Positions 1-56,708 of a DNA stretch of 56,708 bases are shown here, one piece after another. The notes below the pieces were generated by a model. The model saw nothing but the letters and a program-made list of their open reading frames with translations, ran no database searches and was not told where the DNA came from. The first letter of the stretch is position 1; every line of letters begins with the position of its first letter. Both the position numbers and the translations under genes were made by a program. Source of the stretch: an uncultured Bdellovibrionales bacterium (lineage in GTDB: Bacteria; Patescibacteriota; Minisyncoccia; Moranbacterales; GWC2-37-73); NCBI GenBank assembly GCA_964484505.1, contig CAZAFB010000008.1, positions 1 through 56,708 on the forward strand. The letters are read 5' to 3'.

Positions 1-374
1 GAATTGAAGTAGACACCCCCGAAACAATGACTGTTGGAATCGGTGTAGATATTAACAGTACTGCAGTTTTTGAAATCAGTGCATCCGTAATAATACAAAA
101 GCGCGGGAGAAGCAACACCCCAACCATAATAGATATTATCCGGCAAACCATAGTTGGACCCATAAGCGTAGGAAAAAGAATAGGGAGGAGAACCGGACGA
201 ATTGTAATACATGATACTGCCACCATTGTCAGCTATGTAATCGGTAAATGTGTATCCGGCATATGCAAAAGGCAGTGATGTCGGTGCGTCATATGCCATT
301 ATCTTCGGGCAGATTCCGAACGAAAAACAAAAAAAGATAAACGATGCCATCAAATACAAACATATTCTTCTCAT
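1..374 (-). CDS. Secreted Tyr/Gly-rich hypothetical protein, 3'-truncated by the window edge
   Basis: Manual translation from ATG at 374 (SD AGGAG 7 nt upstream): MRRICLYLMASFIFFCFSFGICPKIMAYDAPTSLPFAYAGYTFTDY..., open to base 1. Signal-peptide-like N-terminus. Missing from the ORF track because no stop lies in the window. Confidence 0.75.
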   Translation of the reverse strand, partial: MRRICLYLMASFIFFCFSFGICPKIMAYDAPTSLPFAYAGYTFTDYIADNGGSIMYYNSSGSPPYSFSYAYGSNYGLPDNIYYGWGVASPALLYYYGCTDFKNCSTVNIYTDSNSHCFGGVYFN

Positions 375-544
375 CTCGTAGCTCCTTTTGGATCTCGATA
401 TTTGTATGCGCAAAGTGCTGACCAATAAAGATTCACACAATTTCCATTTTCACCACCTCCTTTCGAATTTTTAAACAACAAGATCTCAGGGTACAACAAG
501 AAAAAACGGTTGTAAAGGGTACTATCGGGTAATTGTTAACAACC

Positions 545-553
545 TGTGGATAA
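545..553 (-). promoter_or_regulatory. Perfect DnaA box
   Basis: TGTGGATAA is the reverse complement of TTATCCACA, 27 nt upstream of the putative rpoB -35. Confidence 0.5.
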
Positions 554-579
554 CTCCGGTGGTTATTTTGGGTTTGCCC

Positions 580-608
580 TTGACAGCGCCCGGAAAAGCT
601 GCTAAATT
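580..608 (+). promoter_or_regulatory. Sigma70-type promoter for rpoBC
   Basis: TTGACA (580-585), 17-nt spacer, TGc-TAAATT extended -10 (603-608). Confidence 0.6.
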
Positions 609-812
609 GTCTGTACATTCACGACTTAGGACTGAAATACTTCACTTTTGCAATTCTTATATAAACACTCTTTCCAGGGTGAAAATGTGTCAAGGGGAAT
701 GGCGAATCCACAATTCAATAAATAAATAAGCGCTAATAACTAAGCTCATTGCGATGCTTTCCTGCTTCCAAGAAATTTTCGAAGCATGGGAATTCCAATG
801 AGAGGTGTTTTT

Positions 813-3800
813 ATGTCTCAAGAAAAAAAGACCCTCAAAGTGAAGGAGTCCTATTCTCCTTCGTCGTCGCTATCGCGTCGAAAGTTTTTCAAGAAACAGC
901 TTATGGTCTCGCTGCCGAATCTCATCGAGGCGCAGATCGACTCGTACAAATGGGTGCTCGACAAGGGCATCAAGGAACTTCTGGACGAGGTTAATCCGAT
1001 CGGTGATTTCACTGGCAAGGACTTGGAACTCTCCATCGTTGATTACTATCTCGACGAACCCAAGTATGACGAATCTACAGCAAGGAATAAGAACATCTCA
1101 TATGAAGCGCCGCTTCGCGCCAAAGCAAAACTGACAATCAAGAAAACCGGCGAAGTGAAAGAGCAGGAAATATATCTCGGTGACTTCCCGGTGATGACCG
1201 AACGCGGAACATTCGTGATCAACGGTGTGGAACGCGTGGTAGTAAGTCAGCTGATTCGCAGTTCTGGAGTTTTCTTCAACATGGAATACCAGCGCGGCAA
1301 GAAGCTGTTCGGAGCGAAAATTATTCCGAACCGCGGCGCATGGTTGGAAATCGATACTGCACTTGATGGTGTGGTTTCCGTGCGTATCGACAGAAAACGC
1401 AAAGTGCCTATAACGGCTCTCTTGCGTGCTTTTGGTATGCAAAAAGATGAAGAAATTTTGGCTGCTTTCTCCGATATTGATAATGGCGAGGTTAAATTCA
1501 TTGAGACAACCCTTTCCAAAGATATCACCAAAAACCAAGGTGAAGGATATAAGGAAATATATAAGCGTATTCGCCCAGGAGATTTGGCAACTGAAGAAAA
1601 TGCCAAACAATTGGTGGAGTCCATGTTCTTCAATTTTGAAAAATATGATTTCGGAAGCGTGGGGCGATATCGCTTGAACCAACGCTTGGATGTGGATCGT
1701 GCAGACACCGAAGAGAACCGTGTTTTGCGCATGGATGATTTGATTCTGATCATCAAAGAAATTATCCGCCTCAACAATGATCCGACCTCGATTGCTGACG
1801 ATATTGATCACTTGGGCAATCGTCGTGTGCGTGGAGTTGGTGAGCTCATTCAGAACAAGCTGCGCATCGGTATGGCTCGCATGGCTCGTAATATCAAAGA
1901 TCGTATGAGTACTTGCGATGTAGCGACTGTGGTTCCAGGACAATTGATCAACTCACGTCCAGTAGCTGCTGCAATCAAAGAATTTTTCTCAAGTTCTCAG
2001 TTATCTCAGTTCATGGACCAAGTTAATCCTTTGGCTGAATTGGAACATAAGCGCCGTCTGTCTGCAATGGGTCCAGGGGGTCTTACGCGTGAACGCGCAG
2101 GCTTTGAAGTGCGTGATGTTCACCATTCACATTATGGTCGCATTTGTCCAGTGGAAACCCCGGAAGGTCCGAACATAGGTTTGGTGGGACACATGTCCAC
2201 ATATGCTCGTGTCAATGAATTCGGCTTTTTGGAAACTCCATATATCAAAGTGTTGACTTTCATGCCGTGTGATAGCAAGGATTTGGAAAACCGTATTTTG
2301 GCGGAAGATATTTCTGGCGTGGGCAAAGCAGGTGAAAAAATCACCGCTGATATAGCCAAAAAACTTGCTAAGTCTGGTAACAAAGATGTTCGCATCAAAC
2401 CATATGTGACTCGCGAAGTGGAATACATCAATGCGACCGTGGAAGATCGCAACATCATTGGTCATGCTTGCATCGACATGGACGAGCACTACAACATCAC
2501 GGAAGATTTCGTGGAAGCTCGCGTGAAAGGACATCCGGAAATGATCGAAGCGCAAAACCTTACTTTCCTAGACGTTAGTGCCAAGCAATGTATCTCGGTA
2601 GCAACCTCGCTGATTCCATTTTTGGAACACGACGATGCCAACCGTGCTCTCATGGGTTCGAACATGCAACGTCAGGCAGTGCCTTGTATCGTGCCGCAAT
2701 CGCCGATTGTGGGAACTGGTATTGAAGACAAAGCTGCCGGAGATTCCGGTCAAGTTGTGCTTGCCGCCAACGACGGAGAAGTGATTGAAGTGGACGCAGC
2801 ACACATCGTGGTTAAAGAGCAAGCGCCTGCCGGAGTGAAAAAAGACCATATTAAGCGCGAATATGTTCTGCAAAGCTTTCAAAAATCCAACGCTTTCACC
2901 AGCATGAGCCAGGCGCCGCGTGTGACCAAAGGACAAATTGTCAAGAAAGGTGACCTGCTTGCCGACGGTGCAGCTACGGACAATGGAGAACTTGCGCTGG
3001 GGCAAAACATGGTTGTGGCTTTCATTCCTTGGGATGGATATAACTTCGAAGACGCGATTATCCTTTCGGAAAAATTGCTTCATGAAGATCGTTATAGCTC
3101 GATTCATATTGAAGATTTCTCGATCGACGTACGCGACACCAAATTGGGAAGCGAAGTTGTGACTCGTGATATTCCGAACATCGGCGAAGAAAGACTCAAA
3201 AACCTTGATGAAACCGGAATTATCCGCATCGGTGCGGAAGTTTCATCGGGCGATATTTTGGTAGGTAAAATTACCCCGAAAGGCGAAGGAGATCTGACAC
3301 CGGAAGAAAGATTGCTTCGCGCGATCTTTGGTGAGAAATCAAAGGATGTCAAAGACTCTTCGCTCTATCTGCCGCATGGCGAACACGGAAAAATCGTGGA
3401 CATCAAAATTCTTTCCCGCGAGCAAGGTGACAAATTACCGACAGGCGTGATCAAGCAAATCCAAGTTTCAATGGCGCAGCTTCGCAAAGTGTCAGTGGGT
3501 GACAAACTTGCCGGACGTCACGGAAACAAAGGTGTGATCTCACGCATCGCGCCAGTTGAGGATATGCCATATCTGCCGGACGGAACTCCAGTTGATGTGA
3601 TTCTCAATCCATTGGGCGTGGCTAGCCGTATGAATATCGGTCAGATTTTGGAAACTCATCTCGGTTGGGCGGGATTGAAACTCGGATACAAAGCAGCAAC
3701 GCCGGTACTCGATGGCGTTACGGAAGACCAGATCAAAGAAGAATTGCGCGCAGCAGGACTTCCTGAAAGCGGCAAGGTTCGTTTGATCGATGGAAAGACT

Positions 3801-4247
3801 GGTGAATATTTCGATAACGAGACGACGGTCGGTGTGATGTATGTGATGAAGCTGAACCACTTAGTGGAAGACAAGATCCACATGCGTTCAATCGGACCAT
3901 ACTCATTGATTACGCAGCAGCCGCTCGGTGGCAAGGCGCAGTTCGGAGGACAGCGCTTTGGAGAAATGGAAGTGTGGGCGCTGGAAGGTTATGGCGCCGC
4001 TTACACCTTGCAGGAAATGTTGACGATCAAATCTGACGACGTGCTTGGACGCTCAAAAGCATATGAATCAATAATCAAGGGCGAAAAAATCAAGAGTCCG
4101 AACATTCCAGCTTCTTTCCATGTGCTGGTGAATGAACTCAAAGGACTTTGCTTGGATGTGGAATTGGTCGGCTCCAAGCTCGCGGAATCTTCTGATGATG
4201 AGGAAGATGAAGAGAAAAAGCCCGAAGAGGATATTGATCAGATTTAA
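813..4247 (+). CDS. rpoB: DNA-directed RNA polymerase beta subunit
   Basis: Motifs GTFVINGVERVVVSQL, RDVHHSHYGRICPVETPEGPNIGL, GDKLAGRHGNKGV, GGQRFGEMEVWALE. Start moved to ATG 813, which has SD GAGGTG; ORF track starts at 786. Confidence 0.99.
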   Translation: MSQEKKTLKVKESYSPSSSLSRRKFFKKQLMVSLPNLIEAQIDSYKWVLDKGIKELLDEVNPIGDFTGKDLELSIVDYYLDEPKYDESTARNKNISYEAPLRAKAKLTIKKTGEVKEQEIYLGDFPVMTERGTFVINGVERVVVSQLIRSSGVFFNMEYQRGKKLFGAKIIPNRGAWLEIDTALDGVVSVRIDRKRKVPITALLRAFGMQKDEEILAAFSDIDNGEVKFIETTLSKDITKNQGEGYKEIYKRIRPGDLATEENAKQLVESMFFNFEKYDFGSVGRYRLNQRLDVDRADTEENRVLRMDDLILIIKEIIRLNNDPTSIADDIDHLGNRRVRGVGELIQNKLRIGMARMARNIKDRMSTCDVATVVPGQLINSRPVAAAIKEFFSSSQLSQFMDQVNPLAELEHKRRLSAMGPGGLTRERAGFEVRDVHHSHYGRICPVETPEGPNIGLVGHMSTYARVNEFGFLETPYIKVLTFMPCDSKDLENRILAEDISGVGKAGEKITADIAKKLAKSGNKDVRIKPYVTREVEYINATVEDRNIIGHACIDMDEHYNITEDFVEARVKGHPEMIEAQNLTFLDVSAKQCISVATSLIPFLEHDDANRALMGSNMQRQAVPCIVPQSPIVGTGIEDKAAGDSGQVVLAANDGEVIEVDAAHIVVKEQAPAGVKKDHIKREYVLQSFQKSNAFTSMSQAPRVTKGQIVKKGDLLADGAATDNGELALGQNMVVAFIPWDGYNFEDAIILSEKLLHEDRYSSIHIEDFSIDVRDTKLGSEVVTRDIPNIGEERLKNLDETGIIRIGAEVSSGDILVGKITPKGEGDLTPEERLLRAIFGEKSKDVKDSSLYLPHGEHGKIVDIKILSREQGDKLPTGVIKQIQVSMAQLRKVSVGDKLAGRHGNKGVISRIAPVEDMPYLPDGTPVDVILNPLGVASRMNIGQILETHLGWAGLKLGYKAATPVLDGVTEDQIKEELRAAGLPESGKVRLIDGKTGEYFDNETTVGVMYVMKLNHLVEDKIHMRSIGPYSLITQQPLGGKAQFGGQRFGEMEVWALEGYGAAYTLQEMLTIKSDDVLGRSKAYESIIKGEKIKSPNIPASFHVLVNELKGLCLDVELVGSKLAESSDDEEDEEKKPEEDIDQI

Positions 4248-4288
4248 ATAATAATTAATCTGACAAATATCATTCAATAAACAAACTT

Positions 4289-7200
4289 ATGGAAAATATT
4301 ACAAAGGTCAGTGATTTCAACAGTGTACGCCTCAAGCTGGCAAGTCCTGAAGACATCACCAATTGGTCGCATGGCGAGGTAACCAAGCCGGAGACCATCA
4401 ACTATCGTACCCAACGCTATGAAAAGGACGGACTTTTCTGCGAGAAAATTTTCGGACCTTCCAAGGACTGGGAATGTTATTGCGGAAAATATAAGCGTAT
4501 CCGTTATAAAGGTATCGTTTGTGACAAGTGTGGTGTGGAAGTAACCCGGTCAATTGTGCGTCGCGAGCGCATGGGGCACATCAGTTTGGCCGTGCCGGTT
4601 TCGCACATTTGGTTTTTACGTGGTGTTCCTTCCAAGATCGGTTTGGCTCTAGGCGTTTCTTTGCAGAGCTTGGAGAAAGTTGTATATTTCTCTTCCTATA
4701 TTGTCAAAAATGTTGATGAAAAAATTCGCGAGAGTGTACTTAACCAATTGGAACAGGAATACAAAACGAAGCAGAAGGAAGTAAAAGGAGGAAATGTTGA
4801 TCGTGCCGGCAGCGCTGACGAAGCATTGGAGGAACTCAAAGAACAGTATCGTGGTATCAAGGAAGAACTCAAAAACTTGAAGCCTCTGCAAATTCTTTCT
4901 GAACTCGAATACTTCAATCTTTCTACTCGTTTCGGACAGGTATTTTCGGCTGGTATCGGTTCGGAAGCAGTTCGTGAAATTTTGGAGAAGATGGATGTGG
5001 AAAAAGCTATCAAGCAAATCAAGACCGAATTGGACAATGATGAAGTCACTGATCGCAAGAAGGCGTTCAAGCGTTTGAAACTGTTGCAAGGATTCCAAAA
5101 AGCTGGTCTTAAACTGGAATGGATGCTGCTTAAGGCGATTCCTGTTATTCCACCAGATCTTCGTCCGATGGTTGCATTGGATGGAGGACGCTTTGCAACT
5201 TCCGATTTGAATGATCTTTATCGCCGTATTATCAACCGTAACAACCGCCTCAAGAAATTGATGGACTTGGGAGCGCCTGAAGTGATTACCCGCAACGAAA
5301 AACGCATGCTTCAGGAGGCTGTAGACGCACTTTTTGACAATAGTGCTCGCAAAGGTCAAGCCAGCGTTGCTGCTTCAACCGGACAAAGAAGGGCGCTCCG
5401 CTCCCTGGCTGATGCTCTCAAGGGAAAGCAAGGACGTTTTCGTCAGAACTTACTCGGAAAACGTGTGGATTATTCCGGTCGTAGCGTGATCGTGGTTGGT
5501 CCGCAACTCAAACTGCATCAGTGTGGTTTGCCGAAGAAGATGGCATTGGAATTATTCAAGCCGTTTATCATCAACAAACTTATTGAAAAAGAATTTGCGC
5601 ATAATGTTCGCACTGCCGGTCGTATGGTTGATGCGGAAGCGGAAGAGGCATATGAAATTCTCGATGAAATCATCGAACATCACTATGTTCTTTTGAACCG
5701 CGCCCCAACCCTTCACCGCTTGTCGATTCAGGCATTCCAGCCTGTGCTTATAGAAGGAAAAGCTATTCAGGTTCATCCGATGGTGTGTGCCGCTTTTAAT
5801 GCTGACTTCGATGGTGACCAGATGGCTGTGCATGTGCCGCTAACCGATCAAGCACGTGAAGAAAGCCGCAACGTGATGCTTTCGGCTAAAAACTTGCTCA
5901 AACCTGCTTCGGGAGATCCGATTGCAGTGCCGTCGCAGGATATCGTGCTTGGTGCATATTATATGACCCACATGAAGGATGGTCTGAGGGGTGAAGGCAA
6001 GGCGTTCTCTTCGATGGAAGAAGTTATTTTGGCATATCAATCAGGCGTGATCGCAATTAACGCGAAAATAAAGATGCTTTGGGATGGCCAGATGATTGAG
6101 ACTTCCGCAGGACGCGTTTTGCTCAATGACATCGTGCCGGAAGAATTGCGCTTTGTGAATGAGGAAATGACCAAGAAGGATCTGAAAGTTTTGGTAGCGA
6201 AGGTCTTGAGTATGTATGGTCAGGAAAAGACTGCGCAATTTATCGATCGTATCAAACATTTGGGATTCCGCATGGCCGGACGCTCAGGTATCAGTTGGGG
6301 AATGGATGACCTCAAGGTACCGGAAGAAAAATATGACATCATGAAGAAAGCGGAAACAGATGTGGAAGCGATCAATCAGCAATATAATATGGGACTTCTC
6401 ACCGAAGAGGAACGCAAGAGTCGCGCTGTGGAAGTGTGGAATCGCGCTAAGAATCAAATCGCGGATGTGGTCAGCGCTTCGCTCGACAAGGAAGGACCCG
6501 TGTATTCGATGGTTCACTCCAAAGCTCGTGGATCTGAATCAGTGGTGGTGCAGATGATGGGTATGAAGGGCTTGGTGGCAGGACCGACCGGAGAAACGAT
6601 CGAACTGCCGGTGAAAAGTTCCTTCAAAGAAGGTTTCAACGTTCTGGAATATTTCATTTCGACTCACGGTGCACGTAAAGGTATGGCAGATACTGCACTT
6701 CGTACAGCTACTGCTGGTTACCTCACGCGTCGTTTGGTTGACGTGGCACAGGATATTATCGTACGCGAAGAAGATTGCGGCGACAAAGAAGGCGCTTATC
6801 TTTACAAAGCAGACTCCGACAAGATTGGACAAAGTTTTGCTGCTCGCGTGGAAGGACGCTTTGCTGTCGAGGATGTGAAAGATACCAAGGGCGAAGTGCT
6901 TGCCAAGAAAGGTAAGTGCGTGACCAAGGAAGAAGCGAAGGCGATCGAAAAGGCGAATGTGGAAAAGGTGAAGATTCGCAGCGTGGCGACTTGCAAAACT
7001 CGTCGTGGCGTTTGTCAGAAATGTTATGGTGTGGACCTCGGACGCAGCGATATTGTGGCTATAGGACAGGCTGTGGGAACTGTGGCTGCACAAGCTATCG
7101 GTGAACCGGGAACACAGCTAACGATGCGTACGTTCCATATCGGAGGTGTCGCGGGATCGGACATCACGCAAGGTCTTCCTCGTGTGGAAGAAATCTTTGA

Positions 7201-7867
7201 ATGTCGTCCACCGAAAGGTGAAGCGGTAATTTCCGAAGTTGACGGCATCGTTACTGATATCATCAATGAAAACAAGAAGACCGTGACTGTGCGTATTCAA
7301 ACTCAAGGCAAGAAGCAGGAAGACGTGGATTACCTTGTGCCAGCCGGTTCTACAATTCTTGTGGAGAAAGGACAGCTCGTGGGCAAGGGAACACAGATCA
7401 ATGAAGGGCACATTGACCTCAAGAAACTATATCAGACTATGGGACAGGAAGAAGTCCATCGCTATATTATCCGCGAAATCCAGGAGATTTATGCTTCACA
7501 GGGTGAAGGAATTAACGACAAACACATCGAAGTGGTGATCCGCCAGATGTTCAGCCGTGTCAAGATTTTGAATCCTGGTGACACCGATCTTTTGCCTGGT
7601 GACATCGTGGAACGCGACCAGTTCGAAGAAGCGAACGAGGAAGCGGTGAATAATGGAGGTGAGAAAGCGGAGGGAGAAATAATGATCATGGGTATCACGA
7701 AAGTAGCGCTTTCGACCGAATCATTCCTCTCAGCTGCATCCTTCCAGGAAACCGCTCGTGTGCTTATCAATGCCGCAGTTACCGGCAAAGACGACAAGCT
7801 CCGCGGTCTCAAGGAAAACGTGATCATCGGCCGCCTGATTCCAGCGGGAACGGGATACCGAAAGTAG
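4289..7867 (+). CDS. rpoC: DNA-directed RNA polymerase beta-prime subunit
   Basis: Zn finger CYCGKYK...CDKCG, catalytic NADFDGDQMAVH, TQLTMRTFH, GLKENVIIGRLIPAGTG. Confidence 0.99.
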   Translation: MENITKVSDFNSVRLKLASPEDITNWSHGEVTKPETINYRTQRYEKDGLFCEKIFGPSKDWECYCGKYKRIRYKGIVCDKCGVEVTRSIVRRERMGHISLAVPVSHIWFLRGVPSKIGLALGVSLQSLEKVVYFSSYIVKNVDEKIRESVLNQLEQEYKTKQKEVKGGNVDRAGSADEALEELKEQYRGIKEELKNLKPLQILSELEYFNLSTRFGQVFSAGIGSEAVREILEKMDVEKAIKQIKTELDNDEVTDRKKAFKRLKLLQGFQKAGLKLEWMLLKAIPVIPPDLRPMVALDGGRFATSDLNDLYRRIINRNNRLKKLMDLGAPEVITRNEKRMLQEAVDALFDNSARKGQASVAASTGQRRALRSLADALKGKQGRFRQNLLGKRVDYSGRSVIVVGPQLKLHQCGLPKKMALELFKPFIINKLIEKEFAHNVRTAGRMVDAEAEEAYEILDEIIEHHYVLLNRAPTLHRLSIQAFQPVLIEGKAIQVHPMVCAAFNADFDGDQMAVHVPLTDQAREESRNVMLSAKNLLKPASGDPIAVPSQDIVLGAYYMTHMKDGLRGEGKAFSSMEEVILAYQSGVIAINAKIKMLWDGQMIETSAGRVLLNDIVPEELRFVNEEMTKKDLKVLVAKVLSMYGQEKTAQFIDRIKHLGFRMAGRSGISWGMDDLKVPEEKYDIMKKAETDVEAINQQYNMGLLTEEERKSRAVEVWNRAKNQIADVVSASLDKEGPVYSMVHSKARGSESVVVQMMGMKGLVAGPTGETIELPVKSSFKEGFNVLEYFISTHGARKGMADTALRTATAGYLTRRLVDVAQDIIVREEDCGDKEGAYLYKADSDKIGQSFAARVEGRFAVEDVKDTKGEVLAKKGKCVTKEEAKAIEKANVEKVKIRSVATCKTRRGVCQKCYGVDLGRSDIVAIGQAVGTVAAQAIGEPGTQLTMRTFHIGGVAGSDITQGLPRVEEIFECRPPKGEAVISEVDGIVTDIINENKKTVTVRIQTQGKKQEDVDYLVPAGSTILVEKGQLVGKGTQINEGHIDLKKLYQTMGQEEVHRYIIREIQEIYASQGEGINDKHIEVVIRQMFSRVKILNPGDTDLLPGDIVERDQFEEANEEAVNNGGEKAEGEIMIMGITKVALSTESFLSAASFQETARVLINAAVTGKDDKLRGLKENVIIGRLIPAGTGYRK

Positions 7868-7902
7868 CTTTTAGCTTATAGGCTAGTGAAAACTTCAGAT
7901 AG

Positions 7903-7938
7903 AAAAAAGAGAACCCTTGTGGTTCTCTTTTTCTTTTT
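7903..7938 (+). terminator. Intrinsic terminator after rpoC (bidirectional form)
   Basis: A-tract, AGAGAACC/GGTTCTCT stem with 5-nt loop, then T-tract. Confidence 0.85.
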
Positions 7939-8106
7939 TGAATAGAAAATAAGATATTTCATGTACCTAAGCAGTTCTATCAGGTTAGATTATGATGAAA
8001 ACTAAAATGTACAACATTCTCACATTCTGCAGAATACCAGAATGTTGTTTTTCTGTGATGCAAAAGACAGAACATATAATTCTTGTGGTGTTAGCGTAAT
8101 AATAAC

Positions 8107-8144
8107 AAGGCGCGTGACCCGAGTGTGGGGAGCGCGCTTTTTTT
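8107..8144 (+). terminator. Terminator-like hairpin upstream of the micro-ORF cluster
   Basis: AAGGCGCGT...AGCGCGC followed by T7. Confidence 0.5.
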
Positions 8145-8167
8145 GTGCTTGAATAAAGGAGGAAAAG

Positions 8168-8245
8168 GTGATAGTGTTTAGATATGGGGGAGTTGTTGAT
8201 TTTACAACAAGGGGAGGGTTTACACATGAAATTCAGTTGGCATAA
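8168..8245 (+). CDS. Possible 25-aa micro-ORF
   Basis: AGGAGG 5 nt before GTG; MIVFRYGGVVDFTTRGGFTHEIQLA; overlaps the next ORF; no recognised homolog. Confidence 0.25.
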   Translation: MIVFRYGGVVDFTTRGGFTHEIQLA

Positions 8246-8411
8246 AGCGGCGATTACGGATCGGCGGAGAAATGAAATGATAATCGGGCGGAAAGTAAGG
8301 CCGCAAAAAGAAGCGGATTGTGTCGAAAACATCTTGAAGATTATCAAAAGAAGGGACCCGCACGGCGAAAAGGCGATGACACGGCTAAGAAAGGTGTATT
8401 CTCAATTCTGA
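8226..8411 (+). CDS. Small basic hypothetical protein (61 aa)
   Basis: SD GGAGGG before ATG 8226; MKFSWHKAAITDRRRNEMIIGRK... Confidence 0.5.
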   Translation: MKFSWHKAAITDRRRNEMIIGRKVRPQKEADCVENILKIIKRRDPHGEKAMTRLRKVYSQF

Positions 8412-8432
8412 AATCAAGAAGGAGGTATGCAT

Positions 8433-8579
8433 ATGTGTGAAATGGGACACAAATCACTCGGCGGCTATCGTGAAATCATGGTGTCTGATAAAAAAGAGCA
8501 AGTAGGCATAGTACACGAAAAGCTGAATGATGCAAATAACGAACTTGCATTGCAGAAAAAGGAAAAGAAAAGTGAGTAA
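8433..8579 (+). CDS. Small hypothetical protein (48 aa), below the ORF-track cutoff
   Basis: SD GGAGGT 6 nt before ATG; MCEMGHKSLGGYREIMVSDKKEQVGIVHEKLNDANNELALQKKEKKSE; followed by a terminator. Confidence 0.6.
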   Translation: MCEMGHKSLGGYREIMVSDKKEQVGIVHEKLNDANNELALQKKEKKSE

Positions 8580-8605
8580 TGAACAAAAGATAGAAAATAG
8601 GTAAT

Positions 8606-8630
8606 AAGGCTGGGAATTTCCCGGCCTTTT
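8606..8630 (+). terminator. Intrinsic terminator
   Basis: AAGGCTGGGA/TCCCGGCCTT stem, T-rich tail. Confidence 0.7.
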
Positions 8631-8658
8631 CTTATTTTTAAAAATATACTAACTGTTA

Positions 8659-8687
8659 TTGACAAAATTGAATTTATGATATATAAA
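8659..8687 (+). promoter_or_regulatory. Near-consensus sigma70 promoter of the lipoprotein gene
   Basis: TTGACA-17-TATAAA. Confidence 0.8.
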
Positions 8688-8828
8688 GTAATGTCACACA
8701 GATAAAATGAAAAATCTGCTGGACGAAGAACCTTTACATATATGCTAACCGGTTGATTTTTTGGCTCCATAACGCCCTTTTGGGCATAGACGGATCGCAA
8801 GATCCAAAACAGCAAAAAGGAGGAAGTC

Positions 8829-9647
8829 ATGAAGAAAGTCAGAGATTTTTTCTATTGGTCACTTTTTCTGTTTGTCATCGTAGCTTTTGCCGGCTGTGGA
8901 AGCGGCGGAAGCGGAACAGAGGCGAAATCGGATGGCGGCAGCAGCATGCCGCAGGAAGTGGTGGTTGACACCACCCCCATCCCCTCTTCCGGGGACCGTG
9001 TTCTTGCAGTCGAGAGCATGGGCGGAGGAAAATGGCGCCTGACCCTCGATGGGACAGGCATAGAAGATCCCTTTTTCCGGGGGCAGTCTTCCCTGGAAGA
9101 GGGAGCCTGCTGGAAGGCTTATCCAGTAACGAAAGACCCGAATTTCCCGGGTAAGCTGTTTGTCGAAGTTTCATGGACAAACGGCTTTACTTTTGAGTTT
9201 GTTTTCGGGACCATCGGGCAGTGGGGACAGGAAAGAAATGTCGTCCCCGCGGGCAGCAAATACGCCTACCCGCTCGACAACCCTGATCGTTTCCGGGTGG
9301 CGCTGACGGGAAACGGAGCCGCGGCCGACACCGTCCTCGGGATTGAGGACAAGGGATCCGGGGAATACTGGATTACCCTGGACTTCACCCCGAACGATGA
9401 TCTCATGGCATCGGCGTATGTCACAGGACTGCTTGGTCCCAACAGTGACATATGGACAACTTACTTTGTCGAAGACCTTGGAAATAAACAAGGTCGGATA
9501 AAAGTATATTGGAGTGCCCCCGGATTGTTCAAATGCAAGCTGGGGAAGATGATTCCCGGACCGGAAAATCGCGTTAAATTATTTACCCCGGTCGGGAAGT
9601 ACGCAGTTGGTGACGAAATCGTCATTCAGCTGCCACTGACGAACTGA
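8829..9647 (+). CDS. Putative lipoprotein with two repeated beta-rich domains
   Basis: SD AGGAGG; signal peptide ending in lipobox FAG-C; Gly/Ser linker; internal duplication; visibly higher GC than neighbours. Confidence 0.85.
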   Translation: MKKVRDFFYWSLFLFVIVAFAGCGSGGSGTEAKSDGGSSMPQEVVVDTTPIPSSGDRVLAVESMGGGKWRLTLDGTGIEDPFFRGQSSLEEGACWKAYPVTKDPNFPGKLFVEVSWTNGFTFEFVFGTIGQWGQERNVVPAGSKYAYPLDNPDRFRVALTGNGAAADTVLGIEDKGSGEYWITLDFTPNDDLMASAYVTGLLGPNSDIWTTYFVEDLGNKQGRIKVYWSAPGLFKCKLGKMIPGPENRVKLFTPVGKYAVGDEIVIQLPLTN

Positions 9648-9666
9648 TCGGATCTGGAGAGAATAT

Positions 9667-9718
9667 GCGCCGAAGACAATGCAATGTAATATTATTGCAA
9701 AGTCTTCGGCGCTTTTTT
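9667..9718 (+). terminator. Long-stem intrinsic terminator
   Basis: GCGCCGAAGAC/GTCTTCGGCGC 11-bp stem plus inner TGCAAT/ATTGCA, then T6. Confidence 0.8.
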
Positions 9719-9856
9719 AATTTTACAAATTTGCACCAAAAGAAGGAAAAAACAAAAAGTTTTTTTGGGTATTTTATGATAAGTATGCTTGGCAAAACGG
9801 TAGGGGAAATCCTTGCCGTTATTTTTGTTTATAAATGGCTAAAAAGGAAAAATAAG

Positions 9857-9865
9857 TTATCCACA
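9857..9865 (+). promoter_or_regulatory. Perfect DnaA box
   Basis: TTATCCACA, followed 4 nt later by TATACT. Confidence 0.5.
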
Positions 9866-9925
9866 GGGGTATACTATTGCAGTGATAATGCACTAGTGAT
9901 AGAATAACAGCAGTTGAGTTTGTAA

Positions 9926-9947
9926 CGTTAAAAAGTTTATAACGTTT
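9926..9947 (+). repeat. Left 22-bp direct repeat flanking the ORF6N gene (TAACGTT family)
   Basis: CGTTAAAAAGTTTATAACGTTT, identical to 10546-10567. Confidence 0.9.
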
Positions 9948-9971
9948 ATAACGAAAGTGCAGGGTAAAAAT

Positions 9972-10562
9972 ATGAAAAATAAAAAAGAAAAAAAATTAAT
10001 TCCGCAAGTAATTATCGAACAGAAGATATTTTTGATTAGGGGGAAGAAGGTTATGTTGGATAATGATCTCGCGGTTTTATATGGAGTGGAAACTAAGGCT
10101 TTGAAAAGAGCGGTTAAGAGGAACATGGATAGATTCCCAGAAGACTTTATGTTTCAGTTGAGCAAAGAGGAGGGAGATGCTTTTTCAAGGTACCAATTTG
10201 GCACCTTGAAAAGAGGACAAAATATAAAATATATGCCTTATGTTTTTACTGAGCAAGGAGTCGCTATGTTATCGGGTATTCTTAATAGTAAAAGGGCGAT
10301 TGAGGTTAATATTCAGATAATAAGGACATTTGTGAGATTAAGGGAAATGATAATCAGCAATAAAGAACTTAGGATTAGATTGGATAAGATAGAAGAAAAG
10401 TATGATAAAAGGTTCAAAGTTATATTTGATACTCTGAGGATGCTCCTGGAAGATGATAAAAAGAACAAAAAAGAAATAACAAATACGAGAAAAATAGGGT
10501 TTAAATGCAAGGGAAAAAGGTCCGAAAAGTCCATAAGGTCTAGAGCGTTAAAAAGTTTATAA
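9972..10562 (+). CDS. ORF6N (KilA-N-like) DNA-binding domain protein
   Basis: IRGKKVMLDNDLAVLYGVETKALKRAVKRNMDRFPEDFMFQL...PYVFTEQGVAMLSGILNSKRAIEVNIQIIRTFVRLR; AT-rich. Confidence 0.9.
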   Translation: MKNKKEKKLIPQVIIEQKIFLIRGKKVMLDNDLAVLYGVETKALKRAVKRNMDRFPEDFMFQLSKEEGDAFSRYQFGTLKRGQNIKYMPYVFTEQGVAMLSGILNSKRAIEVNIQIIRTFVRLREMIISNKELRIRLDKIEEKYDKRFKVIFDTLRMLLEDDKKNKKEITNTRKIGFKCKGKRSEKSIRSRALKSL

Positions 10563-10592
10563 CGTTTGTAATGTTCATAACGTTTTTAACGA
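10546..10592 (+). repeat. Right direct repeat plus further TAACGTT units
   Basis: 22-bp exact copy at 10546-10567, overlapping the stop codon, then degenerate 9-nt units. Confidence 0.9.
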
Positions 10593-10664
10593 GAATGCAT
10601 AAAAGAAAGATATAATTCTAAAGTTTGAAATATAATTTATTTTTTTAATTAAGTATTGCGATTT

Positions 10665-10686
10665 TGTACATTCGTATATTTGTACA
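10665..10686. promoter_or_regulatory. Candidate LexA operator
   Basis: TGTACA-N10-TGTACA dyad upstream of lexA. Confidence 0.4.
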
Positions 10687-10807
10687 GATTCGTCCGCCTG
10701 CTTCGAAATTTGGTTATGCATTTCTAATTTACTAAATTAATAATTATTTTTAATTACCTCTCGTTTAATAAATGCTTACGCATTTCGGGCAGGTAATTAG
10801 TAGGACT

Positions 10808-11467
10808 ATGAAGCTGACATCTAAACAAAAAATGATTATCGATGCGGTTAGGGAATTGAGTAGCAGCACCAAAAAGCAACCAACCAGTTATCGGGTTCAT
10901 AAATATTTGGAATCGAAAGGAATTCCGGATAGTATGAAATCCGTGATGCAGGTGATCGAGGCGCTGGAGAAAAAAGATTTGCTTACGCGCGACGAGCAGC
11001 GCAAGCTATACTTAGTGGAAAATGAAAATTATGGTAATGCGCAAAATGTATTTGCAATTCCACTCTATGGTTTGGCTTCTTGCGGCGAGGCATTGGCATA
11101 TGCCGATGAGGGTGCGGATGATTTCTTGCAGATTTCCAAGAATCTCTTCTACCGCACCAAGCCGGAACAACTGTTTGCGGTCAAGGCTCTGGGGGATTCG
11201 ATGAATAAAGAAAATATCAATGACGGTGACTATGCGATATTTGAAAAAGCGCAACCCGATCAGGAGTTTGAGGGTAAAATTGTGGTGGCGGTGATCAATG
11301 GCATGGCGACGATCAAGCGCTATAAAAAAGCAGGTGACGGAGTGATCGGGCTTTTTCCGCACTCAACCAATGAATCGCATCACCCGATATTCCTCTCAGA
11401 AACTGACAGCGTTTTTATTGCAGGTGTTTTCAAGCGTGTCTTGCCGGTATCATTCGTGAGTATATAA
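10808..11467 (+). CDS. lexA: LexA-family repressor (winged HTH plus S24 peptidase)
   Basis: N-terminal PT...ALEKK winged-HTH pattern, cleavage loop IPLYGLASCG, catalytic GDSM (Ser) and TIKR (Lys). Confidence 0.85.
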   Translation: MKLTSKQKMIIDAVRELSSSTKKQPTSYRVHKYLESKGIPDSMKSVMQVIEALEKKDLLTRDEQRKLYLVENENYGNAQNVFAIPLYGLASCGEALAYADEGADDFLQISKNLFYRTKPEQLFAVKALGDSMNKENINDGDYAIFEKAQPDQEFEGKIVVAVINGMATIKRYKKAGDGVIGLFPHSTNESHHPIFLSETDSVFIAGVFKRVLPVSFVSI

Positions 11468-11481
11468 AAATTATAAACAAA

Positions 11482-11793
11482 ATGTTTTTGGAAATAATTA
11501 TCACCATAATAATTCTGGCGCTTTTGGCTTATTTGTTGAGTGCAGTTTCACTTGTGCTTTTTTATGAAGCAAAATTGCGTAGGATGTTTGCCATAAAGCA
11601 ACTCATTGAGGCTCAAATCAGGGCATTGTCTTGTTCTGCAGCAGTGAAAAATGCCAAAGTGTTCAAGTTGGAACAAGATTATCTGGTGTTATCGAAAAGG
11701 ATAGAAAAAAAGCGCTATTTTGTCGTTTCAAGAATGCTTAATATACGGCAAAAGGAGAATTTCAAAAAGCTGGATTGGCAGGGGAATATGTGA
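11482..11793 (+). CDS. Small protein with N-terminal transmembrane helix
   Basis: 103-aa ORF filling the lexA-ftsK gap; hydrophobic residues 2-27. Confidence 0.7.
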   Translation: MFLEIIITIIILALLAYLLSAVSLVLFYEAKLRRMFAIKQLIEAQIRALSCSAAVKNAKVFKLEQDYLVLSKRIEKKRYFVVSRMLNIRQKENFKKLDWQGNM

Positions 11794-11808
11794 TATAATC
11801 GAAACAGT

Positions 11809-14136
11809 ATGGGACGCAAAAAAAAGCAACAAACTAGCGATCAAGGCTCAACTCTTTCAATACTTTCAGGCGATGTTAAACGTAGCGTCGTGGCGATTGC
11901 TCTTTTCACTTTGGCAATTCTTTTTGTCTTGGGATTTTTTGGAAATTCCGGTGTGTTGGGCAAGCTTTTTAACGAAGTGATCGGGATGCTTTTGGGTTGG
12001 GGTAAGTGGTTTACGCCGATTGTCCTCATTTGTGCCGGAGTGATTCTGCTTTTTCGTAAGGAGACCCTCTTCTATGTGTCAAAATTGATCGGTCTTTCGG
12101 TTGCCTTTGTGGGCTTGCTTGGTTTTCTGCATATTTTTTTTGAAAAAGCCGACATGATTGCCAAAGCAAAAGCCGGAGTCGGAGGTGGCTATGTGGGCTA
12201 CATTTTCGATGTTGCTTTGATAAAACTATTTGGGACGATCGGGGCTGGTGTTATTTTATTTGCTCTTATAGCAATGGGTATTTTCGTGGCCTTCAATTTT
12301 TCGATAATCACTCTTTTGCGAAAATTATATCGAGAAAAAATTTCAGAAGGGGATTCTTGTGACGAGGAACAAGCGGAAGAAGATGAAGAAAAGATTGAAA
12401 AAGAAGAAATCCCGGAAAAAAAGATTGAATATGTTGGCGATTCCGATCAGGAGGATGAAGACGAATCTGAAAATAGAAAGAAGCAGAAAAGAGAGAGCGT
12501 GCTTCAAAAAGTATCCGATTGGATGCCTAAAAAGAGCAAGAAAGATGAGAGTAACGAAGAGGAGGAAGAAAGAGATGAATATGGACATGAATGGGAATTG
12601 CCACCAATCAGTCTTTTGGAAAAAACTTCCGGCAGGGCTGAAAGTGGCGATACGCAAAAAAATCAGAAAAAAATTCAGGACACTTTTCATCATTTCGGGA
12701 TCGAGGTTGAAAATGATGAAATCAAAGTTGGCCCTACTGTGACCCAATACAGTTTTAAACCGGCTGTAGGAGTGAAATTAAGCAGGATTACGTCGCTCAA
12801 TGATGACTTGGCTTTGGCGCTTGCTTCTCATCCGATCAGGATAGAAGCTCCGATTCCGGGGAAATCACTTATCGGTATTGAAGTTAAAAACAAATCAGTG
12901 GCGCAAGTTCGCTTGCCGGAACTGCTTAATAGTAGCGAATTTATCGATAATCAATCTAATCTCACGATAGCGCTCGGAAAAGATGTAAGCGGTAACTATA
13001 TCGTGGGCGATCTCAAGAAGATGCCGCATCTGATGATCGCCGGTATGACAGGTAGCGGAAAAAGTGTTTGTGCAAACACCATCTTACTTTCCTTGTTGTA
13101 TCAAAATTCGCCAGATGATTTGAAGCTTATTCTGGTAGATCCTAAACGAGTGGAGCTTTCCTTGTATAATGGTATTCCTCATCTTCTTGCGGATGTAATC
13201 GTAGAAAACGGCAAAGTTGTCAGTGCACTGAAGTGGGCTATCGGAGAGATGGAAAGAAGATACAAGTTGTTGCAATCCACTGGATCAAGAGATATTACTT
13301 CCTATAATCAAAAAGCACAAGCTGGAGAAACGCGTACTGTTGTTGATCAAGATACTGGTGAAGTTAACGAGGAAGAAATAGAAAAGATTCCATATATAGT
13401 TATAATGATCGATGAATTGGCAGATCTTATGGCTACGCATGGCAAGGAAGTGGAGGGTGCCATCATCCGTTTGGCTCAAATGGCGCGTGCTGTGGGAATT
13501 CACTTGATTGTTTCCACACAGCGCCCAAGCGTGGAGGTGATTACTGGTTTAATCAAGGCGAATATTGCAACGCGCATAGCTTTTAAGGTAGCGACACAGA
13601 TAGATTCCAGAACAATTCTTGATGCTTCGGGAGCGGAAAAATTATTAGGTAATGGTGATATGCTCTATTCCTCCACGGCTGTAGGGGGAATGCGCAGATT
13701 GCAAGGCGTATATGTCAATGAATCGGAAGTTAAACGTGTTGTTGATTTCATTATTAAGCAGAAGAACAAAATACCCCAAGGGCTTGATGATCAAATAGTG
13801 GAAAGATCAAAAGGAAGTGATAGTTTGGAAAGGAATAATTTCGGTCATCTTAATTTAGATTCCAATGAAAGCGAGGAAGAAGACGATGATCCGCTATATG
13901 AAGAAGCAAAGAGGACCGTTTTGGAGACAAGGAAAGCTTCCACTTCGTTCTTGCAGAGAAAGTTCCGTATAGGTTATTCAAGAGCTGCCAGACTCATAGA
14001 TTTGCTTGAAGAAAGGGGGATTGTTGGTCCGCAGGATGGCTCCAGACCGCGAGAAGTATATGCTAATGGTGAAGACGATCCTGATTATGAAGACGGAATT
14101 GAAGATCAACAGAAAAGAGATAAATGGCAAATGTAG
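11809..14136 (+). CDS. ftsK: FtsK/SpoIIIE DNA translocase
   Basis: N-terminal TM helices, HLMIAGMTGSGKS, LILVDPKRVEL, MIDELADLM, gamma domain STSFLQRKFRIGYSRAARLID. Confidence 0.97.
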   Translation: MGRKKKQQTSDQGSTLSILSGDVKRSVVAIALFTLAILFVLGFFGNSGVLGKLFNEVIGMLLGWGKWFTPIVLICAGVILLFRKETLFYVSKLIGLSVAFVGLLGFLHIFFEKADMIAKAKAGVGGGYVGYIFDVALIKLFGTIGAGVILFALIAMGIFVAFNFSIITLLRKLYREKISEGDSCDEEQAEEDEEKIEKEEIPEKKIEYVGDSDQEDEDESENRKKQKRESVLQKVSDWMPKKSKKDESNEEEEERDEYGHEWELPPISLLEKTSGRAESGDTQKNQKKIQDTFHHFGIEVENDEIKVGPTVTQYSFKPAVGVKLSRITSLNDDLALALASHPIRIEAPIPGKSLIGIEVKNKSVAQVRLPELLNSSEFIDNQSNLTIALGKDVSGNYIVGDLKKMPHLMIAGMTGSGKSVCANTILLSLLYQNSPDDLKLILVDPKRVELSLYNGIPHLLADVIVENGKVVSALKWAIGEMERRYKLLQSTGSRDITSYNQKAQAGETRTVVDQDTGEVNEEEIEKIPYIVIMIDELADLMATHGKEVEGAIIRLAQMARAVGIHLIVSTQRPSVEVITGLIKANIATRIAFKVATQIDSRTILDASGAEKLLGNGDMLYSSTAVGGMRRLQGVYVNESEVKRVVDFIIKQKNKIPQGLDDQIVERSKGSDSLERNNFGHLNLDSNESEEEDDDPLYEEAKRTVLETRKASTSFLQRKFRIGYSRAARLIDLLEERGIVGPQDGSRPREVYANGEDDPDYEDGIEDQQKRDKWQM

Positions 14137-14141
14137 TAAGT

Positions 14142-14238
14142 GCGACTCGAATGATACGAATATGCACCCGAATGACTCGAATGAAATTTGGTGTCGATAT
14201 TCGTAACATTAGAGTGATTATTGGTAAATTAGAGTCGC
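14142..14238. repeat. Periodic quasi-palindromic intergenic element (CGAAT/ATTCG family)
   Basis: Terminal IR GCGACTC/GAGTCGC; left arm has four CGAAT units, right arm ATTCG/ATTAG/ATTGG. Confidence 0.8.
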
Positions 14239-14242
14239 TAAT

Positions 14243-15250
14243 ATGATGGTACGATTTACGACTAAAAAAATTGAATCACTTACTTTGGGCGAGCGTTTGA
14301 AAAAAATGCGCAACGATCGCCGTTTGGGGACCAATGATGTCGCCAAAATGATAAAGGTGCAAGTGAAATATCTGCAATATCTGGAAGAAGGTGAGTATGC
14401 CAAATTGCCGGCAGATGTATATGTGAAAGGTTTTTTGAGAAGCATTGCTATCTTTTTTGGGGTTTCGGAAAAAGCACTGATTAAGCAATATGAAAGAGAG
14501 AAGGGTATTCAGCTAAGTACAGGGAAGGTTTCATTAAAAGATGAATCTCCCAGGATTGTTAAATATTCTGGTTTTGCCATAACACCTAAAATATTAATCG
14601 CATCGCTTGTTGCGGTGGCAGTAATTTCCGGATTTTGTTATTTGTATTTGGAAGTGAATAGTTTTGTATCTGTGCCGCGCTTAGTTATTCTGAAGCCCAG
14701 TGACGGAACTACTGTGGATGGCAATGTCGCTCATGTAATTGGAGTTGCGGAAAAGGATGCAGTTGTTTCCTTAAATGGTCAATTTGTTTTGGTAAATGAG
14801 AATGGCGAGTTTAGCGAGGATGTGACTTTGCAAAATGGACTAAATACAATAACCGTTGTTGCTAAAAATAAGTTTGACAAGGAGTCGACGCAGTCGATAA
14901 ATATAAATGCAAACATCGCTCAGCCTGAAATGCTGCAATCAGAAAACAGCGATAATAGAAGCGAAGAAGTTGATCAGCAACCGGAAGAACAGCAAGAGCA
15001 GTTTTCAGTAAGAGTGAATGTTGCTTCTAAAGGTATAAGTGTGAGAATTGAAGATGAAAAAGGAGTTTTGTTCGATGGTGGCATAGACCCGAAATTGCCG
15101 ATATCTTTGGATGTCAGAGGCGATATAAAAATATCTTCGACAAAAGGAAGTAAAACAGATGTGAGAATAAATGGAAAAGATTTGGGAGTGCTCAGTACAA
15201 ATACAGGAAAGGTCTCAGGAGTAATGTTCAATAAGGATGGCAGAAAATAG
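14243..15250 (+). CDS. rodZ: RodZ-like protein (XRE HTH, TM, Ig-like, C-terminal beta domain)
   Basis: TLGERLKKMR...YLQYLEEGEYAKLPADVYVKGFLRS, TM ILIASLVAVAVISGFCYLY, Ig-like LQNGLNTITVVAKNK. Confidence 0.8.
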   Translation: MMVRFTTKKIESLTLGERLKKMRNDRRLGTNDVAKMIKVQVKYLQYLEEGEYAKLPADVYVKGFLRSIAIFFGVSEKALIKQYEREKGIQLSTGKVSLKDESPRIVKYSGFAITPKILIASLVAVAVISGFCYLYLEVNSFVSVPRLVILKPSDGTTVDGNVAHVIGVAEKDAVVSLNGQFVLVNENGEFSEDVTLQNGLNTITVVAKNKFDKESTQSININANIAQPEMLQSENSDNRSEEVDQQPEEQQEQFSVRVNVASKGISVRIEDEKGVLFDGGIDPKLPISLDVRGDIKISSTKGSKTDVRINGKDLGVLSTNTGKVSGVMFNKDGRK

Positions 15251-15325
15251 GGGGCATAAAAGGGAAATAATTTTCGAGATAACGGATCGCGCATAATTTT
15301 CGCGACGTAAATCTTGCATAAAAAA

Positions 15326-16333
15326 ATGGCAAAAAAAACAGAAACAGCTGCGCCGGAGGGGAAGCACAGTTTGGATCAGGTTGTTGAAGAAATCAAAGAG
15401 AAATTTGGTGACGGCATGATCATGAAATTAGGCGATGTGCGCAAAGTTGATGTGGAGGCGATACCAACAGGCTCAATATCACTTGATATAGCGTTGGGAA
15501 TCGGTGGAGTGCCACGAGGACGCATTATTGAAGTGTATGGACCTGAATCGTCCGGAAAAACAACATTGGCTTTGCATATTGTGGCTAATGCACAAAAAGC
15601 AGGAGGCACCGCAGCCTTTGTAGATGCTGAGCATGCGCTTGATCCCGAATATGCCAAGAAAATTGGCGTGAAAATAAATGAGATGCTTATTTCTCAACCT
15701 GACACGGGAGAGCAGGCGTTGGATATCGTAGAAACGCTGGTTCGTAGCGGTGCGGTTGATGTGATTGTTGTAGACTCTGTTGCAGCCCTGGTGCCGAAAG
15801 CGGAAATTGAAGGTGAGATGGGGGATCAACACGTTGGACGCCAGGCGCGTCTTATGAGTCAAGCATTGCGAAAATTGACTGCAATTGTTTCACGCTCAAA
15901 TACGATTGTTATTTTTATCAATCAGATACGCATGAAGATCGGGGTGATGTTTGGCAATCCGGAAACTACTTCCGGAGGTCAGGCCTTGAAATTTTATTCT
16001 TCGGTGCGTGTTGAAGTGAGGCGGATAGCTCAAATAAAGAAAGGGGAGGATATTGTAGGTAATCGTACTAAAGTTAAGATAGTAAAGAACAAGGTTGCGC
16101 CACCTTTCAAGACTGCGGAATTCGATATTATGTATAACGAAGGAATTTCACTCGCAGGTGATCTTGTGGATATGGGTGTTAAATATGAGGTGGTTAAGAA
16201 ATCGGGCAATTCGTATTCTTTTGAAGAAACAAAATTGGGAACCGGACGTGAAAATGCAAAAAACTTTCTAAAAGAAAATCCGAAGGTTGGTGACAAGATA
16301 GCTAAGGCAATTTCAGCGAAAGTTAAGGAGTAG
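15326..16333 (+). CDS. recA: Recombinase A
   Basis: [62 protein letters not shown]. Confidence 0.99.
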
Positions 16334-16340
16334 CATTTGC

Positions 16341-16369
16341 TTGACTTTGGGATAAAAATGCTGTATAAT
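16341..16369 (+). promoter_or_regulatory. Sigma70 promoter
   Basis: TTGACT-17-TATAAT. Confidence 0.85.
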
Positions 16370-16386
16370 GGTAATATAGCAATGGG

Positions 16387-16411
16387 AAACGGGTGATTTC
16401 ACCCGTTTTTT
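16387..16411 (+). terminator. Leader hairpin with U-tract (recA terminator or attenuator)
   Basis: AAACGGGTGA/TCACCCGTTT then TTT, about 12 nt after the predicted start site. Confidence 0.6.
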
Positions 16412-16474
16412 CGTTGGTAAACAGTAAAAATCCGCAAATGCGTCAAAAAGACGCAAGGCGCGGCAAAAACAAAA

Positions 16475-16615
16475 ATGGAAGAAGTAACTAAATGTCCTCA
16501 TTGTGAGGCGAGAAAAGCAAAAGAAGCTGAAAATGAAGAATTCAGCTTTGCCCTTCTGGTCTCCTTGATTCCTCTCCTGGTCTTCACCTTGTTTGGCCAG
16601 ATTGGTTTGTTCTAA
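16475..16615 (+). CDS. 46-aa CxxC plus C-terminal TM small protein
   Basis: MEEVTKCPHCEARKAKEAENEEFSFALLVSLIPLLVFTLFGQIGLF; has its own promoter and terminator; not in the ORF track. Confidence 0.7.
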   Translation: MEEVTKCPHCEARKAKEAENEEFSFALLVSLIPLLVFTLFGQIGLF

Positions 16616-16638
16616 AAAACTGAATATTGAATAAAAAC

Positions 16639-16663
16639 AAAAAACCACCCGAAGGTGGTTTTT
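16639..16663. terminator. Bidirectional terminator (small ORF and efp)
   Basis: AAAACCACC-CGAA-GGTGGTTTT. Confidence 0.85.
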
Positions 16664-16714
16664 ATGTTGGTTCACTCTGAATGAAGTAATAAATGTATAA
16701 TTTAAAATACTTTT

Positions 16715-17272
16715 CTAAGCTCTGGAAACGTATTCTCCTTTTTCAGTATTGACGATTATTTTGTCACCTTGGTTCACGAAAAGGGGAGCAGATACTTTTA
16801 GGTCAGTTTCGAGTACGACAACTTTGCCGCCGGTTCCTGCGGTATCACCCTTGATTCCCGGTGGCGCCTCTACTACTTCGAGAGTTACTTTTATAGGTAG
16901 TTCAATATTAACCGGAGTTTCGTTGAAGTTAAGTACGGTAACTTCTGTTCCTTCCAAAAGATAGAATTTTCCATCCCCGATAACTTCTTCATCCAAGGAA
17001 AATTGTTCATAGGAGGTATTATCCATGAAATTGAAAGTTTCTCCTTCACGATAGAGAAATTGTGCTTTTGATTTGGACATATCCGCTTCGTCGACTTTGT
17101 CCGCACCTTGGAATGTTTTATCCAACACACTTCCGTTTAATAGGTTCTTTAATTTAGTTCGTAAAACTGCGCCAGCTCGACCAGTCTTGGAATGTTCATG
17201 AGTGAGAACAATATAGGGCTGTCCTTCCCAAAGGATATTTTTTCCTGATTTGATATCGCTTATTCCTAGCAT
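16715..17272 (-). CDS. efp: Translation elongation factor P
   Basis: HSKTGRAGAVLRTKLKNL, FLYREGETFNFMD, PPGIKGDTAG, VSAPLFVNQGDKIIVNT. Confidence 0.98.
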   Translation of the reverse strand: MLGISDIKSGKNILWEGQPYIVLTHEHSKTGRAGAVLRTKLKNLLNGSVLDKTFQGADKVDEADMSKSKAQFLYREGETFNFMDNTSYEQFSLDEEVIGDGKFYLLEGTEVTVLNFNETPVNIELPIKVTLEVVEAPPGIKGDTAGTGGKVVVLETDLKVSAPLFVNQGDKIIVNTEKGEYVSRA

Positions 17273-17276
17273 GATT

Positions 17277-17363
17277 CGTTATAACGTTATAACGTTTTTA
17301 ACGTTTATAACGTTTTCTATTCGAGTTCTTTTAACGTTATAAACTTTATAAACGTTATGAACG
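17277..17363. repeat. TAACGTT-family periodic element (gene-free site)
   Basis: About eight 8-9-nt TAACGTT units; 17333-17347 is the reverse complement of the AAAGTTTATAACGTT core of the ORF6N flanks. Confidence 0.85.
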
Positions 17364-17369
17364 ATTGGA

Positions 17370-17576
17370 TTATTTAACTACAAAAGGCACTAGGGCCATG
17401 ACGCGGGCACGCTTGATTGCCTGGGAAAGCATTCTTTGGTGGTGGGTACAGGTTCCGTGGCGCTTTGGCGGATAGATTTTTCCTTGTGAGTTGGTGAAAC
17501 GGCGGATCAGATAAGCGTCTTTATAGTCTATCTTTTCCATCTTCTGCTGGCAGAAGAAACATGATTTTTTTTCCAT
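17370..17576 (-). CDS. rpsR: 30S ribosomal protein S18
   Basis: CFFC, IDYKD, GKIYPPKRHGTCTHHQRMLSQAIKRARVMALVPF. Confidence 0.97.
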   Translation of the reverse strand: MEKKSCFFCQQKMEKIDYKDAYLIRRFTNSQGKIYPPKRHGTCTHHQRMLSQAIKRARVMALVPFVVK

Positions 17577-17585
17577 GTGGAAATA

Positions 17586-17676
17586 AATCGCGAATCAATC
17601 TCTAATTTATCTCGAATTGTCTCGAATTAAGGCATTAGTGATTATTAGTGATAAGATTCGTGTCGATTAGTGATTT
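17586..17676. repeat. CGAAT/ATTAG periodic element
   Basis: Begins AATCGCGAAT and ends ATTAGTGATTT, the same termini as 18865-18956. Confidence 0.8.
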
Positions 17677-17682
17677 ATGTCA

Positions 17683-18162
17683 TTAAAATGGTACATCCTC
17701 GATTCTTACTTCATCCTGTTCTTCATCAAGGTTGATGGTTGGGATTTCTGGCTCAGCTGGAGCAGTTGTTTTGTTCGGGGTACTTGCTTGAGGTGCAGCT
17801 GTTGCCATTGCTGGACGCGGAGCCCCAGCCCCTCCTGGTTTACTGCCGAACTGAAAACTTTCAGCAACGACTTCCGTAATGCGTTTTTCAACACCATCTT
17901 TGCCCGTGTATGATCTGTTTTCTAAACGTCCTTCAAAGTATGCTTCTTGACCTTTAATCAAATATTGTCCGGCGATTTCAGCGCTGCGACCCCAGAGGAT
18001 GATGTTATGAAAATCAGTTTTTTCTTGCTTTTGTCCGCTTTTATCAGTCCAGAAACGGTTGGTTGCCAGACCTATAGTAGCAACTGTTTGACCTGTCTGA
18101 GTGGTGCGAAGTTCGACATCGCGCGTCAGGCGCCCAACGAGGATCACTTTGTTCACGTTCAT
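17683..18162 (-). CDS. ssb: Single-stranded DNA-binding protein
   Basis: NKVILVGRLTRDVELRTT, EGRLENRSY, acidic tail ending EDVPF. Confidence 0.98.
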   Translation of the reverse strand: MNVNKVILVGRLTRDVELRTTQTGQTVATIGLATNRFWTDKSGQKQEKTDFHNIILWGRSAEIAGQYLIKGQEAYFEGRLENRSYTGKDGVEKRITEVVAESFQFGSKPGGAGAPRPAMATAAPQASTPNKTTAPAEPEIPTINLDEEQDEVRIEDVPF

Positions 18163-18174
18163 GAGGATTTTTGT

Positions 18175-18257
18175 CCCGAATCTTCGCGAATTATTTCTCG
18201 AATAATCACGAATGATTAGGGAATATTAGCGAATTTATTAGTGATGATTCGCGATTT
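18175..18257. repeat. CGAAT/ATTAG periodic element
   Basis: Four CGAAT units, then ATTAG/ATTCG units. Confidence 0.8.
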
Positions 18258-18263
18258 ATATCC

Positions 18264-18857
18264 TTAAATATTTAAGATCTCTTCGAGCTGTTTGTCGATG
18301 TCTTTCTCTTGTTCTTTTTCCTTCTTTTCAACTTCCTTCTGTGCTACTGCTGGTTCTTGAACAACTTCCTCTTTTACTTCTTTGATAACCACTTCTTCTT
18401 TTGCTGGCGCAGCTTCTTTCTTTTCGAAACGAGGTTTCTGAGGACCTCTTTTGTCGCGGCGATCGTCTCTGCGAGGCTCCTGTTTTCTTTGTTGTTGTTG
18501 GAGTTGCTGAGCTTCAATCAAGGATTCAATGGAAGGCAATTCGTCAGCTTTTGTGAAGATAAAACGAAGAATATCGTTGTTAAGGGTAAGTTTGCGGGAA
18601 AGAGTGGAAATCGGATCAGTTTGATCAGCTCCTTCTTCTTGCCCCCAGATGTCACGCTCGGGAAGTTCGAAACGGCGGGCTACATATGTTCCGCGCTTTT
18701 GGTGCTTGATTTCGTAGGCAAGCTTTCTTTTGGAAACATACTCCGGGTCAGCCAAAGTTGCGCCTGCTTCAGTGAGCATGGCTTCCACGTCGCTTTTGAT
18801 TTTGTCGAGATTTGCTTCTTGGCGCTCTCCGACGAGGTAGAACAGTTCGTACTGCAT
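18264..18857 (-). CDS. rpsF: 30S ribosomal protein S6 with long charged C-terminal tail
   Basis: MQYELFYLV...KRKLAYEIKHQKRGTY...LNNDILRFIF; position in rpsF-ssb-rpsR operon. Confidence 0.95.
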   Translation of the reverse strand: MQYELFYLVGERQEANLDKIKSDVEAMLTEAGATLADPEYVSKRKLAYEIKHQKRGTYVARRFELPERDIWGQEEGADQTDPISTLSRKLTLNNDILRFIFTKADELPSIESLIEAQQLQQQQRKQEPRRDDRRDKRGPQKPRFEKKEAAPAKEEVVIKEVKEEVVQEPAVAQKEVEKKEKEQEKDIDKQLEEILNI

Positions 18858-18864
18858 TTGGTAT

Positions 18865-18956
18865 AATCGCGAATTTGCACGAATTGTTCACGAATGATCG
18901 CTAATAGATCCTTGATTCGTGAATATTAGTGCTATATTCGTGAATATTAGTGATTT
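18865..18956. repeat. CGAAT/ATTAG periodic element in the rpsF leader
   Basis: CACGAAT units and a duplicated ATTCGTGAATATTAGTG. Confidence 0.8.
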
Positions 18957-18958
18957 AT

Positions 18959-19072
18959 AAAAAATACCACCAAACAAGAAGGCCCATCTTTGGTGGAGAT
19001 TTCCGACCTATCCTTTATTTAAGCCATAAATCGGCTATAAAAGGCGGATCGAACAGGGTCTTTCTTGATTGT
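18959..19072 (-). ncRNA. Candidate S6:S18 ribosomal leader with terminator
   Basis: Nested stems GACC/GGTC, CCTTTTAT/ATAAAGG and AGCC/GGCT with CCG in an internal loop, then CCACCAAA/TTTGGTGG hairpin and U-tract. Confidence 0.4.
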
Positions 19073-19078
19073 TTAATT

Positions 19079-19106
19079 AGTATAGCAGGTTTTTGTAATT
19101 TGGCAA
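19079..19106 (-). promoter_or_regulatory. Promoter of rpsF-ssb-rpsR
   Basis: TTGCCA-16-TATACT with TG extension, on the minus strand. Confidence 0.55.
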
Positions 19107-19170
19107 GGGTCGTAGGATGGACATTTTGGGGTTAAGATTGTAATATGTTTTGATGAGAAAGATTTGTCTA

Positions 19171-19238
19171 TGTCATGCTGAACTTGTTTCAGCATCTCGC
19201 TGGGCATCTCGAGATCCCGAAACAAGTTCGGGATGACA
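19171..19238. repeat. REP-like double palindrome (TGTCAT...ATGACA)
   Basis: TGTCATGCTGAACTTGTTTCAGCATCTC-N12-GAGATCCCGAAACAAGTTCGGGATGACA. Confidence 0.85.
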
Positions 19239-19249
19239 AGTAAGAGTTT

Positions 19250-21207
<1,958 letters not shown>

Positions 21208-21208
<1 letters not shown>

Positions 21209-21251
21209 AAAGGTGTCAAAATCTCGCATATGCCTAAAATTGACACCTTTT
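21208..21251 (+). terminator. Terminator after uvrB
   Basis: AAAAGGTGTCAA/TTGACACCTTTT inverted repeat. Confidence 0.65.
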
Positions 21252-21342
21252 GTGTTAATTTTTGTGGGGTGTATAATTAAAGTAGTTCATACCACATCGT
21301 CAATATTCAGATATTTATGCCAAAATAAGAAAGGGGAAGCAC

Positions 21343-21759
21343 ATGGAAAGCGTGGATGTTGTCAGGAATTTTCATTCGGTCATCAATAGGCATAGAGTTG
21401 TGATTGCGGCTTTTTGCGCGGAAGACTTTGGAGTCTGCAGGAGTCTTGTTGAATCAGCGCTTCCTGTCCTTCAAAGAGAATATCCCGAGGAAAAAGGCTA
21501 TTTTTTTACGAAGATCATAACGGAAGAGAAACACGGAAGGAAGATAAATGTTTCTCTGAGCAACGCCTATGAAATTGAGGACCACCTGGAGGTCGTTGTG
21601 TTCGTGAATGGCCAGAAAATGAGGAAGGAAAATCGCTGTTGGGGCGATGCACAAGACCAAATTAGGACAATTAGAAAACTAATTTCCGAGGCAATCGCAG
21701 AGGCTGGCATTTCTGCGGAGGGTGAGATTTCTCATCAAATGTCCCTTTTGGCAGTATGA
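21343..21759 (+). CDS. Hypothetical protein (138 aa)
   Basis: ORF with SD-like AAGGGG and a downstream terminator; no recognised motif. Confidence 0.7.
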   Translation: MESVDVVRNFHSVINRHRVVIAAFCAEDFGVCRSLVESALPVLQREYPEEKGYFFTKIITEEKHGRKINVSLSNAYEIEDHLEVVVFVNGQKMRKENRCWGDAQDQIRTIRKLISEAIAEAGISAEGEISHQMSLLAV

Positions 21760-21788
21760 AAAATATATCTGAATTCTGAAGAATTAAA

Positions 21789-21823
21789 CAAAATCCTCGA
21801 CGATACGCCGAGGATTTGTTTTT
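21789..21823 (+). terminator. Intrinsic terminator
   Basis: AAATCCTCG/CGAGGATTT then T-tract. Confidence 0.7.
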
Positions 21824-21958
21824 GTTGATTTATTGGCTGTTTTGGTATATGATGCTCGGAAGCCGTGAGAAAGACAAACTATGGCTGCAGGGTATAATAT
21901 TTTAGAGATATTACATATAAAGTACCTCAAAAGGGGAAGTCTTTTGCGTTTAAATATA

Positions 21959-22021
21959 TCACGAATCAGTACTAATTTTTCGCGAATATTCGCGAAAAGA
22001 TTTGAGAATGATTAGTGATTT
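21959..22021. repeat. CGAAT/ATTAG periodic element before uvrA
   Basis: TATCACGAAT...TTTTCGCGAATATTCGCGAAAA...ATTAGTGATT. Confidence 0.7.
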
Positions 22022-22029
22022 ATATAATC

Positions 22030-25005
22030 ATGGAGGAGAAAATTATTGTGCGTGGCGCGCGTGAGCATAACTTAAAGAACATAGACATCGAGCTTCCGCG
22101 CAACAAATTCATCGTTTTTACGGGGATTAGCGGCTCAGGCAAGAGTACGCTGGCTTTTGATACTATTTTTGCCGAAGGGCAGCGCCGATATCTGGAAAGT
22201 TTGTCGTCATATGCCAGGCAGTTTCTGGGGCAGATGGATAAGCCTGATGTTGATTATATCGAAGGACTTTCACCGGCAATTTCCATCGATCAAAAATCAA
22301 CTTCGCACAACCCGCGTTCAACTGTGGGCACAGTAACGGAAATCCATGATTATCTGCGTCTTTTGTATGCCAAAATTGGTGTGCCGCATTGTCCGGTTTG
22401 TGGCAGGGAAATAACTAAATTGTCTACGGATGAAATTGTGGACAGGATATTGGAATTGGGCAATAAATCCGGTTCGCAAAAAATTGAGTTGTTGTCTCCA
22501 ATAGTACGAGAAAGAAAAGGTGAATATTTGGCGCTTTTGGATGACATGTGGAAGCGAGGATTTTCGGAAGCGATTGTTGATGGAAAAACATATAAACTTG
22601 AAAACCATAATGAAATCAAACTTGAAAGATATAAAAAACACAGTATTGATCTTGTGGTTGATCGCTTGGAAATATCGGATGAAAATATTTCCCGCATATT
22701 TGAAGGAGTTGAAAAAACACTGAGAATGTCGCAAGGATTGGTTAAGATTCGCTGCAGCGAATCTAAATTACAAACTACAAAATCCAAATCCCAAATTTCA
22801 AATGACTCAAAAGCTAATAAGCCAGTGAAGCTAAAAGCCAGTGAAGCTTGTATTGAGCAGGTTTTTAATCAGAAATTGTCTTGTCCGGAGCATGATATTG
22901 AGTTTCCGGAGCTGGAGCCACGTTTGTTCTCGTTCAATTCGCCATTCGGGGCATGTGAGGCTTGTGAAGGTTTGGGACTGAAGAAGGAAATTGACCCGCA
23001 ATTAGTTGCGCCGGACATGAACAAGACGATTGCAGAAGGCGGTTTGGCGCCGTGGAATTTCAAAAAGAATAATTATTACGGCGGTGTTATTTTGTCGGCG
23101 GCCAGATATTTCCATGTGCCGGACAATGTACGCCTCAGGGATCTCCCAGAAAAGAAATTGAATCTGATGTTATATGGAACAGATGAAGCCGGAATAATTG
23201 CCAGCGAAAAAGATGCGGAAGAAATTCCGATTTCCGTGAGGGCAAAAACAGGATCAAGCTGGAAATTCTATATGACTTGGCGCGGCGTTGTCGGTTTTAT
23301 GCAAGAGAGATATTTCAAGACGGAATCTGATGCGGTTCGTGAAGGTATTGAAAAATACATGTCACAAAAACCCTGTTCAGTATGTAAGGGTGCAAGATAC
23401 AAAAAAGAAGTGCTGTTGGTTACAGTGGGCGGGAAGAATATCCACGAAGCTTCCGTGCTTAGCATTGCTGATTGTTTGACGTTTTTTGATAAACTTAAGC
23501 TTTCCAAGCGCGAAGAAATGATCGCAGGCAGGATTTTGAAAGAAATTAAAAGTCGTTTGGAATTTTTGAATAATGTGGGTTTGGATTATCTTACTCTACA
23601 TCGCAGCGCGTACACTCTTTCTGGCGGGGAATCGCAGCGCATTCGCTTAGCTTCGCAAGTTGGGTCTCAATTGGTCGGTGTTTTATATATTCTTGACGAA
23701 CCGTCGATCGGCTTGCATGCGCGTGACAACACTAAATTGATCGAAACGCTAAGGCATTTGCAGGAAATCGGTAACACTTTGATCGTGATTGAGCATGATG
23801 AAGAGATGATGCGCTCTGCGGATTGGCTTGTGGATATCGGTCCTGGAGCAGGGAAACACGGTGGAGAAGTAGTCGCTGCAGGAACGCCGCAGCAAGTGAT
23901 CGAGAACAAGAAATCTTTGACGGGCAAGTATTTGCGCGGAGAATTGGAAATAGAAACTCTCGTTTCGAGGCGTCCGATCAACAGAAAAAAGCATATTGTT
24001 CTGCGCAATGCTTCGCAGCACAATCTCAAAAATGTAACGGTGGAATTTCCGCTGAAAGTTTTTACGTGTGTGACTGGCGTGTCCGGCAGCGGCAAATCGA
24101 CGTTGGTTGAAGATACTTTGTATAAAGCACTGGCACATAAATTGCACCGCGCCTTGGAGGTTCCGGGAAGACACCAAGAAATTTTGGGAATCGAGAACAT
24201 CAATAAGGTGATCATGATAGACCAATCACCGATTGGCCGCACGCCGCGAAGCAATCCTGCGACATATACCGGTCTTTTCACGCATATCAGGGATTTATTC
24301 GCCCAAACTAAAGACGCAAAAATGCGTGGCTATGGTCCGGGGCGTTTCTCATTCAATGTTTCTGGCGGTCGCTGCGATCATTGTCAGGGAGAAGGATTTT
24401 TGAAAATCGAAATGCAGTTTATGCCGGACGTGTATTTGCCGTGCGATGTTTGCCATGGGAAAAGATATAACAGCGAGACGCTGCAAGTTAAATACAAAGA
24501 AAAAAGCATTGCTGATGTGTTGGCGATGACCGTTTCAGAAGCGCGGGAATTTTTTGCGAGCTACCCGAAAATACATGATATTCTGGCGGTAATTGAAGAT
24601 GTCGGGCTGGGATATATCGAACTGGGACAAAGTGCAACGACTCTTTCCGGAGGTGAAGCGCAGCGCATCAAATTGGCATCCGAGCTTGCGCGAAAAGCTA
24701 CTGGGGACACTTTGTATATTTTAGACGAGCCGACGACCGGACTTCATTTTGATGATATTAAAAAACTTTTGAATGTTTTAAATCGTTTGGTTGATGCGGG
24801 CAACACGGTGGTTGTAATCGAGCACAATATGGATGTGATCAAAACCGCTGACTGGATCATCGACATGGGACCTGAAGGCGGAGACGGTGGTGGCAGCGTG
24901 GTTGTAACCGGCACGCCGGAAGAGGTGGTGAAGTATCATAAAGAAAGTTATACGGCGAAATATTTAAAAGAGGTTCTTAACGTTCGTAACGCGAAACGTT
25001 CGTAA
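22030..25005 (+). CDS. uvrA: Excinuclease ABC subunit A (copy 1)
   Basis: [49 protein letters not shown], Zn fingers. Confidence 0.99.
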   Translation: MEEKIIVRGAREHNLKNIDIELPRNKFIVFTGISGSGKSTLAFDTIFAEGQRRYLESLSSYARQFLGQMDKPDVDYIEGLSPAISIDQKSTSHNPRSTVGTVTEIHDYLRLLYAKIGVPHCPVCGREITKLSTDEIVDRILELGNKSGSQKIELLSPIVRERKGEYLALLDDMWKRGFSEAIVDGKTYKLENHNEIKLERYKKHSIDLVVDRLEISDENISRIFEGVEKTLRMSQGLVKIRCSESKLQTTKSKSQISNDSKANKPVKLKASEACIEQVFNQKLSCPEHDIEFPELEPRLFSFNSPFGACEACEGLGLKKEIDPQLVAPDMNKTIAEGGLAPWNFKKNNYYGGVILSAARYFHVPDNVRLRDLPEKKLNLMLYGTDEAGIIASEKDAEEIPISVRAKTGSSWKFYMTWRGVVGFMQERYFKTESDAVREGIEKYMSQKPCSVCKGARYKKEVLLVTVGGKNIHEASVLSIADCLTFFDKLKLSKREEMIAGRILKEIKSRLEFLNNVGLDYLTLHRSAYTLSGGESQRIRLASQVGSQLVGVLYILDEPSIGLHARDNTKLIETLRHLQEIGNTLIVIEHDEEMMRSADWLVDIGPGAGKHGGEVVAAGTPQQVIENKKSLTGKYLRGELEIETLVSRRPINRKKHIVLRNASQHNLKNVTVEFPLKVFTCVTGVSGSGKSTLVEDTLYKALAHKLHRALEVPGRHQEILGIENINKVIMIDQSPIGRTPRSNPATYTGLFTHIRDLFAQTKDAKMRGYGPGRFSFNVSGGRCDHCQGEGFLKIEMQFMPDVYLPCDVCHGKRYNSETLQVKYKEKSIADVLAMTVSEAREFFASYPKIHDILAVIEDVGLGYIELGQSATTLSGGEAQRIKLASELARKATGDTLYILDEPTTGLHFDDIKKLLNVLNRLVDAGNTVVVIEHNMDVIKTADWIIDMGPEGGDGGGSVVVTGTPEEVVKYHKESYTAKYLKEVLNVRNAKRS
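22759..22848 (+). repeat. In-frame repeat-derived insert in uvrA
   Basis: CAAAT/CAAAA units plus a duplicated AAGCCAGTGAAGCT; encodes ESKLQTTKSKSQISNDSKANKPVKLKASEA. Confidence 0.8.
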
Positions 25006-25008
25006 CGT
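24977..25008 (+). repeat. AACGTTCGTAACG duplication forming the uvrA C-terminus
   Basis: AACGTTCGTAACG occurs twice and supplies NVRNAKRS-stop. Confidence 0.6.
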
Positions 25009-25062
25009 CGCAATACAAAATATGAATATTTTGAACTTTTGTAGTGAGCAAATAAAAAAGAT

Positions 25063-26517
25063 ATGAATTTTTTAATAATAAAGGGGAAAATAGCCAAGTT
25101 GCCACAGGCGCCGGGGGTGTACTTTTTCAGAGGTGCCGGCGGGGAGATTTTGTATATAGGGAAGGCGACGAATTTGAGGAGCAGGGTGCAGTCCTACTTT
25201 CGTGATACGAATACGCGAATAAATGCGAATGATGCAAATATGCGAATGGTTGCGAATGGCAATGCGGGGGAGTCGAACTCCCAAATGCAAAAAGGGAGTT
25301 CGACTCCCTTTACTGGCTTTGTGCCGGGGAGGAGTGAGTGGATCGGGAGGATGGTTTCTCTTGTCGGGGATATCGATTTTCAGGAAACAGATAGTGTTTT
25401 GGAAGCTCTTATTTTGGAAAGCAACCTGATCAAGAAGCACCAGCCGAAATATAATACGGATGAAAAGGATGATAAGAGTTTCGCCTACTTTGTTGTGACG
25501 AAGGAAGAATTTCCGAGAGTGATTATTTTACGAAAGACTGATATTGATAAATATGATTCTAATCTACGAATAAATGCTAATCAACGAATTGCGAATAAAT
25601 TCATAAAAGATATTGTAATTGATAAGGTTTATGGGCCTTACGTTTCCAAATACCAGATGCAGATTGCGTTGAAGATCATTCGGCGTATTTTTCCGTTTCA
25701 TGCTTTGAAACAAAAGAGCGAGAAGGGATGTTTGGATTATCAAATCGGCATGTGTCCGGGACCGTATGATGGTGCGATTTCGAAGGAGGATTACAAGAAG
25801 AATATTCGCGGTATCAAGATGATTTTGGAAGGGAAGAAGAAAAGTTTGATAAAGAGACTTGAGATAGAAATGCGAGAAGCTGCGAAAAAACATGAGTTTG
25901 AAAAAGCGGCGGATCTGCGCAACAAGATTTTTGCACTCCAGCACATTCGGGATATCGCGCTAATGACCAAAGAGTTTGAAGGCGATGCTCAAAGCTTAGC
26001 TTTAGGATTTCCTAAAGCTAAGCTTTTGGGCTTTGTGCGCATAGAAGCATATGATATCTCAAATATAAGTGGACAGCATGCGGTGGGGTCGATGGTTGTT
26101 TTTGTTGACGGCAAGCCGGATAAATCGCAGTATCGAAAATTCAAAATCAAAACCATCGAAGGCAGTGATGATGTCGGCATGATGCGGGAAGTTTTGCTTA
26201 GACGCTTTAAAAATGATTGGCCAATGCCCGAGTTGGTTTTATTGGATGGCGGACAAGGACATGTGAATATGGCAGAAAAACTTTTATATGAAGAATTGGG
26301 GTTGGCGGTGCCGATTGTGGGAGTGGCAAAGGGTGTAACCCGAAAAAATCTCAAATTACAAATTGCAAATTCCAAACAATATCCAAATGCTAAAATTAAA
26401 AACGAATCAAAAAGCGTTTTACAGAATAAACTTTTACTAAAGCAAATAATGGATGAGGCGCATCGGTTCGCGATTTCCTTTCATCGCAAGCTTCGTCGCA
26501 AAAGCTATCTTGCCTGA
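25063..26517 (+). CDS. uvrC: Excinuclease ABC subunit C, minimal form (no HhH), with three inserts
   Basis: GIY-YIG GVYFF...LYIGKATNLRSRV, UVR domain, RIEAYDISNISG, LLDGGQGH, DEAHRFA. Confidence 0.95.
   Translation: MNFLIIKGKIAKLPQAPGVYFFRGAGGEILYIGKATNLRSRVQSYFRDTNTRINANDANMRMVANGNAGESNSQMQKGSSTPFTGFVPGRSEWIGRMVSLVGDIDFQETDSVLEALILESNLIKKHQPKYNTDEKDDKSFAYFVVTKEEFPRVIILRKTDIDKYDSNLRINANQRIANKFIKDIVIDKVYGPYVSKYQMQIALKIIRRIFPFHALKQKSEKGCLDYQIGMCPGPYDGAISKEDYKKNIRGIKMILEGKKKSLIKRLEIEMREAAKKHEFEKAADLRNKIFALQHIRDIALMTKEFEGDAQSLALGFPKAKLLGFVRIEAYDISNISGQHAVGSMVVFVDGKPDKSQYRKFKIKTIEGSDDVGMMREVLLRRFKNDWPMPELVLLDGGQGHVNMAEKLLYEELGLAVPIVGVAKGVTRKNLKLQIANSKQYPNAKIKNESKSVLQNKLLLKQIMDEAHRFAISFHRKLRRKSYLA
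25204..25308 (+). repeat. In-frame composite insert in uvrC
   Basis: CGAAT/CAAAT arm followed by GGGAGTCGAACTCCC-N11-GGGAGTTCGACTCCC (exact inverted pair). Confidence 0.85.
25556..25600 (+). repeat. In-frame CGAAT-arm insert in uvrC
   Basis: CTACGAATAAATGCTAATCAACGAATTGCGAAT; encodes NLRINANQRIAN. Confidence 0.7.
26345..26408 (+). repeat. In-frame CAAAT-arm insert in uvrC
   Basis: CTCAAATTACAAATTGCAAATTCCAAACAATATCCAAATGCTAAAATT; encodes LKLQIANSKQYPNAKI. Confidence 0.75.
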
Positions 26518-26714
26518 AAATAATCATAGTTGTGTTTATTAAAAAGACTTATTTTTTGAAGCAGTTAGGCGATTGGGAAATAATGAATATATGCATGGCA
26601 CTACTTCATTGAAGGGAAGGTAATATAAAAGTGCAATAAAATGGTAAGTGTAGTAGTATATATTTGCATGTGCCTGCCGGTGCAGACAGGCATTTTTATT
26701 CTTAATGAAAAAAT

Positions 26715-27566
26715 ATGCAAGACAAAAAAGAGTTGATCAAAAATAATCCATCCATTGCAATGCTAGCCCCTGCTTTTATTCTGGATTTCAAATATCCGGC
26801 AATCATCGGCATGCTCAAAAAACTGGGGTTTGATATGGTGACTGAAGTAACCTATGGTGCGCAACTTGTGAACGCCGCCTATGCGAAATATATAACCGAA
26901 AATCCCGAGCAAGAACTATATATCGCATCGCCTTGTCCTACGGTAGTTTCCTTTATCAATGCGCAATATCCCGATCTTAGTAAATATTTGCTGCCTGTCG
27001 TTTCACCGATGGCGGCAATGTCCAGATTTTTGCGTAGCGCTTTTCCTGAACATAAAATCGTGTTCATTTCGCCATGTCTCGCCAAGCGCATTATCGAAGC
27101 GCCAAAGTATCCTGAATCCATAGATGATGTCGTGACTTTGCAGGAATTAAGAAACATGTTTGAGGAAGAGGGTATCAAAGAAGAAGATTTTGTGGAAAAC
27201 TATCTTTTCGATTCGGTTGTTACCGACGACACACGCATGTTTCCTGTTTCCGGTGGCTTGGCCGACACGGCGCATTTGGAAACTATCTTCAAAAAAGAAG
27301 AAATCCTAATTACAGACGGCGTGGCCAATCTCAAAAAAGCATTTGATGATTTTCGCGCGGGCAGCAGCCAATATCGTTTTATGGATATTCTCAATTGTGA
27401 CGGCGGCTGCATTGGCGGTCCGGCGATTAACAACAAATCTTTGAATCTGGACACTAAGCGCAAAGTAGTGAAAGAATACACGGAAACTGTTGCTGGACAC
27501 GAAAAAGAAAAACATGACACAAGCTTGTCAGATTCCGGTGAGGTGGATATGAAGTGGGGATACTAG
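26715..27566 (+). CDS. Stand-alone [FeFe]-hydrogenase large-subunit C-terminal-domain (Nar1/HydS-like) Fe-S protein
   Basis: IAMLAPA, ASPCPTVV (P1), FISPCLAKRIIE (P2), MDILNCDGGCIGGP (P3). Confidence 0.85.
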   Translation: MQDKKELIKNNPSIAMLAPAFILDFKYPAIIGMLKKLGFDMVTEVTYGAQLVNAAYAKYITENPEQELYIASPCPTVVSFINAQYPDLSKYLLPVVSPMAAMSRFLRSAFPEHKIVFISPCLAKRIIEAPKYPESIDDVVTLQELRNMFEEEGIKEEDFVENYLFDSVVTDDTRMFPVSGGLADTAHLETIFKKEEILITDGVANLKKAFDDFRAGSSQYRFMDILNCDGGCIGGPAINNKSLNLDTKRKVVKEYTETVAGHEKEKHDTSLSDSGEVDMKWGY

Positions 27567-27597
27567 ATCGTAAAAGAATTTTTAAAATTCTTTTACG

Positions 27598-27636
27598 CGC
27601 GGATTCACGCGGACTATACGCAGAAATACGCTGAAA
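27598..27636 (+). repeat. ACGCGGA/ACGCAGA periodic arm
   Basis: CGCGGATTCACGCGGACTATACGCAGAAATACGCTGAAA. Confidence 0.6.
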
Positions 27637-27644
27637 ATGAATAC

Positions 27645-27673
27645 AAAACGCTCCCATAAATGGGGAGTTTTTT
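27645..27673 (+). terminator. Intrinsic terminator
   Basis: CTCCC-ATAAATG-GGGAG with flanking A- and T-tracts. Confidence 0.6.
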
Positions 27674-27690
27674 GTGTATCGAAGCTTCTA

Positions 27691-27719
27691 TTTACATATT
27701 CCATTTTTGCTGCTATCAT
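27691..27719 (+). promoter_or_regulatory. Promoter of the second uvrA
   Basis: TTTACA-17-TATCAT with TG extension. Confidence 0.65.
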
Positions 27720-27753
27720 GTGTACTTAGCAAATACATAATACTTTCATCAAT

Positions 27754-30549
27754 ATGGCTTCCGCAAAAAAAATTGACGATATTGTGATCAAGGGTGCAAG
27801 GGTGAACAATCTCAAGAACATCGATGTGGCAATTCCGCGCAATAAGTTTGTCGTGGTCACCGGTCTTTCTGGTAGCGGCAAATCTTCCTTGGCATTCGAC
27901 ACGATCTATGCCGAAGGCAATCGCCGCTATATGGAAGGACTTTCTTCTTATGCGCGCAATTTCCTGGATCCTTCTGTGAAGCCGGATGTGGACAGGATTG
28001 AAAACTTGAGCCCGCCTATTTCTATTGATCAAAAAAGTGTGGCGCGTTCACCGCGTTCGACCGTGGGGACATTGACAGAAGTATATGACTACATTCGGAT
28101 TCTTTTTGCAAAGGTGGGCACCCTGCATTGTCCTGAGTGTGGCGCTTCCATGCAAAGAAGAAGCAACAGGGAAATTCTGGAAGAAGTATGTGCACTGCCA
28201 CATCACACCCATGTAGCCATTCTGGCTAAACCGCGCGACAAGGATGCTGATGCCCAAGCGGTGCTTTCTATGGTGCAACAGTCCGGATATGCGCGCGTAT
28301 GCGTTGGCGGCAAGATAATTGCGGTTACGGAAGCCCAAGGATATATCAAAGAACATTCAGATGCGGAAGTGGAAGTTGTGATTGATCGCATCATTTTCGA
28401 TCAAAAGAAGCAAGATCATGAAAGACTTCTCGATTCAATTGAGACGGCGATGAAATTGGGCAGTGGTGCGATGAATATTTTGATCGATGGAAATGAGAAA
28501 CGTTCATATAACCAAGATTTTTTTTGTGGTGATTGTGGCGTGAAAATTCGTGAAGTTACACCGAGACATTTTTCTTTCAATAGTCCGGAAGGAGCTTGTG
28601 ATAAATGCAGCGGATTGGGGTATACGTTGAAAGTAAATCCCGAGCTTGTAATTCCAAATAAGAATCTTTCTTTTGCGGAAGGTGCGATCCAACCTTGGAG
28701 CAAATCTGGCGGAAAGATTTCGAACAATAGTGCCAATATTCTGGCACTCAAAGCAATAGCCAAAGAACAAAAATTCTCGCTTGATGTGCCGATAAAAAAG
28801 CTGACCAAGAAGCAATTGGATTCGGTTCTTTTTGGCAATCTCGAAGGCAAAGGTGATTTTGCTGGAGTGGTTGGTGAGTTGGAAAAGAAATATCAAGAAA
28901 CCAAATCTGAATATATGCGGACGGAGATCGAGAAATATATGACTTTTCATGTTTGTTCTTCTTGCGATGGCAAGAGACTAAAGCCGGAATATTTGTCCGT
29001 ACGCATTTGTGGCAAAAATATCGATGATATAGTAAACATGGGCGTTACGGAGCTTAAAGATTTCTTGCTTGGCAATAAGGACTGGAAAGATACTGCCGTT
29101 GATGTTTCCGTAGTAAGCCAGTTGATCAAAGAAATTCAACAGCGGTTGGAAGCTCTGGAAAACGTAGGTTTGGAATATCTCAATTTGGGTAGAAGCGCCC
29201 AGACGATTTCTGGCGGAGAAGCACAGCGCATCCGTTTGGCAGCGCAACTCAATTCGCAGCTCATGGGAATAGTTTATGTTCTGGACGAGCCTTCAGTAGG
29301 ACTACATAGTCGCGATACGGAAAAATTGATTGCTACTTTGCGCAAGCTTCAGGATTTGGGAAATTCCTTGATAGTTGTTGAACATGATGAAAGTATTATT
29401 TCCGCTGCCGATTGGGTGATCGATATGGGACCGGGTGCGGGAAGCGAAGGAGGTATTGTCGTTTTTGAGGGAAATGTGCCGAAATTGCTGAAAGGAAAAA
29501 GTTTGACTGCGCAATATATGACCGGCAAGAAGAAGGTTTCTGAAAAAGCGAAGTATCGCAAAGGAAACGGCAAGCACATCGAAATTATAGGTGCAACTGA
29601 ACATAATCTCAAAAACGTGGATGTGAAAATCCCGCTCAAGAAATTCGTTTCGATCTGTGGCGTTTCCGGTAGCGGTAAATCCACTTTAGTGAACGATATT
29701 TTGGCCAAAGCACTTTCACGCCATTTTTTCAACGCGCGCGAATTGCCAGGAGCACACAAGAAAATTTCGGGACTCCAGCACATTGATAAGGTGATCAGTA
29801 TCGATCAGTCGCCAATCGGGCGCACACCGCGTTCCAATGCGGCAACATATACGGGAGTGTTTTCGCACATTCGCGAACTTTTCGCACAGGAAGAAGAATC
29901 CAAAAACCGCGGCTATACAGCGAGTCGTTTCAGTTTCAATATGAAAGGCGGACGCTGCGAAGTGTGCCAGGGTGAGGGATACAAAAAAATCGAAATGCAT
30001 CTTTTGCCGGACGTTTATGTAAAATGCGAAGCCTGTGATGGCACGCGTTATAGCAAAAAAACTTTGGAAATTGAATATAAGGGATTCAATGTGGCGCAAG
30101 TTCTGGATATGGATGTGCGTTTTGCGCTTAGATTTTTCGCCAAGCATCCTTTGATTGCCGAAAAACTGAAAACTATGGAGGACGTAGGTCTTGGATATCT
30201 TAAATTGGGACAAAGCGCGACCAATCTTTCCGGCGGCGAAGCACAGCGTATCAAGCTGGCGACGGAATTAGCTCGTAAATCTACAGGCAATACCTTATAT
30301 ATTTTGGATGAACCAACGGCAGGGCTTCATTTCGAGGATACTAAAAGACTTTTGGGTGTGCTCAATGCTTTGGTGGATAAGGGTAATACGGTTTTAGTGG
30401 TCGAGCACAATCTTGATGTGATCAATGAAGCAGACTGGGTAATCGAACTCGGTCCGGATGGAGGTAGCAGCGGCGGAGAATTGATATATGAAGGCACGCC
30501 GGATAAATTGAAGAAAAGCAAGAAGAGTTGGACAGCGAAGTACCTTTAA
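27754..30549 (+). CDS. uvrA: Excinuclease ABC subunit A paralog (copy 2)
   Basis: [49 protein letters not shown]; both ABC modules intact. Confidence 0.95.
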
Positions 30550-30550
30550 A

Positions 30551-30674
30551 GAACCACTTATTATCACATGATTACAATGATTTCACTGATTGTGTTTCTT
30601 GATTTATTATCATGTGTAATCAGCCCGCCATCCGCCAACTGGCGGAGGCGGAAATCAGTGCAAATCAGTGGTTC
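30551..30674. mobile_element. MITE-like element, copy 1 (GAACCAC...GTGGTTC)
   Basis: Terminal IR GAACCACT(G/T)ATT / AATCAGTGGTTC; nested CCGCCATCCGCCAACTGGCGGAGGCGG at 30625-30651. Confidence 0.75.
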
Positions 30675-31132
30675 TATAGCAGAAGCAATAAGATTGCGAT
30701 TGAACAGAAGATAATATCATTAACGGCATTGCGCAGGGTCCAATCATAGCGTGAGTCACCTTTCGGATAAGGATGGATCCATGCATGAAAGTCAAAAAGT
30801 TTTTTAAGAAAGTTGAAATGCAGTTTCCAGTAAAGCACGGTGAAAAGATCGGGAAGCATGGAGAAGAACATTCCGATCAGGATATTTCTGGCAATTTCCA
30901 GAGGGGGCATTGCAATGGCTATATAAAATATAACAATGCTGCAGCCTAGCAAGAGATCAATCGCAACTTTCCACCAAGTGCTGCGAACCGTGGAAGCTCG
31001 TCCCAGATATTCTCCGTGACGGAAAGTGTCAAGCGTGTAATGCAAAGCTATTGCAAGGGGAATCAGCAATAAAGGGCTGTGCACATATTTGCCAAGGGCA
31101 GCACCTGTGAGGGCGTGGGTAGTTAAGATCAT
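30674..31132 (-). CDS. Membrane protein, putative metal-dependent hydrolase (YdjM-like His/Asp pattern)
   Basis: MILTTHALTG...LHYTLDTFRH...MLPDL...FHAWIH, several TM helices; start moved to ATG 31132. Confidence 0.7.
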   Translation of the reverse strand: MILTTHALTGAALGKYVHSPLLLIPLAIALHYTLDTFRHGEYLGRASTVRSTWWKVAIDLLLGCSIVIFYIAIAMPPLEIARNILIGMFFSMLPDLFTVLYWKLHFNFLKKLFDFHAWIHPYPKGDSRYDWTLRNAVNDIIFCSIAILLLLL

Positions 31133-31144
31133 AAAAATAAATAT

Positions 31145-31261
31145 GAACCACTGATTATCACATGAAAGCACGTGATTTCACTGATAAGAAATTCAATCAT
31201 GTGTAATCAGTCCGCCATCCGCCAACTGGCGGAGGCGGAAATCAGAGTTAATCAGTGGTTC
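31145..31261. mobile_element. MITE-like element, copy 2
   Basis: GAACCACTGATTATCACATGA...AATCAGTGGTTC with the same nested palindrome at 31212-31238. Confidence 0.75.
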
Positions 31262-31269
31262 TTGCATCT

Positions 31270-31968
31270 ATGAATGGAATTTTATTTATTATCGCAACTC
31301 CCATCGGAAACCTTGAAGATATTACGCTTCGAGCTTTGCGCGTGCTGAAAGAAGCGGATGCGATTGCTTGTGAGGATACCAGGGTTACCAGAAAACTGCT
31401 TAATCATTATAGCATAGACACGCCGTGTGTTTCTTGCCATCAACATAGCGACAACGAAAAATTACAATCGCTAATTGATAAATTACTCACCGGACAAAAT
31501 ATAGCTTTGGTGACAGACGCTGGCACCCCGGGGATTTCGGATCCGGGCAATATTTTGGTACAAAAAGCGATTGAAAATGGAATTAAAGCAATTCCGATTC
31601 CCGGAGTTTCGGCGCTGGGTGCGTTAATAAGTGTGGCGGGAATAGACATGCAGAAATTTGTTTTTTTAGGTTTTCCGCCACACAAAAAAGGACGGGAAAC
31701 TTTCTTCAAAAACGTCGCAGCATACGAAATGCCTGTGATGTATTATGACTCGCCGCATCGGGTGATTAAAAATTTGGAATTGTTGAAAAATCTTTTGGAG
31801 GTTGAACCTCCAAGCGGAGGTTCAACCTCCACTAAGCGGATAATTGTTGGGCGGGAATTGACGAAGATGTTTGAGGAAATCGTGCGTGGCAATATTGAAG
31901 AAATTTTGGAATATTTTGAAAAGAATCCCGGGAAGGTTAAAGGGGAGTTTGTCTTAATAGTATTTTGA
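31270..31968 (+). CDS. rsmI: 16S rRNA (cytidine-1402-2'-O)-methyltransferase
   Basis: ATPIGNLEDITLRALRVLKE, ACEDTR, LVTDAGTPGISDPG, GRELTKMFEE, KGEFVLI. Confidence 0.97.
   Translation: MNGILFIIATPIGNLEDITLRALRVLKEADAIACEDTRVTRKLLNHYSIDTPCVSCHQHSDNEKLQSLIDKLLTGQNIALVTDAGTPGISDPGNILVQKAIENGIKAIPIPGVSALGALISVAGIDMQKFVFLGFPPHKKGRETFFKNVAAYEMPVMYYDSPHRVIKNLELLKNLLEVEPPSGGSTSTKRIIVGRELTKMFEEIVRGNIEEILEYFEKNPGKVKGEFVLIVF
31797..31830 (+). repeat. In-frame palindromic insert in rsmI
   Basis: GGAGGTTGAACCTCC-AAGC-GGAGGTTCAACCTCC; encodes EVEPPSGGSTS. Confidence 0.85.
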
Positions 31969-32036
31969 CTTACGTAGTAAGCCGCAAGAATGGAAAATGT
32001 TTGCGGAAATTTGCCAAGTGTGGGTATAATATGAAT

Positions 32037-33662
32037 ATGAAGAACGAAATTGAAAAATACCTTAAACAAGCCATTTTAGAGGTCGCAAAAAATGAAAATG
32101 CGGTCAGTTTAGATGAGTTCAAAATTGCCATAGACAGGCCTAAAGACGAACAATTTGGGGATTATACGACTAACATCGCTATGGTTTTGGCGAAGCCGCT
32201 CAAGAAGAGTCCGATGGAAATCGCGGAAGTGATCAAGGCTGAGATCCTTCGACTCGCTTCGCTTGCTCAGGATGACATACTAGAAAAGGTTGAAGTTGTT
32301 GCTCCCGGGTATATAAATTTTTATCTTTCGAAAAAATATTTTCAGGATAAAATTATTGAGATAAATGAAAAAGAAAATAAGTTTGGAAATTCTGAAATTG
32401 GCAAAGGTATAAAGGTGAACAATGAATTTATTTCAGCAAACCCTACCGGACCGTTGCATCTCGGCAATGGTCGCGGCGGATTTTTTGGTGATTCTCTTTC
32501 ACGCGTTTTGCGCAAGAGTGGATTTGAAGTCACGAATGAATATTATGTGAATGACGCAGGAGAGCAAACATTGAAATTGGCGCATAGCTTTAAAGGGGAT
32601 TCGGAAGCCGTATATGCAGGTGAATATATAGATGAAATGAGGGAAAAATATCCTGAATTACTTAGCAAGCCTGTTGAAACCTCGGCAGTCCAAGTTTCTG
32701 CGGTAGTTGTTATTGACTATATAAAACCAACTATTAATAAGATGAAAGTAGCTTTTGATAGTTGGACACATGAGAAAGCTCTTTATGATGAAGGCTATGT
32801 GGACAGAGCAATAAAAATACTGCAGGAAAAAAAGCTTACTTTTGAAAAAGATAATGCGCTTTGGCTCAGAACTACTGATTTTGGGGATGACAAGGATCGT
32901 GTGCTAGTGAAATCTGACGCTCAGAAAACATACTTTGCTTCTGATTGCGGTTATATTCTCAACAAAATGGAGCGTGGGTTTGATATAATGATTGAGACAT
33001 GGGGTGCTGACCATCATGGATATATTCAACGTTTCAAAGCTGCAGCCAAAGCACTTGGTTTTGAAGAAGAAAAAATTAGTTTTGAAATTGTACAGCTGGT
33101 GCGTCTTGTGAAAGATGGTAAGGAAGTTCGAATGAGTAAGCGTGCGGGGAATGTAGTATATATTGATGACCTTATTGAGGAAATCGGACACGATGTGACA
33201 CGCTTCTTTTTCTTGATGTATTCTCCTGATACTCACATGAATTTCGATCTGGGATTAGCGAAAGAACGATCGCAGAAAAACCCTGTGTTCTATGTGCAAT
33301 ACGCACATGCGCGTATTTGCAGCATCCTTACTAAGGCGGCCGATTTGGGAGTTCGAATCCCATCGGGGGAGTCGAACTTCCTTGAGGTGCTTGTACATGA
33401 AAAAGAAGTAAGTCTCATAAAAGAGCTGGAGAAATTTCCGGAGTTGGTGGAGGAGATCGCCGAGAGCTATGAAGTGCACAAATTGCCACACTATGCGATC
33501 AGGCTTGCGGATAAGTTCCATTCGTTCTACGATGCTTGTAGAGTGATTGATGAGGAAAACGAGGAACTCACGAAAGCCAGATTATCCCTGGTTCAAGCCA
33601 CAAAAATCGTTTTGGCTGAAACGCTAAGACTGATCGGAGTGGATGCGCCAGAGAAAATGTAA
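32037..33662 (+). CDS. argS: Arginine--tRNA ligase
   Basis: FGDYTTNIAM, SANPTGPLHLGNGRG, GADHHGY, MSKRAG, YVQYAHARICSIL, IGVDAPEKM. Start at ATG 32037 or 32031; the upstream extension overlaps a promoter. Confidence 0.98.
   Translation: MKNEIEKYLKQAILEVAKNENAVSLDEFKIAIDRPKDEQFGDYTTNIAMVLAKPLKKSPMEIAEVIKAEILRLASLAQDDILEKVEVVAPGYINFYLSKKYFQDKIIEINEKENKFGNSEIGKGIKVNNEFISANPTGPLHLGNGRGGFFGDSLSRVLRKSGFEVTNEYYVNDAGEQTLKLAHSFKGDSEAVYAGEYIDEMREKYPELLSKPVETSAVQVSAVVVIDYIKPTINKMKVAFDSWTHEKALYDEGYVDRAIKILQEKKLTFEKDNALWLRTTDFGDDKDRVLVKSDAQKTYFASDCGYILNKMERGFDIMIETWGADHHGYIQRFKAAAKALGFEEEKISFEIVQLVRLVKDGKEVRMSKRAGNVVYIDDLIEEIGHDVTRFFFLMYSPDTHMNFDLGLAKERSQKNPVFYVQYAHARICSILTKAADLGVRIPSGESNFLEVLVHEKEVSLIKELEKFPELVEEIAESYEVHKLPHYAIRLADKFHSFYDACRVIDEENEELTKARLSLVQATKIVLAETLRLIGVDAPEKM
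32241..32277 (+). repeat. In-frame half-REP insert in argS
   Basis: GAGATCCTTCGACTCGCTTCGCTTGCTCAGGATGACA, with the same termini as 19211-19238; encodes EILRLASLAQDD. Confidence 0.85.
33347..33381 (+). repeat. In-frame GGGAG-palindrome pair in argS
   Basis: GGGAGTTCGAATCCC-ATCGG-GGGAGTCGAACTTCC, same family as 25268-25308; encodes GVRIPSGESNF. Confidence 0.75.
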
Positions 33663-33669
33663 CAAATCA

Positions 33670-33778
33670 GAACCACTGATTATCACATGAGCACACATGA
33701 TTTCACTGAAATAAGTATAAAAAATAAATGCACCACAATCACGTGTAATCAGGATAATCACGTGGTAATCAGTGGTTC
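33670..33778. mobile_element. MITE-like element, copy 3 (no nested palindrome)
   Basis: GAACCACTGATTATCACATGA...AATCAGTGGTTC. Confidence 0.75.
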
Positions 33779-33786
33779 TGAAATAT

Positions 33787-34953
33787 ATGAAAATAGGAAT
33801 TGATGCCAGGACAATTTTGAATCCTGAAAAGGGAGACGCGATCGGCGTAGGGCATTATACCTATCAACTGATCCGTCATCTGCTCAAAAACGATACGGAA
33901 AACGAGTACGTCATTTTCTTTGATTTTCGTGTGCGTGAAAAGGATGTGAAAAAATTTACCAAGCCTAATGTGAAAATCAAATTCTATCCTTTTTCCGATT
34001 ACAAAAAATATATGCCGGGAGTATATAATGAAATTCTTGGCGCAGCTACTTTGCAGAAAGAAAAGCTTGATGTGTTGCATACGACGTCTCCGATGAGTCG
34101 CATCCCGCAATCATACACAGGAAAAACAATTGTTACTTTTCATGACATGGGAATGTTTGCGGTGGAAAAATATTATCCGGCACTTCGCCGTACACGCGCG
34201 AAAGTATTGTCGCGCATGATGGCAAAAAAGGCGGATCGCATAATTGCCGTATCGGAAGCTATCAAGAAAGAGATCGAACAATATCTTGAAGGTACGAATG
34301 GGAAAACGGATATTGTGCGCAGTGGAATCGATGCGAGATTTTTTCAAGATCCTGAGGATGGCAAGAAAGCATTGGAAAAATTCGGTATCAAGAAAAAATA
34401 TATTTTGTTTTTGGGAACACTTGAGCATTCCAAAAACATCGGCAGACTTTTGGAAGCTTTCGCCAAATTCAAGCAAAAGGAAACACAAGGCGGCAGCGAT
34501 AATTTCGAGTACCAATTGGTGCTTGCCGGCAAGCGTGGACATGACAGTGAATTTTTCAAGAAGAAAGCACAAGATTTGCAAATATCCAAAGACGTTGTTT
34601 TCACGGGATATGTTGTTGGTGATGAATTGGTGCCGCTGTTCAAAGGTGCAGAATTTTTCGTGATGCCTTCATTGTACGAAGGTTTCGGCATGACCGCCTT
34701 GGAAGCATTTGCAACCAAAACACCTTCGATTTTGGGCAAAATACCGACATTGGAAGAAATTGCGGGAGACGCGGCATATTTTGTTGATCCGAAAAGCACT
34801 GAGGAGATCGCGGAAGCTATCGGAAAATTTGCCCATGATGAAAACCTGAGGGAATCATATAGACAAAAAGGAATCGAAAGAGTCAAAGGATTTGATTGGG
34901 ACAAAACAGCGAAAGAGACACTAGAAATTTATAGGCAAGTTGCAGGAAAATAG
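33787..34953 (+). CDS. Glycosyltransferase family 4 (GT-B)
   Basis: MKIGIDAR, GVGHYT, TFHD, LFLGTLEHSKN, MPSLYEGFGMTALEA, FDWDKTAKET. Confidence 0.93.
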   Translation: MKIGIDARTILNPEKGDAIGVGHYTYQLIRHLLKNDTENEYVIFFDFRVREKDVKKFTKPNVKIKFYPFSDYKKYMPGVYNEILGAATLQKEKLDVLHTTSPMSRIPQSYTGKTIVTFHDMGMFAVEKYYPALRRTRAKVLSRMMAKKADRIIAVSEAIKKEIEQYLEGTNGKTDIVRSGIDARFFQDPEDGKKALEKFGIKKKYILFLGTLEHSKNIGRLLEAFAKFKQKETQGGSDNFEYQLVLAGKRGHDSEFFKKKAQDLQISKDVVFTGYVVGDELVPLFKGAEFFVMPSLYEGFGMTALEAFATKTPSILGKIPTLEEIAGDAAYFVDPKSTEEIAEAIGKFAHDENLRESYRQKGIERVKGFDWDKTAKETLEIYRQVAGK

Positions 34954-34978
34954 AATAAGATATATATTAAAAATGGAA

Positions 34979-35287
34979 AAGCGATGATGGAGATATCACT
35001 CCATCGCCCCGTTGAAATGTTCACTTTGTGAATTTCACGGGGCAAGCTGTGCGAAGAAAAGGCAAGCCGCCTTCGTCAAGACTACGGCGAGCCGCAGTAG
35101 AACGCATCGGGCAAGCCCGTAATAGCTGTAATTAAGTCGTGAAGCTCACAACTTGAATCTTGAAGTGAAAGTTTCAAGCTTTATGTTTCAAGTTTCACGA
35201 GAATTAAGGTGGTACCACGCCCAGATCACAGTCGCTCCCGAGCGATGTGACACGCGTCCTTATGCATTTTTTGCGTAGGGATTTTTT
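34979..35287 (+). ncRNA. T-box riboswitch (Ile, AUC specifier) with ultrashort Stem I and intrinsic terminator
   Basis: GATGGAG-ATATCA-CTCCATC; Stem II with AAGAA/AGTAGAA S-turn; IIA/B CGGGCAAGCCCG; antiterminator TAAGG-TGGTACC-ACGC / GCGT-CCTTA; terminator 35257-35287. Confidence 0.92.
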
Positions 35288-35295
35288 GTTTATCT

Positions 35296-35387
35296 CTACG
35301 AATTACGAATAGGTACGAAAGTACGAATGTGCAAAGATATTTATTATTTGTATATTTGTAAATTTGTAATTGATTTGTAATTTGTAG
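35296..35387. repeat. TACGAAT/ATTTGTA periodic element between the T-box and ileS
   Basis: Four TACGAA units, then five ATTTGTA-like units. Confidence 0.8.
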
Positions 35388-35397
35388 AACTAAAAAT

Positions 35398-38322
35398 ATG
35401 TTTAAGAAAGTAGATCAAAAACAACCATTTCCAAAAATGGAGGAAGAAATTCTGAAGTTTTGGGATGAAAATAGGGTGTTTGAAAAGTCGGTCAGTAATC
35501 GTGAGGGCGCCAAAAAATACAGTTTTTATGACGGTCCTCCGTTTGCAACCGGGTTGCCGCACTATGGCCATTTAGTGGCAAGTACAATGAAAGATGTTGT
35601 GCCACGCTATTGGACGATGCGCGGTTATCAAGTTGAGCGAAAATGGGGCTGGGATTGTCATGGCTTGCCGATCGAAAATATTGCAGAAAAGGCATTGGGA
35701 ATTTCCCATAAAAAAGACATTGAAAAAATGGGAGTGGATAAGTTCAACGAATTTTGTCGCACAACCGTCTTGAAATATGTTGATGAATGGAAAATTGTCA
35801 TCAATCGTCTCGGCCGCTGGGCTGACATGGAAAATAGTTATAAGACGATGGATCTTTCGTATATGGAATCGGTGTGGTGGGTGTTTAAACAACTTTGGGA
35901 CAAAGGATTGATTTACGAAGGGTATCGTTCAATGCATGTATGTACGCGCTGCGAAACTACACTTTCCCAACAAGAAGTAAGTGAAGGATACAAGGATATA
36001 AAGGACTTATCCGCAATTGCCAAATTCGAACTGATAGACGAACCGGGGACGTTTGTTTTGGCATGGACGACAACGCCATGGACATTGATTGGTAATGTGG
36101 CGTTAGCAGTTGGGAAGGATATTGAATATGCAAAAATCAGAACCACTGATTCTCACATGAAAACACATGATTGCACTGAGCATTTTATTATCGCAAAGGA
36201 AAGGTTAGTTGAACTTTTTGCGGATAAAAAATATGAAGTAATTGATAAATTTAAAGGCAGTGATTTAATTGATAAAAACTACAAACCACTCTTTGATTAT
36301 TACCAAAACAAAGGTCTGGAAAATGAGGAAAACGGCTGGAAAATATATGCTGCGGATTTTGTGACTACGGAAGAAGGAACGGGCGTGGTACATATTGCGC
36401 CAGCTTTTGGTGAAGATGACCTGAATCTAAGTTATCAATATAAATTGCCATTCATTCAACACGTTGGCATGGATGGACTTATCAAGAAAGAGGTGGGAGA
36501 ATTTGCGGGACTCAGCGTGAAACCATTGGAAAACCATATGAGCACAGATATTGAAATTATCAAATATTTGGCTCATAGTAATCTGCTGTTTTTTAAGGAA
36601 AAATACGAACACAGCTATCCACATTGCTGGAGATGTGATACGCCTCTAATCAATTACGCGACATCTTCGTGGTTTGTCAAAGTTACTGATATTAAAGAAA
36701 AAGCACTGGAATTGGCCAAGGAAATCAATTGGTCACCGGCACATATGAAAGAAGGACGTTTCGGCAATTGGCTTGAGGGAGCTCGCGATTGGTCAATTTC
36801 GCGCCAACGTTACTGGGCTTCTGTTATGCCGATTTGGAGGTGTGAATGTGGCGAAGTGAAAGTGATGGGGTCGGTGGCGGAGCTCGAAGAATTGAGTGGT
36901 AAAAAAATAACCGATCTGCACAAACATGTTGTCGATGGAATCACGTTGAAGTGCGATAAATGCAGTGGTGAGATGAAAAGAATTCCTGATGTCTTGGATA
37001 CATGGTTTGATAGCGGCTCGATGCCGTATGCACAAGTGCATTATCCCTTCGAGAACAAAGAGAAGTTTGACGCGGGATTCCCGGCGGAGTTTATTGCGGA
37101 AGGAGTGGATCAGACGCGCGCATGGTTCTATTACCTGCATATTATTGCGTCTGCAATCAAGGAGAAGCCGGCTTTTAAGAATGTTATTGTGAATGGAATT
37201 GTGTTGGCTGAGGACGGGAAGAAGATGAGTAAGAGGCTGCAGAATTATCCCGACCCGAGTTTTGTGTTTGAAAAATATGGCGCCGATGCTCTGCGATTTT
37301 ATCTGATGTCGTCGCCGGTTGTTGCAGCTGATAATTTGAATTTCAAGGAAAATGATGTAGCTGATTTGATTCGTGGTATGTTCCGCATGCTTTGGAATTC
37401 ATATTCTTTTTTTGTGATGTATGCAAACATCGATGGCTTTCAGTCGTCAATAGCGACAAGCAACAAGCGACAAGCGACAAGTCTTCTCGACAGATGGATT
37501 TTGTCGGAACTCAACGTTCTTATTAATGATGTGAATCGTCATATGGAGGCGTATGAATTGCATAAGGCCGCAAGGTTATTTCCAAAATTCATTGATAATC
37601 TTTCCAATTGGTATATTCGCAGATCGCGTAAACGTTTTTGGAAATCGGAAAATGATACGGATAAGAACGAGGCTTATGCGACCTTGCATCATGTGCTGGT
37701 GACACTTTCGCAACTCATGGCGCCGTTTACACCGTTTGTGGCAGAAGAAATTTATAGAAATCTTACAGGGGAAGAATCTGTCCATCTCTCTGATTTTCCT
37801 GCGGTTGATGAAAAGATGATTGATGAGAAATTGAACGAACAAATGAACGCGGCGCGGGAAATTGTGAGCGCAGGTCTTCAAAAACGCGCGGAGGCGAAAA
37901 TAAAAGTGCGTCAGCCTTTGGCGAGCGCAACTGTTTTTGTGGAGCTCTCCGAAGAATTGAAGGAGATTGTGAAGGAAGAACTGAATGTAAAAACGATAGT
38001 TTTGGGAGATTTGGAAAATAGGGGGGATTTGGGAAATGTGGTGTTGAACACGGAAATTACTGAAGAGTTGAAGTTGGAGGGGCAGGCGAGGGAGGTGATT
38101 CGCGCAATTCAGGAGATGCGAAAATCAGCCGGCTTTGAGGTTGACAATCGCATAAATATATGCTATAATGGATTGTCAAAAGTTTTTGGAAAGTTCGGCG
38201 ATTTGATTGCCAAAGAAACGCTTTCCCAAGCCCTAAGTGAAGGAAAAATGGCAGAAGCTGATTTGGAAAAGGATTTTACGATTGATAATGAAAGCGTTAT
38301 AATAGGAATAAAGAGAGTTTAA
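35398..38322 (+). CDS. ileS: Isoleucine--tRNA ligase (type 2)
   Basis: DGPPFATGLPHYGH, GWDCHGLP, WTTTPWTL, DWSISRQRYW, GVDQTRAWFY, KMSKR. Confidence 0.99.
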   Translation: MFKKVDQKQPFPKMEEEILKFWDENRVFEKSVSNREGAKKYSFYDGPPFATGLPHYGHLVASTMKDVVPRYWTMRGYQVERKWGWDCHGLPIENIAEKALGISHKKDIEKMGVDKFNEFCRTTVLKYVDEWKIVINRLGRWADMENSYKTMDLSYMESVWWVFKQLWDKGLIYEGYRSMHVCTRCETTLSQQEVSEGYKDIKDLSAIAKFELIDEPGTFVLAWTTTPWTLIGNVALAVGKDIEYAKIRTTDSHMKTHDCTEHFIIAKERLVELFADKKYEVIDKFKGSDLIDKNYKPLFDYYQNKGLENEENGWKIYAADFVTTEEGTGVVHIAPAFGEDDLNLSYQYKLPFIQHVGMDGLIKKEVGEFAGLSVKPLENHMSTDIEIIKYLAHSNLLFFKEKYEHSYPHCWRCDTPLINYATSSWFVKVTDIKEKALELAKEINWSPAHMKEGRFGNWLEGARDWSISRQRYWASVMPIWRCECGEVKVMGSVAELEELSGKKITDLHKHVVDGITLKCDKCSGEMKRIPDVLDTWFDSGSMPYAQVHYPFENKEKFDAGFPAEFIAEGVDQTRAWFYYLHIIASAIKEKPAFKNVIVNGIVLAEDGKKMSKRLQNYPDPSFVFEKYGADALRFYLMSSPVVAADNLNFKENDVADLIRGMFRMLWNSYSFFVMYANIDGFQSSIATSNKRQATSLLDRWILSELNVLINDVNRHMEAYELHKAARLFPKFIDNLSNWYIRRSRKRFWKSENDTDKNEAYATLHHVLVTLSQLMAPFTPFVAEEIYRNLTGEESVHLSDFPAVDEKMIDEKLNEQMNAAREIVSAGLQKRAEAKIKVRQPLASATVFVELSEELKEIVKEELNVKTIVLGDLENRGDLGNVVLNTEITEELKLEGQAREVIRAIQEMRKSAGFEVDNRINICYNGLSKVFGKFGDLIAKETLSQALSEGKMAEADLEKDFTIDNESVIIGIKRV
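36140..36179 (+). repeat. In-frame left arm of the GAACCAC MITE in ileS
   Basis: GAACCACTGATTCTCACATGAAAACACATGATTGCACTGA; encodes RTTDSHMKTHDCT. Confidence 0.85.
37452..37479 (+). repeat. In-frame heptamer array in ileS
   Basis: AGCGACA-AGCAACA-AGCGACA-AGCGACA; encodes ATSNKRQAT. Confidence 0.75.
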
Positions 38323-38354
38323 TTTAAATTTGAATATTAAGGAGGGGGAGCGAA

Positions 38355-38570
38355 ATGATTACAAAAAAAACAGAGTGGATTGTTATTTTGTTTTTTGTAT
38401 CATTTGGTCTTGCTAATTGCGTTTTTGATTGGCAAGATCCCTGGTTCTTTGGTGATTGGCTTGGGCAAATTTTTGCCTGGGTCAAGGACTTGGTATTTTG
38501 GCTTTTCCTGGCTGTTGTTGCATTGGTTGTTATGCACAATTGGCCAGAAAAAAGCAAGGAGGCAACCTAG
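38355..38570 (+). CDS. Small Trp/Phe-rich membrane protein (71 aa)
   Basis: SD AGGAGG; two hydrophobic segments. Confidence 0.65.
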   Translation: MITKKTEWIVILFFVSFGLANCVFDWQDPWFFGDWLGQIFAWVKDLVFWLFLAVVALVVMHNWPEKSKEAT

Positions 38571-38583
38571 AAAGGGGGGCGCC

Positions 38584-38787
38584 ATGAACACCAATTTGTA
38601 TTTTAAAGGAGATTTTTTTGATCTCCAGAAAGTTGTCGATAATCTGAAGGCCTCCGGTCTTCAGCAAAAAATTGACAAACAGATTGCTGAGGGTGATGAC
38701 TATTGCCCTCAGCCGGGAATTATCTGGGTGATCTGGGATGACATAATCGTCCCGATCGCCAAGGGGATTGGCAAAGCACTGCTTTAG
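38584..38787 (+). CDS. Small peptide (67 aa) with an amphipathic C-terminus
   Basis: SD AAGGGGGG; MNTNLYFKGDFFDLQK...CPQPGIIWVIWDDIIVPIAKGIGKALL. Confidence 0.65.
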   Translation: MNTNLYFKGDFFDLQKVVDNLKASGLQQKIDKQIAEGDDYCPQPGIIWVIWDDIIVPIAKGIGKALL

Positions 38788-38814
38788 TCGCTGAGCTGAT
38801 TCTCAAAAATTGAG

Positions 38815-38849
38815 GAGCTGCGTTATCATAATGCGGCTTCTTTTCTTTT
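38815..38849 (+). terminator. Terminator of the two-peptide operon
   Basis: GAGCTGCGTT/AATGCGGCTT then T-rich tail. Confidence 0.65.
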
Positions 38850-38927
38850 GTCTTAAAAAGTTTTTATCTATGTGCGCGTGGAGGTTCAACCTCTAAAAAT
38901 ATGCTAAAATTAGATAGAACATGGATC

Positions 38928-39044
38928 CGGCAGTAGAAATCCAAATTGGAATCCCAAACTGTCGTGAGTTCAGCCACCAAAAGTAAACTACTAATATGTG
39001 GGTTTACTGAAATATTTTTTAATAAGTTTGGATTTTCACTGCCG
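38928..39044 (+). ncRNA. Unidentified structured RNA candidate upstream of recO
   Basis: 20-bp closing stem 38928-38947 / 39025-39044, inner hairpin AGTAAAC/GTTTACT, extended -10 TGcTAAAAT at 38902-38910. Confidence 0.5.
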
Positions 39045-39045
39045 A

Positions 39046-39777
39046 ATGGAACAGACATATACCTCAATCATTTTGAAAAAGCGCGATGTCGGGGAGATGG
39101 ATCGGCTTTATTGGCTATATACAAAAGAGCGCGGCAAAATGCAGGTGTTGGCAAAAAGCGTACGCAAGCAAGGAGCCAAACTCGCAGGTCTTTTGGAGAA
39201 TTTCACTTTGGCGGATGTGACGATTGCGCGCAGTCGCGGTACGGGGAAAATAACCGGTTCGATCGTGGAAAATAATTTTTCCTATCTTAAGCGTGACGGC
39301 GAAGCGCTTGATTCGGTGTTTTCAGCTATTAACATGATCAATCGTTTTATTGATTTAGAAAACATCGACGAGAGGTTGTTCGGTATATTACATGATTATC
39401 TGGAAACGATCGACAATATTTCTGAAAATGTTAAGGAGTACTCCAAAAAAGATATGGCGCTGCGCTTGGTGAGTGCGGGCTTTTTGCTGCACATGACAAA
39501 TGTTTTGGGGTATACGATTGAAAGTTCGCGCTGCGCTTATTGCGGTAGTCAAATATCGGAAAGTGATGCTAATTTTTCAGCGCGGAGCGGCGGAATTGTC
39601 TGTAATGGTTGCGTCAGAAAATCGATCGGCTCAATGCATATTTCCAAAAATGCAACCAAAGCGCTTCGCATATGCGCCAAAAATTCCTTGAAGTCATTGG
39701 TGAAATTGCAAATGCAACAGCGAGACCTCAGATCCCTGGAGGCAGTAATCAATGATTTTTATCGTTGGCTTGCTTAA
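39046..39777 (+). CDS. recO: DNA repair protein RecO
   Basis: ILKKRDVGEMDRLYWLYTKERGKMQVLAKSVRK, Zn finger CAYCG...GGIVCNGC. Confidence 0.93.
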   Translation: MEQTYTSIILKKRDVGEMDRLYWLYTKERGKMQVLAKSVRKQGAKLAGLLENFTLADVTIARSRGTGKITGSIVENNFSYLKRDGEALDSVFSAINMINRFIDLENIDERLFGILHDYLETIDNISENVKEYSKKDMALRLVSAGFLLHMTNVLGYTIESSRCAYCGSQISESDANFSARSGGIVCNGCVRKSIGSMHISKNATKALRICAKNSLKSLVKLQMQQRDLRSLEAVINDFYRWLA

Positions 39778-39793
39778 GATGCTTAGGTGAAAA

Positions 39794-39845
39794 ATAGGAC
39801 AAGGGTAATAGGACTGATGGGACGGATAGGACGCATATGACTAAT
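39794..39845 (+). repeat. AGGAC/GGGAC periodic arm
   Basis: ATAGGAC...ATAGGACTGATGGGACGGATAGGACGCATATGACTAAT. Confidence 0.6.
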
Positions 39846-39889
39846 GTGGTATAATTATTGCAAGGGAATTAAACTAAAATACAAATAAA

Positions 39890-41803
39890 ATGTCACTTGA
39901 TGAACTCAATAAACATCTGCAAAGCAGGGATGATAGTGAAGATATCCATCGCCAGCACGATGTTGACGAATATAATCCCTTCGGGCAAGCGAATACCGAA
40001 GGAGAAAATCCTTTCTTGAAAGAACGTGAATGGAAAGAGCCTCAAAAAGGTTTGACTTCGAAACAGAAGAAAATTTTGAAGATAATCGGCATCATTGTCT
40101 CGGTTTTGATCGTGGTCGGACTTGGATGGTGGGGGTGGGAAAAGTGGAAAAAAGATTCTTTTCATGAAGATCGGGTAGTTGTTTCCATTGATGGCCCAAA
40201 AGATGCGGATAGCACGCAGACAGTGGAATATTTCATCAAATATGAAAATAACAATCGGATCACTTTGCGTGACGTGGAAGTGGTGCTGACATATGCGGAA
40301 AATTTTCAACCCATAGATAATGTCAATCTCAAATATCTCAGCAAATCTAGCAGCAAAGTATACGTGGGCGATATAAAGCCGGGAGCAAAAGCGGAAGTTC
40401 CGTTTAAGGGAATATTTTATGCACCTAAAGATTATCAAGTATATCTACGTGCGTCGATGGATTATTCGGTTTCCGGAAGGTCGGAGAAATTGCATTCCTC
40501 GGGACAACTGGGTGTAAATATTGATAATTCGCCTTTGCTTCTGGATGTGGTTGCACCAAGAGAGGCTGCAGATGGCGATAGTGTGGAATATGTCATTGAT
40601 TATAAGAATTTGGATGTGCGCTCTCTTGAAGATGTGCAATTGCGCGCCGAGTTTCCCCAAGGATTTCAACTGGTTTCTTCGAATCCAAATACTTCCGAAG
40701 GGGATAATGTCTGGTATATGGGCACATTGGAGGCTAATCAGGGAGGCAAAGTAAGAATACAGGGGAAATTGTCAGGAAGCCCTGATGATGGGAAAACCTT
40801 CAAATTATCTCTGGGAAAAATGGGAGATGATGGTAATTTTGTGGTATATAATCAACGAGTCGTTAACACAAGGATGGTAGTTGCAGCTCTTTCAATAAAA
40901 CAGTCGTTGGTTAACGGGGCAGAAAATGGCATAACCAAAGCAGGAGCAAATCTTTCCTACCGTATCAATTATGAGAATAATTCCAACATAGGAATGAGAA
41001 ATGCCATAGTAACCGTGGAGATAGACAGCAAAATTGTTGACTATTCGAAGTTATCTATAGACAGGGGTTCTTTTGATGAATCCAAAAAAACAATTTCTTG
41101 GAAAGCTTCAGATGTGCCGGAGTTGATTAATATACAGCCAAAAGGAAAAGGGGAATTGAAGTTTACCGTACCGGTATTGGAGATAATTCCAGTAACCGGT
41201 GTGCAAGATAAAAATTTTACCGTTCGCACAGTTGCGAAAATAGACAGTCCCGACATACCTTCAGTGGCAAGTGAAAATAAAATAATTGGCAGTAGCGCAA
41301 TGGAGCTTAAGCTTGGATCAAAAGTTATTATCGAGACGCTTGGGTATTATGAAGATGCCAATGTGGAAAATTCGGGACCTATGCCCTTGGAAGTTGGCAA
41401 AGAAACCACCTATACTATGCATTGGACCATATTTAATGTATCCAATGAGCTGCAAGATGCTGTTTTGACAGCCTCTATTCCTTCAGGATATCGTTGGACA
41501 GGCAAGACTTATCCGGAAAATGAACATGTGGAGTTTGATAGCAGGACAAACATAATTTCTTGGAGGGTGGGGGGTGTTAACCCTGGAGTAGGATTGCTTG
41601 AGCCGAAAAGAGAAGTTAGTTTTCAAATAGGCATAACTCCACAATCCAATCAGTCTGGGAGATCACTGACATTGTTGAATCCGGGAACATTCAAAGCAAA
41701 AGATGGTTTTACTAAGGAGGAGATAAACTTACAGATTCCCATGAAAGATATGCAATTACATGAAGATGTGAGTATTCCTCCCGATGGATATAAAGTTAAA
41801 TAA
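39890..41803 (+). CDS. Single-pass membrane protein with tandem Ig-like (DUF11-like) domains
   Basis: TM IIGIIVSVLIVVGLGWWGW, repeated Y.I.Y.N...L.DV...P.F modules; TGgTATAAT promoter at 39847-39855. Confidence 0.85.
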   Translation: MSLDELNKHLQSRDDSEDIHRQHDVDEYNPFGQANTEGENPFLKEREWKEPQKGLTSKQKKILKIIGIIVSVLIVVGLGWWGWEKWKKDSFHEDRVVVSIDGPKDADSTQTVEYFIKYENNNRITLRDVEVVLTYAENFQPIDNVNLKYLSKSSSKVYVGDIKPGAKAEVPFKGIFYAPKDYQVYLRASMDYSVSGRSEKLHSSGQLGVNIDNSPLLLDVVAPREAADGDSVEYVIDYKNLDVRSLEDVQLRAEFPQGFQLVSSNPNTSEGDNVWYMGTLEANQGGKVRIQGKLSGSPDDGKTFKLSLGKMGDDGNFVVYNQRVVNTRMVVAALSIKQSLVNGAENGITKAGANLSYRINYENNSNIGMRNAIVTVEIDSKIVDYSKLSIDRGSFDESKKTISWKASDVPELINIQPKGKGELKFTVPVLEIIPVTGVQDKNFTVRTVAKIDSPDIPSVASENKIIGSSAMELKLGSKVIIETLGYYEDANVENSGPMPLEVGKETTYTMHWTIFNVSNELQDAVLTASIPSGYRWTGKTYPENEHVEFDSRTNIISWRVGGVNPGVGLLEPKREVSFQIGITPQSNQSGRSLTLLNPGTFKAKDGFTKEEINLQIPMKDMQLHEDVSIPPDGYKVK

Positions 41804-41821
41804 ACAATGTGCTGCAATTGG

Positions 41822-43012
<1,191 letters not shown>

Positions 43013-43199
43013 TTCTTTGTCTTTTTTTTGACGAGTGGTATAATGAATTAGTGGATCTTTTGTTTACTTTTTCTGCAAAATAAAAACAAGGTTATCGTGG
43101 AAGCTAATCTTATAAAGTTCAAATATATTTAGTATAGTTGTGGCCCTGGCTTACTTGGCAGGATTGGTTTTTTGCGACCATTTTTCTTAAAAAACGAAA

Positions 43200-43592
43200 A
43201 TGAATAACTTTTTTGAAAAAATAAAAAAGATTAAATTTATTCACCGTGAAGCAATGCAAAAGATTGGCGAGTGGAACGGTTTTTCGCGAACGCGCGAATT
43301 GCCTGGCTTGTTGCATAGTAAAATGCAAGCTTTTTTCGATGGCAAGGGACCGCTGGTAGTTGCAGTTTTTATCGCAGTTGCATCAATAGCGGCATATTTG
43401 ATAATCAAAAAAAACAATATTGAAGCCGCCGGGTATGCTTGGCAACAAACCGATTGGTCCGGTGGCACTGACGAGAGCAATTTTCCAAACCATCAAAACA
43501 ATCAGACCGGCTGGACGAAATATTATTCTGCGGGAACGGGTTCTATTGATGTATCAAATAATGAGTTGAAACTCAATAGATATTCGAATTAA
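43200..43592 (+). CDS. Membrane-anchored small surface protein (130 aa)
   Basis: TM LVVAVFIAVASIAAYLII, then AAGYAWQQTDWSGG...GWTKYYS. Confidence 0.75.
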   Translation: MNNFFEKIKKIKFIHREAMQKIGEWNGFSRTRELPGLLHSKMQAFFDGKGPLVVAVFIAVASIAAYLIIKKNNIEAAGYAWQQTDWSGGTDESNFPNHQNNQTGWTKYYSAGTGSIDVSNNELKLNRYSN

Positions 43593-43615
43593 AATAGTTT
43601 GAGAATAAAAATAAA

Positions 43616-46600
43616 ATGAAACCAAGGGCGAATCATTTTAAGAGACATTTTTTCCTAGGCGCAAGCTTTTTCGCGATGGTTTTTTTGTTTTTTTCTCATA
43701 ATGCTAACGCGGCAACCATTACTTGGGATGGATCATCCTCAACTGATTGGGCTACTGCAGCAAACTGGGTTGGCGATGCGGTGCCTACCTCCACTGATGA
43801 CGTGGTTATCAATGGCAGTTATACAAATGCTCCCATCCTCAATCTTTCCGCCGGTGCGGTTACGGTAAATTCTCTCTCTGTCGGATCAAGTGCAACATCG
43901 GTGGTGACCGTTTCCAATGGAGATATCGATACCAAAAAACTTATAGTTACGGGAGATGTAACGATCGGAGCAAGCGGAACTTTGACTCACACAGCCAATT
44001 CCAGCGCTGAGACACACAGACTTTCTTTGCAGGTAGGGGGCAACATGACGATAGTTTCAGGTGGCTCAATTAGTATCAACAGCAAAGGTTATACAGGCAC
44101 AAGTGGTAATGGTCGTGGTCCAGGTGCCGGAGGGGGAGGCGATATTAATCAGCGTGGTAGTGGTGGGGGTCATGGCGGCAAGGGCGCTAGCACTACAACG
44201 CATGCAGGCGGTACCACTTATGACTCCATAACACAGCCTGCAATGATAGGTTCTTCGGGCGGAACTTGTTCTCGTGCAGCTTATGGCGGTGCTGGCGGTG
44301 GCGCTGCAAAAATTGTGGTAGGGGGAACATTAACTTTGGAAGGAGCATTGACGGCAGTGGGTGGCAATGGAATTACTGATAAGTGTTCCGGCGGTGGTTC
44401 GGGAGGAGCTATTTGGGTTGTTGCTGGAAATTTAACAGGTGCTGGATCGATTAATGCAAATGGAGGCACTTCATATAACAATGATTTAACTTCTGCCAGC
44501 GGTGGCGGTGGTGGAAGAATAGCAATTGAATATACCACAAGTTCTTTTTCTGGAGCCATTACCGCTTTTGGTAAGACCGGCTATGCCTATGGAGGTGCGG
44601 GAACAATCTATTTGAAGCAGGGAACAAACAATGGCGATCTTATTGTTGATAATAATTCAGTGGCTGGTGCGGATACGCTGCAGCTTGCCGGAACTAACTT
44701 CACTTTTGATAATGTAACAATTACGAAATCGGCAAAATATGTAATCCCGGATACTTCCAGCTTGGCAGCTTCTGTAAGTCTCTCCGCAAATTCAGTTGAC
44801 GCAACGATAACTGTTAACAGCGGTGGCTCAATGACATTACCCGCCAGTCAAAATTCTCTAGCTTATTTTTCCATAGCCAATAGCGGAACAGTCAATGTCT
44901 CGCAATCAAATTTTTCTATTTCCAACGGAACAATTACGAATAACGGAACAATAACGGGCATATCGAACTTAACTTTGTCATCAGTTACTTTCTATCAAAA
45001 CGGAACGCTTACTGGAATAACTGATCTTATTGTCGGCGCGTCATCAACTTTTGAATTTCAAAATCTTACACCCTCAACACCTTTCAATTTAAATAGCTTG
45101 ACTATTCAAAGCAGCGGAGTTTTAACGCATAAAGGAAATTCTTCAACAGAAGCGTATACTCTTAATTTGAATATTTCCGGCAATCTAGATGTGCAATCTG
45201 GCGGTTCGATTAATCTGAACAGCAAAGGTTATACAGGCACAAGTGGTAATGGTCGTGGTCCAGGTGCCGGAGGGGGAGGCGATATTAATCAGCGTGGTAG
45301 TGGTGGGGGTCATGGCGGCAAGGGCGCTAGCACTACAACGCATGCAGGCGGTACCACTTATGACTCCATAACACAGCCTGCAATGATAGGTTCTTCGGGC
45401 GGAACTTGTTCTCGTGCAGCTTATGGCGGTGCTGGCGGTGGCGCTGCAAAAATTGTGGTAGGGGGAACATTAACTTTGGAAGGAGCATTGACGGCAGTGG
45501 GTGGCAATGGAATTACTGATAAGTGTTCCGGCGGTGGTTCGGGAGGAGCTATTTGGGTTGTTGCTGGAAATTTAACAGGTGCTGGATCGATTAATGCAAA
45601 TGGAGGCACTTCATATAACAATGATTTAACTTCTGCCAGCGGTGGCGGTGGTGGAAGAATAGCAATTGAATATACCACAAGTTCTTTTTCTGGAGCCATT
45701 ACCGCTTTTGGTAAGACCGGCTATGCCTATGGAGGTGCGGGAACAATCTATTTGAAGCAGGGAACAAACAATGGCGATCTTATTGTTGATAATAATTCAG
45801 TGGCTGGTGCGGATACGCTGCAGCTTGCCGGAACTAACTTCACTTTTGATAATGTAACAATTACGAAATCGGCAAAATATGTAATCCCGGATACTTCCAG
45901 CTTGGCAGCTTCTGTAAGTCTCTCCGCAAATTCAGTTGACGCAACGATAACTGTTAACAGCGGTGGCTCAATGACATTACCCGCCAGTCAAAATTCTCTA
46001 GCTTATTTTTCCATAGCCAATAGCGGAACAGTCAATGTCTCGCAATCAAATTTTTCTATTTCCAACGGAACAATTACGAATAACGGAACAATAACGGGCA
46101 TATCGAACTTAACTTTGTCATCAGTTACTTTCTATCAAAACGGAACGCTTACTGGAATAACTGATCTTATTGTCGGCGCGTCATCAACTTTTGAATTTCA
46201 AAATCTTAACGCTTCTACGCCTTTTAATCTTAGCAATCTCACGGTCCTAAGTGGAGGAACAATAACTCACAAAGCAAATTCCTCAACAGAAACGTATACC
46301 TTGAACTTGAATATTTCAGGTGATTTTGATTTGCAATCCGGAGGAGCGATAAGTCTTAATGGTAGGGGTTATGTCGGGAAAAGTGGTACGGGATATGGTC
46401 CGGGTGCTGGTGCAGGCGGTGATTTAAATGCTTATGGCGCCGGTGGTGGATATGGAGGTAAGGGAGGAAACGGAAGAGCGGGCTTAGTTGGGGGGTCGCC
46501 GTATGGATCAATTGTACAACCTGTAAATATTGGTTCATCAGGTGGAGCAGCAACAGCAACATCAGGATCTGGCGGTGGTGCTGTAAAGATAATTGTCGGA

Positions 46601-49600
46601 GGACTTTTTAATATTAACGGAACGATTTCCGCTAATGGCACCAACGGGCTGACAAATGATAGATCCGGTGGCGGTTCCGGGGGAGGAATTTGGATTAACG
46701 CGAATACCATAGGGGGAGGGGGTTCAATTTCAGCCAATGGGGGAAACGCTTATAATACGTATGGAGCTGGAGGCGGAGGTGGTGGTCGTATTGCGGTTGA
46801 ATATCTAAGCAGTACTTTTAGCGGCACTTATTCATCTTCCGGAGGCACGGGATATAATGCCGGAAATGCCGGTACTATTCGCACAGGCTCTCTTTCTGCG
46901 GAAGTATTATCCTCCCCCTATGATTCCGGAAGTGGACAAAATGTTATTGCTAAGCTTCAATGGACGGAAACACTGCCTGCGGGTACGGATGCGAAATTTC
47001 AAATCAGAACAGCCCCTGATAATGGCGGAGCACCAGGAACCTGGACTTCTTGGATGGGTCCCAATGGTACTTCCGGAACATATTTTACCGATCCATCAGG
47101 AGGGGAGGATATTCCTGCCGCTTTGGAAGATGGCGCAAACGATCAATGGATGCAGTACAGGGTTTTGTTGAGCAGTCCCGACCTTTCAGTCAATCCGGTT
47201 GTTGGCGATGTATCATTGTTTTATGTGGTAAATCAGCCGCCTAGTTTTGATGCCACTTTTGGTACCGATGGAATCAATCTTTCACAAGTATCAAGCTCTG
47301 TCGATCCGCAATGGGGCAAGATGAAAATAGAATATGCGGTGCGCGATGTCGATACTACTTCCGGAACGGTAACTCAAAATTACGCAACCCCTTCTTTCGA
47401 ATATTCTTTCGATGGTTCCAATTGGACAGCGGTCAATTCGGCGTATGTGACATATTCCGCGCCGGCGCAAGGCGATGTCGCTGACGTTAACGGCGATGGC
47501 AAGATGGATAACAAAATGTTGGAAGGAAGCTATCTGACATATGCAGCGTATTGGAACGCTAAGTCTCAAATTCCGGAAACATATTCCGAATCCATTCGCG
47601 TAAGGATTACCCTTACTGACAATGAAATAGCCAACAGTACTGTGCAAGCTATTGGAAATATAATTAGCGTAGACACGAAAAACCCGACATTGGCCAGTGT
47701 GCCGATGCATGTGCATGCCAATTCTGTGCCTGCTTCAGTTTCATCTGATGTAACAGATGATAATTCCTTGCAGATGAGAATCGGCTTGGCAACGGATATT
47801 TCCGATGCTTCTTGGGAAAGCTATGCCGCCAGCAAACAGCTTGCGCTGGCAACCAATCCCGATATTGTCTATGCTCAATATCGCGATGCTTTTGGTAATT
47901 CCAGTGTTATTTTATCAGCTCAAACGCCTGAGCAGCCGGCGACAGTAATGATTCAGGATACTTCGAACATGCACAATGACCTTAATGAATATAGGCTTTT
48001 TGTGGCATGGAAAACGATCGCTACGCCAGAAGTGGGATTTGGTTCATATTATGTGTACCGTTCGGAAAATCAGACAGACTGGACTCATGTAGGAACCGTG
48101 AATGAAAGGCTGACCAACTATTATGGTGACAATTCCGTGCAGGGAAATGTGAATTATTATTATCGTGTAGCATCCGTAGATAGTAGCGGTGATATATCAT
48201 ATGTTTCAGCAATCGTTAACGGAGTGGCTAACGGTAATGTCGATGCGGGAGAGGGAGGCGGAGGAACGGGCGAACAACCCCCGGTAATTTCCAATGTAAC
48301 CGTGGACAATATTACGCCTACTAGCGCGCAGATAAACTGGACAACTGACGTTATAGCAACTTCCACAGTGGGATTTTCCACTCAACCTTCACATTTCGAA
48401 AATGAAGTAGGATCAGGATCCATGGTTACATCGCATAGCGTTACTTTGAGCAGTCTTACTCCCAACACTCAATATTATTTCCAAACAAAGTCGGCAAATG
48501 CTTCGAATGCTTTAGCTGTCGACACCAATGGAGGAAATGGCTATACATTTTCTACTTCAGCTGGCGACAGTACTGCTCCAATAATTTCCAATATCACAGT
48601 TGCGAATACGACTGCTTCGACCGCAACAATAACCTGGGATACCAATGAAGCTGCTACTTCCTTTGTGGAATATTCAAAAACGAATGGATTTTCCACGGGA
48701 GCGCAATTTGGAGATGTTGCGATGACCACAAGCCATAGTGTAACTGTGCCGTCTTTGGAACAAGGAACAACTTATTATTTCAAGGTCCGCTCCAAAGATG
48801 CGGCGAATAATGAAGGAATATCGGCACAAAGCAGTTTTGATACGTTAGTCAGCGGGGATGTGACATCTCCGCAAATAAGCGGTTTGTCTTCCACACCATC
48901 TTTCAATAGCGCTACCGTAACTTGGACTACCGACGAGGATGCGACATCCTATGTTGAATATGGCTCGAACACATCCTATGGTCGTATTTATGGGGACAAT
49001 AATCCGGTAAAATCACATACGGTTCAGCTTCCCTATGATCTTTCTTCCGAACAGTCATATCATTTCAGAGTCAGATCATTTGACGGTTCGTATAACGAAG
49101 CAATTTCTTCCGATAATACTTTTACGACAACTGTAAATCCGGCAGATTCCACAGCGCCGTTGATTGCTAATATCAACATCGGCACACCAGACAGGGACAG
49201 CGTGACTGTAACTTGGAATACGGATGAATCATCAACGTCATATGTCGGTTATTCCAGCGATGGGGGTGATACTTTTTCCGAGCAAGGCTACTCCACTTTA
49301 ACAACATTCCATAGCGTAACTCTGGCCGGTCTTACTCCCGGTACGACATATCTGTTGAAGATTTCCTCGGCAGATGCTTCCGGCAATAAAGCTACTGATG
49401 ACAATGCTGGTTCTTATTATCAAAGAGCAACAGCTCCCGGTCCAGTACCGCCAGTATTCAGCTCCGTATCTTCATCGAATCTGGACGAACATCGCACGAC
49501 TGTTACCTGGAGCACGGATCTCTCTTCAACTTCGCTTGTTGAATATGGTTTGGATACTAACTATGGTTCCGTAGCTGGCAAGCTCGATGATAAGACAAGC

Positions 49601-51838
49601 CATTCGGTTACTCTGGAAGGATTATTGCCAAGCACTACTTATCATTTTCGTGTGCGTTCAACGGATGAGGTAGAGGGTGTCTCCGGTGATTATACTTTCA
49701 CTACCACAGCCGCACCGGACACTCAGGGTCCGGCAATAAGCGCGATATCATCAACGAACATCAGCAAGGACGGCGCAAGGATAACATGGACAACTGATGA
49801 AAATTCCAATTCACTTGTTTCCTATGGTCAATCATCGGCATACTCTATGGTTGCTGGTGACCGCAGCACCATGGTTACTTCGCATGCTGTCGATCTGGAT
49901 CGCTTGTCTCCGAGCACAACATATCATTACCAAATTACATCCACGGATTCAGTCGGAAACACGGCAAATTCTTCAGATCAAACACTCACTACAATTGCCG
50001 ATACTTCCGATCCGGTAATTTCCGATCTGGAAGTGCGTAGCGTGTCAGAAACCGGAGCAGTCCTTTCCTGGAAGACTGATAAGCGAGCTTCCACAAAAAT
50101 AAATTATGGCGTCGATCATGATTTGGCAAGCAATTATGATGCTCAAATAATTTCAGATGTGCATATTATTTCGCTTACCGGGCTTGCTGGTGGTCAGAAA
50201 TATTATTTCAAGGCAGTTTCGGTTGATGAATATGGTAATAGTGTGGAATCAACAGAACAAACATTCACAACTCTGACTGATCCCGAGTTAAGTCATGATC
50301 CGCTGGAGAGCATAAGCGATATTCCAGATTCACCTGCTGTGCTTACTGATACGAAAGCTGTGATTGACTTTTCTACCGATCAGCGTGCGCAATGCTTTAT
50401 TGAATATGGTACTCAAGCAGGACAATATACGGAAGTTCCAATAGGGGAATCAACATATGATTCCAAACACTCCCTACATTTGGCTGGCCTTATATATCAA
50501 ACCAAATATTATTATCGAGTAACTTGTTCGGATAATTTGGATACGATCATCATGTCTGATGAACTCAGCTTTACGACTCTGGAAAAGCAAGTAGGGGAAA
50601 GCGAGACTGGAGAAGAAGAGATTGCTGATCGCATAGCGCCGTCAATCAGTAATGTTTCGGTAAAAACAGTGGCAAGTGAAAGCACGGTAATTTCTTGGGA
50701 TACGGATGAAAACGCCAACAGCATGATACGTTTTGGCACCAGTTCAACTTATGGCAAGATGACTGGTGATGATAGCGTCAATAAAGATTCAGCCAACTAT
50801 GTTCAAAAACACGAAGTGACCGTGGACAGGTTGGTTCCCGGAACAAAATATTATTTCGAAGCAATGTCCTTGGATACAAATGGGAATATCGGAAAATCTT
50901 CTCAGGGAACGTTTACCACAGAAGGAACATCGACCATATCATCGATAGTTTCAGAATCCAAAGAATTGGGCAAGGCGACAGTAATGTGGCTAACACAAGT
51001 TCCTGCCGATACTTACCTTGAATACGGCGTTTCCACTAAATATGGTTCTGAAATAAAACAAAGTTCGCTTACCAAGGAACATCAAGTGGAGCTTTCTGGT
51101 CTTAAAGGCGGTTCGATATATCATTTTCGAATTAAAGGAACTGATGCTGAGGGAAATATTTATACTTCGGCTGATTCCACTTTTGCGCCAAAATCTCCGC
51201 CAAAGGTTCGTGATTTGCAAGCAGTGCATGTTTCTGAACATTCAGCAACAATCACTTTTACAGCAGATGTTCCAGTGACAGCAACCGTAAACTATCAGGA
51301 CACACGCAAGGAGAAAGAGGCGCAAAGCAAAGGTAATCCGAATTTGGGAACCAAGCAGGAGATAATCTTGAATGATTTGGAATCAGGGCTTACTTACTCG
51401 TATGCCGTAACAGTGCGCGACGAGAATGGTCTGGAGACAATATCTGAAGCGAAAACTTTTGTTACCGGCAAGGACACTACGGCGCCGCTTATCGATCAGG
51501 TAAAAACCGAATCTGCTCTGACTCAAAACGACAAAGTGCAATCAATTATCAGCTGGAAAACTGATGAGCTGGCGACAGGAGCTCTTGTGTATCGGGAAGG
51601 TAAAAATGGCGAGGAAAAAGAAATTAAAGTTTCGGACGTTTTGTCACAACAGCATGTGGCGGTGGTTACTTCATTCAATCAGGGTTCAGTTTATTATTTT
51701 AGGGTAAAAGCTGTCGATGCTTCCGATAATGAGGCGGTTTCTTCAGATTATGCATTATTAACACCTAAAACAAAGGAGAATATAGTGCAGGTAATAATTT
51801 CTAATTTCTATGATATATTCAGATGGACAAGGAGATGA
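43616..51838 (+). CDS. Giant secreted surface protein/adhesin (2740 aa): Gly-rich beta repeats plus about 12-13 FN3-like domains
   Basis: Signal peptide ending ANA-A; GGGHGGKG / GSGGAIW / GGGGRIA repeats; DVNGDGKMD Ca-binding-like loop; repeated P.IS.V...A.I.W.TD...S.V.YG...H.V.L..L.P.T.Y.F. Confidence 0.93.
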   Translation: MKPRANHFKRHFFLGASFFAMVFLFFSHNANAATITWDGSSSTDWATAANWVGDAVPTSTDDVVINGSYTNAPILNLSAGAVTVNSLSVGSSATSVVTVSNGDIDTKKLIVTGDVTIGASGTLTHTANSSAETHRLSLQVGGNMTIVSGGSISINSKGYTGTSGNGRGPGAGGGGDINQRGSGGGHGGKGASTTTHAGGTTYDSITQPAMIGSSGGTCSRAAYGGAGGGAAKIVVGGTLTLEGALTAVGGNGITDKCSGGGSGGAIWVVAGNLTGAGSINANGGTSYNNDLTSASGGGGGRIAIEYTTSSFSGAITAFGKTGYAYGGAGTIYLKQGTNNGDLIVDNNSVAGADTLQLAGTNFTFDNVTITKSAKYVIPDTSSLAASVSLSANSVDATITVNSGGSMTLPASQNSLAYFSIANSGTVNVSQSNFSISNGTITNNGTITGISNLTLSSVTFYQNGTLTGITDLIVGASSTFEFQNLTPSTPFNLNSLTIQSSGVLTHKGNSSTEAYTLNLNISGNLDVQSGGSINLNSKGYTGTSGNGRGPGAGGGGDINQRGSGGGHGGKGASTTTHAGGTTYDSITQPAMIGSSGGTCSRAAYGGAGGGAAKIVVGGTLTLEGALTAVGGNGITDKCSGGGSGGAIWVVAGNLTGAGSINANGGTSYNNDLTSASGGGGGRIAIEYTTSSFSGAITAFGKTGYAYGGAGTIYLKQGTNNGDLIVDNNSVAGADTLQLAGTNFTFDNVTITKSAKYVIPDTSSLAASVSLSANSVDATITVNSGGSMTLPASQNSLAYFSIANSGTVNVSQSNFSISNGTITNNGTITGISNLTLSSVTFYQNGTLTGITDLIVGASSTFEFQNLNASTPFNLSNLTVLSGGTITHKANSSTETYTLNLNISGDFDLQSGGAISLNGRGYVGKSGTGYGPGAGAGGDLNAYGAGGGYGGKGGNGRAGLVGGSPYGSIVQPVNIGSSGGAATATSGSGGGAVKIIVGGLFNINGTISANGTNGLTNDRSGGGSGGGIWINANTIGGGGSISANGGNAYNTYGAGGGGGGRIAVEYLSSTFSGTYSSSGGTGYNAGNAGTIRTGSLSAEVLSSPYDSGSGQNVIAKLQWTETLPAGTDAKFQIRTAPDNGGAPGTWTSWMGPNGTSGTYFTDPSGGEDIPAALEDGANDQWMQYRVLLSSPDLSVNPVVGDVSLFYVVNQPPSFDATFGTDGINLSQVSSSVDPQWGKMKIEYAVRDVDTTSGTVTQNYATPSFEYSFDGSNWTAVNSAYVTYSAPAQGDVADVNGDGKMDNKMLEGSYLTYAAYWNAKSQIPETYSESIRVRITLTDNEIANSTVQAIGNIISVDTKNPTLASVPMHVHANSVPASVSSDVTDDNSLQMRIGLATDISDASWESYAASKQLALATNPDIVYAQYRDAFGNSSVILSAQTPEQPATVMIQDTSNMHNDLNEYRLFVAWKTIATPEVGFGSYYVYRSENQTDWTHVGTVNERLTNYYGDNSVQGNVNYYYRVASVDSSGDISYVSAIVNGVANGNVDAGEGGGGTGEQPPVISNVTVDNITPTSAQINWTTDVIATSTVGFSTQPSHFENEVGSGSMVTSHSVTLSSLTPNTQYYFQTKSANASNALAVDTNGGNGYTFSTSAGDSTAPIISNITVANTTASTATITWDTNEAATSFVEYSKTNGFSTGAQFGDVAMTTSHSVTVPSLEQGTTYYFKVRSKDAANNEGISAQSSFDTLVSGDVTSPQISGLSSTPSFNSATVTWTTDEDATSYVEYGSNTSYGRIYGDNNPVKSHTVQLPYDLSSEQSYHFRVRSFDGSYNEAISSDNTFTTTVNPADSTAPLIANINIGTPDRDSVTVTWNTDESSTSYVGYSSDGGDTFSEQGYSTLTTFHSVTLAGLTPGTTYLLKISSADASGNKATDDNAGSYYQRATAPGPVPPVFSSVSSSNLDEHRTTVTWSTDLSSTSLVEYGLDTNYGSVAGKLDDKTSHSVTLEGLLPSTTYHFRVRSTDEVEGVSGDYTFTTTAAPDTQGPAISAISSTNISKDGARITWTTDENSNSLVSYGQSSAYSMVAGDRSTMVTSHAVDLDRLSPSTTYHYQITSTDSVGNTANSSDQTLTTIADTSDPVISDLEVRSVSETGAVLSWKTDKRASTKINYGVDHDLASNYDAQIISDVHIISLTGLAGGQKYYFKAVSVDEYGNSVESTEQTFTTLTDPELSHDPLESISDIPDSPAVLTDTKAVIDFSTDQRAQCFIEYGTQAGQYTEVPIGESTYDSKHSLHLAGLIYQTKYYYRVTCSDNLDTIIMSDELSFTTLEKQVGESETGEEEIADRIAPSISNVSVKTVASESTVISWDTDENANSMIRFGTSSTYGKMTGDDSVNKDSANYVQKHEVTVDRLVPGTKYYFEAMSLDTNGNIGKSSQGTFTTEGTSTISSIVSESKELGKATVMWLTQVPADTYLEYGVSTKYGSEIKQSSLTKEHQVELSGLKGGSIYHFRIKGTDAEGNIYTSADSTFAPKSPPKVRDLQAVHVSEHSATITFTADVPVTATVNYQDTRKEKEAQSKGNPNLGTKQEIILNDLESGLTYSYAVTVRDENGLETISEAKTFVTGKDTTAPLIDQVKTESALTQNDKVQSIISWKTDELATGALVYREGKNGEEKEIKVSDVLSQQHVAVVTSFNQGSVYYFRVKAVDASDNEAVSSDYALLTPKTKENIVQVIISNFYDIFRWTRR
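44078..46208 (+). repeat. Tandem duplication, period 1140 bp, with a 991-bp identical block
   Basis: 44078-45068 matches 45218-46208 on line-by-line reading; antisense ORFs 44281-44559 and 45421-45699 are identical. Confidence 0.95.
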
Positions 51839-51886
51839 TTGTTCATGATTGATGTGTTATAATAAAAAAGAAGTTGAAAAAAACAA

Positions 51887-53197
51887 ATGGCTGACCCAAA
51901 CATAATCGTAGATCAATTACGTGTCATATATAATCAGGGAAAATCAAACGAGGTCCGTTCTCTTGACGGTGTGAGCGTGAAGATTTTTCCCGAGGAATAT
52001 GTGATCATTTTCGGACCTTCCGGTTGCGGTAAGTCCACTTTGCTCTATGGAATTTCCGGATTACAAGCGCCTACATATGGCGATGTTGTGGTGAATGGTA
52101 AAAATTTGGCGAAGATTACAAAAAAAGAAGCAGTGGAATTTCACCAGTCAGGAATTGGCATGATTTTCCAGGCTTTTTATCTCATACCAACGCTTACGGT
52201 TTGGGATAATGTGTGTTTGCCGAAAGTTTTTCGCGGAGAGGAGCTCAAACAGCGCAAAGTTGAAGCCATGAAACTGCTCCATCGTTTCGGTATCGCCGAA
52301 CAGGCCGATAAGTTTCCAAGCCAACTTTCCGGTGGACAGAAACAGCGTGTGGCCATAGCAAGATCTTTGGTTAATAATCCACAGATAATTTTGGCAGATG
52401 AGCCAGTGGGAAACTTGGATAGTGAATCTGCTCAGAATGTGTTGGAAATATTGCAGGAACTCAATACGGTCGACAAAAAAACGGTGATCATGGTTACGCA
52501 CAATCCAGAGCATCTTTTTTATGCAGACCGTATTATTCACATGAAAGACGGCAAAGTGGTTACGGAAGAAATAAATAGGGAAAAACGTCCGGTTAGTGAG
52601 ATTAAGAAAGAGGTAATGATGACTCCGGAAGATATTTCCAACGAGCTCAGAATTTTGTCGAGAACTTTCAAAAATCTTTCTTTGCAGCAAGTAGGCGTTT
52701 TGCTCATTCCTTTTAAGGCAAAACAACTACTTTCTCACATATTGTCGGAACTCATGGAAGAGCAGGTTTCAGTGGCGGAAGCCTTGTTGAAGGAATTGCT
52801 GTTCAAAAATATTGATCTAACCCGTTTTGAACAGAAACTGGACGATGATTATGAAGAAGGTGGTGCCGGATTTAACAAAAAAAGGGCAGTTTCTTTTGCT
52901 GATCGAGTAGAAAAAATACTTCTACAAGCTGAAAATATCAGAGAAAACACAGCTGAATCATCCAAGGCACTTGTCGAATATTTGAAAGAATTATTTAAAT
53001 TAAGACTTGATGAAGAACAGATGGAAAGATTGCGCTCATTTATTCAAATGCGCATTGACAATAGGATTGATCGCTTCGGTTTGACGCAGCGCCTGGATGC
53101 AAGCAAGTCGCTTGGCGGAGTCGGTTTGTATAAAGGTACTGCCGAGCGCGTGGTCAGGGAGGTGGAAATGGTGATGTTATTAAAATACTCAGCATAG
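51887..53197 (+). CDS. LolD/MacB-type ABC ATP-binding protein with a roughly 200-aa C-terminal extension
   Basis: GPSGCGKST, GMIFQAFYL, LSGGQKQRVAIAR, ILADEPVGNLD, MVTHN. Confidence 0.95.
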   Translation: MADPNIIVDQLRVIYNQGKSNEVRSLDGVSVKIFPEEYVIIFGPSGCGKSTLLYGISGLQAPTYGDVVVNGKNLAKITKKEAVEFHQSGIGMIFQAFYLIPTLTVWDNVCLPKVFRGEELKQRKVEAMKLLHRFGIAEQADKFPSQLSGGQKQRVAIARSLVNNPQIILADEPVGNLDSESAQNVLEILQELNTVDKKTVIMVTHNPEHLFYADRIIHMKDGKVVTEEINREKRPVSEIKKEVMMTPEDISNELRILSRTFKNLSLQQVGVLLIPFKAKQLLSHILSELMEEQVSVAEALLKELLFKNIDLTRFEQKLDDDYEEGGAGFNKKRAVSFADRVEKILLQAENIRENTAESSKALVEYLKELFKLRLDEEQMERLRSFIQMRIDNRIDRFGLTQRLDASKSLGGVGLYKGTAERVVREVEMVMLLKYSA

Positions 53198-53198
53198 T

Positions 53199-54413
53199 AT
53201 GAAGTTTATAGATTTATTCAAACTTTCAACCAGAATGTTTAAGGCGCGCACCTCGCGTACGCTTTTGACTATTCTTGGTATGAGTATCGGTATCGGAGCA
53301 ATTCTCTTTTTGGTTTCCCTGGGATACGGTTTGCAAAAAACTTTGCTAGAAAGAATTACGACTTCCGATTCGTTACTTACGCTTGATGTCACTGAAGCCA
53401 AATCCGGAGTCATAATGCTTGATGGTGAAAGAATAGGTAAATTAAAGCAGATGAGCGGCGTTACGGAAGTAAGTCCCGCATTTCAATTAACTGCACAAGG
53501 CCACTTGGAAGATTTATCAGCCGATCTTGTTTCTTTTGTATCTACACCTTCTTATTTAAAGCTTGGTGGATTTAAGGCAACGCAAGGAGTACTTCTTTCA
53601 GACGATGTTCCAAACGGAATAGTCATCAGTAGTGCAGTGGCTCAAGTTTTTGGCAAAAGTGCGGAAGAAATGATTGGCAAAGAAATGACTTTTTCCTTTT
53701 TCATACCAAAGGAGAATAAATCTTCCGAAGGGGATGCTGATTCACAAATAGAATATGATCGTACCGAAGGCAAAAATACCTATAAGATAATAGGTATGGT
53801 TGGAAATGAAGAAAATGTGGTTTATATAAATTCAGAGTCTCTTAAAGATTTGAATATTCAAAGATATTCGCAAGTTAAGGTCAAATGCGCTTCCAATCAA
53901 GAAATGTCGTTTATTCGCGACGCTATAATCAATGATGGGTTGTTGGTGTCTTCACTTTCAGATACTGTTGATCAAGCAAACAAAATTTTTAGCATAGTGC
54001 AGTTGATCCTGATGCTTTTTGGAGTAATTGCACTGGTTGTTTCAGCAATTGGTATGTTCAATACGATGACCATAGCACTTTTGGAGCGTACAGAGGAAAT
54101 AGGTATCATGAAATCAATTGGGGCATCAGATATGAGTATATCGATTATGTTTTTTATGGAATCAGCAATCATGGGCTTTTTGGGTGGACTTGCCGGTGTT
54201 ATGATAGGTTTTCTAGGGGGGATATCTTTCAACTGGTTGATTAATTTTATTGCCATTCGTTTCGGAGGGGAGAAGGTGACTCTTTTTTACAGTCCGCTTT
54301 GGTTTGTGCTTGCCATTATCGCCTTTTCTGCAGTGGTTGGTCTTTTTACTGGCCTTGTGCCGGCAAGGAGAGCGAGCAAGATTGATCCATTGGACGCACT
54401 TAGATACAAATAA
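53199..54413 (+). CDS. MacB/FtsX-family ABC permease
   Basis: RTLLTILGMSIGIGAIL, large extracellular domain, IGMFNTMTIALLERTEEIGIMKSIGA, PARRASKIDPLDALRY. Confidence 0.95.
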   Translation: MKFIDLFKLSTRMFKARTSRTLLTILGMSIGIGAILFLVSLGYGLQKTLLERITTSDSLLTLDVTEAKSGVIMLDGERIGKLKQMSGVTEVSPAFQLTAQGHLEDLSADLVSFVSTPSYLKLGGFKATQGVLLSDDVPNGIVISSAVAQVFGKSAEEMIGKEMTFSFFIPKENKSSEGDADSQIEYDRTEGKNTYKIIGMVGNEENVVYINSESLKDLNIQRYSQVKVKCASNQEMSFIRDAIINDGLLVSSLSDTVDQANKIFSIVQLILMLFGVIALVVSAIGMFNTMTIALLERTEEIGIMKSIGASDMSISIMFFMESAIMGFLGGLAGVMIGFLGGISFNWLINFIAIRFGGEKVTLFYSPLWFVLAIIAFSAVVGLFTGLVPARRASKIDPLDALRYK

Positions 54414-54491
54414 TGAATTATGAAGTAAAAATTAGGAATTAAGATAAAAGGAATTGCATCTTTCATAATTCATAAATCATAATTCATAATT
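54412..54491. repeat. ATGAATT/AATTCAT heptamer quasi-palindromic element
   Basis: Left arm ATGAATTATGAA...AGGAATT, right arm TTCATAATTCATAAATCATAATTCATAATT. Confidence 0.75.
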
Positions 54492-54552
54492 TCCGGGCTA
54501 ATGTTGCCCCTTTTTTTATTTACGGTTATAGTATAGGAGAATCTGTGGGCTA

Positions 54553-54608
54553 ATTTTGTTCGTAGATTCGTCCGCCAGCTGGCGGAGTAATTCGTAGTTT
54601 CGTATCGG
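54553..54608. repeat. ATTCGTA arm with nested TCCGCCAGCTGGCGGA palindrome
   Basis: Palindrome at 54571-54586 is the same family as the insert in MITE copies 1 and 2. Confidence 0.7.
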
Positions 54609-54612
54609 TTTT

Positions 54613-55434
54613 ATGAAGTTACTAGACGGAAAAGGATTATCTGAGAAAATTCTTGATGATATATGTTCAAAAGTGCGCAAAGGAGGGGAGCATCCTCATT
54701 TGGCGGTTTTTCTCGTGGGGGACGATCCAGCATCTCATCTCTATGTGTCTCTCAAAGAAAAGGCTGCCAAGAGTGTGGGTATTGACGTTTCGCTATACAA
54801 ATTTTCTGCTAAGGATAAACAAGAATCTGTTTTAGAATGCGTGAAAATTATGAGTAATGATGACGAGGTTGATGGTATTTTGGTGCAATTACCTCTCCCT
54901 GAGGGTTTTGATACCGAATCTATCATAGGCGCTATTGCACCAAGAAAAGATGTGGATGGATTTTCCTCGGATAGCGGTTTGGTGCCGGTTTTTCCCAGGG
55001 CGATTCTGATGCTTATTCAAAGCAGCGGGGTGAAATTGGAGGGCAAAAAAGCCTTGGTTATTGCAAATTCCGATGAATTTGGCAGGGCAATGAGCGAGAT
55101 GCTCAAAGGTGAAAAAATGGTCGTGGAATACATTTTGGCTGCTGATTTGCCTTCAAATCTTGGGAAAATCAAGGCTGCTGATGTCGTGGTGAGCGCTGTG
55201 GGCTCGCCAGGGCTGCTTCGGGGTGAAATGTTCAAAGATGGCGCTATTGTTATTGATGGTGGGATTGAAAAAGTGGATGGAGTTACAGTGGGAGATGTGG
55301 ATTTTGCCTCAACAGAGGAAAAAGAATGTTTTCTTTCCCCGGTTCCTGGCGGTGTCGGCCCAGTCACAATCGCCTGTCTTTTGAAAAATGTCTATCTGGC
55401 ATTTAAGGCTCAACAAAAGGAAAAGAGTAATTGA
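54613..55434 (+). CDS. folD: Bifunctional methylenetetrahydrofolate dehydrogenase/cyclohydrolase
   Basis: LLDGK, VGDDPASHLYVSLKEK, DGILVQLPLP, KDVDG, SPVPGGVGPVT. Confidence 0.96.
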   Translation: MKLLDGKGLSEKILDDICSKVRKGGEHPHLAVFLVGDDPASHLYVSLKEKAAKSVGIDVSLYKFSAKDKQESVLECVKIMSNDDEVDGILVQLPLPEGFDTESIIGAIAPRKDVDGFSSDSGLVPVFPRAILMLIQSSGVKLEGKKALVIANSDEFGRAMSEMLKGEKMVVEYILAADLPSNLGKIKAADVVVSAVGSPGLLRGEMFKDGAIVIDGGIEKVDGVTVGDVDFASTEEKECFLSPVPGGVGPVTIACLLKNVYLAFKAQQKEKSN

Positions 55435-55525
55435 TTTATTATATATAGTGATGTATCATGAAGGCAGTTTCATTTAGGTAAGCTGTCTTTTTATTTGGAA
55501 CTTATGCGCTTGTCTATTATGTTTT

Positions 55526-55600
55526 AATGCAAAAATAATTTTTTGCTTGCCTTGCATTCGCTATCGCTCATACGGAAGCCGCAAAAAATAATTTTGCATT
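55526..55600. repeat. REP-like inverted repeat upstream of leuS
   Basis: AATGCAAAAATAATTTTTTGC...GCAAAAAATAATTTTGCATT around a TCGCTATCGCTCA core. Confidence 0.65.
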
Positions 55601-55635
55601 AAATTATTACAAACGCACAAATTCTTATATTTTTT

Positions 55636-56708
55636 ATGTCATACGATCCAAAAACAATAGAGCCAAAATGGCAAAAATATTGGGAAGAGCATCCTGAAAT
55701 TTGTAAGGCTGATGAAAAATCGCAAAAAGAGAAGCGATATATTTTGGATATGTTTCCATATCCTTCCGGTGCCGGTTTGCATATCGGTCATGTGGAGAGC
55801 TATACGGCAACCGATATCGTTTCGCGTTATCTGCGTATGAGGGGATTTAATGTCTTGCACCCGCAGGGCTGGGACGCTTTCGGGCTTCCGGCGGAAAACT
55901 ATGCGATCAAGACCGGGACTCATCCGAACATTACGACTCATGAAAATATCAAGAATTTCACCAAACAGATAAAAAGCTTGGGGATGTCCTATGATTGGTC
56001 GCGCGAGATTGACACTTCCAGTCCTGAATACTACAAATGGACCCAGTGGTTTTTCTTGATGCTATACAAAAACGGTTTGGCATATAAAAAGATGGGAAAG
56101 GTGAATTGGTGCCCGTCTTGCCAAACTGTACTTGCCAATGAGCAGGTTGTTGATGGTGCATGCGAACGCTGCGGCAGCGTGGTTGTGCAAAAAGATTTGG
56201 AACAATGGTATTTCAAGATAACCGATTTTATTGAGAAAAATAAGGAAACAACAGGATTGATTGAGGGCTTGGAAAAAGTAGACTGGCCGGAGTCGACCAA
56301 ATCAGCGCAAATGAATTGGATTGGAAGATCTGAAGGTGTCGAAGTGGATTTTAAAATTGCGGACTGCGATGAAAAAATAACCGTGTACACAACCAGAGTG
56401 GATACGATTTTTGGATGCACATACTGCACGATTGCGCCGGAACACGAAATTATTGAAAAACTCAAAGACAAGATAGGGAACTATGACGAAGTGGAGAAAT
56501 ATATCGAAGAAACAAAAAAAAGTACCGATCTTGAGCGCATGGAATCGAAAGAAAAGACAGGTGTTAAGCTTAGAGGCGTTAAAGTTGTTAATCCGTTCAA
56601 TGGCGAGCAGGTGCCGTTGTTTTCCGCGGATTATGTCTTGAAACAATATGGAACGGGCGCGGTCATGGCCGTGCCAGCTCACGACGAGCGAGATTTTGAA
56701 TTTGCGAA
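55636..56708 (+). CDS. leuS: Leucine--tRNA ligase, 3'-truncated by the window edge
   Basis: Manual translation: [16 protein letters not shown]...[17 protein letters not shown]...[15 protein letters not shown]...TVLANEQV...[11 protein letters not shown]...[15 protein letters not shown]. Confidence 0.98.

Follow-up and report, generated by a model that had tools for sequence, protein, structure and literature searches.

The window, by which we mean the whole stretch of 56,708 nucleotides, carries at positions 43200 to 54413 four open reading frames on the + strand. These code, in order, for a 130-aa protein, a giant surface protein, an ABC ATPase and a type VII ABC permease, and they are separated by gaps of 23, 48 and 1 nt. 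Their positions are exactly those given in the preliminary description of this DNA, which had presented them as co-oriented with short gaps. Each of the four has homologues in other assemblies, so they can be considered as real genes. Sequencing runs labelled as RNA bear genomic or metagenomic source labels, and their coverage over the locus is thin and even. The features discussed below are the following:

43200..43592, + strand: ORF of the 130-aa protein (ORF list)
43616..51838, + strand, stop codon included: giant surface protein, 2740 aa (ORF, Pfam, 84 homologues found via the C-terminal region)
43616..43711, + strand: Sec-type signal peptide of the giant, residues 1-32, ending ...SHNANA/A (translation; sole TM-like segment of the giant)
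43712..47035, + strand: head of the giant, three Gly-rich units of ~380 aa each
47036..48295, + strand: middle region of the giant, without family assignment, holding DVNGDGKMD
48296..51790, + strand: FN3 stalk of the giant, twelve domains, residues 1561-2725 (self-built HMM, Pfam)
51740..51835, + strand: conserved C-terminal tail SSDYALLTPKTKENIVQVIISNFYDIFRWTRR (conserved in related loci; 32-position profile)
51855..51863, + strand: TGTTATAAT, extended -10-like, in the 48-nt gap between giant and ATPase (consensus match only)
51887-53197, + strand: ORF of the ABC ATPase, 436 aa (ORF list)
51887..52579, + strand: nucleotide-binding domain (NBD) of the ATPase, residues 1-231, MacB/LolD-like (PF00005, AF2)
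52580..53197, + strand: C-terminal extension of the ATPase, residues 232-436, all-helical (AF2)
53199..54413, + strand: ORF of the type VII ABC permease, 404 aa (ORF list, Pfam)

The giant begins with a Sec-type leader that reads MKPRANHFKRH-FFLGASFFAMVFLFF-SHNANA/A. Outside this leader the highest 19-mer hydropathy is 1.3, which means that there is no further TM-like segment, and no LPXTG-like motif is found in the 2740 residues; the earlier claim that the protein has neither a TM nor an LPXTG anchor thus stands. The Gly-rich units of the head are presumably beta-helical. The first 1095 residues have no PDB sequence match, the first 395 have no NCBIfam match, and the head has no Pfam match. 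Units 1 and 2 have 991 identical nucleotides in common (44078-45068 and 45218-46208), and the 991-bp contig has a read depth of 153, vs 61-71 in the flanks (DNA run X1). The giant of strain L164 has one head unit fewer. In the middle region, a loop of the DxNxDGxxD type, DVNGDGKMD, occupies residues 1290-1298 (nt 47483-47509). The twelve FN3 domains of the stalk were delimited by a self-built HMM, with i-E values ranging from 1e-13 to 6e-36, and the Pfam matches of the giant are fn3 (E 2.1e-37) and Pur_ac_phosph_N (E 1.1e-68). As it is secreted and has its FN3 domains in tandem, it belongs to the FN3-array surface proteins. Its C-terminus reads ...ENIVQVIISNFYDIFRWTRR, exactly as quoted in the preliminary description, whose account of the Sec leader, the Gly-rich part, the putative calcium-binding loop and the FN3 array is also borne out.

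The tail that ends the giant has, over its last ~30 residues, the consensus DYALLTP-K.K-ENI.Q.II.NF.DIF.W, in which an LLTP hinge and then a basic pair precede an amphipathic helix of 17 residues that closes with F.W. A 32-position profile of the tail recovers 620 cluster representatives at E<=1e-3 from a library of 1.84 billion proteins. Among the best 150 of these 620 matches, the tail lies at the very C-terminus in 148, and the proteins that bear it are mostly 1000-3800 aa long. The heads of these giants vary (RCC1, Kelch, DUF2341, LamG, CBM), and the last FN3 domain together with the tail is 54-75% identical where the bodies of the giants align at ~40% or not at all. Among 113 distinct tails, the conservation of T, I, F and W is 90-98% at each position. 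Conservation of the tail among unrelated proteins beside this ABC had been named as a check in the preliminary description, and it is indeed what we observe. Judged by its sequence, the tail is a strongly conserved and strictly C-terminal module, not a local oddity. Its helix has a hydrophobic moment of 0.54 and a mean hydrophobicity of 0.24, and the 19-mer hydropathy of the tail, 0.13, is not TM-like; the helix is too polar and too short to span a membrane. The polar residues N, Q, N and D conserved on this helix suggest protein recognition rather than simple partitioning into lipid. The tail has no match among the NCBIfam models, the CTERM sorting models included, even at E<=10, and it does not display the combination of motif, TM helix and basic cluster that makes up a sortase-type signal. 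The FN3 giants from outside the Patescibacteria that came out of the same search end, at the equivalent position, in a Gly-rich motif followed by a TM segment and a basic tail. These TM and basic ends resemble classical sorting signals.

The two proteins encoded downstream belong to the type VII ABC superfamily (MacB/FtsX-type). The NBD of the ATPase matches PF00005 (E 2.9e-35), and the AF2 model of the protein superimposes on the ABC domain of E. coli MacB (5lj9) with a TM score of 0.93 at 40% identity, its fold being also similar to that of the B. subtilis YtrEF ATPase. The full-length model matches PDB entries through the NBD alone. The extension that follows contains two internal repeats of the form LD-x5/6-GGxG...A...E (29% identity over 56 aa, E 9e-5). 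It was modelled by AF2 with a pLDDT of 87.9 and a pTM of 0.80, and among PDB folds it has no solved structural relative (best match E 1.7, TM <=0.26). Against NCBIfam, with a maximal E-value of 10, it gave just two matches, both unconvincing (E 0.16 and 0.34). The extension is conserved in ATPases of 433-447 aa that lie beside tail giants in other Patescibacteria. In some lineages, the tail is paired with short ATPases that have no extension, which means that the extension is not needed for the pairing. The permease consists of TM1, a MacB-type extracytoplasmic domain (~residues 42-262) and TM2-4, which form the FtsX domain. It has four hydrophobic peaks, at residues 23, 263, 324 and 369, and it matches PF12704 (MacB_PCD, residues 21-243, E 9.6e-18) and PF02687 (FtsX, residues 272-397, E 1.4e-18). 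The closest solved chains are YtrF 9o9x (E 2.4e-32), MacB 5lil, Spr0695 5xu1 and LolC/E/F. Within the superfamily, the pair falls outside MacB proper, the genes being split and NF007826 scoring 203 and 78 against a cut-off of 966, and no HlyD/MFP or TolC gene was found among the neighbours examined. The scores are also below equivalog level for LolCDE (TIGR02211, 204.2 vs 307.75; TIGR02212, 70.7 vs 362.45) and for FtsEX (TIGR02673, 178.6 vs 264.85; NF038347, FtsX_Gpos, 50.9 vs 225).

The neighbourhood of the tail genes was studied in 61 informative metagenome loci, that is, those in which enough DNA is available downstream of the tail-bearing gene. A MacB-type ATPase and permease lie within 900 nt downstream in 38 of them, the ATPase starting 6-881 nt past the stop of the giant, and the ABC is found within 10 kb in 5 more. 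When the tails are dereplicated at 90% identity, the clusters divide into 26 adjacent, 1 mixed, 5 near and 14 not adjacent; unrelated housekeeping genes lie downstream instead for ~30-38% of the tail genes. The order and orientation are near-constant, the tail end facing the ATPase start, and the linkage persists where the ATPases are just 34-50% identical and the tail has diverged. Four of the five giants that were individually examined adjoin the ABC, including one from Saccharibacteria. The same succession of giant, ATPase and MacB permease is found in a Saccharibacteria genome, in a relative with 28% identity and in a further, different context. The tail is thus strongly linked to the ABC across deep divergence.

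The picture is different when it is considered from the ABC genes of Moranbacteria. There, at least 343 species representatives have the ABC pair, which belongs to the core genes and whose contexts vary (in the clade of the window, it is part of a TGT ... FolD-LeuRS block), and a tail giant lies directly upstream in just 8 of 78 informative species loci. In one more of these 78 loci (L065), the giant is gone and the last 21 codons of the tail persist just upstream of the ATPase, which means that the adjacency existed earlier and was then lost. On the ABC tree, adjacency is scattered, with 7-8 changes, and it is absent from a clade of 25 species; gains and losses of the adjacent giant are frequent even between sister species. 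Given this low count and this scatter, the ABC of Moranbacteria may have a role that is independent of an adjacent giant. The slot beside it varies with the species and can contain an ArsR-type regulator, an unrelated protein of 2495 aa, an Fn3_assoc protein of 1120 aa, or nothing; the two large secreted proteins that adjoin the ABC there (L004 and L001, respectively) have no tail. In the 48-nt gap between giant and ATPase, TGTTATAAT may be the ABC pair's own promoter, as its match to an extended -10 consensus would indicate, and a scan of this gap found no terminator-like hairpin. In 30 of 78 related loci, the 120 nt that precede the ATPase contain the motif TGnTA[TA]AAT, as a consensus match only. 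The neighbourhood is conserved when seen from the tail and not when seen from the Moranbacteria ABC. Of the two observations that the preliminary description had expected to count against it, an ABC usually standing without a giant is what Moranbacteria present, while the other, an unconserved tail, is contradicted by the data.

The 130-aa protein is basic at its N-terminus, crosses the membrane with a single TM helix at residues 51-69 (2.66 on the Kyte-Doolittle scale for a 19-mer) and continues with an A.Y.W.QTDWSGG...H..NQTGW..Y module. No homologue of it was found in the loci of 80 related species, and among the loci compared only strain L164, which is 99% identical, retains it. In other tail giants, the N-terminal 30-250 residues align to it (48% identity and E 1.5e-15 for P0132, for example). 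The reading that fits these alignments best is that it is the canonical N-terminal leader of the tail-giant family, cut off from the rest when the head was swapped, and it is probably not a component of the system. A role as an adaptor was considered and ruled out, because the protein is missing in all of these 80 loci and is homologous to the giants' own leader. The proposal of a dedicated surface-display or anchoring system thus keeps its conserved tail and its linkage to the ABC, and loses the 130-aa protein as a member as well as, in Moranbacteria, the word dedicated.

The characterised type VII ABCs each have an extracytoplasmic partner or extract a hydrophobic moiety embedded in the membrane, as in FtsEX-EnvC, LolCDE-LolA, MacAB-TolC and YbbAP-TesA (PMC12646458, PMC7668044). 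FtsEX, which acts with EnvC, PcsB or RipC, is a case of mechanotransmission (PMC7668044, PMC10694151). Like our pair, it has a split ATPase and a 4-TM FtsX-domain permease, and it engages a helical element of its extracytoplasmic partner and passes ATP-driven movement on to this partner without any transport, which makes it the best functional analogue for gripping and actuating. However, its partner is an activator of peptidoglycan hydrolases, whereas the partner proposed in our case is the C-terminal helix of a giant FN3 surface protein, and the extracytoplasmic domain of our permease is of the MacB_PCD type. LolCDE and YbbAP extract hydrophobic moieties from the outer leaflet (PMC12646458). 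LolCDE with its lipoproteins and YbbAP-TesA share the permease architecture, and their substrate is a membrane-embedded handle on, or next to, an extracytoplasmic protein; they are the best analogue for extraction or release, but their handles are acyl chains or lipids, and not a peptide helix. Patescibacteria are not known to have an outer membrane or LolA. B. subtilis YtrEF (PDB 9o9x/9o9y) is the closest by sequence among solved permeases, its E-value of 2.4e-32 being reached over the FtsX domain. It also has split genes and comes from a monoderm, but no giant partner of YtrEF is known, its ATPase is without an extension, and what it does is still termed enigmatic (PMC13729185). The LPXTG/sortase, PEP-CTERM/exosortase and GlyGly-CTERM/rhombosortase systems likewise rely on a short, conserved tag that large surface proteins, otherwise unrelated, have at their extreme C-terminus. 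The tail differs from these tags by its lack of a TM helix and of any CTERM model match, and the machine linked to it is an ABC ATPase; no sortase-like enzyme adjoins it.

We propose, with a probability of roughly 0.55, that the tail provides giants exported by Sec with their point of engagement by the type VII ABC, and that the ABC holds, repositions or releases them. Sec would export the giant through its N-terminal signal peptide; its Gly-rich head, which is exchangeable, is carried by a rod made of twelve FN3 domains. The C-terminal helix behind the LLTP hinge would then serve as a handle for the adjacent MacB/YtrEF-like ABC on the membrane's outer face, docking either in the lateral cavity between the TM helices of the permease or on its extracytoplasmic domain, so that the complex would retain the giant at the cell surface. 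With the stalk helices as relay, cytoplasmic ATP hydrolysis would enable the complex to grip the giant, reposition it or release it. In Moranbacteria, one core ABC pair, which probably has a promoter of its own, would serve any tail proteins that the genome encodes, adjacent or not. We infer both the physical contact between tail and permease and the choice among anchoring, extraction and actuation. A broader version, which we put forward tentatively and with less than even confidence, makes of the tail a tag recognised by a pathway that would sort or anchor proteins after their export by Sec throughout the Patescibacteria. The type VII ABC motor would replace the sortase, exosortase or rhombosortase: it would capture the tag, hold the giants at the membrane and use ATP to mount, move or release interchangeable adhesin heads, and the cytoplasmic helical extension that many of these ATPases have could couple this action to an intracellular signal.

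Several other explanations have to be weighed against the engagement of the tail by the ABC. The C-terminal helix of E. coli PBP5 acts as an in-plane amphipathic membrane anchor, and the tail could likewise be a self-sufficient anchor of this kind. The ABC would then do other envelope work, such as the extraction or flipping of lipid or wall precursors that large surface proteins need, and the linkage would reflect co-regulation rather than contact. A moment of 0.5 with a mean hydrophobicity of 0.24-0.38 does fall in the surface-seeking class, YbbAP and LolCDE handle lipidic substrates (PMC12646458), and the Moranbacteria ABC belongs to the core genes, mostly stands without a linked giant and probably has its own promoter. 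Nevertheless, we regard this explanation as unlikely, since an anchor that seeks lipid needs a hydrophobicity pattern only, while in the tail the very identities of the residues, polar ones included, are conserved across distant lineages, and since 59-62% immediate adjacency across deep divergence exceeds what co-regulation usually produces.

The adjacency could also be devoid of functional meaning, if the type VII ABC were a housekeeping one, perhaps for an envelope function, with a flank that is a permissive site for large accessory surface genes. This would fit the differing contents of the slot among species and the frequent gains and losses, even among sister species, but a hotspot would select neither tail-bearing genes nor the polarity from tail end to ATPase start. 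The pairing moreover recurs in unrelated contexts and as far off as Saccharibacteria, and the present sample points to tail genes beside the ABC far oftener than other large secreted genes; we consider such a site improbable. Finally, giant repeat adhesins of the LapA/SiiE class are exported by type I secretion, have an uncleaved C-terminal signal and are encoded beside an ABC, and this superficial likeness could make of the tail a secretion signal, with the ABC exporting the giant. Type I substrates have no Sec leader, and their export involves an HlyB-type ABC and a membrane-fusion protein. On the contrary, the Sec signal peptide of the giant is clear, the permease, with its four TM helices and its MacB-type extracytoplasmic domain, is of type VII and not an HlyB-type exporter, and no membrane-fusion or outer-membrane partner is found nearby. 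Because of the Sec leader and the type VII permease, we have ruled out this last scenario, to which we give hardly any credence.

In the literature, we found no description of a cassette that combines such a tail with an ABC, in a search of incomplete coverage whose silence is not proof of absence. Patescibacteria account for much of the diversity of bacteria and live in attachment to other cells, and their largest surface proteins are without the usual anchoring signals. If our proposal is true, this class of transporters would gain a new kind of partner, a conserved C-terminal tag with a genetic link to a type VII ABC motor, and the pairing of tag and ABC may be a new route of protein sorting. 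The 32-position tail profile provides a sequence handle on the surface-protein repertoire of any such genome, and the idea is directly testable in cultivable Saccharibacteria. The pairing of tail and motor, which recurs across the ultra-small Patescibacteria, may represent a means, so far undescribed, by which giant surface proteins are held or handled.

The locus is made of four successive open reading frames, all read in the same direction and separated by short gaps of 23, 48 and 1 nt, exactly at the positions that the preliminary description had claimed:

43200-43592, + strand, 130-aa ORF (ORF call)
43616-51838, + strand, giant ORF (ORF call)
51887-53197, + strand, ATPase ORF (ORF call)
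53199-54413, + strand, permease ORF (ORF call)

The ATPase is 66-83% identical to annotated proteins of Candidatus Moranbacteria / Moraniibacteriota MAGs, which places the source organism in the Moranbacteria (Parcubacteria group, Patescibacteria). The record title "uncultured Bdellovibrionales bacterium" is carried by many MAGs that have a Moranbacteria-type locus (L005, L007, L015 and others), which suggests that this MAG set is mislabelled. DNA near-identical to the window is found in metagenomes from biofilm, biogas and activated sludge. The mapped runs filed as RNA-Seq (X25, X26 and X28), which have genomic or metagenomic source labels, give a thin and even cover over 42800-54800 and are unusable as evidence of transcription.

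The giant protein starts with a Sec-type leader, the end of which reads SHNANA↓A in the translation. Its head consists of three Gly-rich units of about 380 aa each, for which no match was found in Pfam, NCBIfam or the PDB sequences. Two of these units share 991 identical nt (44078-45068 and 45218-46208), at a spacing of 1140 nt, or 380 codons. The contig depth over this 991-bp repeat is 153 in the DNA run X1, versus 61-71 in the flanks (about 2.2 times), so that population does carry the duplication. P0121, the giant of a 99%-identical strain (L164), has 2360 aa versus 2740, which is exactly one head unit fewer, so that the length of the head varies between close strains. The head is followed by a middle region without family assignment and by a stalk of twelve FN3 domains (residues 1561-2725). 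The features that had been proposed for this protein are largely borne out: the Ca-binding-like DVNGDGKMD loop is found at residue 1290, inside the middle region; neither a TM-like segment beyond the leader (by hydropathy) nor an LPXTG-like motif could be found across the giant; and the FN3 array is present, the earlier estimate of about 12-13 domains being now fixed at twelve. The inclusion of the 130-aa protein in the unit, by contrast, probably does not hold. No homologue of it was found in the other 80 species loci, and it aligns with the N-terminal leader of many other giants that end in the tail described below, hereafter tail giants (the alignment covers the TM helix followed by A.Y.W.QTDWSGG...H..NQTGW..Y; best case the giant P0132, 48% identity, E 1.5e-15). 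In the sister species L005, the giant itself opens in frame with this module, and the two giants become homologous only from window residue 1023 onwards. The simplest reading of these alignments is a head swap, in which the original head would have given way to one bringing its own signal peptide, and the 130-aa ORF would be the old leader left in another frame. The 130-aa protein is therefore probably not part of the system.

The window giant ends in a segment of about 30 residues that recurs in related loci, on giants whose bodies align with it only partly or at about 40% identity:

C-terminal tails of the window giant and of giants from related loci
Window: SSDYALLTPKTKENIVQVIISNFYDIFRWTRR
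L005: DYALLTPKTKENIVQIIINNFFDIFKWVNK
L009: DYALLTPKQRQNIIQVIIGNFTDIFGWAKF
L044: DYALRTPQQTQNIVQIIVGNFQDIFQWAKL

The 84 proteins found through the C-terminal region have different heads (RCC1, Kelch, DUF2341, LamG, CBM), and the Patescibacteria members among them carry the same terminal motif. Throughout 113 distinct tails, the T, I, F and W are conserved at 90-98% and the polar N, Q and D are retained too, these percentages being somewhat inflated since the tails were chosen by a motif pattern. A 32-position profile of the tail only retrieved 620 representatives at E<=1e-3 out of 1.84 billion proteins; of the best 150 of these, 148 match at their extreme C-terminus. The tail helix is amphipathic (hydrophobic moment of 0.5, mean hydrophobicity of 0.24-0.38) and is predicted not to span the membrane. 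Judged by its sequence, the tail singled out in the preliminary description is a conserved module, kept on giants with differing heads. FN3 giants from outside the Patescibacteria phylum, found in the same search, have at the equivalent position a Gly-rich motif, a TM segment and a basic tail, which we take to resemble GlyGly- or PEP-CTERM-type signals.

The two genes 3' of the giant encode a type VII ABC. The nucleotide-binding domain of the ATPase is MacB/LolD-like, and its model superposes on the ABC domain of E. coli MacB with a TM of 0.93. The permease combines MacB_PCD and FtsX, has four hydrophobic peaks, and among solved structures is closest to YtrF, MacB, Spr0695 and LolC/E/F. The pair is neither MacB proper, nor LolCDE, nor FtsEX, because every equivalog cut-off is missed by a wide margin. 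The ATPase carries a helical extension of 205 residues with an internal repeat (29% identity over 56 aa, E 9e-5); modelled alone, this extension gives a confident model with a pLDDT of 87.9 and a pTM of 0.80, and no fold relative of the model was found in the PDB (best E 1.7). In L136:2752-5323, as well as in L137 and L138, the ATPase appears before the permease as two ORFs (a 226-aa NBD and 230 aa), where L132, a near-identical tail locus, has a single ATPase of 443 aa; either the helical extension is truly split off in these loci or the ORFs are separated by a frameshift.

The conservation of the gene neighbourhood, named as a check on the proposed dedicated system, depends on the side from which it is considered, and it stands from the side of the tail. 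Scanning metagenomes for the last FN3 domain together with the tail gave 79 loci, 73 of them with a recognisable tail; the sample was drawn with last-FN3 patterns and contained near-duplicates, which were dereplicated afterwards. Among the 61 informative loci (at least 1.5 kb of downstream DNA), a MacB-type ATPase begins 6-881 nt past the stop of the giant in 38, usually with the permease next; in another five the pair lies no more than 10 kb away, directly upstream in two of these. With tails grouped at 90% identity, the ABC adjoins the giant in 26 clusters, is near it in 5 and does not adjoin it in 14, 1 cluster being mixed. The linkage between tail and ABC persists with ATPases only 34-50% identical to that of the window and with drifted tails (for instance ...TESIVDVIFKNFDDTFNFIQNIR and ...SLLQYIIQILEERFSW). 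In individual genomes, the order giant, ATPase (433-445 aa) and MacB permease is found for P0121 in the near-identical strain, for a giant from Saccharibacteria, for another in a different setting within Moranbacteria and for a 28%-identical relative, in which a response regulator lies in between. Unlinked tail genes precede housekeeping genes (FtsK/RodZ/RecA, Mur ligase, TrpRS), and no alternative partner was found downstream of them. The giant P0160 (2944 aa) has no ABC adjoining; a diversity-generating retroelement signature (bAvd and reverse transcriptase, L168:1437-3452) lies about 1.5 kb 5' of it.

From the side of the ABC in Moranbacteria, the same neighbourhood is not conserved. A scan with one genome per species gave 343 stretches encoding the ATPase subfamily; in the best 80 of these 343, ATPase and permease are together in every locus while the surrounding context varies, and the pair is a core gene pair in Moranbacteria. 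The order in the clade of the window is RecO, a 636-aa DUF11 protein, TGT, a variable slot, ATPase, permease, a second variable slot, FolD and LeuRS. The DUF11/CLIPPER-like protein directly 5' of TGT (637 aa in the window, 39890-41803) is 40-75% identical throughout the syntenic Moranbacteria loci and is probably another envelope protein. Between TGT and the ABC, the slot is empty in some species and is filled in others by an ArsR-type regulator, by an unrelated protein of 2495 aa or by a tail giant. The ArsR/HTH_5 regulator (about 103-106 aa; L001:9465-9776, L003:9529-9849) is found where the upstream giant is absent; the 2495-aa protein (L004:2475-9962) is secreted, matches nothing in Pfam and lacks the tail, and the ATPase of its species shares 79% identity with that of the window. 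A MerR-like gene of 65 aa lies 5' of the giant in L165. A tail giant is directly 5' of the ATPase in 8 of 78 informative loci (L005, L009, L012, L015, L040, L044, L051, L061) and 5-7 kb downstream in three others (L037, L067, L078). This adjacency is scattered on the tree of the ABC pair, with 7-8 changes and differences between sister species, and it is missing from a clade of 25 species. In L065, a mini-ORF (MLNIIQIIISNFQDIFSWARFGS, 9691-9843) between a PilB/GspE-like gene and the ATPase corresponds to the last 21 codons of a tail, with nothing else left of the giant gene; it is most likely what a deletion left behind, which would mean that the adjacency was lost there. The 48-nt gap between giant and ATPase in the window contains an extended -10-like element (TGTTATAAT) and no terminator was found in it; similar matches lie 5' of the ATPase in 30/78 loci and, from these consensus matches only, the pair is probably served by a promoter of its own.

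Several explanations can be considered for these observations. The tail could be an autonomous amphipathic anchor to which the ABC is related only indirectly, a reading that we find rather unlikely. It has on its side the amphipathic helix, the usual lack of a giant beside the core ABC pair of Moranbacteria and the probable separate promoter of that pair; against it stand the conserved polar residues of the tail and the adjacency seen in most tail loci. The changing content of the slot would be in line with a meaningless synteny at an insertion hotspot, which we hold to be improbable. A type I-like export of the giant, a protein that has a Sec-type leader and lies next to a type VII ABC, is very hard to credit. 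We favor a direct functional partnership of the tail with the ABC, in anchoring, in extraction or release, or in actuation, with a probability of about 0.55.

Our search of the literature found no published description of a cassette with a tail giant and this ABC. Some characterised type VII ABCs actuate an extracytoplasmic partner, as in FtsEX-EnvC, and others, such as LolCDE and YbbAP-TesA, draw a hydrophobic handle out of the outer leaflet (PMC7668044, PMC12646458). A C-terminal helix that is amphipathic and whose polar positions are conserved could be suited to actuation or to extraction. The key asymmetry is that most tail genes adjoin the ABC, whereas most Moranbacteria ABC pairs have no adjoining giant. 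This fits a system in which one core type VII ABC would serve the tail-bearing proteins, their genes being frequently, though not necessarily, linked to it.
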